Notes under the pieces: generated by a model
The model's database searches: none
The model's input: only the letters and a program-made list of their open reading frames with translations
What the model was told of the DNA's origin: nothing
Sequence record: NC_026927.1
DNA length: 64,000 nt
Direction: 5' to 3' (one strand)
Position numbers and translations under genes: made by a program
Shown: positions 1 to 64,000 of the stretch, piece by piece
Layout: the number at the start of each line of letters is the position of its first letter
Numbering within the stretch: position 1 is the stretch's first letter

Positions 1-2
1 GC

Positions 3-428
3 TATTATGGTTCTGGGGATATTGAGAAGTTCCTCAAGGACGTTGATAAGTATTCAATCGGAATGGATGAATGGTTCCATAGGTTCGGAGCACTTCACCA
101 AACAGAAGCAAACTACCCACCCTACAACGTTATTCAGGAGAATGCAGTCTCCTATCGTGTAGAGGTTGCAGTTGCTGGATTTGCAACAAAAGAACTAGAA
201 GTATTCACAGAGAACAACAAACTCTACGTGGAGGGTCAGAAGGAACTGGCGGAACCTAAGGAGGGTGAGTCCTACGTTCATCGTGGAGTGGCTGCAAGGT
301 CCTTTAAGAGGGTCTGGACCATCTCTGATGACGTGGAAGTGAAGGACGTGGAGGTTTCCAATGGTCTCCTCACCATCCGACTCTCTCGTATCGTTCCTGA
401 CCACCAGAAGAGACGTTCCTATCTCTGA
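3..428 (+). CDS. hsp20: small heat shock protein Hsp20 (5'-partial; frame is open from the window edge)
   Basis: alpha-crystallin motifs NYPPYN, VAVAGF, HRGVAARSFKR, NGLLTIRL; frame is open upstream of the called ATG at 63 (YYGSGDIEKFLKDVDKYSIG). Confidence 0.92.
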   Translation, partial: YYGSGDIEKFLKDVDKYSIGMDEWFHRFGALHQTEANYPPYNVIQENAVSYRVEVAVAGFATKELEVFTENNKLYVEGQKELAEPKEGESYVHRGVAARSFKRVWTISDDVEVKDVEVSNGLLTIRLSRIVPDHQKRRSYL

Positions 429-513
429 CCTATATACCAGTGAGACTATTTTCTCCGGGAGTATTGATCTCCCAAATATCGTCGCACCTGGGGGGTCCTG
501 TCACAAAACAGGG

Positions 514-541
514 TTGCCCCCTTTTTGGTGCATGTTATAAT
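514..541 (+). promoter_or_regulatory. putative sigma70-type early promoter
   Basis: TTGCCC-16nt-TATAAT with TG extension upstream of ORF 557. Confidence 0.5.
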
Positions 542-556
542 ATAGTATAAACTAAA

Positions 557-943
557 ATGAACAATGATTATGATAGGGAACTTCCTTCCCCAACCGGATC
601 TACGGGGGCAGTTGAACTAATGATTGAATCTATTGACCAGATGAGCAACAATGATCCAGTAGTAAAACTAGTTCTACTGAAGAATAATGAAACTATTATT
701 GCTGAGGTTCGTGAGAGTATTGATGGAAGTAGTGTTCAGCTCATTGACCCTCGTGTAGTTCTACTACAGGCAGCAAGACCATCTGATGACGGACAGACCA
801 CAACAACTGCCATCTCATATACCGACTGGTTACCTTTGTCTGAGAGTAGAAACTTCACTATTGCTGGTGATTATGTGGTCCTTATCACTGATCCCATTGA
901 AAGTTTAGTAGAAAGTTATACACAGGCACGACAAAATGGATGA
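557..943 (+). CDS. hypothetical protein
   Basis: 128-aa ORF overlapping the next gene; shares a VLIS/AEV-E...L.DP pattern with the next ORF. Confidence 0.7.
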   Translation: MNNDYDRELPSPTGSTGAVELMIESIDQMSNNDPVVKLVLLKNNETIIAEVRESIDGSSVQLIDPRVVLLQAARPSDDGQTTTTAISYTDWLPLSESRNFTIAGDYVVLITDPIESLVESYTQARQNG

Positions 944-1217
944 AACTATTAGAGTATTGGTCTTGACCAATGGAAAAGTCCTTATCAGTAAGATCGAAGA
1001 GATAGGAGGTGCTGATATCGGGGAGCCAGACTGCCGTCTAACCGACCCAGTATGGTATAATGATGAGGTGGGGGAAATGACTGAAGGGTTCAAACGCTTT
1101 CCTGGTAAGGGGATCACACCCGATACCAAGTTGGCCATCTCTTCTGTCAATATCTTGACTCTGGTTACCCCAGATAACAAACTCCTCAGTGAATACCTCG
1201 TGTTTATTAGTGATTAA
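936..1217 (+). CDS. hypothetical protein
   Basis: 93-aa ORF whose stop overlaps the gp43 start (TAATG). Confidence 0.75.
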   Translation: MDETIRVLVLTNGKVLISKIEEIGGADIGEPDCRLTDPVWYNDEVGEMTEGFKRFPGKGITPDTKLAISSVNILTLVTPDNKLLSEYLVFISD

Positions 1218-2692
1218 TGTCTAACAAGTTCTACACCAATGTTCAGCTTTATGGTAACAACATCCTCCTACGCGGGTATGAGAATGGAGAGAAGTTTCAC
1301 ACTAGGGAACAATACTCTCCCACACTATATGTGAGTTCTAAGAAACCTAGTGAGTGGAAAACACTTACTGGTGAGAATGTTCAACCAGTGAAACCCGGAT
1401 CTATTAGAGATTGTAGGGATTTTATCAAGAAGTATAAAGATGTAGAGAACTTTAATGTGTTTGGTAATGAGAGGTTTGCCTTTCAATACATTGCAGACAA
1501 CTATCCTGGGGAGATTGAATATGATCCTCAGTTGATTAATATCTTGAGTTTGGATATTGAGGTTGAGTCTGAACATGGTTTCCCAGATCCAGAGTCTGCT
1601 AATGAGGAAGTACTACTCATTACTATTCAGGACTATGTTACCAAACAAATCATTACTTGGGGTCAGATAAAGCATGGGGAGTTTGATAACCAACAGGATA
1701 ATGTAGATTTCCGTCCCTGTGAGAGTGAGTATCACCTACTGAGTGCCTTTATTCAGTGGTGGCAACAGAACCCACCTGATGTTATCACTGGGTGGAACAT
1801 TGACTATTACGATATTCCATACCTCGTTAGACGTATGAAGAGGGTGTTGGGTGATAAACTAGCAAGCACTATCTCCCCTTGGAAGTTCGTAACAGACGAA
1901 GAGCACTTCTTCAAGGGTATGAATAAACTATATTATAATATCGCTGGTATTACCCAACTAGACTACCTAGTTTTATACACTAAGTTCACATATACGAACC
2001 AAGAGTCATACAGACTAGACCACATTGCTAATGTGGAGTTGGGTCAGCAGAAGTTAGACCACTCTGAGTTTGAAACTTTCAAAGACTTCTACCGAAAAGG
2101 TTGGCAGAAGTTCGTAGAATATAACATCGTTGACGTGGAACTGGTTGATAGGATGGAAGAGAAGTTGAAACTCATTGACCTTGCCATCACTATGGCGTTT
2201 GATGCCAAGGTTAACTTCCAGGATGTATTCTCACAGGTGAGACTATGGGATACTATTATCTATAACTATCTCAGGGATAGGAACATTGTTATCCCTCAGA
2301 AGGAACAGACTAGTAAGAGTGAGAAGTTCGCTGGAGCATATGTAAAAGAACCCAAACCCGGTCTATATGAATGGGTGGTGTCCTTTGACCTCAACTCCCT
2401 GTATCCTCACCTACTAATGCAATACAACATCTCTCCAGAAACATTGATGGAAGAGAGGTGTCCTAATATCTCCATTGAAAAGGTTCTCAATGAAGAAGTA
2501 ACCTTTGAGATGTATAAAGACTATGCTGTTTGTCCTAATGGGGCAATGTATCGCAAAGATGTCCGCGGGTTCCTACCAACCCTAATGGAAAAGATGTATG
2601 ATGAACGAAAGGCGTTCAAACAAAAGATGTTGAAGTCCAAACAAATCCTCGTTGATATCGAGGCTGAAATGAAAAGAAGAGGTGTATTATGA
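1217..2692 (+). CDS. gp43: family B DNA polymerase, N-terminal part (3'-5' exonuclease and motif A)
   Basis: ExoI LDIEV, ExoII GWNIDYYD, ExoIII YNIVDV, motif A SFDLNSLYP; ends in the fingers region with TGA. Confidence 0.95.
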   Translation: MSNKFYTNVQLYGNNILLRGYENGEKFHTREQYSPTLYVSSKKPSEWKTLTGENVQPVKPGSIRDCRDFIKKYKDVENFNVFGNERFAFQYIADNYPGEIEYDPQLINILSLDIEVESEHGFPDPESANEEVLLITIQDYVTKQIITWGQIKHGEFDNQQDNVDFRPCESEYHLLSAFIQWWQQNPPDVITGWNIDYYDIPYLVRRMKRVLGDKLASTISPWKFVTDEEHFFKGMNKLYYNIAGITQLDYLVLYTKFTYTNQESYRLDHIANVELGQQKLDHSEFETFKDFYRKGWQKFVEYNIVDVELVDRMEEKLKLIDLAITMAFDAKVNFQDVFSQVRLWDTIIYNYLRDRNIVIPQKEQTSKSEKFAGAYVKEPKPGLYEWVVSFDLNSLYPHLLMQYNISPETLMEERCPNISIEKVLNEEVTFEMYKDYAVCPNGAMYRKDVRGFLPTLMEKMYDERKAFKQKMLKSKQILVDIEAEMKRRGVL

Positions 2693-2847
2693 GTTTTCGT
2701 CACAAAACATATGGTGGTCTAGTTCATTATGACCACAATGATAAGATTATAGTCATTGAACGTCGATTGAATCCAATGCAACATCACGCTATGCTTGTGA
2801 GTAAGTTGAAGGAAGAGTATCCAGAGTATCAAGTAGTTACTGGATAG
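2689..2847 (+). CDS. small hypothetical protein inside the split gp43 locus (52 aa)
   Basis: own translation MSFRHKTYGG...YQVVTG; ATGA overlap with the gp43 N-part stop and TAGTG overlap with the next ORF. Confidence 0.6.
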   Translation: MSFRHKTYGGLVHYDHNDKIIVIERRLNPMQHHAMLVSKLKEEYPEYQVVTG

Positions 2848-3062
2848 TGAGTGGTTTAGTTGCTGAGATTATGCAAGTCGTTACTATGATTACTATGCTA
2901 TTCAATATGTGCAATAGTAATGAGTTCAACAGACAAGCATGTATGAAAGACTGGGATACTTGGTTATTACCTGAGATATCCCGTGCGTGGCAAATTAAAA
3001 CAGGTCAGGAAGCCCCTTACCAAAACGAGGAAGATGTGGTAGAATGGCACCAACAGCAGTGA
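2847..3062 (+). CDS. small hypothetical protein inside the split gp43 locus (71 aa)
   Basis: GTG start overlapping the upstream stop; hydrophobic N-terminus. Confidence 0.6.
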   Translation: MSGLVAEIMQVVTMITMLFNMCNSNEFNRQACMKDWDTWLLPEISRAWQIKTGQEAPYQNEEDVVEWHQQQ

Positions 3063-3069
3063 GGTTTTT

Positions 3070-4233
3070 ATCGGCTATCTTATCGGTGGAGACTCTGAGG
3101 AGAAGCAGGAGGAGATTGTACAATCAGATAGTGACTATTCTAAACTATCTGATAAGCAACTGCAATACCTAAGAGCACAAACCATAAAGGATATTGCTAA
3201 GTTTTATAACTTCCAGCAAGTAAGGAAAATTACCCTAAACTCCGCTTATGGTGCTTTGGGTAACCAATACTTCAGATACTACAAACTGGCGAACGCGGAG
3301 GCAGTGACCTTCTCTGGTCAGTTAAGTATCCGTTGGATTGAGAATAAGATGAATGGATTCATCAATGAGATTCTAAAAACAGAGGGTAAGGATTATGTGA
3401 TCGCCTCTGATACTGACTCTATCTACATTAACTTTGGTGATGTGGTAGATAAGTTCTTGAAGAAGTTTGATGGTGATAAGGAGAAGACTGTATCAATGGT
3501 AGATAAGATCTGTAAGGATCAACTAGAACCCTTCATTGATAAGTGCTATTCTCAGTTGGGTGAGTATGTGAATGCATACGAACAGAAGATGCAGATGAAG
3601 AGAGAGAATATTGCAGATAGGGGTATATGGACAGCGAAGAAGAGATATATCCTGAACGTGTGGGATAGTGAAGGTGTTCGTTATGAGGAACCTAAACTGA
3701 AGATGATGGGTATTGAGGCTGTGAAGTCATCTACACCTGCCCCTTGTAGAACTATGATCAAGGATGCTCTCCGTATTATCATTGAGAAATCTGAGGATGA
3801 AGTCATTGACTACATTGATGATTGTAGGAAGAAGTTCAAACAGATGAAACCAGAGGAGATCGCGTTTCCTCGTTCCGTTAGTGATATGATCAAGTTTCGT
3901 TCTGGGACAACAATATATGCTAAGAGTACTCCTATGCATGTGAGGGGGGCGTTACTATTCAATCATCACATTAAGAAGGGTGGGTTGGAGAACAAGTATT
4001 CTCTCATCAATAGTGGTGAGAAGATCAAGTTCTGCTACCTCAAGATTCCTAATCTAATTGGTGAGAATGTTATCTCATTCATCTCCGACTTTCCTAGGGA
4101 ACTTAAGTTGGAGAAGTATGTTGATTATGATACCCAATTCAATAAAGCATTCCTAGATCCACTCAAGATCATCTTGGATGCTATTGGTTGGAACTGTGAG
4201 AAGCAGATGTCCTTGGAGTCATTTTTTACCTGA
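3070..4233 (+). CDS. gp43: family B DNA polymerase, C-terminal part (motifs B and C, thumb); start placed at a non-canonical ATC
   Basis: motif B RKITLNSAYGALGNQYFRY begins upstream of the track's TTG at 3256; motif C ASDTDSIY; frame open from 3043; GAGG at 3061-3064 precedes ATC at 3070. Product is certain, start is inferred. Confidence 0.85.
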   Translation: MGYLIGGDSEEKQEEIVQSDSDYSKLSDKQLQYLRAQTIKDIAKFYNFQQVRKITLNSAYGALGNQYFRYYKLANAEAVTFSGQLSIRWIENKMNGFINEILKTEGKDYVIASDTDSIYINFGDVVDKFLKKFDGDKEKTVSMVDKICKDQLEPFIDKCYSQLGEYVNAYEQKMQMKRENIADRGIWTAKKRYILNVWDSEGVRYEEPKLKMMGIEAVKSSTPAPCRTMIKDALRIIIEKSEDEVIDYIDDCRKKFKQMKPEEIAFPRSVSDMIKFRSGTTIYAKSTPMHVRGALLFNHHIKKGGLENKYSLINSGEKIKFCYLKIPNLIGENVISFISDFPRELKLEKYVDYDTQFNKAFLDPLKIILDAIGWNCEKQMSLESFFT

Positions 4234-4261
4234 TATATAAAACCCCCAGAGGAGATCACCA

Positions 4262-4420
4262 ATGGAAAAACAAAATCTAGCGATGGATCTATTCATCGAG
4301 TCTGTAATCAAACCAGACAGTGACCTTAGGGGTCAAGCATCAGAACAGGGTTGTCTAGAAGAACTATTGCAAATCCGTGATGATGTGATAAAATATCTTT
4401 ATAACGAGAGGAAAAACTAG
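4262..4420 (+). CDS. small hypothetical protein (52 aa)
   Basis: own translation MEKQNLAMDLFIESVIKPD...; GAGGAG SD upstream. Confidence 0.65.
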   Translation: MEKQNLAMDLFIESVIKPDSDLRGQASEQGCLEELLQIRDDVIKYLYNERKN

Positions 4421-4423
4421 TTT

Positions 4424-4657
4424 ATGGCATTATCCCAATCAGTGGAGAATTCCCTCAGGGAGGCAAGTTCGTCCCTGAGGAATGCTCTAGCTTTTGCTGC
4501 CAGACAGGAGAGATCACATACCTGTCAGCATATTGCTAAAGTATTAAACGATATTGATCTTATTCAGAGAACGGATGAGATGTTTGATACCCTTGATAGT
4601 ATCAAGGATGGTAAGGGTGGTAGCAACCCATTTGGTAAATTTGGTTTTGATGAATAA
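4424..4657 (+). CDS. hypothetical protein
   Basis: 77-aa ORF coupled to uvsX (TAATG). Confidence 0.7.
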   Translation: MALSQSVENSLREASSSLRNALAFAARQERSHTCQHIAKVLNDIDLIQRTDEMFDTLDSIKDGKGGSNPFGKFGFDE

Positions 4658-5664
4658 TGGATTTCTTAAAGGATATTGTAAATGAAATTGGTGGCGACTT
4701 CACTCAGATTGCCTCAGAGATTGAAGAAAACGAAACATACGTGGACACTGGTTCGTTCATCTTTAATGCTCTTGTATCTGGGTCTATCTATGGTGGTGTA
4801 TCTGGTAACAAGATTACTGCAATTGCTGGGGAAAGTTCTACTGGAAAGACTTTCTTCTCACTCGCCGTGGTCAAGAACTTCTTGGATACTAATCCCGATG
4901 CATATTGCCTTTATTTTGATACTGAAGCTGCAATCAATAGAAACCTTCTTGAGTCACGAGGTATTGACCTTAAGCGGTTGGTTGTCGTCAATGTCGTTAC
5001 AGTAGAAGAGTTTAGGATGAAGGCACTTAAGTGTGTCGATATCTACCAGAAGAAACCAGAAGACGAACGCAAACCTTGTATGTTTGTCCTAGATTCTCTG
5101 GGTATGTTGTCTACAGAGAAAGAGATCAATGATGCTCTGAATGACAAGAACGTTCGTGATATGACTAAATCACAACTCATCAAAGGGGCGTTCAGGATGT
5201 TGACCTTGAAACTAGGTCAGGCTAAGATACCAATGATTGTTACTAACCATACCTATGATGTGATTGGTGCCTATGTTCCTACTAAGGAAATGGGTGGTGG
5301 TTCAGGTCTTAAGTATGCCGCCTCTACTATTATTCACCTCACTAAGAAGAAAGAGAAAGACGGTAAGGATGTTATTGGTAACATTATCAAGTGTAAGACA
5401 GCTAAGTCCAGACTCTCCAAAGAGAATACAGACGTAGGTGTTAGACTATTCTATGATGAACGGGGTTTGGATAAGTACTATGGTCTCCTAGAACTTGGTG
5501 AGCTTGGTGGTATGTGGAAGAACGTAGCTGGTCGTTATGACTTGGGTGATGGTAAGAAGATCTACGCTAAAGAGATACTAAAGGATCCAGAGAAGTACTT
5601 CACCGAAGAAGTTATGGAGAAACTGGATGTTGTTGCTAGGGGAACATTCTCATATGGGTCATAA
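4657..5664 (+). CDS. uvsX: RecA-like recombinase UvsX
   Basis: Walker A GESSTGKT, YFDTE, VLDSLG, MGGGSGLKYAAS; T4-like gene order next to gp41. Confidence 0.95.
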   Translation: MDFLKDIVNEIGGDFTQIASEIEENETYVDTGSFIFNALVSGSIYGGVSGNKITAIAGESSTGKTFFSLAVVKNFLDTNPDAYCLYFDTEAAINRNLLESRGIDLKRLVVVNVVTVEEFRMKALKCVDIYQKKPEDERKPCMFVLDSLGMLSTEKEINDALNDKNVRDMTKSQLIKGAFRMLTLKLGQAKIPMIVTNHTYDVIGAYVPTKEMGGGSGLKYAASTIIHLTKKKEKDGKDVIGNIIKCKTAKSRLSKENTDVGVRLFYDERGLDKYYGLLELGELGGMWKNVAGRYDLGDGKKIYAKEILKDPEKYFTEEVMEKLDVVARGTFSYGS

Positions 5665-5669
5665 ACAAT

Positions 5670-6200
5670 ATGAGTGAGTATATCAAACACTATAGGGGAG
5701 TTCTAACAGATACATCTTGTGATGTTCTGATAGATGCTCTTCTGAGTGTAGATAGAAAGCATATAAAGGAACACCGAACAGATCGTAAAACATTTGATCA
5801 GGTGTTTCTTAATGCTGCAAATATGGATCTGATTCCAGGTATTACTAAAATAGTTGGTAATGTAATCAAACAATACAAGATGGATGTTCCATACTTCACA
5901 CAGTTCTTTCCCAAGGGACTGGAGATTGAAACACCAAAGGTCAAAGGTTACAGTCCTGGAGGACAATTCAAACCACATTGTGATGTAGATGCTACTTCCT
6001 GTCCAAGGTATCTTGCCTTTCTATTTTATCTTAATGATAATTTTACAGGTGGACAAACAGAGTTCTTACCTGGTATAATGGTGGAACCTGTGAAAGGTTC
6101 AGTGGTGGTATTTCCACCCAACTGGCAACACCCTCATTGTGGATTACCAGTGGAGACTGGTAACAAATATATTATGTCAACTTATCTAAGATACGTTTAA
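5670..6200 (+). CDS. 2OG-Fe(II) oxygenase (prolyl-hydroxylase-like)
   Basis: HCD...LFYLND...GGQT...FP..W.HPH.G..V..G.KYI. Confidence 0.9.
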   Translation: MSEYIKHYRGVLTDTSCDVLIDALLSVDRKHIKEHRTDRKTFDQVFLNAANMDLIPGITKIVGNVIKQYKMDVPYFTQFFPKGLEIETPKVKGYSPGGQFKPHCDVDATSCPRYLAFLFYLNDNFTGGQTEFLPGIMVEPVKGSVVVFPPNWQHPHCGLPVETGNKYIMSTYLRYV

Positions 6201-7570
6201 TGGATCGAATTGAGAATTTAATACTAAGATCACTCTCACATAGTGAAGGGTTTTCTAGGAAGGTTATCCCCTTCATCAAACCAGATTATTTCCATGATAA
6301 TGCTGAGAAAGTTCTCTTCGAAGAAATTGCACAATACATTGTCAAGTACAACTCCAATGTTACTGTACAGGCTCTAAGTATTGAGGTAGAACAGAGAACC
6401 GATTTATCTGATAGTGATGTGAAAACTATCAGAACCATCCTAGATGACTTTGATGCGGTTACCGGAACTGATGAGTGGATGATTGATTCCACTGAGAAGT
6501 GGTGTAAGAAACAGGCAATTTACAACGCTCTTATGGAGTCTGTGAGTATTGCCAATGGAGATAGTCAGACTAAGGCTGAAGACGCTATTCCTAGTATCCT
6601 CTCAGAGGCTCTGGGTGTATCCTTTGATAGTAATGTAGGTCACGACTATATCGAGAATGCAGAGGATAGGTGGGAGTACTATCACCAGAAGGAAGATAAG
6701 ATTCCCTTCGATATTGATCTACTCAATGCGATTACTAAAGGTGGATTACCTAACAAGACACTGAATATCGCACTCGCTGGTACTGGTGTCGGTAAGTCAC
6801 TCTTTATGTGTCACGTAGCAGCCTCTAGTTTAATGCAGGGTAAGAATGTTCTATACATCACTGCTGAGATGGCAGAAGAGAAGATCGCGGAACGTATTGA
6901 CTCCAACCTACTCAACGTTAATATCAAGGATCTATCTGAACTACCTAAACAGATGTTTGAGAAGAAGATTGATTCAGTAGCTAAGAAGACACAAGGTTCT
7001 TTAGTTATCAAGGAATATCCCACAGCTTCTGCACACTCAGGACACTTCAAGTCTCTACTTAACGAACTAAAACTCAAGAAGAACTTCACACCAGATATTA
7101 TCTTTATTGATTATCTCAATATCTGTGCTTCCTCTCGTATCAGAGCTGGTGCTAACGCTAACTCCTACACACTAGTGAAGAGTATCGCAGAAGAGATTCG
7201 TGGTCTAGCGGTAGAGTTCAACGTTCCTATCGTGAGTGCTACTCAGACGACTCGTAGTGGGTATGGAAACAGTGACGTGGGTATCACAGATACCTCTGAG
7301 TCTTTCGGTCTTCCTGCAACCGCTGACCTTATGATTGCTCTCATCTCCACTGAGGAGTTGGAGGGACTGAATCAGATTATGGTTAAACAACTTAAGAACA
7401 GATACAATGATCCCACCATCCACAAGCGTTTTGTTGTCGGTATTGACAGAGCTAAGATGCGGTTGTATGACTGTGAGCAGGCAGCTCAGGATGATATTCT
7501 GGATTCTGGTGATACAGAAACCCAGGAAGGTTCTTCTCTGAAGGATAAGTTGGCAAAACTGAGTTTCTAG
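6200..7570 (+). CDS. gp41: replicative DNA helicase (DnaB-like)
   Basis: Walker A AGTGVGKS, IFIDYLNI, SATQTTR, SESFGLPATAD, QLKNRY. Confidence 0.95.
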   Translation: MDRIENLILRSLSHSEGFSRKVIPFIKPDYFHDNAEKVLFEEIAQYIVKYNSNVTVQALSIEVEQRTDLSDSDVKTIRTILDDFDAVTGTDEWMIDSTEKWCKKQAIYNALMESVSIANGDSQTKAEDAIPSILSEALGVSFDSNVGHDYIENAEDRWEYYHQKEDKIPFDIDLLNAITKGGLPNKTLNIALAGTGVGKSLFMCHVAASSLMQGKNVLYITAEMAEEKIAERIDSNLLNVNIKDLSELPKQMFEKKIDSVAKKTQGSLVIKEYPTASAHSGHFKSLLNELKLKKNFTPDIIFIDYLNICASSRIRAGANANSYTLVKSIAEEIRGLAVEFNVPIVSATQTTRSGYGNSDVGITDTSESFGLPATADLMIALISTEELEGLNQIMVKQLKNRYNDPTIHKRFVVGIDRAKMRLYDCEQAAQDDILDSGDTETQEGSSLKDKLAKLSF

Positions 7571-7578
7571 TGTATAAT
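7550..7578 (+). promoter_or_regulatory. sigma70-type promoter
   Basis: TTGGCA(7550-7555)-17nt-TATAAT(7573-7578) with TG extension. Confidence 0.7.
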
Positions 7579-7629
7579 AGTTGTGTTGGGGAGAAAACCC
7601 CAACCTCCTTTGTGATGTGGTGTTTGTTG

Positions 7630-7657
7630 GGGAAGGGGTGGTTCCCTTCCCTTTTTT
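7630..7657 (+). terminator. intrinsic terminator upstream of mazG
   Basis: GGGAAGGG-GTGGTT-CCCTTCCC followed by T6. Confidence 0.75.
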
Positions 7658-7681
7658 ATTGTTTATTGGTATTCAATTATT

Positions 7682-8086
7682 ATGAGCGTAGATTTTTCTA
7701 AGTACGGTGAGTTTGTAGACACAGTAACTAGTGCCCCCTCCAAGGGAACTGGTGAGATGATCGCAGTACTCAAGGACCTTAAGCTTCGTGGAGCACAACC
7801 CGAAAGACTTCTTACTGGTGCAGTTGGTATCTGTGCTGAGGGTGGTGAGTTCATGGAAGTGGTCAAGAAGATGGTATTCCAAGGCAAACCCTATGACCAA
7901 GATAATGTCTGGCATATGAAGCGTGAGTTGGGTGATATTATGTTCTATGTACAAACAGCGTGTATCGCTCTAGGTACCTCTGTTGATGAGATTGTAGAGA
8001 TGAATGTGGAGAAACTAGAAGCACGATATCCAGGTGGTCAATTTAGTGTAGAGAATAGTGAGAACCGAGTAGAGGGTGACTTATGA
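7682..8086 (+). CDS. mazG: MazG-family nucleotide pyrophosphohydrolase
   Basis: AEGGEFMEVVKK...KRELGDIMFYV...NVEKLEARYP. Confidence 0.9.
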   Translation: MSVDFSKYGEFVDTVTSAPSKGTGEMIAVLKDLKLRGAQPERLLTGAVGICAEGGEFMEVVKKMVFQGKPYDQDNVWHMKRELGDIMFYVQTACIALGTSVDEIVEMNVEKLEARYPGGQFSVENSENRVEGDL

Positions 8087-8205
8087 TTGCATCTGATACA
8101 CATAATGAACCCACTGAGTTAATCAGACAAATCAATGATTCAGTGGAACGTGCTAGAATGAAGGAACAAGACGATCAACTAAACTACGACACAGGAGGTA
8201 AATGA
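8083..8205 (+). CDS. small hypothetical protein (40 aa)
   Basis: ATGA overlaps at both ends; own translation MIASDTHNEP... Confidence 0.5.
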   Translation: MIASDTHNEPTELIRQINDSVERARMKEQDDQLNYDTGGK

Positions 8206-8510
8206 TGGACAAACCAATTACAGTTGAGGAATACCAAGAGGCTGGTAAAGAGTTCTGGCCAAAGTATTGGTATGTTGCTAAAGAACTTGGTGAAAACGCT
8301 AAGACTGAAGATGTCCTACATGTTATGGAGTCTCTTGCTGGTGTTGTTATGGTCAACAGAAGCAATGAAAAGAAAGAATACTCTGGTATGATTGGGTTCA
8401 ATAAGTCCCTAGAAGACAACCCATTGGCTTCTGCTACATACCACGGACAACCAGTTACAGAGTGTCCTCCAGGGACTATCTACTGTAACGGTGAATGTTG
8501 TGATCTATGA
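8202..8510 (+). CDS. hypothetical protein
   Basis: GGAGG SD; 102 aa with a Cys-rich C-terminus. Confidence 0.7.
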   Translation: MMDKPITVEEYQEAGKEFWPKYWYVAKELGENAKTEDVLHVMESLAGVVMVNRSNEKKEYSGMIGFNKSLEDNPLASATYHGQPVTECPPGTIYCNGECCDL

Positions 8511-8518
8511 GGTAAATT

Positions 8519-8653
8519 ATGGCTAAAAGAACCTATACTACAAAGTCTGGAGATGTGTTTGAGTGGGAAGAGACCCCTGAAACTACTGCAGCACTCAAAG
8601 CTCTCCACAGACAAGTGGCAGAGACAAAACAGAAGCTTGACAGCACCAAGTGA
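8519..8653 (+). CDS. small hypothetical protein (44 aa)
   Basis: GAGG SD; own translation MAKRTYTTKSGDVFEWEETPE... Confidence 0.6.
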   Translation: MAKRTYTTKSGDVFEWEETPETTAALKALHRQVAETKQKLDSTK

Positions 8654-8665
8654 GTCTGTTATAAT
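8637..8665 (+). promoter_or_regulatory. perfect-consensus sigma70 promoter driving the RNA-gene cluster
   Basis: TTGACA(8637-8642)-17nt-TATAAT(8660-8665). Confidence 0.85.
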
Positions 8666-8670
8666 ATGAG

Positions 8671-8741
8671 AGTTGGGAAGGAAACCCCCCAACTGCGGTG
8701 ACCCCCTTGGTAGTTCAGGGTTAGCGGCGATAGGAACTACC
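8671..8741 (+). ncRNA. candidate structured RNA (5' hairpin plus H-type pseudoknot) preceding tRNA-Arg
   Basis: AGTTGGG/CCCAACT hairpin; GGTAGTTC/GAACTACC stem interleaved with TGACCC/GGGTTA. Confidence 0.5.
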
Positions 8742-8745
8742 ACAA

Positions 8746-8819
8746 GGGTCAGTAGCTCAGATGGATAGAGCAATTCACTTCTAATGAATTGGTCGGGGGT
8801 TCGAGTCCCTCCTGACCCG
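8746..8819 (+). tRNA. trnR-UCU: tRNA-Arg (anticodon TCT), CCA not encoded
   Basis: acceptor GGGTCAG/CTGACCC, anticodon arm ATTCA-CTTCTAA-TGAAT, T-loop GTTCGAGT. Confidence 0.95.
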
Positions 8820-8841
8820 TTGGGGTCTAATTAACCCCATA

Positions 8842-9026
8842 GGATGTGACAGAATGAACCGTTTGGTTAATACCGGTCATTGTATAGTAGGGAAGGCTGT
8901 GGTGGCCGCCAGAAAGACTAGGAGACTAGAGTTCTGAGAACCCATACCAGGGTCCCGAAAGTTCAGAGGTATTACTATTCTTAGTATGACCCCTCTGTTG
9001 GAGGTAAAAAGATAATCCTCCCATCC
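8842..9026 (+). ncRNA. ~185-nt multi-stem RNA between the two tRNAs, possibly the manA RNA motif
   Basis: closing GGATG/CATCC; internal stems AATGA(A)CCG/CGGTCATT, CTAG-GAGA-CTAG, CAGAGG/CCTCTG, GGAGG/CCTCC; no ORF; family name from recollection only. Confidence 0.55.
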
Positions 9027-9032
9027 ACCCAA

Positions 9033-9104
9033 TCCACAATAGCTCAGCGGTAGAGTCGGCGACTGTTAATCGCCTTGTCCCTGGTTCGAATCCAGGTTGT
9101 GGAG
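9033..9104 (+). tRNA. trnN-GUU: tRNA-Asn (anticodon GTT), CCA not encoded
   Basis: acceptor TCCACAA/TTGTGGA, anticodon arm GGCGA-CTGTTAA-TCGCC, T-loop GTTCGAAT. Confidence 0.95.
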
Positions 9105-9122
9105 TTCTTTATTATCTTTGAT

Positions 9123-9839
9123 ATGGATGTATCCAATCCTGATAACTGGTATATTGGTAGATTTTGTGAATCTAACTTCCTAGATCAAACAGCACTCTCC
9201 TCAGTGAGGTCATGGATTGATACTCAATCATGGGTAGATGGAGTTTTAACTTTGGACTACTCTAAAGATAAGGATCCATATCAACTGAAAAGAAATCAGG
9301 CAACTAGAAATATAATCCCACCCAGACTATTTTGGCCACATGTTGATAAGAACGAAAAGTTCGCTCGGTTCACCTGTCCCCGATCAAGCACCGATCCAAA
9401 CTGCACAAAAACATCTAAGGGTGAATACTACAAACCACACTTTGATGATGTAGTTAATGGGCACTTCTCAACTACGATCTTTATCAGTGATCCTGATGAA
9501 TATGATGGTGGTGAGTTAGTTCTGTATATTGACGGGAAGGAAGTATTCTTCAAACCAAAAGCAGGTGAAGGTGTAACTTATGAGACTGGTATTGGTCATA
9601 GAGTCAATACAGTCACAAGGGGTGAGAGATTGGCATTTGTATTCTGGACAGATTGTCGATGGGATGATATTGATGATTATCGTGATTGGCGTTATTATAA
9701 CTATATGAAAGACTACCTAATGACAACTCCTTATGTTGATACCTTATATGAGTTTTGTAACGAACCCCATACTATATTCAAAGGGAAATCATATGATATT
9801 ATGAGAAAGGTTATGAGGAAAGTTATTCCTAATGGTTGA
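9123..9839 (+). CDS. 2OG-Fe(II) oxygenase (PKHD/YbiX-like)
   Basis: YYKPHFD...STTIFISDPDEYDGGEL...HRVNTVTRGERL; start moved to ATG 9123 because the track's start lies inside tRNA-Asn. Confidence 0.88.
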   Translation: MDVSNPDNWYIGRFCESNFLDQTALSSVRSWIDTQSWVDGVLTLDYSKDKDPYQLKRNQATRNIIPPRLFWPHVDKNEKFARFTCPRSSTDPNCTKTSKGEYYKPHFDDVVNGHFSTTIFISDPDEYDGGELVLYIDGKEVFFKPKAGEGVTYETGIGHRVNTVTRGERLAFVFWTDCRWDDIDDYRDWRYYNYMKDYLMTTPYVDTLYEFCNEPHTIFKGKSYDIMRKVMRKVIPNG

Positions 9840-10365
9840 ATCATTTTACGGAGAAATACTCAACTCGGATGCTACTGGGCATCTGTATTCGTATGCCCAA
9901 AGTATTCAAGACTGGCAAACCATAAAGCAAGACTATATGGGTAAGAACTATCAGTCTGTTATGGCTCATAAAGTTCCAAAGGGAAATGAAATTGAGAAGT
10001 ATGTTGTTAGAACTTTCCTCACATTCAATAAGTTATATTTCAATTACGATCTAGTAGGAACATTTGAAACACAGATTCTAAAGTATAATGTTCATGATGG
10101 ATATGATTGGCATTGTGACTATGGTGTGAGTGAGAATCCCAATGCGATAAGAAAACTGAGTATGATTATTCAACTCAGTGATATGTGGGACTACAACGGT
10201 GCAAATGTATTCCTAAGGGACTGGCACAACCGAGAACACATCCTAAGTAAGGAATCTGGGTATGTTACCGTATTCGACTCTAGGTCCCCTCACAGGGTCT
10301 CTCCCCTAGCTATCGGAGAACGATACTCACTGGTAGCCTGGGCTCACGGTCCAGAGTGGAGATAA
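9832..10365 (+). CDS. 2OG-Fe(II) oxygenase
   Basis: YDWHCD...RKLSMIIQLS...VFDS..PHRVSP...GERYSLVAW. Confidence 0.9.
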   Translation: MVESFYGEILNSDATGHLYSYAQSIQDWQTIKQDYMGKNYQSVMAHKVPKGNEIEKYVVRTFLTFNKLYFNYDLVGTFETQILKYNVHDGYDWHCDYGVSENPNAIRKLSMIIQLSDMWDYNGANVFLRDWHNREHILSKESGYVTVFDSRSPHRVSPLAIGERYSLVAWAHGPEWR

Positions 10366-10390
10366 ATAAAATACAAAGAAATGGAAACAT

Positions 10391-10705
10391 ATGCTTTCTA
10401 CACAATATCGTCTTCGCCTTGAGGCTATCTGCCAAAAGATTGCGAATAGTGAATCTGTGGATTTGAGTGACATGATCTGGGCAGACAAACTGGCAAAGAG
10501 TCATACTACCGCTAGAGACTGGTTGCAGCAGGCAAGAAGACAATCCGCCCATCAAATTGAAGAAGGTACCATAGATGATTTTATGAATCGGATGAATTTA
10601 GGGAACCCTGATCCATCCGATCATAAAACTGGGTTCGATAGTGCCGATGACATCAAAGATTGGTTTCGGCAAGATAAGTCCAAAGACTGGAGACAAAGAG
10701 ACTAA
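10391..10705 (+). CDS. hypothetical protein (resembles a conserved cyanophage family)
   Basis: MLSTQYRLRLEAIC...GNPDPSDHKTGF; ATAAATA late-promoter-like element just upstream. Confidence 0.75.
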   Translation: MLSTQYRLRLEAICQKIANSESVDLSDMIWADKLAKSHTTARDWLQQARRQSAHQIEEGTIDDFMNRMNLGNPDPSDHKTGFDSADDIKDWFRQDKSKDWRQRD

Positions 10706-10707
10706 CT

Positions 10708-10887
10708 ATGGCTAATAAAAACGACAAAGGCAATCACCCAAGAGAAGAGGGTTGGTTCACCGAAAAGTTGAAGAGAAGACTCAGGAATGATCTCATACAT
10801 CCTGAACATCTAGTTCCCATTCTTATTGAAGAGAATGAGGCACTTAGAGCAGAGATTGCAACACTAAAAGCAATGCATAAATGGTAA
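10708..10887 (+). CDS. small hypothetical protein (59 aa)
   Basis: own translation MANKNDKGNHPREEGWF...; fills the gap between flanking ORFs. Confidence 0.55.
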   Translation: MANKNDKGNHPREEGWFTEKLKRRLRNDLIHPEHLVPILIEENEALRAEIATLKAMHKW

Positions 10888-10888
10888 A

Positions 10889-12190
10889 ATGGCAGCATTA
10901 AGTTCCACTTCCCCAGGACAACTAGGTAAGTATGTCATCCCCACAGTCCAGAAACTAAATGATGCGATGAAACGCAGAACTAGTCTTGGTAGGGGGAGTG
11001 GTAAGTCTTATACCATTAAGAATACCCCTGCGAATGTGGCAGCTATCAAGGAGTTCTCTCGCATTGGTAGCTCCCCCAAGTCACAGAAAGAAGCACTTGC
11101 TATTAGTCTGCAGACCACTGATACTAAAGTTCCTACTATTACTATCGGCAGTATTGATAAACCTAATATCAAATACAACCTTGGAGATATGTCCGAGGCT
11201 GTAGTTGGTGCTGCTATTGCTGCCAGGTTTATCTACAAGAATAGAAGTATTACGACTTCAAATGTTTATGGTGTTCTATATGGAATGCCACCATCATCTA
11301 ACTACCCAGGGAAGAAGGGAAAATATACAGAGAAGACATTCCAGTCAGTTAATGAAAATAAGAAGGTTACAGATCAAGTTAAGGTGTATATCTCCTTAGC
11401 TGAGGTTAATATGGCTGCTGTGATGGATAGATCCAATAAGGATCTTATTCTTCCTTATGTTCGTTCTGCAGTCAGATATGCCAATAGTACTACTGTTAAG
11501 AAGTGGTCCAAACTACTTTATGAGAACAATAGATCAGATAAGATTGATGTAATGTCCGATGGTCTTGGAGGACAAACCACAACTAAAGTGGATGTATATG
11601 TAAAAGTTAATGATGAGAAAGTAAATATTAATGTGTCACTGAAGGCTGGTGATGTCAAACAGTTTGGTCAGGTCTCTGGTATTGAGTTTGAGAAACAAAC
11701 TAAACTATGGGAAACCTCCTTTGGTTTTGGTAGTGAGATTAAGAGTCTAGAGTCAAAGTATAACCAGTTGATCTCAGATAAATCAACAGTCCCACAGGCT
11801 GTAACTATGGTGTATCAAGAGGTGGCTAACCTTTTTAATCAAGGTATTAAGAGAGGTGATGCTGGTATGATAAGGAAATTTGCCAACTCCATTAAGTATT
11901 TTGCTACACTAAATGAAGACAATGTAACCCTACTACAGGTGGGTAATGATGCAGCAAAGCTCTATTCGTTTGATGATATATACCAAGGAATAGAAAACAT
12001 GCAACTGAACGCTTCTATTACTATGGGTAAGAGTGGTCTCCCAACCTTACTAATAAACGAGACTGCTAGTGGGCAACCTCTTATTCAGTATCGAGTGAAG
12101 CAGGAGTTCAAACCCGATGGGTCTCCATACATCAGAAACTATGTGGAGAAGCAGACTGTTCTAGGAAAACTTATTGGTGAAAACCTCTAG
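10889..12190 (+). CDS. hypothetical protein, possible PD-(D/E)xK-type nuclease
   Basis: 433 aa; GDMSE...TKVDV...VSLK spacing resembles a PD-(D/E)xK core. Confidence 0.45.
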   Translation: MAALSSTSPGQLGKYVIPTVQKLNDAMKRRTSLGRGSGKSYTIKNTPANVAAIKEFSRIGSSPKSQKEALAISLQTTDTKVPTITIGSIDKPNIKYNLGDMSEAVVGAAIAARFIYKNRSITTSNVYGVLYGMPPSSNYPGKKGKYTEKTFQSVNENKKVTDQVKVYISLAEVNMAAVMDRSNKDLILPYVRSAVRYANSTTVKKWSKLLYENNRSDKIDVMSDGLGGQTTTKVDVYVKVNDEKVNINVSLKAGDVKQFGQVSGIEFEKQTKLWETSFGFGSEIKSLESKYNQLISDKSTVPQAVTMVYQEVANLFNQGIKRGDAGMIRKFANSIKYFATLNEDNVTLLQVGNDAAKLYSFDDIYQGIENMQLNASITMGKSGLPTLLINETASGQPLIQYRVKQEFKPDGSPYIRNYVEKQTVLGKLIGENL

Positions 12191-12202
12191 GTGTGTTATA
12201 AT
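12174..12202 (+). promoter_or_regulatory. sigma70-type promoter for the first DNA methyltransferase
   Basis: TTGGTG-17nt-TATAAT with TGTG extension. Confidence 0.55.
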
Positions 12203-12225
12203 ACCATTGTAGAGATTTCTATTTT

Positions 12226-13125
12226 ATGAAGGAACGCAGAAAGTATCCAACCGTATTGAGGTATCCAGGCGGTAAGTCTAGGATTATCTACTATTTGTTT
12301 AGGGAAAATATGATCCCTAAGAATGTCAAGGAATACCGTGAGGGTTTCCTAGGTGGGGGTTCTTGTGCTCTTGCGTTCTCTGTGATGTACCCAAACACCC
12401 CAGTTTGGGTCAATGATCTTTACTACAATCTGTATATCTTCTGGACACAACTCCAGAAGAATCCAGATCCACTCATCAATCGTCTCCTAGAACTAAAGGA
12501 CGAAGCCTGTGATGCATCGGGTACAGAAGAACTAGAGAAAAAGCATAGAAAACTCTACACAGATATGCGTGATCTCATTAATACTTCTAGTGATCACCTT
12601 GATATTGCAACCTCCTTCTACATTCTAAACCGATCTAGTTTCGGTGGATTCACTGAACAAAACAAGAATGCCTTCATCCGAGACTCATACAAGAATACTA
12701 TTTTCTCTCAGAGTAAAATCCGTAAGTTGGCTAATATCTCTGAGATTATCCAACCCTGGAGAATTACCAATACACACTACAAGGAACTAATGAGAGCTCC
12801 TGGTGATGATGTATTTGTGTTCCTAGACCCTCCATATCTAATCAAGGATATGTTGTATGGTAAGGACAAGGAGATGCACACTGGGTTCTCTCATGAAGAG
12901 TTTGTGAGTGAGTGTAAAGGTTCTACACATGACTGGATGATTACCTACAATGAACATGAATGGTTGAGATCCCAGTTCGCTGACTATCATATGGAGTCTT
13001 TCGAGTTCCGTTATAGTCTCGCCCACAGGGAAGAGAATGGCAACAAGAAAGAAGAACTCCTCATAATGAACTATGAGATTCCTCGTGATATCCCAAACCC
13101 ACTAGAGGTAGTTTTGTATGGATGA
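12226..13125 (+). CDS. dam: Dam-like (D12 class) N6-adenine DNA methyltransferase
   Basis: LRYPGGKSR, EGFLGGGS, VNDL, FLDPPY, WMITYN. Confidence 0.9.
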   Translation: MKERRKYPTVLRYPGGKSRIIYYLFRENMIPKNVKEYREGFLGGGSCALAFSVMYPNTPVWVNDLYYNLYIFWTQLQKNPDPLINRLLELKDEACDASGTEELEKKHRKLYTDMRDLINTSSDHLDIATSFYILNRSSFGGFTEQNKNAFIRDSYKNTIFSQSKIRKLANISEIIQPWRITNTHYKELMRAPGDDVFVFLDPPYLIKDMLYGKDKEMHTGFSHEEFVSECKGSTHDWMITYNEHEWLRSQFADYHMESFEFRYSLAHREENGNKKEELLIMNYEIPRDIPNPLEVVLYG

Positions 13126-13573
13126 TCTAGAGCTAGAGTATCATCTTTATCTGGATGGAAACCCTATTCAGACACTGAAGGATGACGCTAGTACAATGAC
13201 TTTAGCCAAGAAGAGAGTTATCGGTCCTTACATTCGTAGAGCTGAATCTTTTATTAAAATATCAGAACCATTTAGGGAACTACTTCGTCTTGATGATGGT
13301 AAGGATAAACTTCTAGATGCAATAGGTGTTGTCTGGGCACACTACTTTGAACATAAGATTAACAAGAAGTATATGGTTATCCCTAAGGATGCATCTCTTG
13401 ATTTTATGGAATACTTTGGTACTATGGCACAGAAGGATAAGTTTCCAGATGATAAATATATTAAGAAAGCTCAGCGTATCATTCTCTCTCACGAAAAGAG
13501 TATTGATGCTTTCATTAAGGCTTTTCATAGTATCCGTTTAGCCAACGACAAATATCTCTCCCTGAAGAAATGA
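13118..13573 (+). CDS. hypothetical protein
   Basis: 151-aa ORF overlapping both neighbours. Confidence 0.7.
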   Translation: MDDLELEYHLYLDGNPIQTLKDDASTMTLAKKRVIGPYIRRAESFIKISEPFRELLRLDDGKDKLLDAIGVVWAHYFEHKINKKYMVIPKDASLDFMEYFGTMAQKDKFPDDKYIKKAQRIILSHEKSIDAFIKAFHSIRLANDKYLSLKK

Positions 13574-16248
13574 TCACACCGAAGTCCCTACTATCATTCC
13601 TATCTGAAGCCGCTGATTCTGAGGCTGCACAACAGGCTAAGGAGATGGGTTTAACCTCTGCCGGTTATGGTAACTGGAGAGACAGGTCGGGCAATGTTGT
13701 TGCCAAAACTGTAGATGGTCAGTTGGTGATGATTGACGCCAAGGCAGACCCTATGGCTAGACCGGCGGCACCTGAGGAGGAAATGCCACCTGAAGAGGAG
13801 GAGGAGCCCCAGTTTGTAGAACCAGATCCAGATATGGTTGAGAAAGTAGCTAAGGGTCTTTCTGGTGGTAGATATAATATTGCATCAGCACAGAGGAAGA
13901 AAGAGTTACTGGCTTCTGCTAGACAGATACTAATCAATAAACAGATCCAAGACGCTCAGATGCAGGCTGACGCTGAGGCTCAGGCAGCGGCACAGAACCC
14001 ACCAGAACCCACTCCAGAGGAGTTGGCACAACAACAGGCGGATATGGAACTACAGCAACAGAACGCTGTGATGGATACTGAACTGAAGGCACAGAGTGTA
14101 GAGAATGGGAAACTGGACCTTCAGATGAAGAAGGACCAGATGAAGCAACAGAAGGAGGCAGAGAAAGAAGCCAAGGCTATGGATAAACTAGCCAAGAAAG
14201 CAGAGGCACAGAAACAAGCAGAAGCAGAAGCCGCAGCTCCTCCACCAATGCCACAGGGTGTCGCCCCCGATGCACCACCACTTCCTGAAGAAGAGATGGT
14301 TGTACCTGATGAACTGGATGCCCTGCTTGGAGCTATTAGGGGTGGTAATGAGAAGAAGACTAGTTCTGTTCTAGGTAAAATTCAGAAGAAAATTGGTAAG
14401 AAATCTGCTCCAAAGGCAAAAGCAAAACCCAAAAAGACACCTAAAGTTCAGACAGATCGAAGAATACCTGTTGCGGCTGTCGATAGAACAGATGTCCCGC
14501 AGTTTCAATCTGAAGCCCTAAGTCAGATGAATGCATATCTATCCGAAAATAGACAGAGAGAGGAGGATGATTACTATAGGGGTGCAGCAATTGAGGCTGT
14601 GCGTGAGCAACACGGTGAGGCTTTCTATTACTTTGATGAACCAAATGGTGTTGTAACAGAAATCAACACCCCACAGGGTGCTGCTGACCTAATGGAGTGG
14701 TCAACTAATAGCTCTAACAAACTAATTGGTAAGTCCCTGAAACCTTTTTGGAAAGAAGTTGATAACTTCCATAACAACTGGGCAGATCCTGAACTCCGTG
14801 ACGAGAATAACTACGAACAAATCATCGAAGTTACTCGCCCAAACCGAGGAAAGATACCTGATTCTGTAGTAGATTCTGAATGGAAGAAACTAAAGAATGC
14901 AGAGAGGAAGCAACTAGCTGAAATGGGTCTAGGTGGTGCTGGTGGTCGTGCTAATATGTTTCTAAAGACCGATAAGGATAGGGAGAAGAGGGGTAAATCT
15001 ATCCTTAAGGTGTATCTAGAACAGGGCGGTCGAGATGCCTGGTTGGGTTCTTCTGACACTAACCCTATTAGTTGGAAGGATATGACTGTCGATCATGTTC
15101 ATTCTGAGGGTGATGTTCAGTTCTGGCAAGCCGAATGTGTCAAGAGGGGTATGGATCCTAAGGATTATCAGGCTTTGGCTAATGATCCAGAAGTTAACTA
15201 TGTTATGACTCGTTTTGGATTCAATGGAGCTCAGAAGAGGGACAACTCCATGGATAAACTATACACTGAAATGGAGAAGAAGTATTACTCTAAAGGTAAG
15301 AATGAAGTTGATAGTCTTACTAGAGGTAATGCTGAGAAGAAGATGAGGAAGCAACTTAGGGAACAAGAATATTATGCTCCCCTAGTTCAGAATCTTAAGG
15401 CGGCAGTTCAGTCTGGCAATTTTACCCCAGAAGTTTATAATGAACTATTTGATACTTATAAGAAAGGTAGGTCTGAACTTGAGACATCTAACGGTCCTAG
15501 AACTGATCGTTCTCAGATGATTATGGGACGTAATGAATCTACCGATCCTTGGAGATCTCTTGCTGAAAGATCACTATTTGGTTATAAGATCTTTGCTGGT
15601 GATGGTCTCCGTGCCAAGAAAGGTGGTCAGATTGCTGGTTGGTCTGGTGTCGGTGGAACTACCAGTGGTTCTAATGCGGCTGATGGTGAAGCTCCTTCAT
15701 ATCCCTTCGAGGATACTGCTATGGACTTCTACTTCGATCCTATTCGGAGAATGGCACTATCCAGTCCAGAGAATCAAAAAAAGGCAGATTCTATCCACAA
15801 ATACACTCAGTTTATGGGTAACGCCTTTGTTACTGGTAAGATTGGATCTCAAGAATGGCACAACTATCTAACCCAGTCTTCACAGATGATGCATGAGATG
15901 CTTCCTGATGAGTGGAAAGGTGAGTATGAGGCGGAACGGGGACAGGAATACCTATCAACAATTAATAGAACTCTAAACAAACTCAATAAGGGTCAGGATG
16001 ATCTTGAGGGTGATAATTATGCGCCCGATCGTAATATCACTGAACTTTTTAAGAACTCACCACAGAAGAGTTTAGCTGATCAGGGTATTGAAATTATGAG
16101 ATCTATGATGGATCCAGAGAACTTCAATGCGGTTGACTACTATGATCGTGGTAATCTTTATGAAGGTTTCGAAAATCTTGGGTTGTTATCTGGTAGAGGT
16201 GATGTTATAATGGAGAGGTTCCAAAATAAGAGAAGGAATGAAATTTGA
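13570..16248 (+). CDS. 892-aa modular protein: FLSEA N-terminal module, Q/E/A/P-rich linker, putative His-Me (HNH-like) nuclease region
   Basis: N-terminus shared with ORF 18791; central GGRDAW...MTVDHV...NYV...FNG.QK pattern. Confidence 0.6.
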   Translation: MITPKSLLSFLSEAADSEAAQQAKEMGLTSAGYGNWRDRSGNVVAKTVDGQLVMIDAKADPMARPAAPEEEMPPEEEEEPQFVEPDPDMVEKVAKGLSGGRYNIASAQRKKELLASARQILINKQIQDAQMQADAEAQAAAQNPPEPTPEELAQQQADMELQQQNAVMDTELKAQSVENGKLDLQMKKDQMKQQKEAEKEAKAMDKLAKKAEAQKQAEAEAAAPPPMPQGVAPDAPPLPEEEMVVPDELDALLGAIRGGNEKKTSSVLGKIQKKIGKKSAPKAKAKPKKTPKVQTDRRIPVAAVDRTDVPQFQSEALSQMNAYLSENRQREEDDYYRGAAIEAVREQHGEAFYYFDEPNGVVTEINTPQGAADLMEWSTNSSNKLIGKSLKPFWKEVDNFHNNWADPELRDENNYEQIIEVTRPNRGKIPDSVVDSEWKKLKNAERKQLAEMGLGGAGGRANMFLKTDKDREKRGKSILKVYLEQGGRDAWLGSSDTNPISWKDMTVDHVHSEGDVQFWQAECVKRGMDPKDYQALANDPEVNYVMTRFGFNGAQKRDNSMDKLYTEMEKKYYSKGKNEVDSLTRGNAEKKMRKQLREQEYYAPLVQNLKAAVQSGNFTPEVYNELFDTYKKGRSELETSNGPRTDRSQMIMGRNESTDPWRSLAERSLFGYKIFAGDGLRAKKGGQIAGWSGVGGTTSGSNAADGEAPSYPFEDTAMDFYFDPIRRMALSSPENQKKADSIHKYTQFMGNAFVTGKIGSQEWHNYLTQSSQMMHEMLPDEWKGEYEAERGQEYLSTINRTLNKLNKGQDDLEGDNYAPDRNITELFKNSPQKSLADQGIEIMRSMMDPENFNAVDYYDRGNLYEGFENLGLLSGRGDVIMERFQNKRRNEI
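16183..16211 (+). promoter_or_regulatory. internal sigma70-type promoter for the NPPY methyltransferase
   Basis: TTGTTA-17nt-TATAAT with TG extension inside the 3' end of the upstream gene. Confidence 0.5.
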
Positions 16249-17143
16249 TGTTGTTATTGGCAACCCCCCATATCAGAATCCTGATGGTGTAAAGAACAAG
16301 AAGATCTGGTTATCTTTCTTTGATCTTGGTGTCTCCCTCCTAAAGAAGGGTGGCACTATGTGTTACATCACGCCCACCACTCACTTCTGGAGTTTGGGTA
16401 GAAAGTGGCAAACTGGTGTGTCTGCTGATATTCTACTGAAACAGAACAACCTTCGTAGTGTAGATTTCACTACATCCAAACACTTCCCACAGGTTGGTGA
16501 CTATATTTGTAACTATGTTCTACGCAAAGAACCTCCCAGTGGTATGGTAGATGTTATTGAGAAAGATGGGACAGAGGTTCTACGCCCACATGATGATGTC
16601 TATGATTGTGATGAGGAGAGACAAAAGGCAAAGTTCTTCTCTGCTATGAGAGAACTACGAGAGAAGTATGGGAAGTATCATATTCCCCACGACACAAGAG
16701 ATAAGAGTCATTATAGTCAGACACAGGAGGGCGTGTATCAGCATCCTACTTATATTTCGGCAGCAAAACAGATATGGTATGCTGACAGTCCTACACTAGG
16801 GACTGATACACTGAAGATTATTATGAATATGTCTTCCTACTTCTGGAATATCAATGATACTCAGAAGTATATGAGGATTGATTCAGGTCCTGGTGTTGGG
16901 TTATTGGGAAGAATGTTGGCAATTGATAGTGTGAAGGATGGTGAGAAGATAGTTGAGTACCTAACTTCACCACTAGTGAAGTTCTACATTGACTGTATGA
17001 AGAGGACATCCCCATGGAACCACGCGATGTATCAGTTACCAAAGTGTCACCATATGACAGAGAGTGAGATCCTAGATGAGATGGGTTGGACTAGAGACCA
17101 GTTTGAAGAAATGTATCCAGAACGTCTGGAAACCAAAGTATAG
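16238..17143 (+). CDS. N6-adenine DNA methyltransferase-like protein (NPPY motif at the extreme N-terminus)
   Basis: FDVVIGNPPYQ...LLKKGG.MCYITP; no FxGxG motif I upstream of NPPY. Confidence 0.7.
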   Translation: MKFDVVIGNPPYQNPDGVKNKKIWLSFFDLGVSLLKKGGTMCYITPTTHFWSLGRKWQTGVSADILLKQNNLRSVDFTTSKHFPQVGDYICNYVLRKEPPSGMVDVIEKDGTEVLRPHDDVYDCDEERQKAKFFSAMRELREKYGKYHIPHDTRDKSHYSQTQEGVYQHPTYISAAKQIWYADSPTLGTDTLKIIMNMSSYFWNINDTQKYMRIDSGPGVGLLGRMLAIDSVKDGEKIVEYLTSPLVKFYIDCMKRTSPWNHAMYQLPKCHHMTESEILDEMGWTRDQFEEMYPERLETKV

Positions 17144-17172
17144 TTGACAAGGGACCCCAGGTGTGTTATACT
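17144..17172 (+). promoter_or_regulatory. sigma70-type promoter for the second Dam-like methyltransferase
   Basis: TTGACA-17nt-TATACT with TGTG extension. Confidence 0.8.
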
Positions 17173-17197
17173 ATCTGGGTAGGTTAGGTTATTCTGT

Positions 17198-18079
17198 ATG
17201 GTGAAACCCCTGTTTAAGTGGACTGGTGGAAAGGGGCGACTATTCCAGAAGTATCAAGATCTAAACTTCTTCCCAGAGGCAGACAGGTTCGACACATTTG
17301 TTGACCTGTTTTTTGGTGCTGGGTCAGTCACCCTTTGGGTTGCGGAGAAGTATCCAGATAAGAAACTCATTATTAATGATAAGAACACGGAACTTATGGG
17401 GTTATATACCCAAATACGTGATAACTGGGGTGAGTTTAGTGAGCACTATAAGAGAGTGTATAACGTATTCCTAGACACCCCAATAGAGAAAAGAAAGGCA
17501 CTCTATAACTGTTATAAGAAGAGATATGCATGGAACTATAAGTGGTTGTCAGAAGCAGAGATTGCGGCAAACCTCTTGGTTATGATGAAGATTAACTTCA
17601 ATGGTATTTGGTTAGCGTATAAGATGTATGGTCGTAGGTATTCTACGGCACCAGGGAAGATTGATTATAAAGAAAGTATCTTTGGTATGGAGAATGTGGA
17701 ACAGTTCCGTCAAGTCCTACTACGGGCAACACTCTACAATAGATCCTTTGAGGATGTTCCTATTCCTGATAACTCCTGGGTATTTGCTGATCCACCATAC
17801 AGAGACACCAGAGATATGTATTCCGATACATTCACCGATGAACTTCAGTCTAAACTGGCAAAGTTCATAGTTTCTACAGACGGACTATACTGTGAGTCTA
17901 ATAAAGAAACTGGTGATGGTTTCTGGGGAGAACACTTCCCTATGGAGAACATCCACTTCACAGATCACAAATACACTTGTGGTTATGGGGGATCCATTAA
18001 CCCAGTCACTGAAGTTCTTATAAAGAACTATGGGAATAATATCCCACAACCAACTACCCTTGATTCCTTTTTTAACTGA
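17198..18079 (+). CDS. dam: Dam-like (D12 class) N6-adenine DNA methyltransferase
   Basis: KPLFKWTGGK, DLFFGAGSV, IINDKN, FADPPY. Confidence 0.88.
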   Translation: MVKPLFKWTGGKGRLFQKYQDLNFFPEADRFDTFVDLFFGAGSVTLWVAEKYPDKKLIINDKNTELMGLYTQIRDNWGEFSEHYKRVYNVFLDTPIEKRKALYNCYKKRYAWNYKWLSEAEIAANLLVMMKINFNGIWLAYKMYGRRYSTAPGKIDYKESIFGMENVEQFRQVLLRATLYNRSFEDVPIPDNSWVFADPPYRDTRDMYSDTFTDELQSKLAKFIVSTDGLYCESNKETGDGFWGEHFPMENIHFTDHKYTCGYGGSINPVTEVLIKNYGNNIPQPTTLDSFFN

Positions 18080-18081
18080 TT

Positions 18082-18774
18082 ATGCAAAAGAAAAACCGTA
18101 TCTCCCACGAAGAAGAAATTAAACTATGTCGTCAGGCACAACTACAAGATCATACATCCAAGTATGCTATGACTAAAATGGTTAGTGCTAATATTGGGTT
18201 GGTTGAGAAACTCGCTAACAAACTCTACATCAAGAATGATCAATACTCTTTCGATGATCTATACCAGGAGGGTGTATTTGGTCTTATCAGAGGTGTGAAT
18301 AAGTTTGATCCTGCTGTTGGATGTAGGTTCTCCACCTATTCCTACTACTGGATTTATAGTTATATTATGAGGTATTGTGAGAATAACCTAGGTAAGATCC
18401 GTATTCCCACTCACCTCCGTGAGAAAATGAGGAAACAGAAAGATAATAAAACAGAGTTAGATAGACTAAAGTCCAAAGTCCCGTCAGTAGTATCATTAAA
18501 TACAATAGTGGGTGAATCACTATCCTTGGATAATGTAGTTACATACACCGAGAATATCTCATTTGATGATGAGATGGAACATGTTTTGGTTGTTATGGAT
18601 GAGGTTTTGGATGAAAGAGAACACCAGGTTCTCTGTAGTAGGTTTGGTATTGGTGGTGAGAAACCTCTATCACAAAGAGAGTGTGCCAAACTACACAATG
18701 TTACCCATGGTGCTATCTATTTGATTGAGAAGAAATCAATCAAGAAAATCAAACACCATATGGGTTATAAATAA
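18082..18774 (+). CDS. sigma70-family RNA polymerase sigma factor
   Basis: region 1.2 SHEEEIKL, 2.1 ANIGLV, 2.2-2.3 DLYQEGVFGLIRGVNKFDP..G.RFSTYS, IRIP, region 4 LDEREHQVL..RFG.GG. Confidence 0.88.
   Translation: MQKKNRISHEEEIKLCRQAQLQDHTSKYAMTKMVSANIGLVEKLANKLYIKNDQYSFDDLYQEGVFGLIRGVNKFDPAVGCRFSTYSYYWIYSYIMRYCENNLGKIRIPTHLREKMRKQKDNKTELDRLKSKVPSVVSLNTIVGESLSLDNVVTYTENISFDDEMEHVLVVMDEVLDEREHQVLCSRFGIGGEKPLSQRECAKLHNVTHGAIYLIEKKSIKKIKHHMGYK
18766..18773 (+). promoter_or_regulatory. T4-type late promoter
   Basis: TATAAATA upstream of ORF 18791. Confidence 0.7.
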
Positions 18775-18790
18775 TACTATAGTAGATTCT

Positions 18791-20005
18791 ATGGCGATGA
18801 GATCGTTTCTAACATTCCTAACCGAAGCCCGTTCTCGTGCATCTAAAAGAGCCAAAGAGTTGGGACTCACTGGCAATGGTCACGGTGGATGGGAAGATAA
18901 CGAAGGTAACCTAGTCGCCATGACGGTGAAGGGTGATCTGGAGTTTGTGAAGGGAAGAGAACCCAAAGAGGAAGAAGAACCCGATGAAAAGACTTCTGCC
19001 CCTGAAGAGGAACCAACATCCAACAAAGCGCCTGGGGTAGATCCAGAGAACACAGATACTCCAAGACAGAAAGAACCAGCGCCTGTTCCCAAAGATAAGG
19101 GTATTCTAACTGTTGCTTTCGGTAGGTTTAACCCTCCTACGATTGGACATGAGAAACTAATCAATACTGTAGCATCATATTCAGAGAACGGTGATTACAT
19201 AATCATTCCCTCTAGGAGTGAGGATAAGAAGAAGAACCCTTTAGATATCGACACTAAAGTTAGTATCATGAGGCAGATGTATCCAACACACGCCGAGAAG
19301 ATTGTTAACGATCCACATAATAGAACCATCTTTGATGTTATGCGTAAGGCGCATAATGATGGTTACGCTGGTATTAGGATTGTTGGTGGTGGAGATAGAG
19401 TTAAGGAATATGAGAAGTTAGCCAACGCATATAACGGATCTACCTATCAGTTTGATGAAATTGATGTAGTAAACGCTGGTGACAGGGATCCAGATGCGGA
19501 AGGTGCAGAAGGTATGTCTGCCTCCAAGATGAGAAAGGCGGCAGCTGATAATGACTTTGCTTCCTTCAGAAAAGGAATGCCAAAGACTCTCAGTAACGAT
19601 CAGATGGTTTCTATCTACACTCAGGTTCAGAAGTCTATGGGTGTAACACCTAAGGAAGCTGTAATTGAAAACTGGAAAGTTGCTCCTAGACTGTATCCAC
19701 AGGAACTGAGAGAGGCTTATATCCAAAACGAAATCTATAATATTGGTGATACTGTCAGTCATGACACCACTGGTATGGTAGGTAAGATCGTAAGAAAGGG
19801 AACCAATCACCTCATTTGTGTAACAGAAAGTGAGGAAATGTTCAAGACCTGGACACAGGATGTTAGTCCCGCAGATCTAAAACCACAACCAGCAATCTCT
19901 ACTCCAAAGGAGAGGGAAGTTGGAACAGATTCCCTTAGATCTTTCCTTCAGAGGATCACTCCAGGAGAGAAAGAGCAATCCTTTATAAATAAACATAAGA
20001 AATAA
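18791..20005 (+). CDS. cytidylyltransferase-like (HxGH nucleotidyltransferase) protein with FLTEA N-terminal module
   Basis: TVAFGRFNPPTIGHEKL, IVGGGDR, AGDRDPD, MSASKMR; start moved to ATG 18791. Confidence 0.85.
   Translation: MAMRSFLTFLTEARSRASKRAKELGLTGNGHGGWEDNEGNLVAMTVKGDLEFVKGREPKEEEEPDEKTSAPEEEPTSNKAPGVDPENTDTPRQKEPAPVPKDKGILTVAFGRFNPPTIGHEKLINTVASYSENGDYIIIPSRSEDKKKNPLDIDTKVSIMRQMYPTHAEKIVNDPHNRTIFDVMRKAHNDGYAGIRIVGGGDRVKEYEKLANAYNGSTYQFDEIDVVNAGDRDPDAEGAEGMSASKMRKAAADNDFASFRKGMPKTLSNDQMVSIYTQVQKSMGVTPKEAVIENWKVAPRLYPQELREAYIQNEIYNIGDTVSHDTTGMVGKIVRKGTNHLICVTESEEMFKTWTQDVSPADLKPQPAISTPKEREVGTDSLRSFLQRITPGEKEQSFINKHKK
19984..19991 (+). promoter_or_regulatory. T4-type late promoter
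   Basis: TATAAATA upstream of ORF 20025. Confidence 0.7.
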
Positions 20006-20024
20006 GACAGTTCCTTTTTAGAAG

Positions 20025-21521
20025 ATGGATTTCAACGTAACCGAAGCTGTCGAGCTAATCGTATTGTTAGCCGAGACAGAACAGCTAACACTACAAGATG
20101 CTCTACAGGAGTTCCTATCAGAGACCGAGTTGGACTCTGAAACGGCATCCCATCTAAAGGGTGCCCTCTTTGAGAAATATTCACTCAGAGAGATGGCGAC
20201 TGACGCCGTAACAAACGCTATGATGAAAGTGTTTGTTAGTCGTCCAGTAGTAGAAGAGGAAGTGGAGACTCCTGATGGTAATCTCTACTTTGTAGAGGTT
20301 GAATTAGAGGAGGAAGTTCTAGAAGGTTATCTAACCCTAGAAGAAATCCAGAATATGAGAGTGGATGCTGATGTTCTATCCGTTAAGTTAGTTGATGAAG
20401 GTGTTCGTGACACTGACGCCGAGAAAGGAACAGAGGAAAGAAAGAAACGCCTTGAGAAGAAGCGTGGAATGAAGTTGGACGACCATCCTCAGTATCTGGA
20501 AACAGATATGAAGAAGCGTCAGGAGAATAACGAGAAGGCTCGTAAGGATATGGATAAAGTGAAGGGTCAGAAGAATCCTCACTTCGAAGAGTATGATATT
20601 TCTGAAGGTCGCAAAGAAGGTGAGTCTTCTAAAGATTACGCCGATAGAATGACTAAGAAGTATTCTGGTGGTAAGTCTAAGTCCTATGATCCCATGAAGG
20701 ATAAGAACTTCGACCATGACAAGGCAGAAAGAACCCGTGGTTCTATGGAAGAAGGTCTAGATGCCGTAGGTGGCGAAGACGCTGACATTAATAACGATAA
20801 TAAGGTTGATAAGACTGATAAGTATCTACACAATCGTCGTAAGGCTATCGGAAAGGCGATGAAGAAGGAATCAGCTTGGGCTGAGTATCTAAATCGTAGA
20901 GGAATCTCTGAGGAAGTATTCTCTGAAGGTGACCTAATCGACGCAGGTCGTAAGAATGAGGGAGAACGAAAGGGAAAAAAGATTACCGGGGAGGGTGTTG
21001 ATAACTCCTCCTCTGTGAAGTTGATGCCCCGTATCGCTGAAGCCGCTATCATCACTGAGAAGTCAGAGAGTAAGTCACAACAGCGTCTCTTTGGTATGGT
21101 AAGAGCAGCTCAGAAGGGTGAGAAACCCGCCTCTGGTAAGGTTGCTGAACTAGCTTCTAAGGTTGGTAAGAAAGACGTTCTAGACTTCGCTAAGACAAAA
21201 CACAAGGGTTTGAAAGAGAACTGTTGTGATAAGTGTGGCACTCCTGATTGTACTTGTGATGAGAAGCCCAAGTCTAAGAAAAAGAAAGCTAAACTAGATG
21301 AAGCAGGGATGCCTATTCTAGAGTATTCTAGAAACAACGCTGAAGGTCCTACACCTGAAATGATTGATCCTCCAAAGGATGAAGAAGGTAAGAAGGGTGT
21401 AAAGAACCCTAAAGGTAAGGCTAAGAGACCTGGTGCAGGTGACAGAAGACCTAACGACGGTGGTTCCGAACTACCATTCGATATGGGAACCGTACCCGGT
21501 GGTGGCGGTTGTGGTTGCTAA
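20025..21521 (+). CDS. charged low-complexity late protein, probable virion or prohead internal protein
   Basis: 498 aa, K/E-rich, repeated hydrophobic-X-E motifs; late promoter upstream. Confidence 0.6.
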   Translation: MDFNVTEAVELIVLLAETEQLTLQDALQEFLSETELDSETASHLKGALFEKYSLREMATDAVTNAMMKVFVSRPVVEEEVETPDGNLYFVEVELEEEVLEGYLTLEEIQNMRVDADVLSVKLVDEGVRDTDAEKGTEERKKRLEKKRGMKLDDHPQYLETDMKKRQENNEKARKDMDKVKGQKNPHFEEYDISEGRKEGESSKDYADRMTKKYSGGKSKSYDPMKDKNFDHDKAERTRGSMEEGLDAVGGEDADINNDNKVDKTDKYLHNRRKAIGKAMKKESAWAEYLNRRGISEEVFSEGDLIDAGRKNEGERKGKKITGEGVDNSSSVKLMPRIAEAAIITEKSESKSQQRLFGMVRAAQKGEKPASGKVAELASKVGKKDVLDFAKTKHKGLKENCCDKCGTPDCTCDEKPKSKKKKAKLDEAGMPILEYSRNNAEGPTPEMIDPPKDEEGKKGVKNPKGKAKRPGAGDRRPNDGGSELPFDMGTVPGGGGCGC

Positions 21522-21547
21522 ATAGTGATGTAGTTTTTAGGTATAAC

Positions 21548-21724
21548 ATGTCAAAAGTAGTGAGTCTACTCAAGCCAGCACTTCTCTGGTTGCGTGATTC
21601 TACCGAAGTGAAGAAGTTAGTAATTGAACTCCTCCAGCGTTACGCTGAGAGTACGAAGACTGATGTTGATGATTTACTCGTCGCCACAGTCAGTAAAGCA
21701 CTCCTCCCCGAAGGAGCTGAGTGA
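21548..21724 (+). CDS. small hypothetical protein
   Basis: MSKVVSLLKP...; CTAAATA element upstream; start moved to ATG 21548. Confidence 0.65.
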   Translation: MSKVVSLLKPALLWLRDSTEVKKLVIELLQRYAESTKTDVDDLLVATVSKALLPEGAE

Positions 21725-21897
21725 TGGAGTGTTTGTTGGTGTCCCATACTACGTTTTGGGTTCTAACAGGCGCGTTACTTCTTTCTGAAGCTATCGGTGA
21801 AACCAAATGGATTAAATCCAATGGAATTTTGTCATTCATCTTTGAACTTTTAGAGCATCTAGCTCGTATAGTCCGAAAGGCACTATATCAACGTTAA
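21724..21897 (+). CDS. small hydrophobic membrane protein (57 aa)
   Basis: own translation MECLLVSHTTFWVLTGALLLSEAIG...KSNGILSFIFELL...; TGATG coupling. Confidence 0.55.
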   Translation: MECLLVSHTTFWVLTGALLLSEAIGETKWIKSNGILSFIFELLEHLARIVRKALYQR

Positions 21898-21933
21898 CCT
21901 AGAGGGTATTCAAAACCTTCTAGGTTTTTTCTG

Positions 21934-21941
21934 TATAAATA
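21934..21941 (+). promoter_or_regulatory. T4-type late promoter
   Basis: TATAAATA; AAGGA SD before ORF 21977. Confidence 0.75.
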
Positions 21942-21976
21942 AAACTACCGGATATTCACACTAAAGGAATCAACAA

Positions 21977-22783
21977 ATGGCACTCTGGGGAAACAAAGAC
22001 AATTTACAAGGTCCAACTCCAGTTACTATTGTCGGCACAGCAACCTCCGAGTTTTGGACTGCTGCCGCAACTGGAATTGGCACCATCGCAACAGGAACCA
22101 CTATCGTATTGGGAGACGGTGGTTCAGCAGGTTTTGCAGTCATCGAAGCAAGTCTAGGGGCAGACCTAGTAAAGGTTAACCACCTATCAGCACTTGCTGG
22201 AGCTAACGCGGCTGTATATTCACTACAACCTATCTCACTCAAGAACGATCCTGGTTATGCTCCTACTTCAGCCGATGGCTCACTAGGACGTACTCAAAGA
22301 CCAGTTGGTTTGAGTTCCGCAAACATGACAGCATCAGCTGATACAGTATGGGAAGCTGATCACAGTGGTTGGGTTGGAGTTACAACCTACATGGATAACT
22401 CAGCAACACCTCCAGTGATGCGTGTTAAGAAGGAAGTTCTAGTCGCTATGTCTGGTATTCAGACTGGTGGACGTGAGTATCCTGGTATGTTCAGTAACGC
22501 AGCTGCCGCAGTTGTCATTGGTGCAGCATCAGTAAGTGGTTCTGCTACACCTGTAGCACTCACACCATCAGCATATACAGTATCTACTGCTTCAGCAACC
22601 GCTGGTGACCTAACCTATGTTTGGTCTACTAACGATGGTTCTGCTACAATTACTGGTGGCACTACAACTACCGCTAACATTGGATTCAGTACAGCTGGTA
22701 GCTACAACGTTACTTGTACAGTTTCTTCTGCAACTGCCTCTGATTCACCATCAGCAGACACACTTGCAGTAGTCGCTAGCTGA
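21977..22783 (+). CDS. virion structural protein with C-terminal Ig/PKD-like domain
   Basis: MALWG start, A/T/S/G-rich, YVWS...F.TAG.Y.VTCTV; late promoter. Confidence 0.65.
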   Translation: MALWGNKDNLQGPTPVTIVGTATSEFWTAAATGIGTIATGTTIVLGDGGSAGFAVIEASLGADLVKVNHLSALAGANAAVYSLQPISLKNDPGYAPTSADGSLGRTQRPVGLSSANMTASADTVWEADHSGWVGVTTYMDNSATPPVMRVKKEVLVAMSGIQTGGREYPGMFSNAAAAVVIGAASVSGSATPVALTPSAYTVSTASATAGDLTYVWSTNDGSATITGGTTTTANIGFSTAGSYNVTCTVSSATASDSPSADTLAVVAS

Positions 22784-22799
22784 TAACCAAGAGTAAGAG

Positions 22800-23183
22800 A
22801 TGAGATTTGACGAACTAAATGATGATAATTATCTCTTGTTTGCTATCAAGTTTTACGAGAATCCTCACGCGGTAACCCGTGATGATTTTGAGGATGATCT
22901 TAAGAAGATTAAGTATGTTAAACGTCTATTGAGACGTTATAGGAATATGGGTGTGTTAAAAACGCACCTCATACTTAATCACTTGATTGTATTATTCAAT
23001 GTATTTGGGGATGCTGCCGTTCCCCTCCTGTTCTATAACATAGAAAAGGACCTATGGCCAGCACTGAAGGGGTTCCTTGTGTTTATGCACAAACTTCCTG
23101 AGTTTCCTAGGACACTTATGGATGAGGTTCCCTTAGACGAATATTGCCTAGAACAACTGGAGAACATAGATGAGTCATCCTAA
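22800..23183 (+). CDS. conserved T4-like phage hypothetical protein
   Basis: MRFDELNDDNYLLFAIKFY...LILNHLIVLFNVFG. Confidence 0.75.
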   Translation: MRFDELNDDNYLLFAIKFYENPHAVTRDDFEDDLKKIKYVKRLLRRYRNMGVLKTHLILNHLIVLFNVFGDAAVPLLFYNIEKDLWPALKGFLVFMHKLPEFPRTLMDEVPLDEYCLEQLENIDESS

Positions 23184-23355
23184 ACTAGATATTCTAATAG
23201 AAGCCTTCAGGAAACTGAGGGAAGACGCAGGGATGACTGTAGGTGGTGGTAACATTGCCGGTATGCCTCCAGAAGATACTGATCCCCCTGTGGATCTAAA
23301 GAAGAAAAAGAAGAAGGTATTATCTACCTTCCGTAGAAGTTTACCCAACCAGTAG
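23170..23355 (+). CDS. hypothetical protein
   Basis: 61 aa overlapping the upstream gene; GGGNIAG...KKKKKK. Confidence 0.6.
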   Translation: MSHPKLDILIEAFRKLREDAGMTVGGGNIAGMPPEDTDPPVDLKKKKKKVLSTFRRSLPNQ

Positions 23356-23362
23356 GAAGTTT

Positions 23363-23749
23363 ATGTTCCAGAGGAATGACAATGTGAAATTGGCAGTCCT
23401 TGAGGAGAAACTAAGCACAGCAACTGATGTTATCTCCAAACTCGATGAGAATATCGAGCAACTTAGTCATCTTAGTGTCAATGTCAGCAAGATGCTAGCT
23501 GTCCACGAGGAAAAGCTAGAGGTTTCTAGGGAAGTTTCTCTGGAAACTGAAAAGGAATTAGGAGAACTATCGGATAGATTAGACGAAAAGTATAATTGTC
23601 TATCCAGAAGACTCTCTGTTTTGGAACGCAGAGTCTGGATGGCTGCAGGTGCCTTTGCTATTATAGGTATCTGTCTTCAAATTGGTATTATAGAGGGTGT
23701 TTCATTATCCCAAAAGTCTGTTATAATGGAGGTGTCCCCGACTGAGTGA
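23363..23749 (+). CDS. coiled-coil protein with C-terminal transmembrane segment
   Basis: heptad-like LEEKL...LSVLERRVW followed by hydrophobic MAAGAFAIIGICLQIGII. Confidence 0.65.
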   Translation: MFQRNDNVKLAVLEEKLSTATDVISKLDENIEQLSHLSVNVSKMLAVHEEKLEVSREVSLETEKELGELSDRLDEKYNCLSRRLSVLERRVWMAAGAFAIIGICLQIGIIEGVSLSQKSVIMEVSPTE

Positions 23750-23756
23750 ATACTGA

Positions 23757-24737
23757 ATGGATTTTGTTGATTCCAAGTTCATAAGTCTAGTATCCTCTCG
23801 CTTAGAGAAGTTCAAACAGAAGAAGTCTGACCTGTATAACTGCAGGTGTCCCATTTGTGGAGACTCTTCTAGGAACCGAACTAAAGCGAGGGGATATATT
23901 TATGCAGTGAAACAAAATACAAACTACAAATGCCACAACTGTGGTGTGAGTATGTCATTCTCTAACTTCCTGAAGGAGATAGATCCAGTATTACATAAGC
24001 AATATGTCTTTGAGAAGTTCAAGGGAAAGAACTCTACGCCCATCAAGAACGTTAAGTCAGTTCTGGATAAGTTTTCCTACGAACCCAAGTTCAAGAAGAA
24101 GACAAAGATTGATTTGCCCTCCGCCTTTGATGTAAAACTATCTAAGGAGTATCTGGATAACAGAAAGATTACCTCTGGGGAGTTTTATTACACAGATAAC
24201 TTCAAAGAGTTTGTGAATGTAATCAAACCAAGAACGTTTGATGACGAACGTGGGGGACCTAGAATTGTAATTCCCCTGTATGACAGGGATGGTGTATTGT
24301 TTGGGTTACAGGGAAGATCTCTTCTCCCCAGTAAGGTTAAATACATCACAATCATCCTTGATGAAGACCAACCAAAAGTGTATGGTTTGGAGAAAATAGA
24401 CCCCACACAGAGGGTTTATCTAGTGGAAGGTCCTTTCGATTCCACATTCATAAATAACTCACTCGCTATGTGTGGTGCTGATGTAGTATTAGATACACTG
24501 GGACTACAAGAACTAGTATATGTGTACGATAACGAACCTCGTAACAGGGAGATCTGCAATAGGATCAATAAAGTTATCGATCAGGGTAAGAAGGTTGTTA
24601 TTTTCCCCACAAATATAGAACAAAAGGACATCAATGATATGATCTTAGCAGGGCATGATATAATGACTGTATTGGGATCCAATGTCTACCAAGGACTAAC
24701 TGCTAAAATTAAGTATAACGAATGGAAAAGATTATGA
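23757..24737 (+). CDS. gp61: DNA primase
   Basis: Zn finger CRCPICGDS...CHNC; TOPRIM VEGPFDS, YDNEPRN, KDINDM. Confidence 0.95.
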   Translation: MDFVDSKFISLVSSRLEKFKQKKSDLYNCRCPICGDSSRNRTKARGYIYAVKQNTNYKCHNCGVSMSFSNFLKEIDPVLHKQYVFEKFKGKNSTPIKNVKSVLDKFSYEPKFKKKTKIDLPSAFDVKLSKEYLDNRKITSGEFYYTDNFKEFVNVIKPRTFDDERGGPRIVIPLYDRDGVLFGLQGRSLLPSKVKYITIILDEDQPKVYGLEKIDPTQRVYLVEGPFDSTFINNSLAMCGADVVLDTLGLQELVYVYDNEPRNREICNRINKVIDQGKKVVIFPTNIEQKDINDMILAGHDIMTVLGSNVYQGLTAKIKYNEWKRL

Positions 24738-27034
24738 ATTCTGTGATCAGTGTTGTTAAGAGGTCTGGTGACAAGGAAGTACTTGACATTAACAAACTTC
24801 ACGTAATGGTCGAGGCTGCTTGTGACGATCTATCTGGAGTCTCTGCCTCACAGGTAGAGATGAACTCAAATATTCAGTTCTATGATGGAATTACAACTGA
24901 TGCAATTCAGGAAATTCTTATTAAGAGTGCTTCTGATTTGATTGATCTTGATCACCCAAACTATCAGTTTGTTGCTGCTAGGTTGTTGTTGTTTGCTGTA
25001 CGCAAACAGGTTTTTGATCGGATGCATGAACTACCTGATGTTAAGTCGCATGTTAGGAAGTGTGTAGACGCAGGTGTTTATGATGCCGAAATCTTTGATC
25101 TCTATAGTGACGAAGAGTTTGCTGAGTTTGATAAGATTATCAATCACGACAGGGACTATATCTTCACCTTTGCTGGTCTCCGTCAGGTGGTAGATAAGTA
25201 TTTGGTTCAGGATAGGACCAATAATAAGATGTATGAAACACCTCAGTTCATGTATCTCCTTATCGCCGCTACTATCTTCTCTCAGTATCCCAGAGATACA
25301 AGAATGTCCTATGTGAAACGTTACTATGACGCAATCTCAAAGCACCGCATCAATATTCCAACGCCTATTATGGCAGGCGTTAGAACGCCCCTTAGGCAGT
25401 TCGCTAGCTGCGTTCTTATTGATTCCGACGACAGTCTCGATTCTATCTTTAGTTCTGATATGGCTATTGGCAGATATGTTGCGCAAAGAGCTGGAATCGG
25501 GATCAACGCTGGTAGAATCCGTGGACTCAACAGTAAGATCCGTGGTGGAGAGGTCAGTCATACAGGGGTAATTCCTTTCCTTAAGAAGTTTGAAACTACC
25601 GTTAGGTGTTGTACCCAGAACGGTATCAGGGGAGGTTCGGCAACAGTTCACTTCCCTATCTGGCACCAAGAGATTGAAGACATCATGGTGTTGAAGAACA
25701 ACAAAGGTACAGAAGACAATCGAGTGAGGAAACTTGACTACTCAATCCAACTATCAAAGATTTTCTACGAGCGTTTCATCCAGAATGGAGAGATTAGCTT
25801 GTTCTCACCGCATGACGTACCAGGTTTGTATGATGCTTTTGGTACTGATGACTTTGACACTCTATATCGGATGCATGAACTCAATGATGCTGTTCCAAGA
25901 ACGACACACAAAGCACAAGAGTTAATCATGGATCTCTTGAAGGAGAGATCTGAGACTGGTCGTATCTACTTAATGAATATCGATCATTGTAACTCCCACT
26001 CGTCCTTCTTGGATAAGGTGGAGATGTCCAACCTCTGTCAGGAGATTACACTACCTACAAGACCCCTAAACCATATCGATGATACCGAAGGTGAGATTGC
26101 TCTCTGTATCCTCTCTGCGTTGAACGTAGGTAAGTTACGCAACCTAGAAGAGATGGAGGAGCTATGTGACTTGGCAATTCGTGGTTTAGATGAACTCATT
26201 GACTTCCAAAACTACCCCATCAAGGCAGCTGAAATTGCTACTAAGAATCGTAGGTCTCTAGGTATTGGTTATATTGGGTTGGCACACTACCTAGCGAAAC
26301 ATAGAGTTGGGTATAATGATCAGGAAGCATTCCAATTGGTTCATGATCTAACTGAACACTTCCAGTACTATCTAATCAAGGCAACAACTAATCTCGCCAA
26401 AGAGAAGGGAGCTTGTGGTTGGTCTGATCGTACTAAGTACAGTCAGGGTATTCTACCTATCGACACATACAAGAGTGATGTGGATGAGATTGTTCCCAAC
26501 GTCCTCACACTAGACTGGGAAGCTCTACGAGCCGATTGTCTGAAGTATGGAGTCCGTAACTCCACCCTCTCGGCACAGATGCCCTCTGAGTCCTCCTCAG
26601 TCGTCTGTAACGCCACCAACGGTATCGAACCACCCAGAGGGTTCCTATCGGTGAAGAAGTCCAAGAAGGGAACCCTGAAACAGATTGTTCCTTCCTATCC
26701 ATACCTCAAGCAGTTCTACACTCTCCTATGGGAAATGGGTAGTAACGAGGGGTACATTAAGATTGTGGCTGTGATGCAGAAGTTCTTTGATCAGGCTATC
26801 TCTGGTAACTGGTCTTATAACCCTAAAGACTACCCAAATAATGAGGTTCCAATGAGTGAGATGGTCAAAGATTGGCTCACTACATATAAGTACGGTTGGA
26901 AGACTTCTTACTACCAAAACACATATGATATGTCCACCGATACTGGGGAATCTGACACCAAAGAAGAACTAGAAACATTACTATCACAGATCGAACTCCT
27001 CGAAGATGACGACTGTGACAGTTGTAAAATCTAA
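24734..27034 (+). CDS. nrdA: ribonucleotide reductase class Ia alpha subunit with ATP cone
   Basis: VVKRSG cone, PTPIMAG, FASCVL, SNLCQEI, MPSESSS, KTSYY; start moved to ATG 24734. Confidence 0.97.
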   Translation: MNSVISVVKRSGDKEVLDINKLHVMVEAACDDLSGVSASQVEMNSNIQFYDGITTDAIQEILIKSASDLIDLDHPNYQFVAARLLLFAVRKQVFDRMHELPDVKSHVRKCVDAGVYDAEIFDLYSDEEFAEFDKIINHDRDYIFTFAGLRQVVDKYLVQDRTNNKMYETPQFMYLLIAATIFSQYPRDTRMSYVKRYYDAISKHRINIPTPIMAGVRTPLRQFASCVLIDSDDSLDSIFSSDMAIGRYVAQRAGIGINAGRIRGLNSKIRGGEVSHTGVIPFLKKFETTVRCCTQNGIRGGSATVHFPIWHQEIEDIMVLKNNKGTEDNRVRKLDYSIQLSKIFYERFIQNGEISLFSPHDVPGLYDAFGTDDFDTLYRMHELNDAVPRTTHKAQELIMDLLKERSETGRIYLMNIDHCNSHSSFLDKVEMSNLCQEITLPTRPLNHIDDTEGEIALCILSALNVGKLRNLEEMEELCDLAIRGLDELIDFQNYPIKAAEIATKNRRSLGIGYIGLAHYLAKHRVGYNDQEAFQLVHDLTEHFQYYLIKATTNLAKEKGACGWSDRTKYSQGILPIDTYKSDVDEIVPNVLTLDWEALRADCLKYGVRNSTLSAQMPSESSSVVCNATNGIEPPRGFLSVKKSKKGTLKQIVPSYPYLKQFYTLLWEMGSNEGYIKIVAVMQKFFDQAISGNWSYNPKDYPNNEVPMSEMVKDWLTTYKYGWKTSYYQNTYDMSTDTGESDTKEELETLLSQIELLEDDDCDSCKI

Positions 27035-27091
27035 TCCATAACGTGATATAATAGGATCACTACTTAAACCATAAACTAACTCTCACCAACT

Positions 27092-28258
27092 ATGAAGTTT
27101 CTAACAAATACAGGAAATATTGAAGGAATGACCGTGTTTAATCAGAATGAAGTTGATGCTAAGACCCAACCAATGTTTTTTGGTAAGCCTTTGGGGATAC
27201 AACGTTATGATACCTTCAAGTATCCTATCTTTGAGAAGCTAACTCAGCAACAATTAGGATACTTTTGGAAGCCAGAGGAAATCTCTCTTCAGAAAGACCG
27301 GTCAGACTATCAGAAACTACGTCCAGAGCAAAAGCACATCTTTACATCCAACCTAAAGTATCAGATTCTTCTAGATTCTGTACAGGGTCGCGGTCCTGGT
27401 ATGGCTTTTGCTCCTTATTGCTCTCTCCCAGAACTAGAGGGTTGTCTAAAGGCTTGGGAGTTTATGGAGATGATTCATAGTAGATCTTATACTCATATCA
27501 TCAAGAACCTATACCCAGATCCTTCTGAAGTATTTGATACTATTCTGACAGATGAAAAGATCCTTGAGCGAGCAAAGACGGTTACAGCGGCTTATAACGA
27601 ATTCATTAATGCCGCTCACGAATACGACAACGGCAACACATGGCAACACGCAAATGAAGACGTACCTGCGGCTCTTATCAACCGTTATGACCTTAAGCGT
27701 AAGCTTTACCGTGCTATGGCTAACGTTAATATCCTAGAGGGTATTCGTTTCTATGTTTCCTTTGCCTGTTCTTTCGCCTTTGGTGAGTTGAAGCAGATGG
27801 AGGCATCAGCCAAGATCATTTCACTCATTGCCCGTGACGAATCACAACACCTAGTTATTAGTCAGAACATTCTGAAGAACTGGAGGAATGGTGATGATCC
27901 TGATATGATCAAGATTGCTGAGGAACAGAAGCCTTGGTTGATTGAAACCTTCAAGTTGGCAGTGGATCAGGAGAAAGCCTGGGCGGAATACCTCTTTAAA
28001 GATGGTTCTATGATTGGTTTGAACGAGAAACTACTAGGAAACTATGTTGAGTGGATTGCTAACCGTCGTATGAAGGCTGTTGGTCTAGAACCCATCTACG
28101 ATATCGCAGCTAAGAACAACCCCCTCCCCTGGACAGAACACTGGTTGAACTCCAAGAGTGTTCAGGTTGCCCCTCAGGAGACTGAGATTACCTCCTATAT
28201 CGTTGGTAATGTGAACCAGGATGTGAAGTCTGATCAGTTTGCTAACTTCTCCCTATAA
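27092..28258 (+). CDS. nrdB: ribonucleotide reductase class Ia beta subunit
   Basis: FWKPEEI, EMIHSRSY, LEGIRFYVSF, RDESQH, PQETEI. Confidence 0.97.
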   Translation: MKFLTNTGNIEGMTVFNQNEVDAKTQPMFFGKPLGIQRYDTFKYPIFEKLTQQQLGYFWKPEEISLQKDRSDYQKLRPEQKHIFTSNLKYQILLDSVQGRGPGMAFAPYCSLPELEGCLKAWEFMEMIHSRSYTHIIKNLYPDPSEVFDTILTDEKILERAKTVTAAYNEFINAAHEYDNGNTWQHANEDVPAALINRYDLKRKLYRAMANVNILEGIRFYVSFACSFAFGELKQMEASAKIISLIARDESQHLVISQNILKNWRNGDDPDMIKIAEEQKPWLIETFKLAVDQEKAWAEYLFKDGSMIGLNEKLLGNYVEWIANRRMKAVGLEPIYDIAAKNNPLPWTEHWLNSKSVQVAPQETEITSYIVGNVNQDVKSDQFANFSL

Positions 28259-28263
28259 TTTGA

Positions 28264-28905
28264 ATGGAACTATATTATGAAAAGTTAGATAAGAATCTCT
28301 ATGTATTAGATGATTTCTTTACTATGGATGAATTCATGCCGTTACATGATGAACTACACGGCATGTACCATACTTTTTTGAGAAAGAGGGAGAGATATAC
28401 GGGTGGTGAAAACCCATATTGGTTTGCACTCAGTAAGAATGATACTCCAAATTCATCACCAAATAACGGACTCGGGGAAAATATGGTTTTCCTCGATAGA
28501 GCCACAAAGATAAGATGGGCAATAAACAAAATACTGAGACCTGATTTCTCCTTTTACCTGAAGAGAATCAATACTAACCTGCAATGGAAGTTTCAGGATT
28601 CATCTTTCCATTTAGATTCGTATAGTAATGAACTAGACGAGAAATACTGGGGTTGGACTTTCCTCGCCTGCACCCAAACGGATTGGGATTATGAGTGGGG
28701 AGGTGAGTTTGTGTGTCAGGTTGCAGACAGAACCTACAAAAACATCTCATATTCACCAAATAGGTGTATACTATTCAATGGGGATTGTTCCCATAGGGGA
28801 GCTGCCCCCAATATCTTTGCACGGGATGTTAGAACTACCGTAGCTTGGACATTTGTATCTGTGGACGCACATATAACCCCCGATGCAACTAGCTATATTC
28901 CCTAG
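28264..28905 (+). CDS. 2OG-Fe(II) oxygenase
   Basis: FHLD...WGGEF...PNRCILF.G...HRG...RTTVAW. Confidence 0.8.
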   Translation: MELYYEKLDKNLYVLDDFFTMDEFMPLHDELHGMYHTFLRKRERYTGGENPYWFALSKNDTPNSSPNNGLGENMVFLDRATKIRWAINKILRPDFSFYLKRINTNLQWKFQDSSFHLDSYSNELDEKYWGWTFLACTQTDWDYEWGGEFVCQVADRTYKNISYSPNRCILFNGDCSHRGAAPNIFARDVRTTVAWTFVSVDAHITPDATSYIP

Positions 28906-28952
28906 ATAGTCACGTCACATGATAGAATGACGTATATCACGAGGAGGATGTC

Positions 28953-29168
28953 ATGTCGAGTGAACCATTTCTTGAATGGATGGTGAAGCCGCCCATTTCA
29001 GATGAAGAGTTGATGTTGATTTGCCTAAAGAATGCCCCGTGTGGTACGAATAGGAAGCAAGCAATGAAATTGATCAGAGTGTTGGAAGTAAAGTTGGCGG
29101 AACCTACGGGATTTGCTAATATATTTCCACAACCCAAACCAGGTGGGGAGTCTGATTATGCTGGGTAA
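28953..29168 (+). CDS. hypothetical protein
   Basis: GAGGAGG SD; 71 aa. Confidence 0.7.
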   Translation: MSSEPFLEWMVKPPISDEELMLICLKNAPCGTNRKQAMKLIRVLEVKLAEPTGFANIFPQPKPGGESDYAG

Positions 29169-29286
29169 TGTTTTACTTTGGATATCAATTCCCTTTGTAG
29201 TTGCTACCATATTCTTTGGTATCTACAGAGGTGAAAATTATTATTATGAGAGTAGTGACTATGATGGAAATGGAACATCGCATTAA
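29158..29286 (+). CDS. small membrane protein (42 aa)
   Basis: own translation MLGNVLLWISIPFVVATIFFG...YDGNGTSH; GGGGAG SD. Confidence 0.6.
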   Translation: MLGNVLLWISIPFVVATIFFGIYRGENYYYESSDYDGNGTSH

Positions 29287-29479
29287 GATGCGTTACGAAT
29301 TCGCTATGAGTTCGTTCGCTAGAATGTACGGAGTGAGAGCTGTTTCTGGATCAGGGCACCATGTCAAATTCTGCAAAAGGTGGGCAGATACTAGTGTTGA
29401 GGAAGCTCCTAATGGAACTCTAACTGAAGTTGATTTCTACTTCAGGGATTTGTGGGACATTTGGGGGGAGTATATATAA
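29261..29479 (+). CDS. hypothetical protein
   Basis: RYEFAMSSFARMYG...; start uncertain. Confidence 0.6.
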   Translation: MMEMEHRIKMRYEFAMSSFARMYGVRAVSGSGHHVKFCKRWADTSVEEAPNGTLTEVDFYFRDLWDIWGEYI

Positions 29480-29570
29480 TGAGAACATATATTCCAGCGT
29501 TTTTCATACTAACCTTTGTGATAGTATTTGTTACTTGGGGATTGAATAACGCCTACCCATAAAATTACAT

Positions 29571-29714
29571 ATGATTGCTTCGTATAAGAAACTCGAAACG
29601 GAAAACTTCATGTTGCGTTTGGAAGTCGAGAGACTACGAATGGCACTACAAGAGACCCAAAACGAGTGGTCACACCCAGAGTCTTGTGTTAGAAAACAAA
29701 GTCTCTGGAAATAG
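29571..29714 (+). CDS. small hypothetical protein (47 aa)
   Basis: own translation MIASYKKLETENFMLRLEVERL...; followed by a terminator. Confidence 0.5.
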   Translation: MIASYKKLETENFMLRLEVERLRMALQETQNEWSHPESCVRKQSLWK

Positions 29715-29717
29715 GTT

Positions 29718-29746
29718 AGGGGGGTGGTTGCCACCTCCCTTTTTTT
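29718..29746 (+). terminator. intrinsic terminator
   Basis: AGGGGGGTGG-TTG-CCACCTCCCT then T-run. Confidence 0.75.
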
Positions 29747-29823
29747 GTGCTATAATACCTTTGTGAAGGGAAACAGGGGTTGCTTAGCATCTAAATACTT
29801 AATGAGAGGAGTTATCATTTAAT

Positions 29824-29958
29824 ATGGCATACAGAGTTTGGCATTCACCAATAAAGAGTATTATCCTACAAACCTATGAGGAGGTAGTTGTATACTATGC
29901 AATGCAAAGAGCAGCACATAACACTACTCCAGAAGGTTGGGAAGAAGTTGCTGCATAG
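29824..29958 (+). CDS. small hypothetical protein (44 aa)
   Basis: GAGGAG SD, CTAAATA upstream; own translation MAYRVWHSPIK... Confidence 0.5.
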   Translation: MAYRVWHSPIKSIILQTYEEVVVYYAMQRAAHNTTPEGWEEVAA

Positions 29959-29981
29959 ATATGGTAGAATGATTATGTTAT

Positions 29982-30422
29982 GTGAAAGAAGTAAATTATG
30001 AGAACCCATGGATATATCTGGAGAGACCTTTCACTGATGATGATATTCTGGACTACTTTGGTTTTGTTTATCGTATTACCAATAAGACAACAGGGAGGAA
30101 GTACCTGGGAAGAAAGGTATTTTGGTTCCACAGAAAGCCTCCTGGTAAGAAACGAAGGGTAAAGAAACCATCAGACTGGAAGAAGTACTATGGATCCAGT
30201 GATGAACTTAAAGCAGATATTCAACTCTTAGGGAAAGATATCTTCACCAGGGAGATTATATCATTGCATAAGACCCTAGGAAAGACAAACTTTGCAGAGA
30301 CAGAAGCACTCTTCCAATACAAAGTATTGACAGAGAAACTTGACGATGGGTCTCCAATGTATTATAATGCGAATATACTTTCGAGATACTACAGGAAAGA
30401 CTACTTTGATTATGAGGACTAA
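29982..30422 (+). CDS. GIY-YIG family endonuclease (endonuclease II-like)
   Basis: GFVYRITN..TGRKYLGRK...DWKKYYGSS...REII. Confidence 0.8.
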   Translation: MKEVNYENPWIYLERPFTDDDILDYFGFVYRITNKTTGRKYLGRKVFWFHRKPPGKKRRVKKPSDWKKYYGSSDELKADIQLLGKDIFTREIISLHKTLGKTNFAETEALFQYKVLTEKLDDGSPMYYNANILSRYYRKDYFDYED

Positions 30423-31510
30423 TGAGTTATTTTACTGATCGTTTTGGTGATACCTATAAGGTTATCCGTAACTATATCTCTAGTGAAGAAGCAAATACTT
30501 TAGGAGAGAACTATAAAGAGTTTGTATCTACTGATGGGGTGCCTACAGAGGCAACCATGATTACTTCGAATGCATATGATTTCTACAACCGACCTGAACA
30601 GGTAGCACTACTATCAGAGAAAGTATCACATATTAATGAACTATTAGGTAAGAAAGTTCTTCCTGCCTATTCCTTTGTTAGACAATACGGAGTTGGATCC
30701 TTTCTAGGCAAACATACGGACAGAAAGTCCTGTGAGGTATCTCTGAGTATCCACCTATGTGGTGATAAGGAATGGCCGTTCTGTATAGAGGATAAGGAAG
30801 GAAACCCCGTAGAACTCATCCTACACCCCGGAGATGCAGTTCTATATGATGCACCTAATGCAACTCACTGGAGAGAAGAATACGATGGTGAGTTCTATAT
30901 TCAAACCTTTCATCACTATGTAACTTTAGGTGGTGAGTATGAGAATCTATTCTTTGATAATAATGATAAAGAATTCTCACTAACCAATTATATTAAACAA
31001 TATAAGGAATCAGTACCTCCTGATATCTGTGATATGATTGTTAAATACGCAGAACAATTCCCCAATAGGTGGGAAAATGCTACTACTATACAATCTATAA
31101 AAGATAATACTACTGATACTAGGATATGTGAGAGTTGGAATGTTTTACCAACTGATAGTATTGATGATGTTGTTTATAAGTATATAACTGAAGCATCTTC
31201 TAAGTTCTGTAATACCTTCCCACACTTTAATCTTACTCAGGACACTGGATATCAGATTTTAAGATACAAACCAGGTGGTAAGTATGACTACCATACAGAT
31301 CAACATGCCACTTATAACAGGGAAGTTACTATTATTCTAAACCTTAATGATGACTACGAAGGTGGTAACCTATGTCACATTAAAGACAACCATATGATAA
31401 AGATGGGTAAGGGTGATATCATTATTTTCCCTGCTAACTTTATGTACCCACATCGTATTACTCCCATAACATCTGGTGTTAGGTATTCTATTGTGACTTG
31501 GGCAGTCTAA
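30422..31510 (+). CDS. tandem two-domain 2OG-Fe(II) oxygenase
   Basis: domain 1 HTDR..CEVS...HWRE; domain 2 HTDQ...LNDDYEGG...PHRI...RYSIV. Confidence 0.88.
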   Translation: MSYFTDRFGDTYKVIRNYISSEEANTLGENYKEFVSTDGVPTEATMITSNAYDFYNRPEQVALLSEKVSHINELLGKKVLPAYSFVRQYGVGSFLGKHTDRKSCEVSLSIHLCGDKEWPFCIEDKEGNPVELILHPGDAVLYDAPNATHWREEYDGEFYIQTFHHYVTLGGEYENLFFDNNDKEFSLTNYIKQYKESVPPDICDMIVKYAEQFPNRWENATTIQSIKDNTTDTRICESWNVLPTDSIDDVVYKYITEASSKFCNTFPHFNLTQDTGYQILRYKPGGKYDYHTDQHATYNREVTIILNLNDDYEGGNLCHIKDNHMIKMGKGDIIIFPANFMYPHRITPITSGVRYSIVTWAV

Positions 31511-31532
31511 ATACTCTGTTATTTCGGTTACA

Positions 31533-32753
31533 GTGATGAGAATTGATTTCAGTAACTTTTTCCAATACTATGATGGTGATCTAAAGAACCATGTAGAATC
31601 AATTGCTCTACTAGAGCGTGAGATTGAAAAGGTTGCTCCCCATCTCCTCCAGGACGAAGCAGAATGGGTTAAGGTATATCGTAATACTGCTGAGGTTGAG
31701 AAACCAGATAAGGTTATTGCCCTACCCGTACCCTACTTCCCCCAGACAGATAACTACACACAACCAGAGAGGACTTGTAACTCCTCCTCCTGTGCTATGT
31801 GTCTAGAATACTTTAGACCTGGGACTCTAGTTGGTTCTAAAGGTGATGACGCGTATATCAGAAAGGTATTTGCTGTAGGAGATACCACAGACCACTCAGT
31901 TCAAACTAAAGTTCTAGCAGACTATGGTGTAGATTCTGAGTTCAACTATTCACTCAGTTTTGATAACCTAGATCACGAACTTGAGAACAAGAGACCTGTT
32001 GTGATTGGTATCCTCCACAGAGGAAGCCTAGCACACCCCACAGGGGGTCATATGGTGGTTGTGATAGGTAAGACGGCAGAAGGTGATTACATCTGTCACG
32101 ACCCCTACGGAGACCTTAACGACGGATATACAACCAATGTATATAACGGTCAGTCTGTTGTGTATAAGAGAAACGTTCTAGAGGCTAGATGGACTCCTGA
32201 CGGTCCTACGAGTGGTTGGGGGCGTACTTTCCAGGCGAAAGTAACCGCAAAAAAGTCTGAGGAGGGTAAGTTGCCCTCCGCTGGTGTTGAACTTATCAAA
32301 GAGTTTGAAGGACTTCATGTTCTAAAATCTGATGGAATGATCCATGCTTATCCTGACCCTCTATCTGGTGGTGAACCCTGGACTATTGGTTGGGGTTCTA
32401 CTAGGGATCTTGATGGATCAGCATTCCATCCTGGAGATAAGATCACCAGAGAGAAAGCAGACATCCTCCTAGAGGAACAACTCAGAAGGGATTATCTTTC
32501 TAAGTTAGAACAAACCATCCCCTATTGGGATGAGATGAATGACAACCAGCATGGTGCTCTACTCAGTTTTGGGTATAACCTAGGAGCCAGTTTCTATGGA
32601 AGTCCTGATTTTAACACAATAACCCGTGTTTTGCGAGACAAAGAGTGGAATAAAGTCCCCGACGCGTTATACTTGTATCGTAACCCCGGAACTCCTGTAG
32701 AGGAGGGTCTTTCTAGACGACGGATTGCAGAAGGAGAACTTTGGGAGAGCTGA
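31533..32753 (+). CDS. modular endolysin-like protein: C39-like peptidase plus GH24 lysozyme
   Basis: QTDN...RTCNSSSCAM...GHMVVVIG...HDPYG; C-terminal LIKEFEG...AYPD...WTIGWG...GLSRRR.AE. Confidence 0.85.
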   Translation: MMRIDFSNFFQYYDGDLKNHVESIALLEREIEKVAPHLLQDEAEWVKVYRNTAEVEKPDKVIALPVPYFPQTDNYTQPERTCNSSSCAMCLEYFRPGTLVGSKGDDAYIRKVFAVGDTTDHSVQTKVLADYGVDSEFNYSLSFDNLDHELENKRPVVIGILHRGSLAHPTGGHMVVVIGKTAEGDYICHDPYGDLNDGYTTNVYNGQSVVYKRNVLEARWTPDGPTSGWGRTFQAKVTAKKSEEGKLPSAGVELIKEFEGLHVLKSDGMIHAYPDPLSGGEPWTIGWGSTRDLDGSAFHPGDKITREKADILLEEQLRRDYLSKLEQTIPYWDEMNDNQHGALLSFGYNLGASFYGSPDFNTITRVLRDKEWNKVPDALYLYRNPGTPVEEGLSRRRIAEGELWES

Positions 32754-33173
32754 ATGATTGCACTTGATATATTCTGTGACTGGTTCACTGGGAGATGGAA
32801 CAACCGTGCTCAGGCACATTCCAACCCCAGAGGTCAGGCATATGTGATGGCTAGACACGATAGGATATCAGACACAGAGTTTCGATGTGTTTATCACTAC
32901 CATAGGGATAAGACCCCTTATAGGGACTTTACCCTGAATATCAACGGACATGATAGTGATATTATTCTGTCTGATAAGGAAACCAGGTTAGTTTATTCTT
33001 TATATAACGGAGCGTATACCTGTCACTTTGATAAGATAATTAAAGGAAAAAGATATGTATTTGATTCTGTATTAGCGAATACTTTCTATAAACTTAATGA
33101 TCAGTGTTTTGATGGAACCCGATTAGTTCGGGGTCTAGAAACCGGTGAGTTTTATGACTTTAGAAAGGAATAA
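32754..33173 (+). CDS. cpeT: CpeT/CpcT-like phycobilin lyase
   Basis: F.DWFTGRWNNRAQA...H.RI...TPYR pattern of T-type lyases. Confidence 0.6.
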   Translation: MIALDIFCDWFTGRWNNRAQAHSNPRGQAYVMARHDRISDTEFRCVYHYHRDKTPYRDFTLNINGHDSDIILSDKETRLVYSLYNGAYTCHFDKIIKGKRYVFDSVLANTFYKLNDQCFDGTRLVRGLETGEFYDFRKE

Positions 33174-33175
33174 TA

Positions 33176-33340
33176 TTATCTAATCCCCACCCACCAGTCG
33201 CGAGCACAGTTTGCGATTTGTTCTGCGGTGGGGTTTTCTACGCGGATAATCTCAGAGCACTCATCTATCATTTCCTCTAGATGTTTATTGCAGGTAGCGA
33301 GATCGTTCATTTGCTTGTGCCTTGATATTTTCGCAGTCAT
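33176..33340 (-). CDS. small hypothetical protein on the minus strand (54 aa)
   Basis: MTAKISRHKQMND...; minus-strand CTAAATA at 33371-33377 upstream; fills an otherwise empty gap. Confidence 0.5.
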   Translation of the reverse strand: MTAKISRHKQMNDLATCNKHLEEMIDECSEIIRVENPTAEQIANCARDWWVGIR

Positions 33341-33501
33341 GAGAATACTAACAATGATCACATATAGAGTTATTTAGTTCTCAGAGAACTCTCAGTTGTG
33401 GGAAATGTGTAATGTGATATAATGTAAATATCTTCATATTTTCTTCATATACATAATGAAGAAACTATTAAGTTTCACATTGTCGTTTGTAAATTAAAGT
33501 T

Positions 33502-34146
33502 TTGGATTCCAATAAGAGATCGATTATTAGAAAACTAGCAGCTATTGCTGCGATTGGCTTCGTGGGTATTCCCGCTGGAGCTGGTCTAATCCCTACTCTA
33601 GAACAGTTTCAAGAAGAAAATGGATATGGTACTGAGGAAGTAGTAGAGGATACAACTGAAGAGGTAGTAGAAGAAGTAGCAATGACAAGGCGTTGGGTTC
33701 TTCCCAATGGAACACATAATGAGAAGATAGTACTCAGTGCCCTACAGGATAGGGGTATTACTGATAAAGTTGCTCTAGCAGTTGTTTTAGGTAACATCAA
33801 ACAGGAGTCACGATTCCATTCCAATATCTGTGAGGGTGGTGCAAGAGTTAACTATCATGGTTGTAGATATGGTGGTTATGGTCTTATCCAATGGACTACT
33901 TCAGATAGATATAGAGGACTTGGACACTACGCTTCTAGGATTGGTGGTGATCCTTCCAGTGTAGAAACTCAGGTTGGATATATCTTCAGAGAGAGGCAGT
34001 GGTTAGACATTGAATCATCCCTCAAAAGAAATGGTCATAGTGTTGGTTACTACATGAATAGGGCATATTACTGGTTGGGATGGGGTCACCATGGAGCCAG
34101 AACCCACTACTCACATGACTATGCTGCTCGTCTCATCTTTAAATAA
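33502..34146 (+). CDS. phage tail-type lysozyme / cell wall hydrolase with N-terminal signal or TM segment
   Basis: ALAVVLGNIKQESRF...GYGLIQWT...R...Q. Confidence 0.7.
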   Translation: MDSNKRSIIRKLAAIAAIGFVGIPAGAGLIPTLEQFQEENGYGTEEVVEDTTEEVVEEVAMTRRWVLPNGTHNEKIVLSALQDRGITDKVALAVVLGNIKQESRFHSNICEGGARVNYHGCRYGGYGLIQWTTSDRYRGLGHYASRIGGDPSSVETQVGYIFRERQWLDIESSLKRNGHSVGYYMNRAYYWLGWGHHGARTHYSHDYAARLIFK

Positions 34147-34160
34147 ATAGATGAAACCCA

Positions 34161-34556
34161 ATGAAAGTCCCAGAGTTTAAAGTCAGTTTTCAGTTTGGTA
34201 AGAAGAAGAAAAACCCCCTACGTCTATACATTATAGGGGCAGTTTTGAGCTTTGTTATCGATATGATACATACTTTTATGAGGGTTCCCACAAAGGACCT
34301 CTGGGCTTTGGTTGACGAATTGGGAAAAGAGCTTAGAATAGAAGATATCAATGAGCTCGTTTTGAATAGTCCCGAACTACTACAGGCTAGAATCGAACGA
34401 GAAGTTGATGGAGCTATTGAGGACCATCTTAAAGAAACAGGTCACAAAGACCCAGAGATTGAATCAGTATTTACTGAAACACTAAAGGGAGAAACCCCCT
34501 TAGGTGGTGAACTAAGAATCCGTGGTAAGTGGGTTCCTGAAAATAAGGAGGACTAA
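34161..34556 (+). CDS. hypothetical protein with N-terminal TM segment
   Basis: 131 aa; TAAATA upstream. Confidence 0.7.
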   Translation: MKVPEFKVSFQFGKKKKNPLRLYIIGAVLSFVIDMIHTFMRVPTKDLWALVDELGKELRIEDINELVLNSPELLQARIEREVDGAIEDHLKETGHKDPEIESVFTETLKGETPLGGELRIRGKWVPENKED

Positions 34557-34717
34557 TGAAACGACACAACAAAGTGATGCACCTTATCCGTGAGTCTCTT
34601 CGTAACCCAGAAGCATATTCTGAGGAAGAGATTACATATATGAGAGAGCAACTCAAACTACTGGAGGGTGAGAAGGAAACTATTAAACGGGAGAAGAATC
34701 GTGGATTTGGATCTTAA
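34556..34717 (+). CDS. small hypothetical protein (53 aa)
   Basis: TAATG coupling, GGAGG SD; own translation MKRHNKVMHLIRESL... Confidence 0.6.
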   Translation: MKRHNKVMHLIRESLRNPEAYSEEEITYMREQLKLLEGEKETIKREKNRGFGS

Positions 34718-35147
34718 ATTCATTGGAGATGAGTGTCTTAGGAAACCATCAGTAAATGTTGAAGATATCACAGAGGATGTGGTAACTTTATCCAAGGCAA
34801 TGAAACAGAAGATGGTTGAGTGTAATGGTATTGGTCTAGCAGCCCCACAGGTTGGTAGGAATATCAGACTTATAGTTGTGCGACTAATGTGTGGTATGAC
34901 TGTGGAGATGATTAATCCACGCATCAGTTGGACTTCTGATGACAGATGCATACTTGATGAAGGTTGTCTTAGTATCCCTGGAAAAACACACCCTGTTGAG
35001 AGGTATAAATCCATCAGAGTTAAATTTCAGGACATTACAGGACAACATAAATATTGGAAATTATCTAAGATGGACGCACGAGTGGTTCTACATGAGTATG
35101 ATCATTTGGAAGGTTTATTGATGGTTGATTACCAGAAGACTGGTTAA
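34701..35147 (+). CDS. def: peptide deformylase
   Basis: all three PDF motifs GIGLAAPQVG, EGCLS, HEYDH; start moved to GTG 34701. Confidence 0.95.
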   Translation: MDLDLKFIGDECLRKPSVNVEDITEDVVTLSKAMKQKMVECNGIGLAAPQVGRNIRLIVVRLMCGMTVEMINPRISWTSDDRCILDEGCLSIPGKTHPVERYKSIRVKFQDITGQHKYWKLSKMDARVVLHEYDHLEGLLMVDYQKTG

Positions 35148-35163
35148 CTTTATAGTATTAACA

Positions 35164-35355
35164 ATGATTATGAAAACGAAGAGAGAGCGTCTTGAAGATG
35201 TCATTATGGAATATCTAGATGAAGAATACTCGTCTCGACGTATCTACGAAGAATTCTTATCAGTAATGATGAATGAATGTCAAGGTAGGGAGGAGGCATC
35301 TAAGAAAGCCTTAGAACTTAGAGACTTGATGTTAGGTGATAGACCTGTATTTTAA
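35164..35355 (+). CDS. hypothetical protein
   Basis: RERLEDVIMEYLD...; start uncertain (35164 or 35170). Confidence 0.6.
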   Translation: MIMKTKRERLEDVIMEYLDEEYSSRRIYEEFLSVMMNECQGREEASKKALELRDLMLGDRPVF

Positions 35356-35373
35356 CAAAGGAGATTATCAATT

Positions 35374-35685
35374 ATGACTAAAGAAGTTAGCGATTTGAAA
35401 CTCACACGACTTGAGTGTGTGAAGTGTGGCGCCACTTGGATCAATGGTAATCATGTATGGAAGACTGGTAATACTGGAAGTGAAACCGATCTAGCTGGGT
35501 TAGTTTGCAATAAACTAGGTGATGACGATTGCATCAACCCCCTAAGGGGTGCTGAGACAGGTGACACTTGGGAACAACGCCTTGGTGACCTGGATACTGG
35601 ATTCAATGCAAGGAGAGAGCGTCTAGAAGACCAGAGAGCAAGGTTCAAAGAACAATATGGGGAAGACCCTCACTTTGACGATTGA
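35374..35685 (+). CDS. hypothetical protein with four Cys
   Basis: AGGAG SD; CVKCGATWING...GLVC...CINP. Confidence 0.75.
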   Translation: MTKEVSDLKLTRLECVKCGATWINGNHVWKTGNTGSETDLAGLVCNKLGDDDCINPLRGAETGDTWEQRLGDLDTGFNARRERLEDQRARFKEQYGEDPHFDD

Positions 35686-35702
35686 GGAAGTGGCACACCC
35701 CC

Positions 35703-35731
35703 TAGGCAAACCTATGGGGATGCGTTATAAT
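35703..35731 (+). promoter_or_regulatory. sigma70-type promoter
   Basis: TAGGCA-17nt-TATAAT. Confidence 0.55.
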
Positions 35732-35753
35732 ATGAAGGTAATCAACCAGAGAG

Positions 35754-35969
35754 ATGACACAGCTTAAAACAAAGTTCCGCAGGTATATCGGTGTTCTCAC
35801 TGAAGCCGTATCTCGTTCCATCGAGTTAGACTACTCACAACCCAAACTCTATAAGAAGGTCCGAAGGTTCTATGAGGAACAGGGAGTCTCCTTCACTGGA
35901 GACGAGGTAGATGACTACCAAATTGTTATGGATTGTTTAACTGAAGATCTAGTAAAGGAGCCAGTATGA
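35754..35969 (+). CDS. hypothetical protein
   Basis: 71 aa, ATGA overlap with the next ORF. Confidence 0.7.
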   Translation: MTQLKTKFRRYIGVLTEAVSRSIELDYSQPKLYKKVRRFYEEQGVSFTGDEVDDYQIVMDCLTEDLVKEPV

Positions 35970-36202
35970 AGACTATTCTTGAGAGAGAAGGTTTCCGTTT
36001 CATTGAGAAAGGTATTATTGAACTCAATGGAATGCCAGACTACCGACTACAGAAACAAGATCACTATTCCCAACGATGGAATGATGTTTATCTCTTCGAT
36101 AACAAGATGCAGTGTCTAACTGCTATGGAAGATATCGAATATTGCAAGTGGTTGTGTGGTGAGCCATGTTATGTTCGTGATGTTGTTGGTTCTTATTCGT
36201 AG
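35966..36202 (+). CDS. hypothetical protein
   Basis: AAGGAG SD; 78 aa. Confidence 0.7.
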   Translation: MKTILEREGFRFIEKGIIELNGMPDYRLQKQDHYSQRWNDVYLFDNKMQCLTAMEDIEYCKWLCGEPCYVRDVVGSYS

Positions 36203-36433
36203 ATGAAAACCACATCCTTCCTAAGGTATCTTGGAAATACCTTACTAGTGTTGGGTCATTTCACACTCCTTTGGGGGGATACACAGACCGCCTTGACTAT
36301 CAAAATCATAGGTGGTCTTTCTTTGTTACCCTTTGCCATCTCCTGGAAGTTGTGGGATGTTGTGGCACTTGAGTTAATATTTGGAGGTATGGATGTAACC
36401 AAGTTCATCCAGCTGGTGTTTTCTAACTCCTAG
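36203..36433 (+). CDS. small membrane protein
   Basis: several hydrophobic segments; abuts the upstream stop. Confidence 0.65.
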   Translation: MKTTSFLRYLGNTLLVLGHFTLLWGDTQTALTIKIIGGLSLLPFAISWKLWDVVALELIFGGMDVTKFIQLVFSNS

Positions 36434-36474
36434 GGTTTCTTTATTCCCTTACAAAGATGAAGTGGCGCACCTGA

Positions 36475-36503
36475 TTGGCAAACCCAAAAATATGTGTTAT
36501 ACT
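36475..36503 (+). promoter_or_regulatory. sigma70-type promoter
   Basis: TTGGCA-17nt-TATACT with TGTG extension. Confidence 0.7.
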
Positions 36504-36508
36504 GGGTA

Positions 36509-36594
36509 GGTATTGGTAGCGTTTTCAGGGGTGAATAAACTACCAATACCAATCTAAACTCATAGAAAACCACTCCTCATGGGGTGGTTTTTTT
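36509..36594 (+). ncRNA. candidate stand-alone small RNA
   Basis: perfect 11-bp stem GGTATTGGTAG/CTACCAATACC with a 20-nt loop, then a terminator; no ORF. Confidence 0.5.
36567..36594 (+). terminator. intrinsic terminator
   Basis: AAAACCACTCC-TCAT-GGGGTGGTTTT then T-run. Confidence 0.75.
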
Positions 36595-36628
36595 GTGCGC
36601 GTATAACTAGTGTAACTTGGGTTACATT

Positions 36629-36925
36629 ATGAAAGCCGACGCACAACTAGAACACCACGCCAATTGCTGGAATGCTATTCGAAATAATGATAAGGAATAC
36701 TTTAAGATAGGAGTTGGTGTTTATAAAACTATCAACGCTGATAGGGAATACTATATCAATAGTCGTATTGAAACTGATAAGAATAGTGATATATCGGAGA
36801 TGGATCAAGTGAAAGAAGCCCACTCCAAACACTTAAGTTATTTTATTGGATACAAATCAGAAGTAACAGTTGAAGCTATCAGTAGTGATTGGAAATCTAC
36901 CCTATACCGGGTTACTACCTGCTAG
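36629..36925 (+). CDS. hypothetical protein
   Basis: [14 protein letters not shown]...; start moved to ATG 36629. Confidence 0.6.
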
Positions 36926-36957
36926 GGTGTGTTATAATAGATGAAATGCATGTTGTG

Positions 36958-37956
36958 ATGAAAGCTTTAATCTCTGGTATAACTGGGCAGGATGGATCCT
37001 ATCTTGCTGAACTTCTACTGAAGAAGGGGTATGAAGTCCATGGTATTATTCGTAGAACCTCCTCGTTTAATACAGGAAGAATCGATCATATCTTCGATCA
37101 GTTACACCTCCACTACGGGGATTTGACTGACTCCCTGAACATAGTCTCTATCATTAAGGAAGTAGAACCTGATGAGATCTACAACCTAGGGGCACAGAGT
37201 CATGTGAAAGTATCTTTCGAGGAACCTGAATATACAGCACAGACTGATGCTCTGGGAACCCTAAGAGTATTGGAGGCAGTTCGTCTCCTAGGTATGACAG
37301 ATAGGGTCCGTATCTACCAGGCATCCACCAGTGAGTTGTATGGGTTGGTACAAGAGACACCACAGAAAGAAACAACACCTTTCTACCCACGATCTCCATA
37401 TGGCGTAGCTAAACTCTATGGATATTGGATTGTAAAGAACTACAGAGAGAGTTATGGGATGCACGCCAGTAGTGGTATTCTATTCAACCATGAGTCACCA
37501 CGACGGGGTGAGACTTTCGTAACCCGTAAGATTACTAGGGGACTATCCCGTATTAGTACAGGACTACAGGATTGTCTATACCTAGGTAATCTAAACTCAA
37601 GACGAGATTGGGGTCATGCTGAAGACTATGTGGAGGCTATGTGGTTGATGTTACAACAGGAAACTCCTGATGACTATGTGATTGCCACAGGTAAAGAGTA
37701 TTCAGTGAAGGACTTTGTAGAGGCATCTGCTGAATACTTTGGTATGAAGATTGAGTGGCAGGGTGAAGGATTGGATGAAGTGGGTATAGATAGATTTACA
37801 AAGAAGGTTGTCGTTCGTGTGAGTGACAAATACTTCAGACCAGCAGAGGTTGAAACTCTCTGGGGTGATCCCACTAAGGCTAAAGAGGTATTGGGTTGGA
37901 AACCTAAGCATACCTTTGCTTCCCTAGTAGAAGATATGTGTATCTACGGTCAGTAA
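36958..37956 (+). CDS. gmd: GDP-mannose 4,6-dehydratase
   Basis: [60 protein letters not shown]; start moved to ATG 36958. Confidence 0.97.
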
Positions 37957-37958
37957 TT

Positions 37959-38885
37959 ATGGAAAAAGGTGCAACGGTAGCAGTATTTGGTTCGGGTGGA
38001 TTGGCTGGAAGTGCCATCACCAGGGCACTCAGGTGTTCTTTTGGGGGGTATAAGATTCTTACTCCTAGGAGTAAAGAACTAGACCTAAGAGAACAAGCAG
38101 ATGTTCGTAGTTGGTTTAAGCATAACAAAGTTGATTATGTATTCTTAGCTGCTGCTTTAGTTGGTGGTATCATGGCTAACAAGACTAGAAAGGCAGAGTT
38201 CTTACATGACAATCTAATGATGCAGTGTAATGTAATTGACTCTGCATACTATAGTGGAGTGAAGAAACTTCTATTCCTAGGTACTTCTTGTATCTATCCA
38301 GCAGGAAGGCACCATCCACTAGTGGAACATGAACTACTCACAGGACTATTAGAACCAACCAATGACGCATACGCAATCGCAAAGATCGCAGGGATCAAAC
38401 AATGTGACTTCTACCGAGAACAATATGGATTTGATGCTATCTCTATCATGCCTCCTAATCTATATGGTCCTGGAGATAATTTCAATGAGGGATCAGGACA
38501 TGTCCTCGCCTCATTGATGAATAGGTTTCACCTAGCGAAGGAAGCAGGTGCATCTAGAGTTGAATGTTGGGGTGATGGGACACCTATGAGGGAGTTCCTA
38601 TATGTGGATGACTTAGCAGATGCTTCCTTATACTTTATGGATAGTTATAGTGAGTCTGGGCACATTAATACTGGGACTGGTAGGGATGTAACTATCAAAC
38701 AACTAGCGGAGACTATTGCTGATGTAGTTGGATACAAAGGTGAGATAGGTTGGGATACAACTAAACCCAACGGAAACCCAAGGAAACTACTTGACAGCAG
38801 TAGGGCAAACCTGTTAGGATGGGAACCCAAGGTTAAATTTGAAGACGGAATCAAACTCACATACAACTGGTATCTAGCACAATGA
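37959..38885 (+). CDS. fcl: GDP-4-keto-6-deoxy-sugar epimerase/reductase (Fcl/WcaG or ColC type)
   Basis: AALVGGI.AN, FLGTSCIYP, LEPTN..YAIAK, PPNLYGP.DNF, HV, WGDG.P.REFL.VDD. Confidence 0.92.
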   Translation: MEKGATVAVFGSGGLAGSAITRALRCSFGGYKILTPRSKELDLREQADVRSWFKHNKVDYVFLAAALVGGIMANKTRKAEFLHDNLMMQCNVIDSAYYSGVKKLLFLGTSCIYPAGRHHPLVEHELLTGLLEPTNDAYAIAKIAGIKQCDFYREQYGFDAISIMPPNLYGPGDNFNEGSGHVLASLMNRFHLAKEAGASRVECWGDGTPMREFLYVDDLADASLYFMDSYSESGHINTGTGRDVTIKQLAETIADVVGYKGEIGWDTTKPNGNPRKLLDSSRANLLGWEPKVKFEDGIKLTYNWYLAQ

Positions 38886-40075
38886 CAAAGATTACAAATG
38901 GATATACGTGGCCTCTTATGAAGGACACTGTGACCAAGAGAGATAGGTTGAGGATGGCAAAGTTTATCCTCACCAGTGATAGACTAACACAAGGTAAAGA
39001 AGTTCGTAAGTTTGAGGAGCAGTGGAGTGAGTGGCTTGGAGTTAAACATTCTCTTTTTGTTAGCAGTGGCAGTACCGCTAACCTACTTCTTGTGTCTGCT
39101 TGGAAGGAATTATACGAGATCCCAGACCAGTCGAAAGTAATTGTACCTGCTTGTACTTGGGTAACTAATGTTGCTCCTATCATTCAGTGTGGTTTGACTC
39201 CAATCTTTTGTGACATCAACTTAGAAGACTACTCCTTTGATCTGGATAAACTACAGGATATTCGTGATGAATATCACGATGACATCAGAGGTATCTTTGT
39301 TACTCACCTCCTAGGATTTCCTGCTAATGTGGAAAAGTTTCGTGATGTTTTCCCCGACGCTCATATTCTAGAAGATGTATGTGAGAGTCACGGAGCAGTC
39401 CTCCCTAGTGGTGATAAGGCGGGAACCTTTGATGTTGGTGGCACATTTAGTTTCTACTTTGGGCACCACATGACTACCATTGAAGGTGGTATGGTGAGTA
39501 CTAATGATCCAGAACTCTATGATCTAATGAGAATGAAGCGTTCTCATGGGTTAGCGAGAGAATCACTATACTTTGAAACATACAAAGAGAAGTATCCTGA
39601 TGTAAATCCACAGTTTCTCTTCGTTACTGAGGGATATAACTTCCGTAATACTGATCTAGCTGCTGTATTAGGACAGTCTCAACTGAAGAGACTAGACAGT
39701 ATGATTGGGATTCGTAACAGGAACTATGAGTTATACCAACAATTACTAAAGAAACACGAACATGACCTTACACATGAGTATGGTGGTTCTTTCTATATCC
39801 CCTCCACACAGGGGGATGTAAGTAGTTTCTGTTTTCCATTTGTAGTTGATAATATGCACTGCTATCTTAAGTTAAAAGAACTTCTAGAAGAATACTATGT
39901 TGAGTATCGACCTATTGTGAGTGGTAACCTCCTACGACAACCATTCTTGAGAGAATATTCTGCTGAGTGTCCCAAGGCAGATATAGCCCATGAAAAGGGA
40001 CTATATATTGGGAATAATCACTTTGTAGATGAGTCTAACTTTCACATGCTAGATGAGATTTTGAGCCAACTTTGA
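38882..40075 (+). CDS. PLP-dependent DegT-family enzyme, ColD-type GDP-4-keto-6-deoxymannose 3-dehydratase candidate
   Basis: VSSGSTANLL, EDVCESHGA, TFSFYFGHHMTTIEGG (His at the usual Schiff-base Lys), GYNFR. Confidence 0.8.
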   Translation: MTKITNGYTWPLMKDTVTKRDRLRMAKFILTSDRLTQGKEVRKFEEQWSEWLGVKHSLFVSSGSTANLLLVSAWKELYEIPDQSKVIVPACTWVTNVAPIIQCGLTPIFCDINLEDYSFDLDKLQDIRDEYHDDIRGIFVTHLLGFPANVEKFRDVFPDAHILEDVCESHGAVLPSGDKAGTFDVGGTFSFYFGHHMTTIEGGMVSTNDPELYDLMRMKRSHGLARESLYFETYKEKYPDVNPQFLFVTEGYNFRNTDLAAVLGQSQLKRLDSMIGIRNRNYELYQQLLKKHEHDLTHEYGGSFYIPSTQGDVSSFCFPFVVDNMHCYLKLKELLEEYYVEYRPIVSGNLLRQPFLREYSAECPKADIAHEKGLYIGNNHFVDESNFHMLDEILSQL

Positions 40076-40076
40076 T

Positions 40077-40871
40077 ATGACATTTTCATTTAATCATATG
40101 GGCAACTTGGGGCATCTGGGAAACCAGATGTTTCAGTATGCCGCACTCATTGGTATGGGGGCTAAGCATGGGAGGAGTATTTGTATCCCCCATAAACAAA
40201 GTTTTGGGCAATCATACTACCAGGATCTTCGTAGTAATATCTACGATGCTTTCAACCTCTCACCCAATGGTGTAGGTATCAGTAGGTTCCCCACAGTTCA
40301 GGAAGGTAGTTTCCACTTTGATGAAAACTTATTTGAGAACCCACCAGAGGAGAACTGTAACCTCTATGGATTCTTCCAGAGTGAAAAGTGGTTCTCACAT
40401 ATCAAAGAAGGTATTAAGAAAGAGTTCACTCTAAAGGATGAATACCGGGAAGTGGCACAACTGATGAGAGAACAACTCTCTGGTCAGGTTGTTGCTATTC
40501 ATGTTCGTAGAACTGACTACCTATCCAATCCAAACCACGGAGCATTGGGTTTAGATTACTATGAGAAGGCACTGGAGTTGGTTCCTAATAACCTTACAGT
40601 AGTTGTATTCACTGATGATCCAGAGTGGGCTAAAGAACAACCACTCTTTCCAGATGATAGGTTCTTTGTATCAGAGACAGACTGTCCCTATACAGACCTT
40701 GCTCTTATGAGTATGTGTGATTATCATATTATTGCCAACAGTTCATACTCTTGGTGGGGTGCATACTTATCTGATAGTAAGAAAGTAATTGCTCCTAAAC
40801 AGTGGTTTGGGGAACCACTTAAAACAAATAACCTGAAAGATCTTTATTGTGATGGGTGGGTGAAACTATGA
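40077..40871 (+). CDS. GT11-family glycosyltransferase (alpha-1,2-fucosyl/colitosyltransferase-like)
   Basis: GHLGNQMFQYA, GFFQSEKWF, IHVRRTDY, DYYEKA, VFTDD, IIANSSYSWWGAYL. Confidence 0.92.
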   Translation: MTFSFNHMGNLGHLGNQMFQYAALIGMGAKHGRSICIPHKQSFGQSYYQDLRSNIYDAFNLSPNGVGISRFPTVQEGSFHFDENLFENPPEENCNLYGFFQSEKWFSHIKEGIKKEFTLKDEYREVAQLMREQLSGQVVAIHVRRTDYLSNPNHGALGLDYYEKALELVPNNLTVVVFTDDPEWAKEQPLFPDDRFFVSETDCPYTDLALMSMCDYHIIANSSYSWWGAYLSDSKKVIAPKQWFGEPLKTNNLKDLYCDGWVKL

Positions 40872-41491
40872 GTAACTTTGCAAGTGCTAAACAGTTTATC
40901 AAGAATGGTATTGATACACAACAGGAGTCTATCTCTGGTGGTGGCAGCACTATGGCTTCCACAGTTGCCTTCAGATACTTCCTACCAAAGTATATCAAAC
41001 AGTATGGTATTGAGAGTATCTTAGACATTGGGTGTGGTGACTGGCATTGGATGTCTACTATCAGAGAAGAGTTTCCTGATGTAGACTATGAGGGATGGGA
41101 TGCCTCTGAGGATATGATTAATCCCATGACTGAGAAGTATGGAACAGAGAATACCAGGTTTGAGGTAAAGGATATCATTGATAACAAGTATCCCAAAGTG
41201 GATTTGGTTATCGCTCGTGATGTTCTATTCCACCTCAAAGAAGATTACCTAAAGAAGGTTCTCAAGAATATCAGTAAGGCAGGTGTGAAGTATCTACTAG
41301 CAACTACCTTCCCAGGTTTACCTAAGAACGAAGAACTCACTCCTAAGAAATATGACGGTTGGGGATTCAGACCAATCAATCTGGATATCGAGCCTTATAA
41401 TATGAAAGATTATTGTATCAATGATTTCAAGGAAACCACAGCCCCCAACAGGGGGTATCATCGTCATGTGTATTTGTATGAGGTAAAATGA
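40868..41491 (+). CDS. class I SAM-dependent methyltransferase
   Basis: ILDIGCGD, YEGWD, DLVIARDVLFHL. Confidence 0.85.
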   Translation: MSNFASAKQFIKNGIDTQQESISGGGSTMASTVAFRYFLPKYIKQYGIESILDIGCGDWHWMSTIREEFPDVDYEGWDASEDMINPMTEKYGTENTRFEVKDIIDNKYPKVDLVIARDVLFHLKEDYLKKVLKNISKAGVKYLLATTFPGLPKNEELTPKKYDGWGFRPINLDIEPYNMKDYCINDFKETTAPNRGYHRHVYLYEVK

Positions 41492-41640
41492 AGATCGAAA
41501 TTGAACTCTCTAAAGATGTAGAATACAAAGGAGAGAAACTAGGTGAGTATATCTGGAACCTAGAAGAGGGAATTAATCATGTTACTGGCTTTGGTGATTC
41601 ACTTGAGGAATGTTTTAAGGAAATTGTGAGGTTTAGATGA
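41488..41640 (+). CDS. small hypothetical protein (50 aa)
   Basis: ATGA overlaps at both ends, GAGG SD. Confidence 0.55.
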   Translation: MKIEIELSKDVEYKGEKLGEYIWNLEEGINHVTGFGDSLEECFKEIVRFR

Positions 41641-42368
41641 AGAAAGTAGCTATTATTTTTATTGGAACAGGTAGATACCTAGAGTTTCTACCAAAGTATT
41701 ATGAACAGGCAGAAGCAAACCTCTTCCCTGACAGACCCAAACACTACTATGTGTTTACTGATGGTGACTTAGGTAATGAACTACCTGACAATGTAACTGT
41801 ATACGAACAGGAACATCTCCAATGGCCATACATCACCCTCTATCGTTTCGGTATTATCCAGAAACACCTAGAGGAGATTGAGAAGGAGTGTGGTTTCCTA
41901 CTCTTTATGGATGCTGATACACAGGTAGTATCCCCTGTATCGTTCGATGAAGTATTCAAGAAGGGAAAACCCTATACAGGTGTTCATCACCCCTGCCACG
42001 CCCTGAATATGCCACCACACAATGAGTTTCCTGGTAGTCTAGAAACTAATACAGCATCCAAGGCAGCATGTAAACCTGGTGATGACTTCTCTGTATATTG
42101 GCAAGGTTGTGTATGGGGTGGAAACATCAAGGGTGCTCGTAAGATTATTGATACTCTCCACCACAGAACTAAACAAGATGAGGAGAATGGAATCATTGCT
42201 AAGTGGCATGATGAAAGTCATATCAATAGATACTTCCTTGACAACAAAGATAAGGTGAATACCCTATCACCTAGTTTCGCATACCCAGAGTCCTTCACTG
42301 AGTATATGGAAGACTACGAACCTAAGATTGTACACCTAGCAAAAGAGAATTCTAAGTATCAGGTATGA
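41637..42368 (+). CDS. GT6-family glycosyltransferase (ABO/alpha-1,3-Gal(NAc) transferase-like)
   Basis: IFIGTGRYLEF, YYVFTD, FMDAD (DXD), YWQGCVWGG, WHDESHINRY. Confidence 0.9.
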   Translation: MKKVAIIFIGTGRYLEFLPKYYEQAEANLFPDRPKHYYVFTDGDLGNELPDNVTVYEQEHLQWPYITLYRFGIIQKHLEEIEKECGFLLFMDADTQVVSPVSFDEVFKKGKPYTGVHHPCHALNMPPHNEFPGSLETNTASKAACKPGDDFSVYWQGCVWGGNIKGARKIIDTLHHRTKQDEENGIIAKWHDESHINRYFLDNKDKVNTLSPSFAYPESFTEYMEDYEPKIVHLAKENSKYQV

Positions 42369-42988
42369 GTTACTTCACAGATTATGACAACGAATTCACA
42401 GTATTCGAGGCACCAAAGAACGGGGGAACTACTCTCCGTCTTTGGATATACTACGCAGGAACAGGGGAGTTGGTGAAGTCAGCGGAGTCTGAATACTACG
42501 CTGGCACTGGAGAAACATACAAACAACTCCAAGAGTGGGGTTATGTGAATGGGGAATACGAGAACCCCAAGACCCAGATGGTATGTATCAAGAGAGACCC
42601 TGTAGATAGGTTTGTAAGTGCCTTCTATGATAAGGTAATCAAAGAGGGGAGAATCAAAGTAACCATCGATGAGTTTCTCTCAAACTATGAAGAGATACTT
42701 GATAAGTCTACCCTCAAGATGAATGATGGTAAGACTAACTTCATGAAGTTTCACTTTGAGTCACAGACATATCACTTCGGTAAAGATAAAGATCTATATC
42801 ATAAGGTCTTTGATATCTCAGAGGTTGGTACTGGTCTGAAGAAGTATCTGGAGGGTAAGTGGAATATAGAACTACCTGATGTCCATGCTAGAAATAGTGG
42901 TGGTGGTCGGAAGTTTGATCTCTCCAGGGGACAACTGAATAAGGTGAAGGAAATCTACACACAGGACTATTATAATGGCTGGTACTGA
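42365..42988 (+). CDS. sulfotransferase (Sulfotransfer_2-like)
   Basis: 5'-PSB-like APKNGGTTL and 3'-PB-like RDPVDRFVSAF; H...Q. Confidence 0.75.
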   Translation: MSYFTDYDNEFTVFEAPKNGGTTLRLWIYYAGTGELVKSAESEYYAGTGETYKQLQEWGYVNGEYENPKTQMVCIKRDPVDRFVSAFYDKVIKEGRIKVTIDEFLSNYEEILDKSTLKMNDGKTNFMKFHFESQTYHFGKDKDLYHKVFDISEVGTGLKKYLEGKWNIELPDVHARNSGGGRKFDLSRGQLNKVKEIYTQDYYNGWY

Positions 42989-43760
42989 AGGATATATCCT
43001 GATAGGTATTGGTGATAGGTATCTACAGATGACAGAGAACCTCACTAAAACTCTAAAGAAACATGGAGATAATAGAGGATCCCTAACTATCACAAGATCG
43101 GATAATAGGGAACTCTATAGTGAGTGTAACACTGAGTTTGAGAGGAATGGAACTCTACCTAAGATTACCTTAGATAGATACTTACCTTTTGATCACAATA
43201 TATTCCTAGATGCTGATATGTTATGTGTAGGTGATACACAACATGTATGGGATCTATTCAGGAGTAGTGATCAGTTTGTTCAACAGGTAGGATGTTTGGG
43301 AAGAGATCCTAACTTCCACGCTCACCAGTATGAGAGTGAGTTGGGTTTTGAGATTCCTAGAGTCCATGGTGGTTGTATCTACATCAATAGAGAGAAACTA
43401 GACCCAGGGTTCTTTCCCTATATGAGAGAGTGTTTCCTAAACTATAAACAAATATTTCATAATAGTGGTCTAACCTATAAGAATAGTAGACCAGATCAAC
43501 CACTATACGCTCTAGCAAATGGTATGTGGGGATTCAAACCTGTGGATCTATACACTAACCCTATCATGACTATTGTGAATGATAGCACCCCACCCCCACT
43601 AGATAGTGTGTTCTTCAATAAGAAGAGGGGTCCTAAGTTAGATACTCCTGTTCCCTTTGTTCATGTATTCCGTGGAGAAGAGGGTATGTCTAGGGGTTAT
43701 ACTAGAGGTGACCAGAAGATGTTGTTGTCCCATTATGATTACTACCTGAACTATGAATAA
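42975..43760 (+). CDS. GT-A fold glycosyltransferase-like protein (GT8-like)
   Basis: PKI.LD, IFLDADML, GG...IN, DQP. Confidence 0.6.
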   Translation: MAGTEGYILIGIGDRYLQMTENLTKTLKKHGDNRGSLTITRSDNRELYSECNTEFERNGTLPKITLDRYLPFDHNIFLDADMLCVGDTQHVWDLFRSSDQFVQQVGCLGRDPNFHAHQYESELGFEIPRVHGGCIYINREKLDPGFFPYMRECFLNYKQIFHNSGLTYKNSRPDQPLYALANGMWGFKPVDLYTNPIMTIVNDSTPPPLDSVFFNKKRGPKLDTPVPFVHVFRGEEGMSRGYTRGDQKMLLSHYDYYLNYE

Positions 43761-44541
43761 AACTATATGGATGTGTTGGTTCCAGGGTTGGGATAAGGCA
43801 CCAGAGATTACAGAGAAGTGTTTAGAGTCCTGGAAACACTACAATAGTGATTGGGATATTGTTCTACTAGATGAATCCAACTACAAGGATTACATCTCCA
43901 TTGATAAAGAACTACCAGGACTGAAGACAAACTATATCTCACTGGGTGATATCCTTCGTCTCTTTCTACTAAAAGAGCATGGTGGAGTATGGGCAGATGC
44001 AACTATCTTCTGCAACAAACCAGTGGATTGGGTTTTGGATTATGAGGATTCTTTCATCTTCACCAGGAAGGATAAGATGATTGCCTCTTGGTTTGTTGCT
44101 GCTCAGAAAGATTCCCATGTTGTAGATGTATGGTATAATAAGATGTTAGAGTTCTGGAAGTATCGTATGGAAAATACAGATACTTTCGAGCAACAATATG
44201 GTTGGATACACGCTTTGTTCCGTCAGTCCTACGCTCAGGATAATGGGTTCAGGGATATTGTAGATAGTATGGATAAGATTGATTGCATGAGTGATGGTCA
44301 ATCTAGAGGTAAGGGTCCGCACTTCTTTGCACCCTACAGTAAATACTTCTACAACCCTATCAGTGACACGATAAAGAATCGTATAGACTCTAAAGTTGAT
44401 CCACTATATAAGTTGTCTTACAAGGCAAACACAGACTGGAGAAGTCCAGAGAACAGGGGTATCCACCCAGCAGACCAAAAGATTATGTTGGAATATCCAA
44501 CTAATAGTGAACTACATTATCTACTCAACACATTAAAATGA
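43753..44541 (+). CDS. capsular polysaccharide synthesis / GT32-like DXD glycosyltransferase
   Basis: IWMCWFQG..KAP...CLESW, DILRL.LL..HGGVWADAT. Confidence 0.85.
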   Translation: MNKTIWMCWFQGWDKAPEITEKCLESWKHYNSDWDIVLLDESNYKDYISIDKELPGLKTNYISLGDILRLFLLKEHGGVWADATIFCNKPVDWVLDYEDSFIFTRKDKMIASWFVAAQKDSHVVDVWYNKMLEFWKYRMENTDTFEQQYGWIHALFRQSYAQDNGFRDIVDSMDKIDCMSDGQSRGKGPHFFAPYSKYFYNPISDTIKNRIDSKVDPLYKLSYKANTDWRSPENRGIHPADQKIMLEYPTNSELHYLLNTLK

Positions 44542-45443
44542 CAAATAAATCATTGGTTACCGGTGGCGCGGGTTTCATCGGGTCACATATTGTGGACCGA
44601 CTTATTACACTAGGACATCAAGTCGTAGTGATTGACAATGAATCCTCTGATGGTCATGATGAATACCATTGGAACAGAAGCGGACAAGTACAAAACCATA
44701 AGGCAGACATTCGTGACTACGATGCAATCAAACACTTGTTTGGTGGAGTCAATAATGTTTTTCACCTTGCCGCTAAAGCATCAGTACAGGCGTCAGTAGA
44801 TAACCCCCTACCAACTATTGCCACACAGGTAATGGGAACCGCCAATGTATTGGAGGCAGCACGACAATCTGGTGTGAGTAAGTTTGTATATTCCTCTACT
44901 AGTGCTTGTTATGGTAACAACAACCCCATTCCTAATGTAGAAACGATGAGAGAAGATCCTCTCAACGCCTATGCTATTGGTAAGTTATCTGGGGAACAAC
45001 TAGTTCGTGCCTATCACTACCTCTATGGTATGAAGACGGTGGCATTCCGTTATACCAATGTATATGGGGAGAGGGCAAGACATGTAGGACACTATGCTCC
45101 TGCTGTTAGTAAGTTCCTAAAGATGAGAGCACAGGGAGAACCTCTAACTATCTTTGGTGATGGTGCCCAACGCCGAGACTTTATTCATGTATCTGATGTA
45201 GTCAACGCTAACTGCTGTATTACCTATGAGGAACTAGAGCAGTGGGGTGAGACCTACAACATTGGTTATGGTAAGAACTGGAGTATCCAAGAGATTGCAG
45301 ACTCTATCAGTCAGGAACAGATTCACCTATCTGCTCGTACTGGTGAGATGCGTGAGACGCTTGCTGATATTGGGAAGGCAAAGGCAGAGTTGATGTGGAA
45401 ACCAAAGACTGACATCATGGATTGGATTAGGGTACAACTCTGA
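44538..45443 (+). CDS. NAD-dependent nucleotide-sugar epimerase/dehydratase
   Basis: LVTGGAGFIGSH, FHLAA, YSSTS, YAIGK, RYTNVYG, GDGAQRRDFIHV. Confidence 0.92.
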   Translation: MTNKSLVTGGAGFIGSHIVDRLITLGHQVVVIDNESSDGHDEYHWNRSGQVQNHKADIRDYDAIKHLFGGVNNVFHLAAKASVQASVDNPLPTIATQVMGTANVLEAARQSGVSKFVYSSTSACYGNNNPIPNVETMREDPLNAYAIGKLSGEQLVRAYHYLYGMKTVAFRYTNVYGERARHVGHYAPAVSKFLKMRAQGEPLTIFGDGAQRRDFIHVSDVVNANCCITYEELEQWGETYNIGYGKNWSIQEIADSISQEQIHLSARTGEMRETLADIGKAKAELMWKPKTDIMDWIRVQL

Positions 45444-46060
45444 TGCCAGTATTCCAGAAGGACAACAAGAAAGTTCTATTCATCCATGTTCCCAAGACTG
45501 CGGGGAGTTCTGTGAATAAACTCTTTGTGAATAATGGATATGAAATGTCCTACTATTCTGAGAGTTCTAAAGATCTATACAATGGATTATGTGGACCACA
45601 ACATCTGGACTCACTTCTATTGGAAGATGAGTTCCAAGATTTCTCTCAGTTTGATTATATCTTCTCTATCTTCAGAGACCCAGTAGACAGACATCTATCT
45701 GAGTTCACCTGGGCACCCTGGGGACTAATGGGTAGAAACATCTACACACCAGAAAGATTTGATGAGTGGTGTCCTAAGATATTCAGGGCGTATCAGGACT
45801 CACCATATAGGATGGATAACCACATTAGACCTCAACATGAGTTCTATGTGGATGGATGTGATGTGTATGACTATGAGAATATCGATACACTCACAGAGAA
45901 ACTATGTGATAAAATAGGTCTAGATAATAAAGAGATGCCATATGAAAGGTCTTCACGATATGATAGTGAGGATTATGTCATCTATGAAGATACTTACGAT
46001 TGTATCACTGAATTTTACAAAGGAGACTATCAATGGCAAAAGGATTCAGTCCTGTTGTGA
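45443..46060 (+). CDS. sulfotransferase (Sulfotransfer_2-like)
   Basis: FIHVPKTAGSSV, FRDPVDRHLSEF, HIRPQHEF. Confidence 0.85.
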   Translation: MPVFQKDNKKVLFIHVPKTAGSSVNKLFVNNGYEMSYYSESSKDLYNGLCGPQHLDSLLLEDEFQDFSQFDYIFSIFRDPVDRHLSEFTWAPWGLMGRNIYTPERFDEWCPKIFRAYQDSPYRMDNHIRPQHEFYVDGCDVYDYENIDTLTEKLCDKIGLDNKEMPYERSSRYDSEDYVIYEDTYDCITEFYKGDYQWQKDSVLL

Positions 46061-46911
46061 CTAAGGATAAGAACAAGTCCCAGTTCAAACTACAGGGTGT
46101 TCCTAGGATTTACTACATCAGTTTAGATGATCATGCTCATCGTCAAGACTATATGGAGTCCCAGTTTGAAGACTGGGGCATCACTAACTTCGAAAGAATC
46201 TCTGCTCATGATGGTAGAGGTGATAATGATCTGAGTGATATTCTCAAAGGATCTTATCCAAAGATGATGAGTTCTGGTGAGGTTGGTTGTGTAACCTCTC
46301 ACCTAAAGGCACTAAAACACTGGTTAGATACTACAGAGGGTGAAGAGTTTCTCCTTATGATGGAGGATGATTGTGATATCTCCACTGCTTCCCACTGGGG
46401 GTTCTCCTGGAGAGAGTTTGTTGGGAATATTCCATCCCATGTAGATTGTGTTCAGTTAGCAGTTATCAACCCATCAGAACTACATATCAAACTCCATATC
46501 AGGTTTGTGAATGATTTCTCCACTGCCTCATACCTAATCCGTAGATCACACGCAGAGAAGTTAGTTAGACTCTATTGTAGGGGTGATAAGTATAAACTTG
46601 ATAGTGATATCAAACCCAGAGCAGTTGCTGATGATCTTATCTACAACTCTGGTGTGACTCTTGCTATGCCTCTATTTGCCTTCAAGATTGCACTAGGTTC
46701 CAGTATCCATGATGTCCATATCAATACCTTCCACAAGAGTAGTCATGATGGTATCTGGGAGTTTTGGAAGAAAACAGCACCAACTATTGAGAACTGGAAA
46801 CCATTCTTCAACTATGATGCCTATCTGGGAACCCTACCACCCAATGTTGTGGTTCAACAATGGCAGCAAAAACAGGAATCCAAAGCAAAAGATTCAGGGG
46901 CTTCGCAATAG
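46033..46911 (+). CDS. GT25-family glycosyltransferase
   Basis: YYISLD...R..YM, FERISAHDG, GEVGCVTSHL, MEDD. Confidence 0.85.
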   Translation: MAKGFSPVVTKDKNKSQFKLQGVPRIYYISLDDHAHRQDYMESQFEDWGITNFERISAHDGRGDNDLSDILKGSYPKMMSSGEVGCVTSHLKALKHWLDTTEGEEFLLMMEDDCDISTASHWGFSWREFVGNIPSHVDCVQLAVINPSELHIKLHIRFVNDFSTASYLIRRSHAEKLVRLYCRGDKYKLDSDIKPRAVADDLIYNSGVTLAMPLFAFKIALGSSIHDVHINTFHKSSHDGIWEFWKKTAPTIENWKPFFNYDAYLGTLPPNVVVQQWQQKQESKAKDSGASQ

Positions 46912-46955
46912 AACATATATATGTTATAATATTTACATTCACCCATGAGGTTATT

Positions 46956-47075
46956 ATGAAATTTGGTTTTACCCCCGAAGCAGAAATCCTAAACGCTCGT
47001 TTGGCAATGTTGGGATTCGTTATCGCCGTAGGCACTTACTTGACCACAGGTCAGATTATTCCAGGAGTTCTTTGA
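46956..47075 (+). CDS. hli: high-light-inducible protein (39 aa)
   Basis: [13 protein letters not shown] chlorophyll-binding motif; GAGG SD; start moved to ATG 46956. Confidence 0.9.
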
Positions 47076-47368
47076 TGGCGTTTTCTGTAACACTTAGATC
47101 ACCTACTGGTGAAGATAAAGTTGTAACAGTGGAGGGAGATCAATACATCCTAGATGCCGCAGAGGAAGCGGGTGTATATCTCCCATATTCATGTAGAGCT
47201 GGTGCTTGTTCATCCTGTGCAGGTAAGATTGTATCTGGAAAGGTGAATCAAGAAGACCAGTCATTCTTAGATGATGATCAGATCGAAGCAGGTTTCGCAC
47301 TCTTATGTGTAGCTTATGCCGAATCTGATTGTGTGATTGAGACGGAAAAAGAGGAAACCCTTTACTGA
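47075..47368 (+). CDS. petF: plant-type [2Fe-2S] ferredoxin
   Basis: [16 protein letters not shown]...LLCVAY. Confidence 0.97.
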
Positions 47369-47373
47369 GACTG

Positions 47374-47523
47374 ATGTCTAATCCAAACGCTCTATATGAA
47401 GATATGGAGAAACTGAATGCCCTCTACGAAGAACTTTGTTGGGGGCATAACGATGAACTACAATTTTCCCATGACGGGGAGAGCATTATTATTACCAATA
47501 AAACCCAGGAGAAACAAAAATGA
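47374..47523 (+). CDS. small hypothetical protein (49 aa)
   Basis: own translation MSNPNALYEDMEKLNALYEELCW...; ATGA overlap with hli. Confidence 0.6.
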   Translation: MSNPNALYEDMEKLNALYEELCWGHNDELQFSHDGESIIITNKTQEKQK

Positions 47524-47729
47524 CAGTAACAACTGAAGACGGCGGACGCACAAACATGTACGCCACTGAACCCACTATGTTTATTGATCCTTCTTACACT
47601 GAGAAGTATGGTTTAGAAACACACGCTGAACGAGCTGAAACAGCAAACGGGCGTTGGGCAATGATTGGATTTGTTTCTGGTATTGTATCCTATGTTATTA
47701 CTGGTAACTTCTTCTTTGGTGTTATCTAA
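47520..47729 (+). CDS. hli: high-light-inducible protein
   Basis: MTVTTEDGGR.NMYA.EP...AETANGRWAMIGF. Confidence 0.92.
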   Translation: MTVTTEDGGRTNMYATEPTMFIDPSYTEKYGLETHAERAETANGRWAMIGFVSGIVSYVITGNFFFGVI

Positions 47730-47736
47730 TATTAGA

Positions 47737-47763
47737 AGGAGGGTTTGATACCCTCCTTTTTTT
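47737..47763 (+). terminator. intrinsic terminator
   Basis: AGGAGGGT-TTGAT-ACCCTCCT then T-run. Confidence 0.8.
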
Positions 47764-47770
47764 GTGCTCC

Positions 47771-47778
47771 TATAAATA
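47771..47778 (+). promoter_or_regulatory. T4-type late promoter
   Basis: TATAAATA upstream of the fibre gene. Confidence 0.75.
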
Positions 47779-47810
47779 CCTTCTAGGCACCCACACACCT
47801 TCGTATCAAA

Positions 47811-50219
47811 ATGGCATTTAAGATTAATGGCGTAGTACGCATTGATAATAGTGGCAACGGTTTTCTGGGAATTGTAACCGCTACCGACGCTAATATCACA
47901 GGAGTTCTCACTGCCACTGAGGTGGATGCGAAAGTATCATCTAAGGCAATAACTGAACAAACAGATGGAACCGTAGATGATGTAACTGGTGCAGATGAAC
48001 TATTACTATTAGATGCCGAGACTGGTGGATTACTAAGAGTATCAATAGATGAGTTCGTGCAGGGTTCAGGCATTGGAACTCTAGTAACGGACTTTGATAA
48101 CTTAACTGTTACTGGTATCACAACCGTTGCCACCCTCAAAGGTATTGGATCTAGTAATATCAGTGTAGGAAGTTCACTTTCCTTTGCTGATGGTACAGAG
48201 ATCATCATGGGTGACTCTGGTGACTTCAGTATTCATCATGATGGTGATCATACTTACCTAGATGAGACGGGGCAGGGTAATCTAAAACTCCGTACAAATA
48301 ACTTTAGAGTAACAAATATAGCAGAAACAAAACCAGCTATTACAGCACAGGTTACTTCTGGTGTTGAGTTGTATTTTGATGGTAATAAGAAGATAGAAAC
48401 TACAAATACTGGTGTTCTTGTGAGTGGTATGCTCACTGCTGATAGATTAAGATCAGGTGATATTGCTGCTAGAAATGTAATCACACTGGGCATTACCACT
48501 ATTCAAGATCACCTAGAGGTGAATGATAGTACTGGTTCTGGTACCGAATACAATCTCAATGTTAAGACCAATGGTAGTTCTACCTTTGGTGTCTTAGGTA
48601 ATGGAAATATTCTACTTGGAAACAGTTCCGGTGCTCCATTCATGGCGACGAATGATCACCACGCAACTTCCAAGAAGTATGTGGATGATGCTATTGATGA
48701 TTCCGTCAGCTACATCGGCGCTAGTGCTTGGGGTAGTGTTGCTGCTGATGGATCACTTCGGAATGGACTAAACTGCACAACTTCACAAACAAGTGGAGGG
48801 GTTTATCAAGTCACGTTCACAACTCCTCTTCCTAATGCAAACTATGCTATCACTGGAGCATCTAGTGATAGTGCTTTCTGGGTAAAAGATGGTTCAGAAA
48901 CAGTCAATGGATTTACAGTTTATATAGTTGATGTAGATGGAAATTCAATAAATAGAGATTTATCCTTCGCCGTCTTCAGTGCCAACGCCATCGTGCCGCC
49001 GTCAGGCGTAGGCGCTGACGCCTGGGGAACATTCTCTGGAACGACTGGCGACCTGCAAGCTGGGATGAATATCAGCTCAACTACACGTACTGCCCTAGGA
49101 GAATATGACGTAGAATTTATAACCGAGATGCCTTCGGACTCAGAATATGCCGTAACCGCAGTATCTAATGCAAGTCAAGCAAAGTTTATTAATATACGCA
49201 ATAAGTCTACAAGTGGTTTTAAGGTTGTAACTAGAGATGGTTCTGGAAATATTTCTGACGGAGCCGTATCCTTTGCCGTCCACGCATCATCAACAGTCAC
49301 GCCAACCTATACCTGGACACGCGACGGCACAACGCTGAAGACTGCTAATGATGGTGATGATGTAGAGGTGAACGGTCGGGGCCTTTTCGAAAGCAGCGAG
49401 CCGGCTGACTATGTTGTGAGAGTAAAAAACACCGACACAGGTACTATCAATCCCGCATGTTTGCTGCTGGACATGCGAGATGTTGACGCTTCTAATAATT
49501 ATTCAGCCTTAAGGGTAGTAGGTTACAACACTACAACAGGTCTTGATATAAATTCAGACGGCGCTATCACGGCTCAGGGGCAGATAACCGCAAACGTCAG
49601 TAACCAAGGCGGAGAGAATAGTGCAATCAAGGCAATTCAAACCAACTCCAACGGGTATGCGGTATGGGTTGGTGATGGACCTAACTCTACAGATAGAACC
49701 GCTTCTATAGGCCCTGATGGAAGAGCCACGTTTTCCTCCGGCAAAATTTCGCTGGGTCCGACCGGCTCGGGGACGTTTGCAGACAATAACATCTTCCTGC
49801 AGTCGGACGGACAAGTCAGATGCACGAACGTAATTACATCTTCAGCTTTGGCAGGCTCAGGCACCAGACCATTATATGTCGACTCATCTGGTGGTTTAAC
49901 TATCAGCTCTTCTGATCGTAGTTTGAAGACGAACATCACTACTCTTCCTGATCAGATACAAGTAGTCAAAGCATTAAATCCCGTTTCGTTTAATTGGATA
50001 GAGAAAGAAAGACTAGGTGCAGGTCTTGAAATTGGATTTATTGCTCAAGAAGTAGAAGAAATCGTTCCTGAGGTTGTTCGTAGCACTGCCGGAATACTTT
50101 CAGTAGATTATGCAAAATTAACCGCAACTTTAACGTCTGCCCTACAGGCAGCACTCACCCGCATCGAAGCCCTCGAAGCGAAAGTCCAATCACTCGAAGA
50201 AGGTGTGACACCTGACTAA
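47811..50219 (+). CDS. tail fibre-like protein with C-terminal intramolecular chaperone (peptidase S74-like)
   Basis: GITT/GIVT fibre motifs; two AW G.. domains; C-terminal SSDRSLKTNI...GFIAQEVE..VPE...VDY..L. Confidence 0.85.
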   Translation: MAFKINGVVRIDNSGNGFLGIVTATDANITGVLTATEVDAKVSSKAITEQTDGTVDDVTGADELLLLDAETGGLLRVSIDEFVQGSGIGTLVTDFDNLTVTGITTVATLKGIGSSNISVGSSLSFADGTEIIMGDSGDFSIHHDGDHTYLDETGQGNLKLRTNNFRVTNIAETKPAITAQVTSGVELYFDGNKKIETTNTGVLVSGMLTADRLRSGDIAARNVITLGITTIQDHLEVNDSTGSGTEYNLNVKTNGSSTFGVLGNGNILLGNSSGAPFMATNDHHATSKKYVDDAIDDSVSYIGASAWGSVAADGSLRNGLNCTTSQTSGGVYQVTFTTPLPNANYAITGASSDSAFWVKDGSETVNGFTVYIVDVDGNSINRDLSFAVFSANAIVPPSGVGADAWGTFSGTTGDLQAGMNISSTTRTALGEYDVEFITEMPSDSEYAVTAVSNASQAKFINIRNKSTSGFKVVTRDGSGNISDGAVSFAVHASSTVTPTYTWTRDGTTLKTANDGDDVEVNGRGLFESSEPADYVVRVKNTDTGTINPACLLLDMRDVDASNNYSALRVVGYNTTTGLDINSDGAITAQGQITANVSNQGGENSAIKAIQTNSNGYAVWVGDGPNSTDRTASIGPDGRATFSSGKISLGPTGSGTFADNNIFLQSDGQVRCTNVITSSALAGSGTRPLYVDSSGGLTISSSDRSLKTNITTLPDQIQVVKALNPVSFNWIEKERLGAGLEIGFIAQEVEEIVPEVVRSTAGILSVDYAKLTATLTSALQAALTRIEALEAKVQSLEEGVTPD

Positions 50220-50232
50220 CTGGCACAGGGGG

Positions 50233-50261
50233 TTGGCACCCTGGGGAATCTGTGTTATAAT
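50233..50261 (+). promoter_or_regulatory. psbA promoter
   Basis: TTGGCA-17nt-TATAAT with TGTG extension. Confidence 0.75.
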
Positions 50262-50298
50262 AAACACATAAATAAGATATGTAAAGTTCTTATTACAA

Positions 50299-50410
50299 CA
50301 CTTCCATCTAACCGAGACCTATGGGGAAGTAAAATACGTCTCTAATACCTACACCGGAGGGTGGTGTAGGAATAATACTATCGTCAGCTCCCCCTGGCAC
50401 TACTTACCCT
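50299..50410 (+). promoter_or_regulatory. structured psbA leader, probably the PhotoRC-II RNA motif
   Basis: CTTCC/GGAAG stem with CTAACCGAGAC loop, downstream GTCTC partner, CCTACACC/GGTGTAGG stem; family name from recollection. Confidence 0.6.
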
Positions 50411-50419
50411 TTTTACACA

Positions 50420-51499
50420 ATGGCTTCAACACTTACACGCCGTCAAGGCGCATCTATCTGGGATCAGTTTTGTTCCTGGGTCACATCAACCAACAATCGT
50501 CTTTACGTCGGTTGGTTCGGTGTTCTAATGATTCCTACATTGTTAGCCGCAACTGTATGTTTCATTATCGCTTTCGTGGGTGCTCCCCCAGTGGACATCG
50601 ACGGAATCCGTGAACCAGTAGCTGGTTCACTCATGTATGGAAACAACATCATCTCTGGTGCAGTTGTTCCTAGTTCAAACGCAATCGGTCTACACTTCTA
50701 CCCAATCTGGGAAGCAGCCACACTCGACGAATGGCTCTACAACGGTGGTCCTTTCCAACTAGTTGTCTTCCACTTCCTTATTGGTATCTACGCCTATATG
50801 GGACGTGAGTGGGAACTCTCTTATCGTTTAGGTATGAGACCTTGGATCTGTGTAGCATACTCTGCACCAGTTGCAGCAGCTTCAGCAGTATTCCTAGTCT
50901 ATCCTTTCGGTCAAGGTTCATTCTCAGACGCGATGCCCTTGGGTATCTCTGGAACATTCAACTACATGTTGGTCTTCCAAGCAGAACATAACATCTTGAT
51001 GCACCCCTTCCACATGTTGGGAGTCGCAGGTGTCTTCGGTGGTTCATTGTTCTCAGCGATGCATGGTTCACTTGTTACCTCTTCACTTGTCCGTGAGACA
51101 ACTGAAACTGAGTCACAGAACTATGGTTACAAGTTCGGCCAAGAAGAAGAGACCTATAACATCGTGGCAGCCCATGGCTACTTCGGTCGTTTGATCTTCC
51201 AATACGCTTCATTCAACAACTCACGCTCACTCCACTTCTTCTTAGCCGCATGGCCAGTTGTGGGTATCTGGTTCACCGCACTTGGTGTTTCCACAATGGC
51301 ATTCAACCTCAATGGTTTCAACTTCAACCAGTCTGTTATCGACGGACAAGGTAGAGTATTGAACACCTGGGCGGATGTTCTTAACAGAGCTGGTCTTGGG
51401 ATGGAAGTAATGCATGAGAGAAATGCACACAACTTCCCACTAGATTTGGCAGCAGCTGAGTCCACACCAGTGGCTCTAATTGCACCATCTGTTGGTTGA
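50420..51499 (+). CDS. psbA: photosystem II D1 protein, uninterrupted
   Basis: [41 protein letters not shown]. Confidence 0.99.
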
Positions 51500-51520
51500 T
51501 CACTCAACCTGTGGTATGAT

Positions 51521-51548
51521 AAAGGGGGACTTCGGTCCCCTTTCTTTT
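51521..51548 (+). terminator. psbA terminator with cUUCGg tetraloop
   Basis: GGGGAC-TTCG-GTCCCC then T-rich tract. Confidence 0.9.
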
Positions 51549-51569
51549 TCTTTTGTAATGTAAAGTTTT

Positions 51570-51800
51570 ATGTCTCACGATCTAATCGAATTGCTCACTT
51601 ACTATGTGATCGGTGGTGCCCTTATCATAGGACCACCCGCTATCTTTCTCATCATTGCTATGATGGCAGCACTCCAAAATACGAAAGGTCGCATGGTTGG
51701 ATACAAAGATCACAAAACTTATGGTGATTCATCCATCTACGATCCGGCATCAAAATTGCCAGTAGATCAAACAAAATTCTTCTTGGAACTAAACAATTAA
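51570..51800 (+). CDS. small membrane protein
   Basis: N-terminal TM segment, GRMVGYKDHK.YG. Confidence 0.7.
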   Translation: MSHDLIELLTYYVIGGALIIGPPAIFLIIAMMAALQNTKGRMVGYKDHKTYGDSSIYDPASKLPVDQTKFFLELNN

Positions 51801-51811
51801 GGTAAACAAAA

Positions 51812-52867
51812 ATGACTACAAGTACACTAACAACACCAACGAGGGGGTGGTATGATATTTTGGAAGACTGGCTTCTCAGAGATAGGTTTATCTTTATTGG
51901 CTGGTCTGGATTACTACTTCTTCCCACTGCTTATCTTGCCATTGGCGGCTGGCTTACTGGCACAACTTTTGTCACGAGTTGGTACACCCATGGTCTTGCT
52001 TCTTCCTATCTTGAGGGTGCTAACTTTCTCACAGCGGCTGTCTCGACTCCTGCTGATGCTATGGGTCATTCTCTTCTTCTACTTTGGGGTCCTGAATCTC
52101 AGGGCGACTTCCAGCGGTGGCTCCAACTTGGAGGGCTTTGGTCCTTTGTTGCTCTCCACGGTGCCTTCGCTCTGATTGGATTCATGCTTCGTCAGTTTGA
52201 ACTGGCAAGACTCATTGGTATCCGTCCCTACAACGCTATTGCATTCAGTGGTCCTATCGCTGTATTTGTCAGTGTGTTTCTTCTATACCCACTAGGTCAA
52301 TCTTCCTGGTTCTTTGCCCCCTCCTTTGGTGTGGCAGCAATCTTTAGATTCCTATTGTTTCTTCAGGGTTTCCACAACTGGACACTGAACCCCTTCCATA
52401 TGATGGGAGTTGCTGGTATACTAGGTGGAGCACTACTATCTGCAATCCATGGCGTTACTGTTGAAAATACCCTATATGAAGATGGAGAACAGAACAACAC
52501 CTTCACTGCGTTCGATTCCACGCAGGAGGAAGAGACCTATTCGATGGTTACTGCGAACCGCTTCTGGTCGCAAATCTTCGGGGTTGCGTTTAGTAATAAG
52601 CGTTGGCTTCACTTCTTTATGTTGTTTGTCCCTGTCATGGGTCTTTGGGTCTCAAGTATTGGCATCATTGGGCTTGCTCTTAATCTTCGTGCTTATGATT
52701 TTGTGAGCCAAGAGATTAGAGCAGCAGAAGATCCTGAGTTTGAAACTTTCTACACAAAGAACATCCTTCTTAACGAAGGACTAAGAGCATGGATGGCACC
52801 TGTGGATCAACCACATGAGTCATTTGTATTCCCAGAAGAAGTTCTACCTAGAGGTAACGCATTGTGA
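51812..52867 (+). CDS. psbD: photosystem II D2 protein
   Basis: [41 protein letters not shown]. Confidence 0.99.
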
Positions 52868-53109
52868 TTAACGCACTCTTCACTTTTATATTTGCTGCGG
52901 TGATGTGGGTGCAAGTCCCACAGTGGCAGGATGATTGGTCTAAGTGCGCAGTAGATGTACCTGATGTTCAATGTCATTGGTATATCACAGCACCCGATAG
53001 CACCATGGGTGAAGGATTTAGTTGGGCGAATGCCCCTTGGTTCAGTGCTGAAGGTCTCCTTGATATTGGAGAACTTCACAACACAGTTCAATCACTTCAG
53101 GAGGCATGA
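52864..53109 (+). CDS. hypothetical protein with signal-like N-terminus
   Basis: GTGA overlap with the psbD stop; Trp/Cys-rich. Confidence 0.7.
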
Positions 53110-53321
53110 TGAATATATTATTTTTAGTATTATACTTCGTCTGTTTCTGTCTCATTGCAGGTGGTGCCGCAGCTATGATGTATGCAAACATACAATCTAT
53201 CTGGAACACACCACCTGCCCCACCTAAACCAATTCATCCTGAGGCACCTGCATCAGGTGAAGAGGTTATGTATGTCGATCTAACAAGAGAAAAACTGGAA
53301 GATTTGTATCATGAACATTGA
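53106..53321 (+). CDS. small membrane protein
   Basis: GGAGG SD; N-terminal TM segment, PIHPEAP. Confidence 0.7.
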   Translation: MMNILFLVLYFVCFCLIAGGAAAMMYANIQSIWNTPPAPPKPIHPEAPASGEEVMYVDLTREKLEDLYHEH

Positions 53322-53433
53322 ATATCTTTTAGGTTGGGTTGCTATTCTTGTTTTGTTTATAGCAACACAGAATACCGATGATGACGATGATCCAGAAGGT
53401 GGTATGATGGTTCCTTCCACTCAATCTACATAA
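53311..53433 (+). CDS. small membrane protein with acidic tract (40 aa)
   Basis: own translation MNIEYLLGWVAILVLFIATQNTDDDDDPEGGMMVP...; followed by a hairpin. Confidence 0.6.
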   Translation: MNIEYLLGWVAILVLFIATQNTDDDDDPEGGMMVPSTQST

Positions 53434-53555
53434 CAAAACTACAAGGGGATTGCTAACAATCCTCTTTTTTTGTATCGTTATTTTGTTTGATTGTTATATA
53501 TTGTGTGTATTCTCACACAAACCATATACATAGAGTGTAGAACAAGAGGAGTATT

Positions 53556-53756
53556 ATGTTATCACATAATCTTATTTCGCATAACCAATTAGAAGGTTGG
53601 CGAGAATCTTTTCAGAAGATAGATAAATCTACCAATAGAACAACAGACGAACTAAACCTAATTAATGATTACTATGATTGCTTAATAGAGTGTGATGATA
53701 ACCAATCAGCATGTAAGCGTATCTGTAAACATGTATTGACATCTCCACCAATTTAA
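53556..53756 (+). CDS. small Cys-motif protein
   Basis: GAGGAG SD; DYYDCLIEC...CKRIC. Confidence 0.75.
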   Translation: MLSHNLISHNQLEGWRESFQKIDKSTNRTTDELNLINDYYDCLIECDDNQSACKRICKHVLTSPPI

Positions 53757-53768
53757 ATATGTTAGAAT

Positions 53769-53795
53769 GGAGGGTATAACAACCCTCCTTTTTTT
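53769..53795 (+). terminator. intrinsic terminator
   Basis: GGAGGGT-ATAACA-ACCCTCC then T-run. Confidence 0.8.
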
Positions 53796-53813
53796 ATGCG
53801 ATTCGATTTAACC

Positions 53814-53963
53814 ATGGATGATTATGCCATCATCCTCAACGCATTACACTATTATAAGAAAGTAGAGAAGCGTGGCAACTTCAAGCAGTATAATGAGGAG
53901 CGAGTTAACGATCTTAGGGACCGAATGGCCCACCAAATCGTCTGGGAACAGGGTGAAGAGTAG
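53814..53963 (+). CDS. small hypothetical protein (49 aa)
   Basis: own translation MDDYAIILNALHYYKK... Confidence 0.5.
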   Translation: MDDYAIILNALHYYKKVEKRGNFKQYNEERVNDLRDRMAHQIVWEQGEE

Positions 53964-54078
53964 CAAATACCACCATTTTCAGGAACCTCTCACCAAACCT
54001 TTGGGATACACTATGGGAAAACGGGTTGTTGATCGCCTATAATAAGGGGGTAGAACACAACTGGAGAGAAAATCCACT

Positions 54079-54462
54079 ATGAAAATCCAACAATCAATGC
54101 TTCGTCGTCTCGCCGCTAAGAAGGGGAAGAAGCAGAACGGATTCACACTAATTGAACTGATGGTGGTTGTTGCTATCGTTGGTGTATTGTCGGCTGTTGG
54201 TCTCCCTCAGCTATTGAAAGCACAAGACCGAGCAAAGATCTCAGTAGCACAACAGGAAGCAGTCAACTACGCTAAAGAGTGTTCTATCTCCATTCTTACA
54301 GGTGGCGATGGTCCTGTCGTTGCTAACTTTTCAACAGTTCCTGCCGACCAAACCTGTGCCGCTGGTACTGATGTAACCGCTTTATCTGATACTGAGACAG
54401 TAGTAACCTGGACAGTAGAAATGGAAGGCGGCATCCCTGGCGTTCCTTCTTCCGATGAGTGA
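54079..54462 (+). CDS. type IV prepilin (PilA-like)
   Basis: basic leader MLRRLAAKKGKKQNG|FTLIELMVVVAIVGVLSAVGLP: G-1, F+1, E+5, P+22; two C-terminal Cys. Confidence 0.92.
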   Translation: MKIQQSMLRRLAAKKGKKQNGFTLIELMVVVAIVGVLSAVGLPQLLKAQDRAKISVAQQEAVNYAKECSISILTGGDGPVVANFSTVPADQTCAAGTDVTALSDTETVVTWTVEMEGGIPGVPSSDE

Positions 54463-54468
54463 TCTATT

Positions 54469-55032
54469 ATGAACCTAATGTCCACCATGGTGGGACTTAG
54501 CATCATGGGGGCTTCTGCCCCCGCTATGATGAAAATGTCCATGGCACCATATGAAGCACAACTAAGAGCACAAAACCTAGGTGTAGCCGAAACTGCTGCT
54601 GTAGTATTCGCCGCTACTTACGAAGGTAAGCTCGAACTCCCAGAAGATACAGACACCTGTGTATCAAAACTACGTGAAGGTACTGCAAACGCTTTTAGCG
54701 TTACCTGTACTGAAGGTGATGGTAGGTATGTTCAGTCTGTAACTCGTGCATTCCGTCTAGCTGTTCCCGATGAAGGACTAGACGGTGGTAATGCAACTGA
54801 TACAAGCAGAGAGTTTGCATTTGAAACTCCTACTCGTTTCTCAGGACACCAATGTCCTGGTTATGATTCCTGGGGAGTCAACGGTTACAATGACAAAAAC
54901 TACTCTGCCTTAGGTGGAGCTTGTATTCCTAACGATGGATGGAATCAAACTAATTATCAGTTCTCTGATCCAGACGCTTGGCTTTATGACATCAACAACC
55001 GTAATGGTTGGGGAGCACATCCTGACTACTAA
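54469..55032 (+). CDS. leaderless pilin-like or membrane-anchored protein
   Basis: hydrophobic N-terminal helix MNLMSTMVGLSIMGASAP followed by an amphipathic helix; four Cys; 6 nt after the pilin stop. Confidence 0.55.
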   Translation: MNLMSTMVGLSIMGASAPAMMKMSMAPYEAQLRAQNLGVAETAAVVFAATYEGKLELPEDTDTCVSKLREGTANAFSVTCTEGDGRYVQSVTRAFRLAVPDEGLDGGNATDTSREFAFETPTRFSGHQCPGYDSWGVNGYNDKNYSALGGACIPNDGWNQTNYQFSDPDAWLYDINNRNGWGAHPDY

Positions 55033-55214
55033 TGATTGAGTTACTCGCATCTAGCATTATCATTTACGGTAATGCCAACGGGGTGTGGTCTCCCTCACAT
55101 CCCGATATTTATCCTTATTCAGAACCACCTACACGAGTAGAAAAACCTGAAACTCCAAAAACATCTACGACTAGCGGAAATGGAGATATCATTTTCCCTC
55201 AACTATTAGAATAA
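55032..55214 (+). CDS. small secreted-type hypothetical protein
   Basis: TAATG coupling; hydrophobic start, P/T-rich tail. Confidence 0.55.
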   Translation: MIELLASSIIIYGNANGVWSPSHPDIYPYSEPPTRVEKPETPKTSTTSGNGDIIFPQLLE

Positions 55215-55235
55215 CTAAAACTAGGAAACACACAC

Positions 55236-55258
55236 AGGAGGGCAACCCTCCTTTTTTT
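55236..55258 (+). terminator. intrinsic terminator closing the pilin unit
   Basis: AGGAGGG-CAA-CCCTCCT then T-run. Confidence 0.8.
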
Positions 55259-55291
55259 GTGCTATAATTATAAGTGAGTTGTGAGATTTCT

Positions 55292-55573
55292 ATGGACGAA
55301 AGAATAAGAACTTTATATGTCTTTCAGTCGGATGATCGTCTTATAACTCATGACGGGCATGTCCAACTAGGTTGTCATAACATGACCATGGAAAAGTTTA
55401 TGTCTTTCGATAGGGAGAATATCCGATACATCGAAACCTACTGGTTGCCTGATGTATTTGGAAATAGGTATAAGCGTTCTAACTTCCAAGCACACCAAAG
55501 GGTATCTGGGGAGAAGGGTGTATTAGAACTATCTAATAACCAACCAGGAAACAGACTTGATAGGTCTGTATAA
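55292..55573 (+). CDS. hypothetical protein
   Basis: MDERIRTLY...; start moved to ATG 55292. Confidence 0.6.
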   Translation: MDERIRTLYVFQSDDRLITHDGHVQLGCHNMTMEKFMSFDRENIRYIETYWLPDVFGNRYKRSNFQAHQRVSGEKGVLELSNNQPGNRLDRSV

Positions 55574-55601
55574 GGCACCTATATACACAAAAAGGATTCC
55601 T

Positions 55602-55811
55602 ATGGGACCTATAATTGTATTTGCTTGTTTTCTACCTATAGTTGCTATATTCATTGTAATAAAACTAGCTGTTTGGGTAGAAGCTGTTAACTCCGAAACA
55701 AACTATGTCAGAGAAGAACCTTCAAGACAACGAGGACCTTGGGTGGAAAACCCATATGAAGATATTGATGTTGAGGAAGAGGAGTATGGAGATCGCACAG
55801 ACTATCGATGA
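55602..55811 (+). CDS. small membrane protein
   Basis: AAGGA SD; N-terminal TM segment, acidic C-terminus. Confidence 0.65.
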   Translation: MGPIIVFACFLPIVAIFIVIKLAVWVEAVNSETNYVREEPSRQRGPWVENPYEDIDVEEEEYGDRTDYR

Positions 55812-55938
55812 AGCGATTAACGACTATTATTCGCTTCATGGACTCCCTGTTCCCGATTGGAAACTGAAAAAGAATCCAGACTGGTGGATTGAATACTTAC
55901 TTTCTCTTGGATTAACTGATAACAATGAACCCCTTTAA
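55786..55938 (+). CDS. small hypothetical protein
   Basis: GAGGAG SD; MEIAQTIDEAINDYY...PDWW. Confidence 0.65.
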   Translation: MEIAQTIDEAINDYYSLHGLPVPDWKLKKNPDWWIEYLLSLGLTDNNEPL

Positions 55939-56095
55939 GATACTCGGACCTTTCCTGAACCTATTGGTGGTGTATAGTCTATGGTATTCTGACTTATACA
56001 GTAGGAATCGATACTACGCATATGGTATTGTACTACTACACATTCTCGTACTGGCATCAATTCCAACCATACCCGCAATTCTATATTGGTATTAA
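55925..56095 (+). CDS. small membrane protein (56 aa)
   Basis: own translation with two hydrophobic segments; fills the gap before talC. Confidence 0.45.
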   Translation: MNPFKILGPFLNLLVVYSLWYSDLYSRNRYYAYGIVLLHILVLASIPTIPAILYWY

Positions 56096-56097
56096 TT

Positions 56098-56748
56098 ATG
56101 AAGATCTTTTTAGACACCGCTGACCTGAATGAAATCAAAGAGGCATCATCCACTGGTTTGATTGATGGGGTGACTACCAACCCAACACTCATTCTAAGAA
56201 GTGGAAACACTCTGTACTCCACTGCAAAACTATTACAACTAGAATACCCCACATTTGAGAGTATCTCCACTGAGGTGGTTGCAGATACCGCAGAGGAGAT
56301 GGTAGAACAGGCACGTCAGTACCTTGATATTGGACCTGCAATCACTGTTAAGGTTCCTTGTACTGTAGAGGGTCTTAAGGCGTGTAGAACACTCTCAGAG
56401 GAGGGTGTGAAGACCAATGTGACCCTTGTGTTCTCTGTATCCCAGGCTATCCTGGCAGCTAAGTCAGGAGCCACCTACGTGTCTCCCTTTGTTGGTAGGG
56501 TGAATGATAACTCCTTCAGTGGAGTTGCACTTATCCAAGCTATCTCAGAGACCTTCTCCCTACACAGGGTGAAGACAGAGGTATTGGCAGCTTCAGTTCG
56601 TGAAGCAAACCAAGTAGGACGTTGTTTTGCAGCTGGTGCTGACATTTGTACCATCCCAACCAAAGTATTCTGGAAGATGTACGAGCACATTCTCACAGAG
56701 AAAGGTTTAGAACTCTTCCAAAAGGACTGGGAGAACTCAGTACGATAA
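56098..56748 (+). CDS. talC: transaldolase (TalC/FsaA type)
   Basis: IFLDTAD, GVTTNPTLI, VKVP, NVTLVFS, YVSPFVGR, LAASVR; start moved to ATG 56098. Confidence 0.96.
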   Translation: MKIFLDTADLNEIKEASSTGLIDGVTTNPTLILRSGNTLYSTAKLLQLEYPTFESISTEVVADTAEEMVEQARQYLDIGPAITVKVPCTVEGLKACRTLSEEGVKTNVTLVFSVSQAILAAKSGATYVSPFVGRVNDNSFSGVALIQAISETFSLHRVKTEVLAASVREANQVGRCFAAGADICTIPTKVFWKMYEHILTEKGLELFQKDWENSVR

Positions 56749-56811
56749 AGTGTGAATATTCACACTTTAAGTATTATATAAATATTAAAGAATACATATT
56801 TCTTTGCATAA

Positions 56812-57018
56812 ATGAAACGTCCAGCCTTTTATTTGGTTGCGAGTGTTGTTATTGTTCAGATGTTAATGGCGGCGGGGGTATTATTTGGTTGTTTTGCACG
56901 ACCGGATCCCCGTTGTACCGGAGATAAAGCATCTGATTTACTGAATAATATTATTGTACAAACTTTCGCACTCTATGCGGCTGAGAAAGTTTCCCATAAA
57001 GATGATAAACAAGTATAG
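56812..57018 (+). CDS. small membrane protein
   Basis: TATAAATA at 56777-56784 upstream; TM segment plus C..C. Confidence 0.6.
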   Translation: MKRPAFYLVASVVIVQMLMAAGVLFGCFARPDPRCTGDKASDLLNNIIVQTFALYAAEKVSHKDDKQV

Positions 57019-57057
57019 TGTGGTAGAATAGGGGAGAACACCTCCACCTATTTTTTT

Positions 57058-57546
57058 ATGCCTATCAATAAAGAGTATTATGATAAATGGTATGGGATAT
57101 GGAGTTCCCAATCAGAAGATGTATTGGAAGTTACTGCCTTAGTTAGAGCTATTGAATGTACTAATGGGTGTATTCAGTGGGCGTTTAGGGACGATGATGA
57201 CAGGTCACTACCCATTGAGAAGACCAGAGAGGCTATGAAACTCTCCATGGGTGTGATGAAGAATAAGGTTTTACCATTCCCTGATGGTGGGAAGTTTGTT
57301 ATCCCAGAGGATGTAGTTCCCCTCATGGATAAGTCCAGAGATATTTACATTAGAGGATTCAAACAAGGTGATGAGGATGCCTACCAAGAGTTTATGGCAC
57401 TATCCAAGTCACACTTTGTTGTAATGGGTAGAGAGAGGATGGATAGAAACTTCCAGAAGGTGAAGGATCATTTCATAGATGTGTTTAGTGACTACTGGAT
57501 TGAGATGGGTAGGGGATATGTTTATGCCCTTGGGGAGTATGTATAA
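57058..57546 (+). CDS. hypothetical protein
   Basis: 162 aa; extended -10 (TGTGGTAGAAT) upstream. Confidence 0.7.
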   Translation: MPINKEYYDKWYGIWSSQSEDVLEVTALVRAIECTNGCIQWAFRDDDDRSLPIEKTREAMKLSMGVMKNKVLPFPDGGKFVIPEDVVPLMDKSRDIYIRGFKQGDEDAYQEFMALSKSHFVVMGRERMDRNFQKVKDHFIDVFSDYWIEMGRGYVYALGEYV

Positions 57547-57570
57547 ATATCTGGTATCGCTTCTCCTCCA

Positions 57571-57762
57571 ATGGACGAAAATAGTGCATCACGTATTTTA
57601 GATTCAGCAGGAAAAGGTGGGCATGTTAATCCTACCGCCCTGGCTGTTACCATACGTGCCGCAGTGAAGGAATGTCTAGACCATAATGGTATGGTTAGTA
57701 TGTCATCCCTCTACGAACTCAGTTGTCAGTTGGAAAAGAAGGGAAAAGAGTGGTATGATTAG
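57571..57762 (+). CDS. hypothetical protein
   Basis: 63 aa; TATAAATA at 57542-57549. Confidence 0.55.
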   Translation: MDENSASRILDSAGKGGHVNPTALAVTIRAAVKECLDHNGMVSMSSLYELSCQLEKKGKEWYD

Positions 57763-57782
57763 TAAACTTATTTGGTGATGTC

Positions 57783-57983
57783 ATGAGTGAAAAACTTTGG
57801 GTGAAGATGGCGGAAGTATTCTACAATAAGGATGCCGAGACCGCAGAGCGAATGGGAGTTGAGAACTTCTTCAATAAAGCAGCATCTAGAATGATTGCAG
57901 TTGTTGCTGAGAGTATTGATGGGGAGGAGAGACTATACCTAGAAGAGCAATCCAAAATAGCAGAGGCTGAACAACGAGTATGA
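57783..57983 (+). CDS. hypothetical protein
   Basis: 66 aa, ATGA overlap with the next ORF. Confidence 0.6.
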   Translation: MSEKLWVKMAEVFYNKDAETAERMGVENFFNKAASRMIAVVAESIDGEERLYLEEQSKIAEAEQRV

Positions 57984-58207
57984 ACACTTACTATGTGATA
58001 GTATACACACTAGTATTCTTTGTTGGTGTGTGTATTATTGAACCCAACCTACTCAAGTGGATAGAACTCCAGTTTAAGTGGGCAGGTATAAACGTTAGAA
58101 GAGCTATACTTATAGTTCAATTTCATCCACGTAACTTTGTTACCAACTGGATAATTCGTAGGAAGTTTCAGAAGATTATCAGAGAACATAGTCAACCTAA
58201 AGAGTAG
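57980..58207 (+). CDS. small membrane protein
   Basis: N-terminal TM segment. Confidence 0.65.
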   Translation: MNTYYVIVYTLVFFVGVCIIEPNLLKWIELQFKWAGINVRRAILIVQFHPRNFVTNWIIRRKFQKIIREHSQPKE

Positions 58208-58216
58208 GAGTTAGTT

Positions 58217-58393
58217 GTGATTGAGACTTTGGCATTTGTTTTCCTTTCATGCCAAGATGCACGTCAGGTTGCAGATCGTGCAATGAATACTGAGAGTATT
58301 ACCAAAGAAGTAGCCATAGAAGTTATTATTGAACTTGATATAGCTTCTGGCGGCAAATGTAACTTACCTGGAATAACTGATGGGCATGTTTGA
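58217..58393 (+). CDS. small hypothetical protein (58 aa)
   Basis: AGGAG SD, GTG start; own translation MIETLAFVFLSCQDA... Confidence 0.5.
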   Translation: MIETLAFVFLSCQDARQVADRAMNTESITKEVAIEVIIELDIASGGKCNLPGITDGHV

Positions 58394-58769
58394 TACTATA
58401 AGATGCTCCTATGATATTGGAGAACTAACTGATGTAGAATGTCAGTCTAAGAATATAGATGATTGGGGAGGCACTATGTCTTTCTATTGGGTAGATCCTA
58501 ATGGGAGGTTGTGGTCTCCCAGTTATGCTGGAACCTATGACTTTGTTCCTGAAGAGGGACCCTTCCCTGAGCTCGGAAAGGGGAAGCTTAGTCATGTACA
58601 ATATTTGGGTACTACACCTAATGGAACTCATGGGAAGTATCAGTTCGTATCTATGACAAGATGTATAGAGATATATGATACAAAAACACATGCAGATGGG
58701 TATGTAGAGTTTGTGACATGTTATTTGTCATTCTACCAAGGACTACTGAGAGATTACTTTTATAAATAA
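58380..58769 (+). CDS. hypothetical protein
   Basis: MGMFDTIRCSY...QSK...YWVDP.GRL. Confidence 0.7.
   Translation: MGMFDTIRCSYDIGELTDVECQSKNIDDWGGTMSFYWVDPNGRLWSPSYAGTYDFVPEEGPFPELGKGKLSHVQYLGTTPNGTHGKYQFVSMTRCIEIYDTKTHADGYVEFVTCYLSFYQGLLRDYFYK
58761..58768 (+). promoter_or_regulatory. T4-type late promoter
   Basis: TATAAATA upstream of ORF 58795. Confidence 0.7.
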
Positions 58770-58794
58770 GTCCATATAGAGTTGTTTTTAACCA

Positions 58795-60291
58795 ATGGAT
58801 CTCCAATCATATATCCAACTTAAAGAGGCGTACACCAACGTCCACTCCCCAAAGGTAGAAGTCACTAGAGAAGAAGTTGATGCTTTCATTGATGCTCTAC
58901 TGGAAGAAGGATACGATCTAAGTGAGTTCACTTGGGAGGAAGTCCGTGATGCTTACCTAGAAGAGGGTGTTGCTAATAATCCTCGTTGGGGAGTTATTGG
59001 TCAAGGTGCAAGACTTCTTCAGAAAGGTTTTGGTAACAAACAACAGGGAGATGCTGCTAGGGATTATGAGACATCTGTAAATAATATTAATAGTCGTAGA
59101 AATCAAAATTCTAGTACATCAACCGCAACTGCTAACGAGATTGCAGCAGAAACCAAAGGTAGGAAAGCTCAGACAGGTGGTGGATCTAGTTCTAGTGGAT
59201 CTAGTTCTAGTGGATCTGGTGGATCAAGTCTCTCTGATTCTGTTGCTAGAAAACAGAAAGAGGCTGATGCCAAACGCGCAAGACAAAGGGAGACTGGTGG
59301 AACTGGAGCCACCGACAATAAGCCCGCTGGTGGTTCTGGTGGATCCGGTGGTTCCGGTGGATCCGGTGGTTCTGGTGGATCCGGTGGTTCTGGTGGATCC
59401 GGTGGCGGCAGTAATAGACCAGTAGCAAAGGCTAAGCCAGTACAGACAGCACAACAGAAGGCAGACTCTTCTACTAACGCACAGTATGACAAGTTGAGGA
59501 AGTCTGATCCAGCTGCCGCTAAGAAGTTTGGTATGGCTGCATCACAGAAGAAGTTTGGTAATCAACTAAAGCCAAAGACTCCAAATCCATTGATGAGGGG
59601 TATGAATACTGCTTCTACTAAGCCAGCAACTACTCCTAAGCCAGCAACTACTCCTAAGCCAACAACTCCAGTATCAGACTCATCTCCTGTTAGGGCAATG
59701 AGTAAGACTACCCCCACACCAGCTGCCTCCAAGCCAAAGGCAACACCTATCAAGTCAAGTCGCCTAAACAAGGCACTATCCAGTGTTGGTGAAGCAGTGG
59801 AATTTGATTCCTTTGATATCATCCTAGAATACCTAGTTGATTCTGGTTTCCCACAACAGGAAGCTCTCGTCATCATGGCGGAAATGCCTGAAGAGAAACG
59901 CGAAGAGATTCTCGAAGCTATGAAGCATCGTGACGCCAAGACTGGTGAAGTCACAGACAAGCCTGAAATTGGCAAGACATACTACCCCCATGGTGAGCGT
60001 CAGAAGTCTTCTGTAGCTCTTCGCAAAGAGAAGGAGAGGGCAGATGCTAAAAAGAAATCAGTGAAGGAGGATAGAGCTTCCCTCGCAGATGCCTATCGGG
60101 CAGTTTATTCTGAGGAAGCTTCCGATACTAAAAAGGATAAGCACCTAGAGCGTGGTGGTCACTCTGCTAAGACTGACTATAGTAAGCCACCCAAAACAGG
60201 TAACACCTTCGGTAAGAAGCCATCTATGAGTGAGGAAGATCGTAGTGAGGCTATGGCTAAGATTGTGGCTAGAATGAAAGGTAAGAAATAA
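58795..60291 (+). CDS. low-complexity late protein, probable virion internal protein
   Basis: 498 aa; LKEAY, LLEEGYDLSE..W, YLEEG, ILEAM motifs; G/S and K/P/T repeats. Confidence 0.65.
   Translation: MDLQSYIQLKEAYTNVHSPKVEVTREEVDAFIDALLEEGYDLSEFTWEEVRDAYLEEGVANNPRWGVIGQGARLLQKGFGNKQQGDAARDYETSVNNINSRRNQNSSTSTATANEIAAETKGRKAQTGGGSSSSGSSSSGSGGSSLSDSVARKQKEADAKRARQRETGGTGATDNKPAGGSGGSGGSGGSGGSGGSGGSGGSGGGSNRPVAKAKPVQTAQQKADSSTNAQYDKLRKSDPAAAKKFGMAASQKKFGNQLKPKTPNPLMRGMNTASTKPATTPKPATTPKPTTPVSDSSPVRAMSKTTPTPAASKPKATPIKSSRLNKALSSVGEAVEFDSFDIILEYLVDSGFPQQEALVIMAEMPEEKREEILEAMKHRDAKTGEVTDKPEIGKTYYPHGERQKSSVALRKEKERADAKKKSVKEDRASLADAYRAVYSEEASDTKKDKHLERGGHSAKTDYSKPPKTGNTFGKKPSMSEEDRSEAMAKIVARMKGKK
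59329..59409 (+). repeat. in-frame 9-nt tandem repeat encoding (GGS)n
   Basis: GGTGGTTCT/GGTGGATCC units repeated about eight times. Confidence 0.9.
59620..59670 (+). repeat. in-frame 18-nt tandem repeat encoding KPATTP
   Basis: AAGCCAGCAACTACTCCT twice plus a degenerate third copy. Confidence 0.9.
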
Positions 60292-60369
60292 TAGTGTTAT
60301 AATAACCCCATAGGTCCATTCCCATGGGGTTTTTTGTTATGAATACATAAAACTAAATGGACTTACTCC

Positions 60370-60744
60370 ATGAATACATATGGTTCTCCTGAAGGCTATC
60401 TCTTTAACCTTCATACCTGCTCAGCATCAGAAGCGAAGCGAATGTGGAAAGAATCTATAAAGAATGATTGGAAACATAAATGTGCTTATTGTGGATCGGA
60501 ACATGAAATTACTTTAGATCATATAGTACCCAAAGCGAAAGGGGGTACTAGTCATACAACCAATGTCGTAGCTTGTTGTCGTTCTTGTAACGGGAGTAAG
60601 GCATATGAGGATTGGATTATCTGGTATATTCAACAGCCATTCTTCACTGAAGAGAGGAGGGAGGCTATTGAAAAGTGGATGGAGAAGGGTCTCCTCAACA
60701 ATAACTTAGTTGCATATCCACCCAGAAGAAATGTCGTTTATTGA
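60370..60744 (+). CDS. HNH endonuclease
   Basis: CAYCG...TLDHIVPKAKGG...NVVACCRSCNGSK. Confidence 0.92.
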   Translation: MNTYGSPEGYLFNLHTCSASEAKRMWKESIKNDWKHKCAYCGSEHEITLDHIVPKAKGGTSHTTNVVACCRSCNGSKAYEDWIIWYIQQPFFTEERREAIEKWMEKGLLNNNLVAYPPRRNVVY

Positions 60745-60750
60745 GTCTTT

Positions 60751-60879
60751 ATGGATTCCTATCACCCGTCTAGGGCAGATCAAGAACTAGAACTAGAACA
60801 GCAAGAACTAAAAACAATCATAGGAGGATCTATACTATCCTTCTTCACTGTACTTATACCTTTTATTATACTTCTCTAA
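60751..60879 (+). CDS. small membrane protein (42 aa)
   Basis: own translation MDSYHPSRADQELELE...ILSFFTVLIPFIILL. Confidence 0.45.
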   Translation: MDSYHPSRADQELELEQQELKTIIGGSILSFFTVLIPFIILL

Positions 60880-60898
60880 AACCTTTCAGTTCAGGCGA

Positions 60899-60906
60899 TA
60901 TAAATA
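60899..60906 (+). promoter_or_regulatory. T4-type late promoter
   Basis: TATAAATA upstream of the giant ORF. Confidence 0.7.
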
Positions 60907-60960
60907 AACCTAAGAAGAGTATATGCGTTCTTCGTCGGATAGCCTGAATCGACAAAAGAG

Positions 60961-63900
60961 ATGATCTCAACAGCGACTAAGATTAAATTTAAAAGGTCTG
61001 GTGTAGCCGGACGTAGACCCTCCTTAGCTGATCTTCAGTTAGGTGAATTGGGGATCAATTATAACGATGGTAAACTATTTTTCCGACAGGAAAATGAAGT
61101 AGTTGGCTCTCGTATCATTGAACCTGGACAGGGTGATGTAATCGGTAAGACTATTTTCGTATCCACAAAGGGTAACGATAACAATAGTGGTCTTAACGAA
61201 AGGGATGCCAAGAGAACTGTTAAAGCGGCCGCCGCAGTAGCAGAACCTGGTGACTCCATCAAACTGTATCCAGGTCAGTACATCGAAGATAACCCTATCG
61301 TATTTAAGGATAGGGTATCTGTAGAGGGTATGGAGCTTCGTAACGTTCTCGTTACTCCAGCCAACCCCAGTAAAGACTTGTACCAAGTTGGTGAGGCGTT
61401 CCACGCTACCAACCATTCCTTTGTGTCCAATAGGGATTCAACAGATGGTGCCTCTATTATCACCTATCGTCCTCTAGAGGGAACTGCGTCTGACAGGTAT
61501 TTTGACGCGGCTAGACTCATCAGGGACAATCTTAGCTTCATTGCTAACGAGACAGTAGGTTTCCTAACCAGTGGATATTCAGGCTTTGCCGCTGGTCAGA
61601 GATCACAGGACGCTGCTCGTGCTCTAGAACTAAACAAGAACTTCATAGTAGAAGAAGCATTTCAATATATCAACTCTCCTGATTATACAGGAGCCACATA
61701 CTTCAACCCAGACCCAGCACAGTGTAAGAGAGACCTAGGAAATATCATTGATGGTTGGAGATATGATCTCATCTCTGATGGTAACACCAGATCTACTGGT
61801 CTTGGTCTAACCTACTACGCACCTATTCCCTTTGTGAATAGTGCTAATGTTGCTGACCTTGTATACAACAGAAATAACGGTGATGTTCTAATTGAAACCG
61901 ACGTAGATACACAGGTTTCAGTTGGTGAGAAGATCAAACTACAGGATATCAGACTAGAGTGTGGTTCCTACAACAACGATTTCCTCATCACTGGTTTCAA
62001 GTATGATAACACCAGTGGTATTGGAACAGTTAATCTACCCTTTATCCATAACGTCAAGGTTGGAGACCTTGTTAAGTTTGATGGTTTAGAGTTTGATTGT
62101 CCTGCCTATGGTGCCATTGAATATGGTATCCAAGACTTCAAGTATAATGAAACTACTGGTGGAAGTGTTGTCACACTCACCGAAGATCATGATCTAAAGA
62201 TTGGTGACACCATTGAACTAAGAGACCTTCAGTTCGATTGTCCCGCCTATGGTGGTGACTTCACTAACATCATCAACCTAGAATACAATAAGACCAGTGG
62301 TCAGGGTGTTATCACATATGACAAACCCGCCGATCTCAAGTCTGGTGACGTTGTTATCCTCTATGACCTCACACTAACTTGTGATGCTTATGGTAACGCT
62401 ATCTCAGTTACTGATTTCTCTTATGATAACTTCACTGGTATCACTGAAGTAGAAGTAAATAGACCCCACAACCTCCGTCCCGGAGACCTAATCAAACTAG
62501 AGAACCTTAAGTTCTCTTGTGATTCCTACCTTAATGAAACATACAAGGTCTCTAACTTTGTATATAATGAGAGCACTGGTGATAGTGTCCTCACCCTAAC
62601 TGAACCACATAGTTTAGTTGCTGGTAAGAACGTCAGACTTGCTGACCTAGTTTTCTCCTGTAACTCCTATGTTCCAACCGCTAAAGCAATCTCTGATTTC
62701 CAGTATGATGAAGTAGTTGGTATCTCTACTATTACTCTAGCATCTCCACACAACTTATCAGTTGGTGAGCAGTTCAGACTAGAGGATTTAGTATTCTCCT
62801 GTAACTCATATTCCTTCACTGATATTCCTATCATTGATGCACCATATGATAATGTAACTGGTTATGTAACCCTATCGTTCTCTGGTGACCACGGACAACA
62901 GGTTGGTGAGAGAGTAAGACTCAGAGATATTGAGTACTCCTGCCCTGGTGGTTCAGGTATCACTACAACCTTGTTCCCCGATGGAACCTTTGGTTATGAG
63001 TTTGAAATCCTAAGTGTTCCAAACACTAAGAAGATGATTCTTAATGTTGGCACCTCCACTATTGAACACTCCTATGTGAGTGGTGGTACTGCTACCGTTG
63101 GTATTACAACTACTATCTTCCCTGATGGAACACAAGGTTTCGACTTCAATGTATCCAGTGTTAATAGTTCCACTGTTATCGAAGCAAGTGTTGGTATTTC
63201 TACCATCGCTCACAACTATGTTTCTGGTGGATCATTATTCGTTGGTTTCACTACCACAGTATTCCCCGATGGAACACAAGGTGATACCTTCAGAGTTAAT
63301 TCTATTCCTTCTAGCACTCAAATCAGTGTTAATGTTGGTGTATCTTCTATCGCCCATACTTTCGTATCCGGTGGTACAGCAACTGACCTAGACTCTTTCA
63401 TCCCTGTATCTGGTTTCACCTACAATGAAGGTGACGGAACTGGACTAGTATCCCTAGACAAGGCACACAACCTAGTGGTTGGTGACTCTTTTGTTCTAGA
63501 GGATCTTAAGTTCAACTGTAACTCCTACAGAACAGGTGGTACTTCTACTATTGATATCACTAACTTTGAGTATGATAAGGTAACCGGACTATCTACAGTC
63601 ACACTATCTTCTTCACACAACCTACATGTTAATGATACCGTAGCACTATATGATATCAAGTTCTCTTGTCCTGGTGGTTCAGGTATTACAACTAATATCT
63701 TCCCCGATGGAACCAGAGACAACTTCTATGATGTAGTTGCTGACCTAAACCCCAACCAGATTATTGTTCGTGTTGGTAAGTCTGACATTACTCACACATA
63801 CGCTAGTGGTGGTACTCTATCAGTTGGTATCACTACTAACATCTTTCCTGATGGAACCAGACCTTCTGGTGACTTCTTCCAGGTCATCTCTGTCCCTTCT

Positions 63901-64000
63901 ACCAAGTCTGTTCTAACTCAGGTTGGTCTATCCTCTATCGCCCACTCATACGCAAGTGGTGGTAAGTTCTACACTGGTATCACTACTAATGTATTCCCAC
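60961..64000 (+). CDS. giant repetitive structural or fibre protein (3'-partial, more than 1000 aa)
   Basis: absent from the ORF track because no stop falls in the window; own translation MISTATKIKFKRSGVAGRRPS..LQLGELGINYNDGKLF, VSTKGNDNNSG, repeated L.DL.F.C and GITT.IFPDGT units; frame spot-checked at both ends. Confidence 0.85.
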   Translation, partial: MISTATKIKFKRSGVAGRRPSLADLQLGELGINYNDGKLFFRQENEVVGSRIIEPGQGDVIGKTIFVSTKGNDNNSGLNERDAKRTVKAAAAVAEPGDSIKLYPGQYIEDNPIVFKDRVSVEGMELRNVLVTPANPSKDLYQVGEAFHATNHSFVSNRDSTDGASIITYRPLEGTASDRYFDAARLIRDNLSFIANETVGFLTSGYSGFAAGQRSQDAARALELNKNFIVEEAFQYINSPDYTGATYFNPDPAQCKRDLGNIIDGWRYDLISDGNTRSTGLGLTYYAPIPFVNSANVADLVYNRNNGDVLIETDVDTQVSVGEKIKLQDIRLECGSYNNDFLITGFKYDNTSGIGTVNLPFIHNVKVGDLVKFDGLEFDCPAYGAIEYGIQDFKYNETTGGSVVTLTEDHDLKIGDTIELRDLQFDCPAYGGDFTNIINLEYNKTSGQGVITYDKPADLKSGDVVILYDLTLTCDAYGNAISVTDFSYDNFTGITEVEVNRPHNLRPGDLIKLENLKFSCDSYLNETYKVSNFVYNESTGDSVLTLTEPHSLVAGKNVRLADLVFSCNSYVPTAKAISDFQYDEVVGISTITLASPHNLSVGEQFRLEDLVFSCNSYSFTDIPIIDAPYDNVTGYVTLSFSGDHGQQVGERVRLRDIEYSCPGGSGITTTLFPDGTFGYEFEILSVPNTKKMILNVGTSTIEHSYVSGGTATVGITTTIFPDGTQGFDFNVSSVNSSTVIEASVGISTIAHNYVSGGSLFVGFTTTVFPDGTQGDTFRVNSIPSSTQISVNVGVSSIAHTFVSGGTATDLDSFIPVSGFTYNEGDGTGLVSLDKAHNLVVGDSFVLEDLKFNCNSYRTGGTSTIDITNFEYDKVTGLSTVTLSSSHNLHVNDTVALYDIKFSCPGGSGITTNIFPDGTRDNFYDVVADLNPNQIIVRVGKSDITHTYASGGTLSVGITTNIFPDGTRPSGDFFQVISVPSTKSVLTQVGLSSIAHSYASGGKFYTGITTNVFP

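Follow-up and report, generated by a model that had tools for sequence, protein, structure and literature searches.

Taken together, our analysis suggests that the replicative family-B DNA polymerase of Synechococcus phage ACG-2014f is made as two polypeptides, gp43A and gp43B, with the break at the fingertip, and that gp43B is translated from a near-cognate AUC codon at position 3070, a weak codon behind a Shine-Dalgarno-like GAGG, into a 387-aa protein with the N-terminus (f)Met-GYLIGG. We regard this explanation as a whole as quite probable, and the start at AUC 3070 is well supported, if indirectly, by comparison with related sequences. The window, i.e., the entire stretch of 64,000 nucleotides from record NC_026927.1 that was analysed, derives from isolate Syn7803C90, and its letters are identical to the GenBank record; it was compared with 16 sister ACG-2014f genomes (n = 17 with the window). 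ACG-2014f phages are viable isolates that were plaque-purified three times (PMC5112629). The coordinates of the features are collected in Table 1.

Table 1. Features of the split gp43 region (positions are those of the window)
Feature	Position	Strand	Basis or remark
gp43A, N-terminal polymerase subunit, 491 aa	1217..2692	+	ORF list; GenBank: DNA polymerase
ORF52, small inserted ORF	2689..2847	+	ORF list; phrog_3538 match, function unknown
ORF71, second inserted ORF, frame 3	2847..3062	+	ORF list; phrog_3571 match
In-frame TAG closing the gp43B frame on the 5' side	3040..3042	+	Read in sequence
GAGG, Shine-Dalgarno-like	3061..3064	+	Five bases 5' of ATC; overlaps ORF71 stop
GTT codon (GTG in some sisters)	3064..3066	+	Sister-genome comparison
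ATC, proposed gp43B initiation codon	3070..3072	+	Homologous to ATG/GTG/TTG start of the M-GYLIGG family
gp43B as proposed for annotation, 387 aa	3070..4233	+	Most common length in the metagenomic family is also 387 aa
Motif B, RKITLNSAYG, essential for nucleotide binding	3223..3252	+	Aligns with RB69 K560/N564/Y567
TTG, GenBank-annotated gp43B start	3256..3258	+	Product of 325 aa without motif B

The open stretch of frame 1 runs from 3043 to 4233, and its first canonical start codon (ATG, GTG or TTG) is the TTG at 3256. The first-pass annotation had described this frame, had noted that motif B is encoded 5' of the annotated TTG and had concluded that a start at this TTG cannot give an active enzyme. 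All of this was borne out: the decapeptide aligns with motif B of RB69 gp43, and a product beginning at 3256 would lack the Lys, Asn and Tyr of the motif. The same annotation had proposed ATC 3070 as the start, five bases after a GAGG that overlaps the stop of the 71-aa ORF. The GAGG is present as described and invariant in 17/17 ACG-2014f genomes, with a predicted anti-Shine-Dalgarno duplex of −7.7 kcal/mol; the ATC is the sole codon in 3043–3072 that is one base off ATG and the only near-cognate codon 5' of the conserved residues. For the window's 76 ORFs of ≥100 aa, the median number of consecutive start-less codons preceding the first canonical start is 4.5, and the value for gp43B, 71 compared to 29 for the next longest, is more than a chance feature. 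The next two ORFs (50420 and 56086) looked ordinary, and none of this size other than gp43B exceeds 29 start-less codons; an abnormal start as a general habit of the genome was rejected. A regulatory hairpin at the start was rejected as well: the fold of 3020–3110 is no better than that of shuffled sequences (z = 0.5), and no significant RNA structure was found near 3070.

The sister genomes carry ATC or ATT at codon 3070 in all 16 cases and ATG in none, and no ATG was found at the equivalent position in relatives of the ACG-2014f clade. IMG/VR contigs also have ATC or ATT there, and only C or T occurs at position 3072 in contigs from four independent metagenome runs, these being assembled contigs of relatives and not of the exact strain; RNA runs contained little of this stretch. 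In the window, L007–L012 and L014, there is no canonical start before the indispensable residues. L004 (KJ019146.1) has a TTG at 3079, and a GTG replaces the GTT at 3064, two codons 5' of the ATC, in 17 sister records, including 5 of the 16 genomes fetched (L013, L015–L018), in which GenBank puts the gp43B start; this GTG is a derived canonical start in one sub-lineage. Differences between isolates at 3072, 3075, 3079–3081 and 3084 are synonymous in frame 1, and changes in 3070–3255 fall on the three codon positions in the ratio 10/7/34, with third positions dominating; the residues encoded from 3073 on are under purifying selection. Site 3067 shows three different bases among isolates, and 3020–3065 is nearly invariant. 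Most of the 45 ACG-2014f records, and probably every one, misannotate gp43B, using four different incorrect starts between them.

The two products add up to one family-B polymerase. Subunit gp43A, which contains the exonuclease domain, motif A and the first finger helix and ends in ...IEAEMKRRGVL*, aligns with residues ~1–493 of RB69/T4 gp43; gp43B, which contains the fingertip extension, the second finger helix with motif B, motif C (DTDS) and the thumb, corresponds to RB69 531–901. No part is missing or duplicated, and motifs A, B and C occur once each. In alignments to the unsplit gp43 of S-H38, Sf-FP1, S-PM2 and S-RIM50, the break maps to the short loop flanked by ...KKMLAAKQ and ...KDIAKFNN, i.e., between two long helices of the fingers domain, as in a split fingertip. 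From the viability of the isolates (PMC5112629) and from the work on phage 25 (PMC2988022), we infer that the halves form an active enzyme. At the break, the extensions comprise ~12 and ~35 residues and carry no terminal intein motifs, and the precomputed Pfam matches of gp43B homologues are PF00136 and PF20286 only; a split intein was rejected because the extensions are too short and the motifs are missing. Programmed −1 frameshifting was also rejected: a G-GGU-UUG heptamer precedes the stop in some insert-free junctions (e.g., L046) but is absent from most others.

The genes lie in the order gp43A, ORF52, ORF71, gp43B. At the first two junctions stop and start overlap (the ATG of ORF52 with the gp43A stop, ATGA; the GTG of ORF71 with the ORF52 stop, TAGTG), and at the third the ORF71 TGA (3060–3062) ends seven bases 5' of the gp43B start at 3070. 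ORF52 has homologues in the same place in L019, L069, L140, L183, L107 and L074, and 3/156 of its sites vary across the 17 genomes. Variable sites of ORF71 are distributed 7/3/16 over the codon positions (17 genomes); its homologues have 74 aa in L019, 66 aa in L140 and, with an in-frame internal deletion, 34 aa in L069, and a search with ORF71 for related loci in IMG/VR returned a single locus. No Pfam match was obtained for ORF52, ORF71 or the 65-aa ORF of L021.

The split subunit belongs to a large marine-metagenome family of ~387 aa with thousands of homologues, on roughly 7,700 contigs, and the N-terminus M-GYLIGG. Its start codon aligns exactly with 3070, and AUG stands there in hundreds of related marine phages; L019, whose protein is 95% identical, reads GAGGAGTATTAA-ATG-GGA-TAC and L021 reads GGAGGAACTAAGTA-ATG-GGA-TAT. 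In our metagenome pattern scan, from which chance matches were removed by requiring motif B, the codon before GYLIGG was ATG in 38, GTG in 18, TTG in 1, ATT in 12 and ATC in 6 of the 75 distinct junctions among the matches listed; ATT and ATC hence account for about a quarter (18/75). In two close relatives, L069/L194 and L140, the frame reads TGA-GGT-TTT/TCT-ATC, and the TGA three codons before the ATC in L069 and L140 leaves the ATC as the only candidate start. L203 has an in-frame TAG four codons 5' of its ATT, and L034/L055 and L183 offer no canonical start once the upstream stop is passed. In the clade extending from L140 and L069 to the isolates, ATC/ATT is retained throughout, and at least three distinct sequence contexts have ATT/ATC. 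Among the annotated proteins, the 337- and 338-aa database entries are shortened calls of gp43B. P0014 is a 384-aa form that starts at the Leu codon.

Among the matches listed, 25 distinct junctions are free of inserts, and all of them are still split. In 24 of these 25, gp43B begins within the stop of gp43A, the two overlapping in different frames (UAAUG/UAGUG); in L097 they are one base apart. The data show that split-fingertip polymerases are widespread in marine cyanomyoviruses and that the junction is a hotspot for inserted genes. Among the junctions of the matches listed, ATT and ATC were confined to those with additional ORFs separating gp43A from gp43B, an association that rests on only about three independent origins. 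They always follow a strong Shine-Dalgarno-like motif at a spacing of 4 to 6 nt (GAGG at 5 nt in the window, GGAGG at 4 to 6 nt in the other contexts), and anti-Shine-Dalgarno pairing is stronger for the leaders before ATT/ATC (median −9.8 versus −8.1 kcal/mol; p = 0.007). The ATT-start class carries an HNH-endonuclease-like ORF. In the leaders of these HNH cassettes, GGAGG is kept, while the flanking "codons" change non-synonymously or turn into a stop; the upstream stop is ~46 nt away, and not all relatives that start at ATT are tightly coupled. A GTG lies five codons 5' of the Ile codon in the majority of HNH-cassette loci.

Could gp43B be made without initiation at 3070? Recoding from ORF71, by a +1 frameshift or stop bypass at CAG-CAG-UGA, would give an ORF71-gp43B fusion that needs no start codon, and the short distance from the ORF71 end to 3070, the frame open from 3043 and the near-invariance of 3020–3065 speak for it. 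However, the frame relation varies (+1 in the window, TGA in frame in L069/L140, an in-frame TAA followed immediately by ATG in L019), the ORF71 homologue of L140 stops ~25 nt earlier, ORF71 is missing from most of the family, and CAG-CAG-UGA is not a slippery site, a shift from CAG to AGU giving no +1 re-pairing; we consider recoding very unlikely. Self-splicing of 2693–3069 as an intron, with gp43 made as a single chain, is even harder to accept and in our judgment highly improbable: T4-like phages do carry group I introns, but the interval contains two ORFs that are conserved as proteins, and the insert-free relatives are split without any intervening DNA. A scan of 2300–3500 against Rfam yielded, even at E ≤ 10, only a chance miRNA match and no group I intron. 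An intron was the reading of Gregory et al., who took adjacent pieces of one gene as intron-split (PMC5112629).

That the true start is TTG 3256 or another downstream codon, the C-terminal piece being truncated and the polymerase crippled or dispensable, agrees with GenBank and with the TTG being the first canonical start in the frame. Against it stand the loss of the motif B residues, the protein-level conservation of codons 3073–3255 (family identity ~70%, with isolate changes mostly at third positions) and the viability of the isolates (PMC5112629), and we hold it to be extremely unlikely. An assembly or consensus error at 3072 hiding an ATG has a practically negligible probability: no support for it was found, and the C/T-only position recurs in the 17 genomes, in IMG/VR and in the metagenome contigs. 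The first-pass annotation had suggested checking this C and the homologous codon in related phages, and both comparisons, which gave ATG/GTG/TTG or ATT/ATC aligned with 3070, came out in favor of its proposal. A different matter is whether the codon means anything. The start may well be at 3070 and AUC/AUU still be near-neutral, having come with the inserted DNA and being tolerated because very little gp43B is needed; T4 holds its gp43 at a low level by autogenous repression. Confinement to insert junctions, the roughly three origins and the recovery of canonical codons (GTG 3064 in one sub-lineage, TTG 3079 in L004, ATG in L019) agree with this reading, which we take to be a real possibility. 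The stability of ATC/ATT across a diversified clade, the invariable presence of a strong Shine-Dalgarno motif at 4 to 6 nt and a share of 18/75 junctions among the matches listed, well in excess of what annotated bacterial genomes usually show (10.1101/063800), count against it.

The case presented here combines two known kinds, a rare start codon and a split-fingertip gp43. The latter is known from the Aeromonas and Acinetobacter phages 25, 44RR, 31, 65 and 133 (Petrov, Karam; PMC2988022, PMC3061061), which likewise encode a family-B polymerase in two neighboring genes, 43A and 43B, with the break at the finger tip. There, the intervening DNA ranges from 2 bp to ~3 kb and sometimes contains a homing endonuclease, and the halves of the phage 25 polymerase co-purify and are active; the passages considered in these reports mention no start-codon problem (PMC2988022, PMC3061061). 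Unlike those phages, the phage analysed here belongs to a separate, very large cyanomyovirus lineage with a conserved junction of its own (…KRGL* / M-GYLIGG). The engineered split Pfu polymerase (PMC3061061) is also a family-B enzyme cut at the fingertip and expressed from a bicistronic message; it uses termination-reinitiation at an overlapping AUGA and is fully active, and this overlap mirrors the UAAUG/UAGUG junctions of insert-free cyanophage relatives. It is, however, artificial and restarts at AUG; in the phage, the halves are separated by two ORFs and AUC serves as the putative restart codon. Fractured genes with split inteins and free-standing homing endonucleases were described for cyanophage-like metagenome loci (Dassa et al. 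2009, PMC2677866); as there, an essential replication gene of marine cyanophages is in two parts, with an endonuclease-like ORF between them in the ATT-start class, but the gp43 halves are without intein halves. As in infC and pcnB of Escherichia coli (10.1101/063800), the only possible start would be a near-cognate AUN behind a Shine-Dalgarno motif at working distance; no canonical start is available, and the codon occupies the start position of the orthologues. Such a start entails low expression and IF3 proofreading. Unlike infC and pcnB, which use AUU, the window has AUC and its sisters AUU, and the product is not IF3. In the literature searched, we found no description of the cyanophage gp43 split or of its start codon.

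In our model of initiation at AUC 3070, this codon is the direct homologue of the AUG/GUG that starts gp43B in most relatives. The initiator tRNA would read the near-cognate codon with the aid of the GAGG, and ribosomes terminating at the ORF71 UGA probably contribute. The weak codon may offset a strong ribosome-binding site gained with the inserted DNA, which would hold gp43B output low or matched to that of gp43A and could make its synthesis sensitive to start-codon proofreading by the IF3 of the host. The position of the putative start, the want of a canonical alternative, the persistence of AUC/AUU in a clade that has diversified and its reappearance in other lineages emerge firmly from the comparison of genomes and metagenomes; for the rare codon, a throttling or coupling role is what we infer. 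The infC loop itself cannot apply, since gp43B is a polymerase subunit and not IF3; the most that could be envisaged is control by the IF3 of the host. Initiation at AUC and AUU in E. coli reaches ~1–2% of that at AUG (0.02–3% across constructs), and a Met N-terminus from AUC was shown by mass spectrometry (10.1101/063800). Speaking against our explanation, AUC is a very weak start in that organism (10.1101/063800), the host here being Synechococcus; the GAGG is a short Shine-Dalgarno motif; and in genomes with a GTG two or five codons upstream the Ile codon could be internal. A broader proposal, that the AUU/AUC start is a selected, recurrent device of marine cyanomyoviruses in which mobile DNA breaks the UAAUG coupling and a strong Shine-Dalgarno motif plus a weak codon restore a low, matched output, is tentative and at present rather doubtful.

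Gene callers that accept only ATG, GTG and TTG will continue to truncate the essential gp43B and deprive it of motif B, in metagenomes likewise. To our knowledge, hardly any AUC start has been verified in a bacterium or phage; in the present case, viable viruses that abound in the ocean would rely on one for a protein essential to replication. The natural ATG, GTG, ATT and ATC variants of one junction in sister lineages constitute a ready comparative system in which the strength of the start codon, of the Shine-Dalgarno motif and of translational coupling can be set against subunit stoichiometry, and in which the handling of near-cognate starts by the cyanobacterial ribosome can be followed. 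If the selected device were true, polymerase assembly would be tied to the IF3 proofreading state of the host and hence to host physiology.

The window region is 100% identical to ACG-2014f Syn7803C90 (KJ019059.1 / NC_026927), a T4-like cyanomyovirus, and has the gene order regA (just outside the window, on the upstream side), hsp20, two DUF6561 genes, gp43A, ORF52, ORF71, gp43B, two small ORFs, uvsX, 2OG-Fe(II) oxygenase, gp41, and mazG. GenBank lists two CDSs called "DNA polymerase", the N-terminal (gp43A) and C-terminal (gp43B) halves of a split family-B enzyme. ACG-2014f isolates were triply plaque purified on Synechococcus WH7803 (PMC5112629) and are therefore viable phages. A G+C-rich hairpin with a T-run, followed by TTGCCC-16-TATAAT with a TG, the best sigma-70-like promoter match of the region, is located at 484-541 and directly precedes the DUF6561 genes and gp43A. 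No terminator-like site was found on the + strand between this element and 4233, and the element is likely the start of an operon holding both polymerase halves.

Features at the gp43A-gp43B junction (window positions)
Feature	Position	Remark
gp43A	1217-2692	
ORF52	2689-2847	
ORF71	2847-3062	TGA 3060-3062
TAG closing the gp43B frame upstream	3040-3042	
gp43B open frame	3043-4233	
GAGG, Shine-Dalgarno-like	3061-3064	overlaps ORF71 TGA
ATC, proposed gp43B start	3070-3072	
Motif B (RKITLNSAYG)	3223-3252	
TTG, GenBank gp43B start	3256	

As the first-pass annotation had claimed, the gp43B frame has no ATG, GTG, or TTG between the closing TAG and the annotated TTG, GAGG stands five bases before the ATC, and motif B, which aligns with that of RB69 gp43, lies upstream of the TTG; the latter excludes TTG 3256 as the real start. 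Codons 3043-3072 read AAT GGC ACC AAC AGC AGT GAG GTT TTT ATC, and only ATC 3070 is one base off ATG. With 71 start-less codons upstream of its first canonical start, gp43B is an extreme outlier among the 76 window ORFs of at least 100 aa (median, 4.5; next highest, 29).

gp43A is alignable with RB69 and T4 gp43 until residue ~493 and gp43B from residue 531 on. Compared to the unsplit gp43 of S-H38, Sf-FP1, S-PM2, and S-RIM50, no part of the polymerase is absent from the split pair, and the break falls in the loop joining both finger helices, with extra segments of ~12 residues on gp43A and ~35 on gp43B. Therefore, ORF52 and ORF71 are inserts and not polymerase parts, and the N terminus of gp43B must be near 3070. 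Split-fingertip gp43 is established in T4-like phages of Aeromonas and Acinetobacter, with gaps of 2 bp to ~3 kb; the two gp43 parts of phage 25 purify together as an active enzyme (PMC2988022; PMC3061061), and Pfu polymerase split at the fingertip via termination-reinitiation is fully active (PMC3061061). Our literature search found no paper on the cyanophage gp43 split or the gp43B start codon; the finding joins two known kinds, split-fingertip gp43 and non-canonical start codons. Split-fingertip gp43 is also widespread in marine cyanomyovirus contigs from IMG/VR and metagenomes (L020-L025, L030-L116).

A split gp43 is present in 45 ACG-2014f records, apparently from 41 isolates, with four RefSeq copies making up the rest. 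We fetched 16 sister records (L003-L018), with every identity class represented, and all lack ATG at 3070: the window, L013, and L015-L018 have ATC there, and the remaining eleven have ATT. Base 3072 is also C or T only in contigs from four independent metagenome runs. With 17 genomes and the environmental contigs in agreement, a consensus error hiding an ATG at 3070-3072 is excluded. In five of the fetched genomes, the gp43B start is annotated at 3064, which reads GTG there and GTT in the window; L004 (KJ019146.1) has TTG at 3079, and L003, L005, and L006 have GTG at 3220, where initiation would cost most of the second finger helix. In the window, L007-L012, and L014, a canonical start is absent before motif B. 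Extrapolated from identity class and order of annotated features, the 45 records would include ~17 with GTG at 3064, two with TTG at 3079, and 26 with neither. Since the position equivalent to 3066 is T in the out-groups L069 and L140 and in all deeper isolate lineages, GTG 3064 is derived. Across ACG-2014f isolates, GenBank gp43B starts fall on four codons, the equivalents of 3064, 3079, 3220, and 3256 (e.g., L003, L004, L007, L013); most are wrong and probably all, and the calls at 3220 and 3256 strip the second finger helix and motif B partly or wholly.

A protein search with 3070-4230 gave thousands of matches, of which the best 120 mostly have 386-388 aa, full query coverage, 70-81% identity, and the N terminus MGYLIGG. 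In L019, the closest metagenomic relative among the matches listed (gp43B 95% identical), the DNA reads ...GAGGAGTATTAA-ATG-GGA-TAC, and the end of the ORF71 homologue abuts the ATG; L021 reads GGAGGAACTAAGTA-ATG-GGA-TAT. In L019, gp43A (1148-2624) is called as two overlapping genes of 354 and 156 aa, which points to a frameshift or assembly error in the contig. Scanning IMG/VR and metagenome contigs for GYLIGG(N14)DY with motif B required, and pooling with loci fetched earlier, yielded 129 loci with 75 distinct junctions among the matches listed, in which the codon 5' of GYLIGG is ATG (38), GTG (18), TTG (1), ATT (12), or ATC (6). This codon is the start codon in relatives, which makes the window ATC the orthologue of the split-gp43B start codon. 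Furthermore, close to ACG-2014f, the ORF71 TGA lies in the gp43B frame three codons upstream (TGA GGT TTT ATC in L069/L194, TGA GGT TCT ATC in L140); in L203, a TAG in frame precedes ATT by four codons, and L034/L055 and L183 lack any canonical start from the upstream stop to ATT/ATC.

Variation among isolates fits this assignment. In frame 1, the differences at 3072, 3075, 3079-3081, and 3084 leave the protein unchanged, variable sites in 3070-3255 are distributed 10/7/34 over the codon positions, and the encoded residues have ~70% identity across the split-gp43B family; 3070-3255 is therefore translated, and translation must start at 3070 or just upstream. Position 3067, between GAGG and ATC, is T, A, or C. 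With the homologous family start and close relatives that have no alternative, the proposal of a start at 3070, on a near-cognate codon preceded by a Shine-Dalgarno motif, is very probably correct. Among the 17 genomes, hypervariability marks the first 186 nt of gp43B (27% of sites vary versus ~7% in the remaining gp43), which are built of mosaic blocks (DSEEKQ, SSEGPD, and AGEGPD at 3088-3105). ORF52 (3/156 variable sites) and 3000-3065 (2 sites) are nearly invariant, and this pattern suggests recombination around the inserts.

An intron between the halves is the genome paper's assumption for adjacent halves of one gene (PMC5112629). This is contradicted by a negative Rfam scan, by insert-free relatives that remain split with the halves in different frames, and by conservation of the inserted ORFs at the protein level. 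A fusion of ORF71 to gp43B through recoding is argued against because the required event would vary between genomes: a +1 shift in the window, readthrough in L069 and L140, and none in L019 (TAA, then ATG). A split intein is excluded by the very short extensions at the break. Initiation at 3070 is left as the preferred reading.

The non-canonical codons go along with inserts. Among the matches listed, 24 distinct insert-free junctions have a gp43A stop overlapping the gp43B start (...KRGLK*, UAAUG/UAGUG), and in L097 the two are one base apart; all 25 start with ATG or GTG. All 16 ATT/ATC junctions with readable upstream sequence have an insert (70-1538 nt), as do 21 junctions with a canonical start (Fisher's test, p = 6e-5 among the matches listed, the observations not being phylogenetically independent). 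Some insert-free junctions (L046, L053, L080, and similar) read G-GGT-TTG-TAA-TG, like a -1 slippery heptamer right before the stop; a slip would lead into the gp43B frame, and the heptamer is absent from most other junctions. The 37 insert-bearing junctions among the matches listed (70-1942 nt) contain ORF52-family, ORF71-family, 65-aa, and lipoprotein-like small ORFs and HNH-endonuclease-like genes; judged by these sequences, the junction is an insertion hotspot.

On the gp43B tree, starts must have switched between ATT/ATC and canonical codons seven times or more; several of these switches reflect one leader, ...agagatgctRtgtgcYGGAGGnnnTT-ATT, that spread among lineages together with an HNH-endonuclease-like ORF of 151-155 aa (phrog_374). 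In five variants of this leader, GGAGG and ATT are constant, the flanking "codons" differ non-synonymously (P/L/stop, G/V/E, L/V/I), and a GTG five codons upstream is absent from two, the pattern expected of a ribosome-binding site and start codon and not of a peptide. L077 has this leader (GTGCTGGAGGGACTT-ATT) in a 70-nt gap that lacks the endonuclease gene; the gap is either what a deletion left behind or an intercistronic insert that is not translated, like the one known from Aeromonas phage 44RR. ATT/ATC occurs in no fewer than three independent contexts, namely the ACG-2014f clade, the HNH leader, and L183, whose relative L074 has UAAUG at the equivalent junction. Anti-Shine-Dalgarno pairing is stronger in leaders before ATT/ATC (median, -9.8 versus -8.1 kcal/mol; p = 0.007 among the matches listed).

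In E. coli, AUC and AUU initiate at ~1-2% of AUG (0.02-3% across constructs), the Met N terminus from an AUC start was confirmed by mass spectrometry, and the AUU starts of infC and pcnB are verified (10.1101/063800). IF3 discriminates against such near-cognate codons, and post-termination re-initiation depends on a Shine-Dalgarno motif together with IF2 and IF3 (PMC2268962). The window ORFs are linked by ATGA (2689-2692), TAGTG (2845-2849), and UGA, seven bases, and AUC; they may form a chain of coupled ORFs, so that ribosomes terminating upstream may feed AUC 3070. Tight coupling cannot apply throughout, since the upstream stop is ~46 nt away in the HNH class and ~25 nt in L140. RNA structure around the gp43B start was not significant. 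A promoter-like TTACCA-17 nt-TAGAAT with an upstream TG (3017-3045) lies inside the ORF71 CDS and ends 25 nt before the ATC; both hexamers seem to be present in L019 as well and probably in L140 (judged from the encoded C terminus), and promoter-like matches here are no commoner than in shuffled sequence. Should this promoter be genuine, a separate transcript with a short leader could serve gp43B. In a possible regulatory role, the weak codon may offset the strong ribosome-binding site and prevent over-production of the second subunit. The finding gains interest from the recurrence of AUU/AUC in roughly one junction in four among the matches listed, in a large and environmentally abundant family.

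Follow-up and report, generated by a model that had tools for sequence, protein, structure and literature searches.

What does the large protein do whose gene lies immediately in front of a methyltransferase gene in a T4-like marine cyanophage? The question concerns a window of 64,000 nucleotides from sequence record NC_026927.1, in which an 892-aa open reading frame at 13570-16248 (+) matches gp190 of Synechococcus phage ACG-2014f (NC_026927) at 100% identity. The public label of gp190, 'cytitidyltransferase', is wrong, and the protein instead shows an N-terminal tag and an HNH-containing body. Our preferred reading, to which we assign a probability of roughly 0.55, is that gp190 is an HNH nuclease that is packaged in the phage head and injected, while a partner methylase shields the phage DNA. 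The layout of gp190 and of the adjoining gene is as follows (a slash marks the cleavage position here and below).

13570..16248, + strand: gp190 (phrog_3561, 892 aa), consisting of tag, hairpin-like module, low-complexity linker and HNH-containing body
13570..13608, + strand: capsid-targeting-like propeptide MITPKSLLSFLSE, with a predicted prohead-protease cut after Glu13 (L-S-E/A)
13648..13728, + strand: conserved hairpin-like module GLTSAGYGNWRDRSGNVVAKTVDGQLV, aa 27-53
13747..14466, + strand: low-complexity A/K/E/Q/P linker, aa 60-299
14467..16245, + strand: conserved, mostly helical body, aa 300-892
15007..15240, + strand: Cas9-type (HNH_4-like) HNH core, aa 480-557, YLEQGGRDAW...TVD508-H509...N543YVMTRFGFN552GAQK556
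16238..17143, + strand: gp191, the catalytic and target-recognition half (motifs IV-VIII) of an Eco57I-like N6-adenine methyltransferase

The original prediction, made from the letters of the window, had described a long Q/E/A/P/K linker in this protein, and a composition count bore this out: these five residues make up 60% of positions 60-299, compared with 31% of the body. Among the alleles of the phage population the linker is constant to about aa 205-270, and a recurrent motif, PDELDALLGAIRGG (aa 246-259), is found at its end. In an AlphaFold2 model of the body (pLDDT 79, pTM 0.68), more than 450 of the 593 residues are helical and without known fold, and no known-fold match was obtained for this model outside the HNH part.

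The N-terminus of gp190 reads MITPKSLLSFLSE/AADS, and that of the T4 internal proteins IPII and IPIII reads MKTYQEFIAE/A. T4 genetics has shown that residues 4 and 7 of this sequence serve targeting, while residues 8 and 10 serve processing (PMC9026906). The positions that are important in T4 are also conserved in cyanophage proteins, in the form MKxF4xxF7L8xE10 (pattern MKxFxxFLxE). In gp190, the stretch K5-S-L7-L-S-F10-L11-S-E13/A14 presents the T4 register shifted by 3 residues, with hydrophobic residues in the places of 4 and 7 and an L/I-x-E in the place of 8-10, directly before the cleavage site; in the S-CREM2 protein gp12, the tag lies 16 residues later than in the canonical register. 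In addition, exactly one [ILM]-x-E was present within the first 33 residues in each of 9 divergent members of the gp190 family (9/9), for which the chance expectation is about 8e-5, assuming that the sequences are independent. The gp190 tag (...L-x-x-F-L-x-E/A) is most likely the form that the T4 capsid-targeting sequence takes in cyanophages.

The association of this tag with virion proteins was evident in related phages. By mass spectrometry, 52 of the 221 proteins of S-CREM2 have been detected in its virions (PMC10665884 Table 3). Our genome-wide scan of S-CREM2 for the tag motif returned 6 matches, 5 of which are genuine CDS starts (gp6, gp13, gp14, gp136 and gp154), and all 5 belong to the virion-detected set (hypergeometric p = 6e-4). 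S-CREM2 gp12 was represented in virions by 28 unique peptides (PMC10665884), and the NMNAT of phage S-SCSM1, which starts with MKSFLQFLKE/A, was also detected in virions (PMC9602691). Proteins that are both tagged and detected by mass spectrometry include S-CREM2 gp12, gp6, gp13, gp14 and gp154 and the S-SCSM1 NMNAT. An ortholog of the latter (47% identity) is encoded in the window; its tag, MRSFLTFLTE/A, keeps the exact T4 register when counted from Met3, and its N-terminal module is 52% identical to that of gp190 (E 9e-11). The module GLTSAGYGNWRDRSGNVVAKTVDGQLV is common to gp190, this neighbouring cytidylyltransferase/NMNAT-like protein, S-CREM2 gp12 and the S-CREM2 gp14 kinase. The ACG-2014f genome also encodes a gp21-type prohead protease (PF03420; NC_026927:103494-103946, E 4.6e-34). 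For the capsid-targeting-like N-terminus first proposed for gp190, support comes both from its agreement with the T4 register and from the mass-spectrometric detection in virions of other proteins that bear this tag.

The genes and promoter elements around gp190 are the following.

12226..13125, + strand: D12-class (Dam-like) adenine methyltransferase, constant in all alleles
13118..13573, + strand: 151-aa open reading frame (phrog_3417) that overlaps the genes on either side and precedes each of the four alleles
17198..18079, + strand: second D12-class adenine methyltransferase, constant in all alleles
18766..18773, + strand: T4-type late-promoter motif TATAAATA, 18 nt 5' of the start of the cytidylyltransferase gene
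18791..20005, + strand: cytidylyltransferase/NMNAT-like gene, with gp190-type tag and hairpin-like module

These surroundings bear on an explanation that we consider quite improbable, namely that gp190 is not packaged and forms, together with gp191, a cytoplasmic restriction-modification-like or selfish cassette whose expression follows infection. Some other role would then fall to the N-terminal motif, and the virion detections of its relatives would represent carry-over of abundant proteins; the authors of the S-CREM2 study themselves cautioned that such proteins could contaminate CsCl-purified virions (PMC10665884). No perfect late promoter was found upstream of gp190, where only GATAAATA occurs at 13451 and no canonical late promoter stands directly 5' of the gene, and a sigma70-like extended -10 element precedes the operon. 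Both observations would suit such a cassette, as would the position of gp190 among replication and nucleotide-metabolism genes rather than structural genes. However, T4 ipI, ipII and ipIII likewise lie outside the structural module, the conserved tag positions are those proven genetically in T4, and carry-over sits poorly with the detection of all five genuine tagged S-CREM2 starts. The same can be said of four alleles found at this locus in the phage population, in which the tag and linker were kept constant while the body was swapped.

Allele C (980 aa) illustrates this exchange: it shares 86% identity with gp190 across the first 272 residues, and its body matches that of S-CREM2 gp12 (E 3e-62). 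S-CREM2 gp12, which is annotated as 'CRISPR-associated endonuclease Cas9/Csn1 (virion protein)', shares with gp190 the N-terminal tag, the module, the linker-end motif and an HNH-like core, but its body has no detectable similarity to the gp190 body apart from the HNH motif. We rejected the identification of S-CREM2 gp12 as Cas9, as a RuvC domain, a REC lobe and CRISPR are all missing. In gp190, only the HNH region (model residues 128-274) matches Cas9, and the annotation of its flanks contains neither a Cas9-type gene nor any other CRISPR-associated one.

The original prediction had also placed an HNH/His-Me core in gp190, and both its invariant catalytic residues and the results of fold searches agree with this. 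The motifs are GGRDAW (486), TVDHV (506; His509) and NYVMTRFGFNGAQK (543-556), in which D508-H509 supplies the Asp/Glu-His pair and N543 and N552 supply the structural and the metal-binding Asn. H509, N543 and N552 are invariant across 8 sequences with identities down to 26%, D/E508 and K556 are likewise kept in sequences down to 26% identity, and the bodies of alleles C and D, although unrelated in other respects, retain all five positions. Pfam gave no match for gp190. Two family members reached sub-threshold scores, one (P0016) with HNH (17.9 bits, cut-off 21.4) and HNH_4 (14.7, cut-off 22) and the other (P0008) with GmrSD_C (20 bits, cut-off 23), and there were no other Pfam matches in gp190 and its family members. 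In the AlphaFold2 domain model (pLDDT 79), the DH and NYVMT segments form strands, and a short helix comes after them. When this model was compared with 48,161 chains, more than half of the 37 chains with Z ≥2 were HNH/His-Me nucleases, although each single match was weak (best Z 3.8), and in Foldseek the top 9 rows were SpCas9, though with an E of only about 1. With the full model, Cas9 HNH domains were the sole matches to model residues 128-274 (aa 427-573). The likeness extends to the sequence, since Cas9-type HNH domains (Pfam HNH_4) and gp190 share the pattern Y-L-x-Q-x-G-x-D-x-Y ... D-H ... N-x-V-x-T-R ... N-x-x-x-K with the same 9-residue spacing from Asn to Asn. In contrast to Cas9-type domains, gp190 carries an insertion of approximately 33 residues that separates DH from the first Asn, its domain sits inside a novel helical body, and the Pfam scores are sub-threshold.

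It is very improbable, in our judgement, that gp190 is a structural or pilot protein of the head, with a degenerate and inactive HNH motif and a helical body that organises or ejects DNA without cutting it. Such a role would be in keeping with a largely helical body of no known fold, with the missing zinc-binding cysteines and with Pfam HNH models that stay below threshold. Nevertheless, Cas9-type HNH domains naturally lack the Cys4 zinc site, a feature that gp190 shares with them, and the catalytic positions persist at 26% identity and in alleles C and D. Body swapping within one phage population would also be unexpected for a structural protein.

The methyltransferase ORF (16238-17143) overlaps the 3' end of gp190 by 11 nt and starts with MKFDVVIGNPPYQ. 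It opens at FDVVIGNPPY, and NPPY occupies residues 9-12. Its product, gp191, matches PF07669 (Eco57I family) with an E of 2.7e-12 over profile positions 73-169 and contains motifs IV and V-VIII. The SAM-binding motifs X and I-III were not found in the gp191 polypeptide, and the ORF begins at motif IV in all relatives. These motifs are carried by a separate protein of 121-147 aa, whose gene is adjacent in relatives and distant in ACG-2014f:

NC_026927:35896-36300: gp051, SAM-binding half, ~100 kb from gp191

The SAM-binding and catalytic halves are present in the identical 26 of 45 ACG-2014f records. An Eco57I-like half-methylase follows the nuclease gene in all 10 distinct loci that have a type A, B or D body, among them the window, L004, L006, L007, L019, L020, L021 and alleles B and D. 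These loci span identities down to about 25%, and the two genes often overlap. The nuclease and methylase genes are therefore adjacent and inherited together, as in a restriction-modification pair, and the co-occurrence that the original prediction had named as a check was found throughout these loci. Its proposal that the nuclease is coupled to a methyltransferase thus holds for the gene order, but the adjacent gene encodes only half of a split enzyme.

This linkage also weighs against another explanation, which we regard as unlikely. Here, gp190 would be packaged and injected but would spare host DNA and act on incoming phage DNA or on nucleic acids that serve host defence; it might, for example, nick DNA, process ends or destroy defence components, and the methylases would serve as ordinary anti-restriction enzymes against host restriction-modification systems. 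The evidence from the tag and from virion association fits it equally, and T4 internal proteins such as IPI have an anti-restriction role (PMC9026906). Two Dam-like methylases in the locus are unrelated to the nuclease, and part of the nuclease-methylase linkage could reflect a shared anti-restriction island in this methylase-rich region. An Eco57I-like methylase partner was absent for allele C and for S-CREM2 gp12; a small 'restriction endonuclease' gene lies 3' of the latter, in the place taken by the half-methylase after gp190. Either the nuclease has no strict need of the Eco57I-like methylase, or it depends on the Dam-like methylases common to all alleles. Against a loose island stands the half-methylase behind the nuclease in 10 of 10 type A, B and D loci, and such a consistent order, often with overlapping genes, is typical of a toxin-immunity or restriction-modification pair. 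Because a tagged nuclease lies constantly beside a methylase gene, the phage probably injects a nuclease that spares its own DNA.

For the injected nuclease with a protecting methylase, we propose the following course of events. Through its tag, gp190 would dock onto the prohead's scaffolding core; a cut after Glu13 by the gp21-type prohead protease would then remove the tag. Mature gp190 (~100 kDa), comprising the hairpin-like module, the flexible linker and the helical HNH body, would be ejected along with the DNA. In the cell, it may cut DNA that lacks the phage methylation, whether of the host, a prophage or a competitor. Phage DNA would be protected by the N6-adenine methyltransferase assembled from the gp191 half and the SAM-binding gp051 half, with gp191 presumably coupled translationally to the nuclease gene immediately 5' of it. 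The locus may be an arms-race cassette, in which tag and linker stay constant and the nuclease body is exchanged together with the methylase half or halves.

A wider reading is possible but tentative, in which T4-like cyanophages carry an 'offensive restriction-modification' cassette. Swappable HNH nucleases, loaded by a capsid-targeting sequence (CTS) and injected before gene expression, would be matched to interchangeable methylase catalytic halves that share one SAM-binding subunit encoded elsewhere, and the alleles of nuclease and methylase half would be mutually incompatible 'restriction types' in one population. Such types could determine how a co-infection ends and how fast host DNA is destroyed. 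The existence of four alleles in one natural phage population points to strong diversifying selection, which is relevant to competition between phages and to the turnover of host DNA in the ocean. If the proposed function of gp190 is true, the T4 capsid-targeting rule extends to marine cyanophages, and head cargo, including a nuclease, an NMNAT-like enzyme, a kinase and a SAM lyase, can be predicted from sequence alone. This would account for the recurrent unexplained 'non-structural' proteins in cyanophage virion proteomes, and the 10-residue tag might be used to load cyanophage heads with foreign proteins. Our analysis also shows that two public annotations need correction: the label 'cytitidyltransferase' on gp190 and the label 'Cas9' on S-CREM2 gp12.

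The known precedents of the proposed system are the T4 internal proteins and the restriction enzymes packaged in chlorovirus virions. The propeptides of T4 IPI, IPII, IPIII and Alt have the same register as gp190 (hydrophobic residues at 4 and 7, L/I at 8, Glu at 10, then Ala), and T4 internal proteins and cyanophage cargo have in common a gp21-type protease, diverse cargo behind a conserved tag and genes outside the structural module. T4 internal proteins are small and basic (8-20 kDa), whereas gp190 would be a ~100-kDa HNH enzyme, recognised from its sequence, with a 240-residue flexible linker, an extra hairpin-like module and a tag offset of 3. The polyvalent injected proteins of phages and plasmids are large effectors predicted to be packaged and injected early, often with nuclease or methylase domains (Iyer et al. 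2017, PMC5512222). In contrast to these, gp190 has one recognisable catalytic domain, its methylase is a separate gene product, and its packaging would proceed through a T4-type CTS, not through fusion to MuF, portal or vRNAP. Chloroviruses, giant viruses of eukaryotes, have small enzymes of the classical type II, while the present case would involve a T4-like phage, a large CTS-tagged HNH protein and a two-piece methylase. In the packaged restriction endonucleases of chloroviruses (PBCV-1), the nuclease gene adjoins a methyltransferase gene, as at the gp190 locus; the nuclease is packaged, the methylase is not, and host DNA degradation starts within minutes of infection (PMC7019647). The logic that we propose for gp190, whose packaging we infer, is the chlorovirus logic, and, if true, gp190 would be the first phage counterpart of the packaging of a restriction enzyme in the virion.

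The window comes from the genome of Synechococcus phage ACG-2014f (Kyanoviridae, genus Atlauavirus), and a sequence check found all of the features of the original prediction in place, namely a capsid-targeting-like N-terminus, a His-Me/HNH core and an overlapping NPPY methyltransferase gene. Positions in NC_026927 are 124,000 higher than those in the window. The main genes are as follows.

13570-16248, + strand: gp190, 892 aa, full-length match to phrog_3561 (a family of unknown function)
16238-17143: gp191, Eco57I-like catalytic half-methylase, overlapping gp190 by 11 nt and starting FDVVIGNPPY (strand β4 plus motif IV)
NC_026927:35896-36300: gp051, SAM-binding half-methylase of ACG-2014f, about 100 kb from gp191

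The public record labels gp190 'cytitidyltransferase'. This label is wrong; it stems from about 55 N-terminal residues common to gp190 and the real cytidylyltransferase/NMNAT-like gene (18791-20005). The gp190 family is tiny, with 6 proteins in a word search and 13 matches among 1.84 billion representatives, and therefore no deeper alignment was possible. A Pfam search of gp190 gave no match, and PDB sequence searches with gp190 alone or a family profile returned low-complexity or irrelevant matches only. Foldseek with the 593-residue body model (aa 300-892) gave helical-repeat noise only, and ESM Atlas yielded nothing usable for residues 575-892. About 450 helical residues accompany the HNH core in the body.

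The N-terminus of the T4 internal proteins IPII and IPIII, read from NC_000866, is MKTYQEFIAE/A (slash after the final Glu of the tag). T4 genetics has assigned capsid targeting to residues 4 and 7 and processing to residues 8 and 10 (PMC9026906), and these four positions are exactly those kept in the cyanophage proteins.

S-CREM2 gp6 (SAM lyase): MKDFDSFLEE
S-CREM2 gp13: MKDLHSFLTE
S-CREM2 gp14 (kinase): VKRFDAFLTE
S-CREM2 gp154 (cytidylyltransferase): MKNFSSFLTE
S-SCSM1 NMNAT: MKSFLQFLKE/A
Window cytidylyltransferase, from Met3: MRSFLTFLTE/A
gp190: MIT-PKSLLSFLSE/A, in register after 3 extra residues

When all candidate start codons in the six frames of S-CREM2, a related cyanophage, were scanned with a strict pattern, 6 matches were obtained, of which 5 were genuine CDS starts. 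In purified S-CREM2 virions, 52 of 221 proteins were detected (PMC10665884, Table 3), and all five tag-bearing proteins were among them (hypergeometric p = 6e-4). In gp12, the sixth non-structural virion protein, the motif is preceded by a 16-residue extension. The NMNAT of S-SCSM1, another related cyanophage, was itself identified in virions (PMC9602691), and it and the window cytidylyltransferase are orthologs (47% identical). Of the two tag-bearing S-SCSM1 proteins, only one carries a virion-protein flag; gp030 does not. In addition, [ILM]-x-E occurs exactly once in the first 33 residues of 9/9 divergent gp190 family members (chance expectation about 8e-5, if the sequences are independent), and ACG-2014f encodes a gp21-type prohead protease. 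The N-terminal motif might instead have been a sliding-clamp-binding peptide, which it resembles; this reading was dropped in favor of a capsid targeting sequence after the association with the virion proteome. Our literature search found no paper connecting the capsid targeting sequence with cyanophages. The T4 register and the virion-proteome association bear out the predicted character of the gp190 N-terminus, and we consider packaging of gp190 through a T4-type tag to be probable.

Other tag-like starts were observed. S-SCSM1 gp030 (L058:1216-1536, 106 aa) begins MKTFKQFMSE, identical at 7/10 positions to T4 IPI (MKTFKEFTST); its gene lies beside the terminase gene and is flanked by two virion-protein genes, and gp030 is a candidate small internal protein. 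The MSFSNFLKE start of a gp61 primase homolog (window 23952-24737; NC_026927:147952) fits a loose form of the pattern, probably by chance, so the pattern is not perfectly specific.

The tag of gp190 is followed by a hairpin-like conserved module (aa 27-53). Its pattern, GLxxxGxGxWxDxxGNxVAxTVxGxL, was seen in gp190 (13648-13728), the cytidylyltransferase (18860-18950), S-CREM2 gp12 and gp14, the kinase of contig L004 and two Xanthomonas phages (BUDD and X1); the other tag-bearing proteins are without it. A gene trio is conserved at L004:5381-10343 and in L010 (S-CREM2 gp14-gp13-gp12), comprising a kinase-like protein of about 755-783 aa that has both tag and module, a tag-bearing protein of 78 aa and an HNH protein. 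Because all three S-CREM2 products (3/3) were detected in virions, the trio looks like a head-cargo operon. The gp190 locus is flanked by genes for a 433-aa protein (phrog_3560; window 10889-12190) and a 498-aa protein (20025-21521), the latter having short, highly similar segments in common with the S-SCSM1 'virion proteins' gp089 and gp280; these flanking genes may encode more head cargo.

The cytidylyltransferase has a T4-type late promoter motif, TATAAATA, 18 nt before it; for gp190 the only upstream counterpart is GATAAATA at 13451, with one mismatch. The window holds 8 exact copies, all on the + strand, versus 3.6 expected.

18766, 19984, 21934, 47771, 56777, 57542, 58761 and 60899, + strand: TATAAATA, by motif match

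Three of them immediately precede, respectively, the cytidylyltransferase gene and the two genes after it, of 498 aa and 268 aa. Ahead of the Dam-like methylase gene is an extended -10-like element, TGTTATAAT (window 12190-12226), which could serve a Dam/151-aa/gp190/gp191 operon as an early or host-type promoter.

The predicted HNH/His-Me core was supported by both residue conservation and fold searches. An alignment of 8 sequences with identities down to 26% shows no variation at H509, N543, R548, G550 and N552 and an acidic residue (Asp or Glu) at position 508. The core of gp190 reads YLEQGGRDAW … TVDH … NYVMTRFGFNGAQK, which follows the Cas9-type HNH pattern in a comparison with SpCas9, the two Asn likewise being spaced by 9 residues. 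Sub-threshold Pfam matches were found in two family members, to HNH and HNH_4 in the short P0016 and to GmrSD_C in P0008. AlphaFold2 modeled residues 300-892 with confidence (pLDDT 79, pTM 0.68). The model consists largely of helices, and the DH and NYVMT segments each form a short strand. When the full model was searched against all PDB representatives, the HNH region (model 128-274, aa 427-573) matched only Cas9 HNH domains (7enh, 8d2k, 7mpz and 4oge; Z about 4). The HNH domain folded alone (pLDDT 79) matched only 37 of 48,161 chains at Z >= 2, more than half of them HNH or His-Me nucleases, including Cas9, IscB, PtuB, retron HNH, GVE2, Gme, McrA, Cap5, TagI, VcaM4I, T4 endonuclease VII and CAD. 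The nine best Foldseek rows for this domain were all SpCas9, with non-significant E-values. Because the matches are individually weak (Z at most 3.8), the fold evidence is supportive rather than decisive, and the invariant catalytic residues outweigh it. Overall, gp190 is likely to be an active HNH nuclease.

At least four alleles occupy the gp190 position among the 45 ACG-2014f genomes in GenBank.

Allele A (window): 892 aa, 19 records
Allele B: 953 aa, body about 25% identical to A
Allele C: 980 aa, 12 of the records listed, first ~270 residues as in A, body unrelated
Allele D: 796 aa, 2 records, first ~205 residues as in A, yet another body

The HNH-like D/E-H…N…N core is kept in every allele body. 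The body of allele C shows full-length homology (E 3e-62) to S-CREM2 gp12, which was detected in virions by 28 unique peptides (27% coverage), and this homology is the most direct connection of the locus to the virion. The exchange of cargo behind an unchanging tag and linker mirrors the description of T-even internal proteins in reviews (PMC3012670). The motif PDELDALLGAIRGG marks the linker-body junction of gp190 (window 14305-14346); its pattern, P-(D/x)-(E/G)-LD-x-LL-x-x-(I/L)-x-G, is shared by alleles A and C, S-CREM2 gp12, P0004, P0005, P0006 and P0008, and it could be a docking site or a second processing site.

The methyltransferase gene predicted to overlap gp190 does so, but gp191 is a catalytic half and not a whole enzyme. 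It covers only positions 73-169 of the 171 in the Eco57I Pfam model, and this truncation is present in every relative. The missing part, with motif X (GEVFTP), motif I (FLDNSAGxGNFL) and motifs II and III, forms a protein of its own (121-147 aa); its gene directly follows the catalytic half in L004, L006, L007, L019 and L021 and lies just before the nuclease gene in L020. In ACG-2014f, the 26 records with a catalytic half all have gp051, and the remaining 19 all lack it. Since gp191 is truncated and gp051 occurs in the same 26 records, gp191 is a single subunit of a split methylase whose parts have to come together in trans. Two different catalytic halves are carried by alleles B and D, an arrangement suggesting that several target-recognition subunits share a single SAM-binding subunit.

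Two other arrangements were considered and rejected. The gp190 C-terminus (…VDYYDRGNLYE) was discarded as the missing SAM-binding half when the separate conserved protein with motifs X and I-III was found, and a gp190-gp191 frameshift fusion was discarded given that L004 has a 27-nt gap between the genes and L006 an overlap of just 1 nt. At NC_026927:35896-39843 (L014:4897-8844), gp051 is followed by gp052 (200 aa, with a PD-(D/E)xK-like motif by eye), gp053 (393 aa, a complete Eco57I-like methylase containing, at an internal position, MKFDVVIGNPPYQ, identical to the gp191 start) and gp054 (an SF2 helicase); these genes look like a second R-M-like cluster.

The expected co-occurrence of nuclease and methylase held for part of the family. 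An Eco57I-like catalytic half lies 3' of the nuclease gene in 10/10 distinct loci with a type A, B or D body, with at most one other methylase gene between them and frequent overlap of the genes; the loci of allele C and S-CREM2 gp12 are without such a partner. The ten loci were the window, L004/L005, L006, L007, L019, L020, L021, allele B (L008), P0009 (type B-like, without an L number, counted with allele B) and allele D (L059), contigs with the same protein being counted once. This linkage resembles a restriction-modification or toxin-immunity pairing, and we lean slightly toward the split methylase protecting DNA and unmodified DNA being attacked. Because the separate steps support one another, the joint reading, in which gp190 is packaged, is an active nuclease and takes part in this protection and attack, is given a probability of about 0.55. 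The closest functional precedent for the gp190-gp191 pairing, with packaging of gp190 being predicted, is found in the chloroviruses, which package their restriction enzymes, but not the adjacent methylases, in the virion and degrade host DNA within minutes of infection (PMC7019647).

Follow-up and report, generated by a model that had tools for sequence, protein, structure and literature searches.

A ColD-type 3-dehydratase gene in Synechococcus phage ACG-2014f and its predicted GDP-L-colitose module

Genes of the module and of the downstream glycan cluster

The DNA analyzed, referred to below as the window, was a 64,000-nt stretch of Synechococcus phage ACG-2014f (NC_026927.1, bases 124001–188000), which infects marine Synechococcus. 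The four genes proposed in the first-pass annotation (Gmd, an Fcl-like protein, a PLP enzyme and a GT11) were present on the plus strand, and their ORFs were confirmed. The gmd gene (36958..37956, 332 aa; TIGR01472, PF16363) encodes GDP-mannose 4,6-dehydratase and is followed by genes for an Fcl-type GDP-4-keto-6-deoxymannose epimerase/4-reductase, presumed to perform the ColC-equivalent step (37959..38885, 308 aa; match to E. coli Fcl, 1bsv), for a putative ColD-type PLP/PMP-dependent GDP-4-keto-6-deoxy-D-mannose 3-dehydratase with a predicted catalytic His195 (38882..40075, 397 aa; match to ColD, 2gms) and for a glycosyltransferase of GT11, an alpha-1,2-fucosyl/colitosyl-transferase family (40077..40871, 264 aa; PF01531). 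The Fcl-like gene begins at ATG 37959 in RefSeq and at GTG 37938 in the mechanically derived ORF, and it overlaps the PLP-enzyme gene by 4 nt. The E-values on which the family assignments of the four genes rest were far beyond chance.

The downstream glycan cluster, likewise on the plus strand, opens with a SAM-dependent methyltransferase gene (40868..41491; Methyltransf_12/25/31 matches), the first 4 nt of which overlap the end of the GT11 gene, followed by a GT6 glycosyltransferase gene (41637..42368; PF03414, 3e-21; NF041524, 175 bits). According to Pfam matches and the RefSeq annotation, the remainder of the cluster (42365..46911) includes genes for a Sulfotransfer_2 protein, a 261-aa protein of unknown family, a Caps_synth/Gly_transf_sug protein, a GalE-like SDR (gp233, 44538–45443; best NCBIfam match TIGR01179, 176 bits), a second Sulfotransfer_2 protein (45443–46060) and a GT25 (46033–46911). 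The pairing of GT11 with GT6 was seen repeatedly in viral contigs, and there is a ferredoxin gene some 7 kb farther downstream.

The assignment of Gmd was borne out, as the protein exceeded the TIGR01472 equivalog cut-off (555 versus 415 bits), matched PF16363 at 1.6e-152 and showed 65% identity to Gmd of E. coli K-12. Membership of the glycosyltransferase in GT11 was also upheld (PF01531, E-value = 6.2e-28, 98 bits versus a gathering score of 23.9), and its motifs GNQMFQYA, HVRRTDY and HIIANSSYSWWGAYL aligned with WbgN. The earlier description of WbgN as a GT11 colitosyltransferase agrees with the literature, in which WbgN also uses GDP-fucose and tolerates it well (PMC12723683). The window GT11 was no closer to WbgN (32% identity) than were the GT11s of ColD-less phages (33%), and it was 42–43% identical to the GT11s of P-SSM2 and S-SCSM1. 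The GT11 donor is not readable from sequence because WbgN itself accepts GDP-fucose.

Assignment of the PLP enzyme

The PLP enzyme contained the DegT domain (PF01041, 1.6e-59). Its best solved relative was E. coli ColD (2gms, 8.4e-51, residues 24–382), whereas its matches to E1 (7e-30) and PerA (1e-25) were weaker. The first-pass annotation had reported that a His replaces the Schiff-base Lys, and this proved correct: when the ORF was aligned with ColD, PerA and RfbH, ColD was the closest, and His195 of the motif F189-S-F-Y-F-G-H195-H196-M-T-T-I-E-G-G fell in the column of the catalytic His188 of ColD, a column identified by two mutant chains in the PDB, 3b8x (H188N) and 2r0t (H188K). At this position ArnB, WecE and three further aminotransferase paralogues have Lys, whereas all 41 phage-clade members examined have His. 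The preceding residue was Gly194, invariant throughout the FYFGHH clade, versus Ser187 in E. coli ColD, a difference that counts against the ColD reading, and Asn in aminotransferases; the title of PDB entry 3gr9 states that S187N and H188K jointly turn ColD into an aminotransferase.

No Cys was found between residues 197 and ~316 of the PLP enzyme, that is, no [2Fe-2S] cysteine motif. In E1 the region after the motif reads DCYCAPGCDNTC; E1 and the enzyme of cyanophage S-H68 show C-x-C...C there, and in the alignment this cluster was restricted to E1-type proteins. In a tree rooted on the Lys-type aminotransferases as the outgroup, the His-type clade received support of 100/99, and E1 (95/86) was sister to a clade (100/97) combining enterobacterial ColD with the FSFYFGHHMTT clade. 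The phage protein was placed in the latter clade, which is sister to the characterized ColD group and not within it, and its identity to characterized ColD enzymes was only 32–34%, also a point against the reading. The top 12 PDB matches (Foldseek) of the AF2 model (pLDDT 91.8) were all ColD (TM 0.83–0.89), followed by GDP-perosamine synthase. As to selection, comparison of the colD gene of the window with that of S-CAM7 gave a pN of 0.22 and a pS of 0.80, the latter being saturated. The earlier argument that the missing E1 Cys cluster points to ColD is thus sustained by the alignment, the rooted tree and the structural matches. Judged from sequence, it is strongly supported that the PLP enzyme is a predicted Fe-S-free, His-type 3-dehydratase of the ColD type, neither an aminotransferase nor an E1.

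Gene context bears on the substrate. In viruses as well as in bacteria and archaea, relatives of the ColD-type gene are neighbors of Gmd: the two adjoin in 12 of 20 MAG loci, they are fused in single ORFs in four archaeal MAGs, and, of 80 viral loci, at least 59 have Gmd within 5 kb of the ColD-type gene. The annotated portions of the 64,000-nt window showed neither an NTP_transferase (RfbF-type) gene nor an E3 gene. Given this context, the substrate of the phage enzyme is very probably the GDP-linked product of Gmd.

Predicted pathway and alternative readings

The order gmd, fcl-like, colD and the 4-nt overlap of the phage genes are as in the loci of E. coli O55 (colC-colD with a 4-nt overlap) and Y. 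similis (gmd-colC-colD), both of which also include a GT11. The Gmd-Fcl-ColD arrangement is conserved in S-CAM7, L025 and L026 and, among 80 IMG/VR loci, in at least 38; in 28 of these loci a GT11 is found no more than 5 kb away, and about a dozen have it immediately behind ColD. Peptides of the viral ColD-type clade had matches in at least 206 IMG/VR contigs, and the viral ColD-type enzyme is common in marine viruses.

Such a translationally coupled module would divert host GDP-mannose to a 3,6-dideoxy sugar. Gmd, as its family membership shows, yields GDP-4-keto-6-deoxy-D-mannose. By a mechanism borrowed from ColD, the ColD-type enzyme would hold this product as a PMP Schiff base, His195 would take the C4' proton, the 3-OH would leave, and hydrolysis would give GDP-4-keto-3,6-dideoxy-D-mannose and ammonia; L-glutamate would regenerate PMP, and therefore an Fe-S partner reductase would not be needed. 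The 3,6-dideoxysugar dehydratase chemistry is taken from a review (PMC8987622). From its place in the module, the Fcl-type enzyme would then epimerize C5 (Cys112/His181) and reduce C4, giving GDP-L-colitose, and it may also convert the unprocessed intermediate to GDP-L-fucose. GT11 would presumably transfer the 6-deoxy- or 3,6-dideoxy-L-sugar, in alpha-1,2 linkage, onto a galactoside, and the downstream GT6, GT25, GT32-like, methyl- and sulfotransferases might extend or decorate the glycan.

The reductase was described earlier as being of the Fcl/ColC type. Its fold and its Cys112 and His181 were indeed retained: its match to GDP-fucose synthase of E. coli (1bsv) had an E-value of 3.9e-92, and T110, C112, Y138, K142 and H181 aligned with S107, C109, Y136, K140 and H179 of E. 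coli Fcl, residues that ColC retains as well. It does not, however, belong to the characterized ColC clade. Its identity to E. coli Fcl was 50%, compared with 38–39% to E. coli and Yersinia ColC. The NF047922 Fcl model has a cut-off of 500 bits, which neither this protein (420) nor other ColD-linked viral copies (423–425) reached; true ColC scored 304–316 bits. In the tree it grouped with K-12 Fcl and the Fcl of ColD-less cyanophages (97/96), apart from ColC (100/100), and constraining it with ColC cost 15 lnL units (AU p = 0.043). By sequence, it is a member of the Fcl clade. No residue position telling ColD-linked from ColD-less Fcl-like proteins was found. The role of colitose synthase is suggested for it by gene context. 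No Fcl-clade enzyme is known to accept the 3-deoxy substrate, which counts against this role.

Of the complete GDP-L-colitose pathway proposed earlier, Gmd, the ColD-type enzyme and the gene order stand, whereas the ColC step is suggested by gene context and the GT11 may use GDP-colitose or GDP-fucose. The product may be GDP-colitose, GDP-fucose or both, because the reductase groups with Fcl and the GT11 donor is not fixed. We consider it probable that the four genes form a coupled module making a 3,6-dideoxy sugar, GDP-L-colitose, perhaps alongside fucose, for a glycan assembled while the phage infects its host.

An unlikely but still substantial alternative is that two branches coexist, in which Gmd, Fcl and GT11 would supply L-fucose, while the ColD product would be reduced by another SDR, e.g., gp233, without C5 epimerization to a D-configured 3,6-dideoxyhexose (tyvelose-like or its 4-epimer) and moved by another glycosyltransferase of the cluster. 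The phylogenetic position of the reductase as an Fcl agrees with this, as does the occurrence of Gmd-Fcl in the ColD-less phages P-SSM2, S-SKS1 and S-SCSM1, with GT11 in P-SSM2 and S-SCSM1; the S-SCSM1 module has been read as fucose synthesis (PMC9602691). Moreover, nine viral contigs carry Gmd-ColD followed by a distant SDR (24–26% identical to Fcl) and no Fcl; therefore, non-Fcl reductases can apparently handle ColD products, and a spare SDR is present in the window. However, that SDR, gp233, is GalE-like and lies 4.5 kb away, the Fcl-ColD overlap and ColD-GT11 adjacency persist across 55–99% ColD identity, and the pairing of an fcl-like gene with colD defines genuine colitose loci.

As the first-pass annotation had anticipated, existing annotation misses the function of the PLP enzyme, which is an 'aminotransferase' in RefSeq and PHROGs, 'hypothetical' in GenBank and CDP enzyme E1 in IMG and UniRef. 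That it is the CDP-pathway dehydratase E1 (RfbH), leading to abequose-, paratose- or tyvelose-type sugars, is very improbable: the IMG and UniRef names, the similar name in the S-CAM7 GenBank record, the ferredoxin gene and RfbH as the best NCBIfam match (NF011936, 183 bits) favor it, but this score falls well short of the model's cut-off of 423 and is also lower than the 263 bits that E. coli ColD itself reaches, the cysteine motif is absent, the rooted tree sides with ColD, the annotated portions of the window show no CDP-glucose genes and the neighbor is Gmd, and the genuine E1-type enzyme of S-H68 looks different. Scarcely tenable, too, is a sugar 4-aminotransferase resembling perosamine synthase, for which the DegT fold and Pfam match, the RefSeq and PHROG label and the second rank of GDP-perosamine synthase by structure can be cited, since His replaces the Lys throughout the clade members examined, the residue ahead of it is Gly and not Asn, the PerA match is 25 orders of magnitude below that of ColD, and the Lys-type aminotransferases form the outgroup.

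Significance and comparison with known systems

3,6-Dideoxyhexoses are regarded as rare, antigenically dominant bacterial sugars. In the literature searched, no paper linking colitose to cyanophages and no virus reported to make a 3,6-dideoxyhexose were found. If the GDP-L-colitose reading holds and GDP-colitose is made, a defined chemical output could be assigned to one hypervariable 'LPS' island of cyanomyoviruses; this output could be sought on virions or infected cells and would have implications for grazing, receptor masking and superinfection exclusion. Annotation would then be hiding an enzyme clade that is widespread in viruses, with at least 206 matching IMG/VR contigs, and the phages would offer a natural setting in which to ask whether enzymes of the Fcl type can act as colitose synthases. 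In its make-up the module resembles the known cyanophage fucose module (Gmd-Fcl...GT11) into which a colD gene has been inserted. A broader proposition, that marine viruses commonly turn a fucose module into a colitose module in this way, with a promiscuous Fcl-clade enzyme as the colitose synthase, is possible, although we rate it somewhat below an even chance. If true, the module would represent the first 3,6-dideoxyhexose pathway encoded by a virus, infected picocyanobacteria or virions would bear colitose-capped, possibly sulfated, ABH-like glycans (GT11 + GT6), and 'ColC' would not be a distinct family, ordinary Fcl enzymes holding a latent colitose-synthase activity. The finding is not revolutionary: neither the chemistry nor any of the four families is new, and cyanophage sugar-nucleotide genes are familiar; what is new is a probable viral member of the known colitose pathway.

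The phage module resembles the enterobacterial colitose loci (WbdK = ColD and WbdJ = ColC in E. coli O55/O111; gmd-colA-colB in Y. pseudotuberculosis O:6/O:7/O:10) in its enzyme families and their order, the fcl-like/colD overlap and the GT11 in the locus, and its ColD shares with theirs the catalytic His, the lack of an Fe-S motif and the fold. It differs in that the reductase is of the Fcl clade, ColD is only 32–34% identical, the sister clade has an invariant FSFYFGHHMTT(I/V)EGGM versus FSSF(Y/F)SHHIATMEGGC, and manB/manC, wzx and wzy are missing from a lytic T4-like genome. With the fucose modules of S-SCSM1, P-SSM2 and S-SKS1 it shares homologous Gmd and Fcl (Fcl 54–55%, GT11 42–43% identical) and the character of a hypervariable 'cell-surface' gene island (PMC9602691), whereas its colD is wedged between Fcl and GT11; in these three phages, the 13 kb surrounding Gmd-Fcl showed no ColD-type gene. 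His-for-Lys, PMP-dependent C3 deoxygenation of a 4-keto-6-deoxy nucleotide sugar links the predicted reaction to the E1/E3 CDP pathway (RfbH/DdhC) and SpnQ (PMC8987622), but E1 and SpnQ require a [2Fe-2S] cluster and a reductase, and the window protein lacks the cysteines. Another counterpart is S-CAM7 gp227 (KU686212), an orthologue with 65% identity within the same Gmd-Fcl-dehydratase-GT11 module, which differs in being annotated as a 'putative CDP-4-keto-6-deoxy-D-glucose-3-dehydrase'; the dehydratase nature has thus already been recorded.

Gene order and composition of the glycan island

The 3.9-kb four-gene stretch showed 100% identity with Synechococcus phage ACG-2014f isolate Syn7803C90 (KJ019059.1/NC_026927.1; record base 124001 is base 1 of the window), and the genome carrying the module was that of a T4-like cyanomyovirus (Kyanoviridae). 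Four ORFs, all on the plus strand, encoded Gmd (36958–37956), an Fcl-like epimerase-reductase (37959–38885), a DegT-family PLP enzyme of the putative ColD type (38882–40075), whose gene overlapped the Fcl-like gene by 4 nt, and a GT11 glycosyltransferase (40077–40871), the stop codon of which was overlapped over 4 nt by a methyltransferase gene. These coordinates bore out the first-pass annotation, which had described four contiguous or overlapping genes at 36958–40871, and this four-gene observation was thus confirmed. The identity proposed for Gmd also held, since its score of 555 bits exceeded the TIGR01472 equivalog cut-off of 415 bits.

The four tightly packed genes opened a glycan island of approximately 10 kb, the rest of which contained GT6, two Sulfotransfer_2, Caps_synth/GT32-like, GalE-like SDR and GT25 genes, and the end of which preceded the hli, ferredoxin, tail-fibre and psbA genes. 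The two Sulfotransfer_2-family genes were located at 42365–42988 and 45443–46060, and the orthologous island of phage S-CAM7 contained an adenylylsulfate (APS) kinase gene (11747–12316 of locus L030), which together suggest that the glycan specified by the phage is sulfated. The GT11 and GT6 (41637–42368) genes were 0.8 kb apart, and at least 14 viral contigs had this pair 3' of ColD. Enzymes of these two families assemble the ABH blood-group trisaccharide, as well as its E. coli O86 mimic, and the pairing hints at a (Fuc/Col)-alpha-1,2-[hexose-alpha-1,3]-Gal motif.

A match to the wcaG riboswitch-like RNA (RF01761) before gmd, at 36383–36476 on the plus strand and approximately 480 nt 5' of the gene, was below the gathering score (30.7 versus 42 bits, E = 0.0018). 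In phage S-SCSM1, an annotated wcaG RNA (3904–3990 of locus L035) was situated approximately 1 kb 5' of gmd (start 4983). Between the match and gmd of the window lay a small ORF and a hairpin with a T-run (36567–36596), the latter read from the sequence and absent from the terminator scan output. Elsewhere in the window, a manA RNA motif (RF01745, 90 bits) occupied 8746–9104 (+), exactly between two tRNA genes and 5' of a pair of 2OG-Fe(II) oxygenase genes, and a PhotoRC-II RNA motif (69.5 bits) was found at 50288–50383 (+), just 5' of psbA, as is usual in cyanomyoviruses. The gp43 DNA polymerase gene was split or interrupted, being represented in RefSeq by two CDSs (1217–2692 and 3256–4233) that two small ORFs separate.

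The PLP enzyme and its substrate

The PLP enzyme carried the motif FSFYFGH195H196MTTIEGG, and the best four matches in the PDB sequence search were wild-type and mutant ColD (8.4e-51). In this alignment H195 was the counterpart of ColD His188; the correspondence was shown directly by the mutant chains H188N and H188K, in which only that column departs from the wild type. The same column was occupied by Lys in ArnB, WecE and three archaeal paralogues (53-sequence alignment), in agreement with the earlier claim that His replaces the Schiff-base Lys of aminotransferases. In Y. pseudotuberculosis E1, DCYCAPGCDNTC was located approximately 25 residues past the motif, and the E1-like protein of cyanophage S-H68 had GCYCVG...VCG in the corresponding region, whereas no cysteine was found there in the PLP enzyme aligned with these two proteins, so that the reported absence of the E1 cluster was upheld.

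In the maximum-likelihood tree of PLP enzyme relatives, rooted on the Lys-type aminotransferases, the His-type dehydratases formed a single clade (support 100/99), in which the Fe-S/E1 group (95/86) was sister to the ColD-containing clade (100/97). The latter combined the characterised enterobacterial ColD with a large clade (98/90) having the invariant motif FSFYFGHHMTT(I/V)EGGM, where the phage enzyme was placed among sequences from uncultured viruses, bacteria and archaea. At the split between ColD and E1 it therefore falls with ColD, as a sister lineage. Its identity to E. coli and Yersinia ColD was 32–34%, and it had Gly194 in place of Ser187 of E. coli ColD; this glycine was invariant throughout the FSFYFGHHMTT clade and differed from the aminotransferase-typical Asn. 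The AlphaFold2 model (35 homologues as input) had a mean pLDDT of 91.8, and the best 12 Foldseek matches in the PDB were all ColD chains (TM 0.83–0.89), with GDP-perosamine synthase next and E1 after it. Thus, the PDB matches, the rooted tree and Foldseek agreed on ColD rather than E1 or an aminotransferase, as had been proposed, and the assignment of the PLP enzyme as a ColD-type 3-dehydratase is regarded as strong and very probably correct.

In ColD, a PMP–sugar Schiff base is formed and His then expels the 3-OH; hydrolysis of the enamine gives GDP-4-keto-3,6-dideoxymannose, and PMP is restored by glutamate, while E1 and SpnQ require an Fe-S cluster and a reductase (PMC8987622). Residue roles other than that of His188 were taken from this review and from PDB entry titles.

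The probable substrate of the PLP enzyme is the Gmd product, to judge from three independent lines of genomic context. A Gmd gene adjoined the ColD homologue in 12 of the 20 MAG loci (Bacteroidota, Pseudomonadota, Thermodesulfobacteriota, Methanosarcinales and DPANN archaea) profiled among genome contigs by exact peptide patterns, a sample with 0 cyanobacterial loci that cannot tell whether the hosts own ColD. Gmd and the ColD homologue were fused as one ORF of 741–776 aa in four DPANN MAGs (L009, L011, L012 and L015; Pacearchaeota/Nanoarchaeota; for example, L012 4900–7230), a Rosetta-stone link of the first two colitose steps; in L011 and L012 the fused ORF preceded an Fcl-like gene and another copy of gmd. 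Gmd was also located within 5 kb of the ColD homologue in at least 59 of the 80 viral loci sampled from at least 206 IMG/VR pattern matches. A CDP pathway was rejected: no RfbF-type cytidylyltransferase was found in the annotated parts of the window, and two "cytidyltransferase" genes 20 kb upstream were not of the NTP_transferase/RfbF type.

The epimerase-reductase, the GT11 transferase and the end product

The Fcl-like protein matched E. coli GDP-fucose synthase at 3.9e-92, and its Cys112/His181 aligned with the Fcl acid/base pair Cys109/His179, as did Y138/K142 with Y136/K140. The catalytic residues of an Fcl/ColC-type enzyme were therefore recovered as claimed, and the tree grouped the protein with Fcl. 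Its identity was 50% to E. coli K-12 Fcl and 38–39% to two ColCs; with the NCBIfam Fcl model it scored 420 bits and the ColCs 304–316 bits (cut-off 500). It formed a clade (97/96) with Fcl of K-12, P-SSM2, S-SKS1 and S-SCSM1, whereas ColC formed a separate clade (100/100). Constraining the phage proteins with ColC cost 15 log-likelihood units (AU p = 0.043), a marginal result for a grouping picked once the tree was known. By these comparisons, the phage enzyme lies outside the characterised ColC group.

In other genomes, Fcl-like neighbours of ColD homologues were scattered over several unrelated branches, so that partnership with ColD is polyphyletic, and no residue position was informative in discriminating ColD-linked (n = 27) from ColD-less (n = 4) Fcl-like proteins; at the sequence level, Fcl and ColC functions are not distinguished. 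It is chemically plausible that Fcl-type enzymes in general take the 3-deoxy substrate, which would need just C5 epimerisation and C4 reduction. A mixed output of GDP-fucose and GDP-colitose is possible, because Fcl and ColD would contest one intermediate. As an either/or alternative, the Fcl-like enzyme, in keeping with its place in the tree, would make fucose, and the ColD product would be processed by another route. GDP-L-colitose is considered the likely end product.

GT11 retained the family motifs and was 32% identical to WbgN. Donor preference could not be read from this similarity, the GT11s of the ColD-less phages P-SSM2 and S-SCSM1 having nearly the same identity to WbgN (33%) and 42–43% identity to the window GT11; the PDB sequence search with GT11 gave spurious TPR matches only. 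The natural donor of WbgN is GDP-colitose, although GDP-fucose is also well tolerated (PMC12723683), and family membership therefore leaves the donor unfixed. The GT11 gene was directly 3' of ColD in approximately 12 viral loci whose ColD was 55–99% identical to that of the window, and this conserved adjacency argues for functional coupling. The family proposed earlier was thus upheld, and GT11 is a candidate colitosyltransferase.

Distribution of the module and comparison with known loci

Phage S-CAM7 had the same Gmd-Fcl-ColD-GT11 module, with ColD 65% identical to that of the window, and uncultured cyanomyovirus contigs carried it at the same syntenic site, 3' of the peptide deformylase gene (in one contig, L025, CpeT too lay upstream). 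Gmd-Fcl-ColD was present in at least 38 of the 80 IMG/VR loci, 28 of these with GT11 within 5 kb. Within the species, ColD dN/dS was uninformative (1 nt difference); the S-CAM7 comparison substituted for it (pN 0.22, pS 0.80, saturated) indicates purifying selection on ColD. Differences between the window and a second ACG-2014f isolate (locus L119, KJ019085) numbered 122 nt in Gmd, 30 in Fcl, 1 in ColD and 3 in GT11, a sharp recombination mosaic within the module.

Two variant viral architectures were found (L064, L065, L078, L080, L081, L086, L089–L091; L022, L050–L054, L066–L073, L114): Gmd-ColD without Fcl, followed by a distant SDR (24–26% identity to Fcl), and ColD followed by a 255-aa protein combining CTP_transf_like and MannoseP_isomer-C; these architectures may lead to other 3,6-dideoxy sugars. 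Cyanophages S-H68 (L031:4842–6137), S-B43, RB11-B and RN05-S encoded a 3-dehydratase of the E1 type in which the Fe-S cysteine cluster was present, a second, CDP-type dideoxyhexose route; the best PDB match of the S-H68-type enzyme was E1 (1.3e-69), and a GT11 gene was located 3 kb 3' in the same island.

Existing annotation of the PLP enzyme was uninformative or wrong, and, as the first-pass annotation had anticipated, its function was missed: it was labelled "aminotransferase" in RefSeq/PHROGs and "hypothetical" in GenBank, and bore E1 names in IMG/UniRef. E. coli ColD itself was labelled by PGAP only as a DegT-family aminotransferase, and the S-CAM7 enzyme as "putative CDP-4-keto-6-deoxy-D-glucose-3-dehydrase". 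The literature searched gave no match joining colitose and cyanophage, and no phage-encoded colitose pathway was apparent in the titles and abstracts on colitose and phage. Since the dehydratase nature (S-CAM7 record), all four families and the chemistry were already known, what is new here is a viral member of a known pathway.

In the E. coli O55 locus, reached via its ColD (P0125), colC (307 aa) overlapped colD by 4 nt and a GT11 gene occupied the wbgN position, while the Yersinia similis locus comprised GT11, gmd, colC, colD and manC; the phage order gmd, fcl-like, colD and the 4-nt overlap were as in these loci. Phages P-SSM2, S-SKS1 and S-SCSM1 had Gmd-Fcl in 13-kb surroundings without a ColD-type gene, and the S-SCSM1 module has been interpreted as GDP-fucose synthesis with an alpha-1,2-fucosyltransferase (PMC9602691). 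The simplest history is the insertion of colD into a fucose module.
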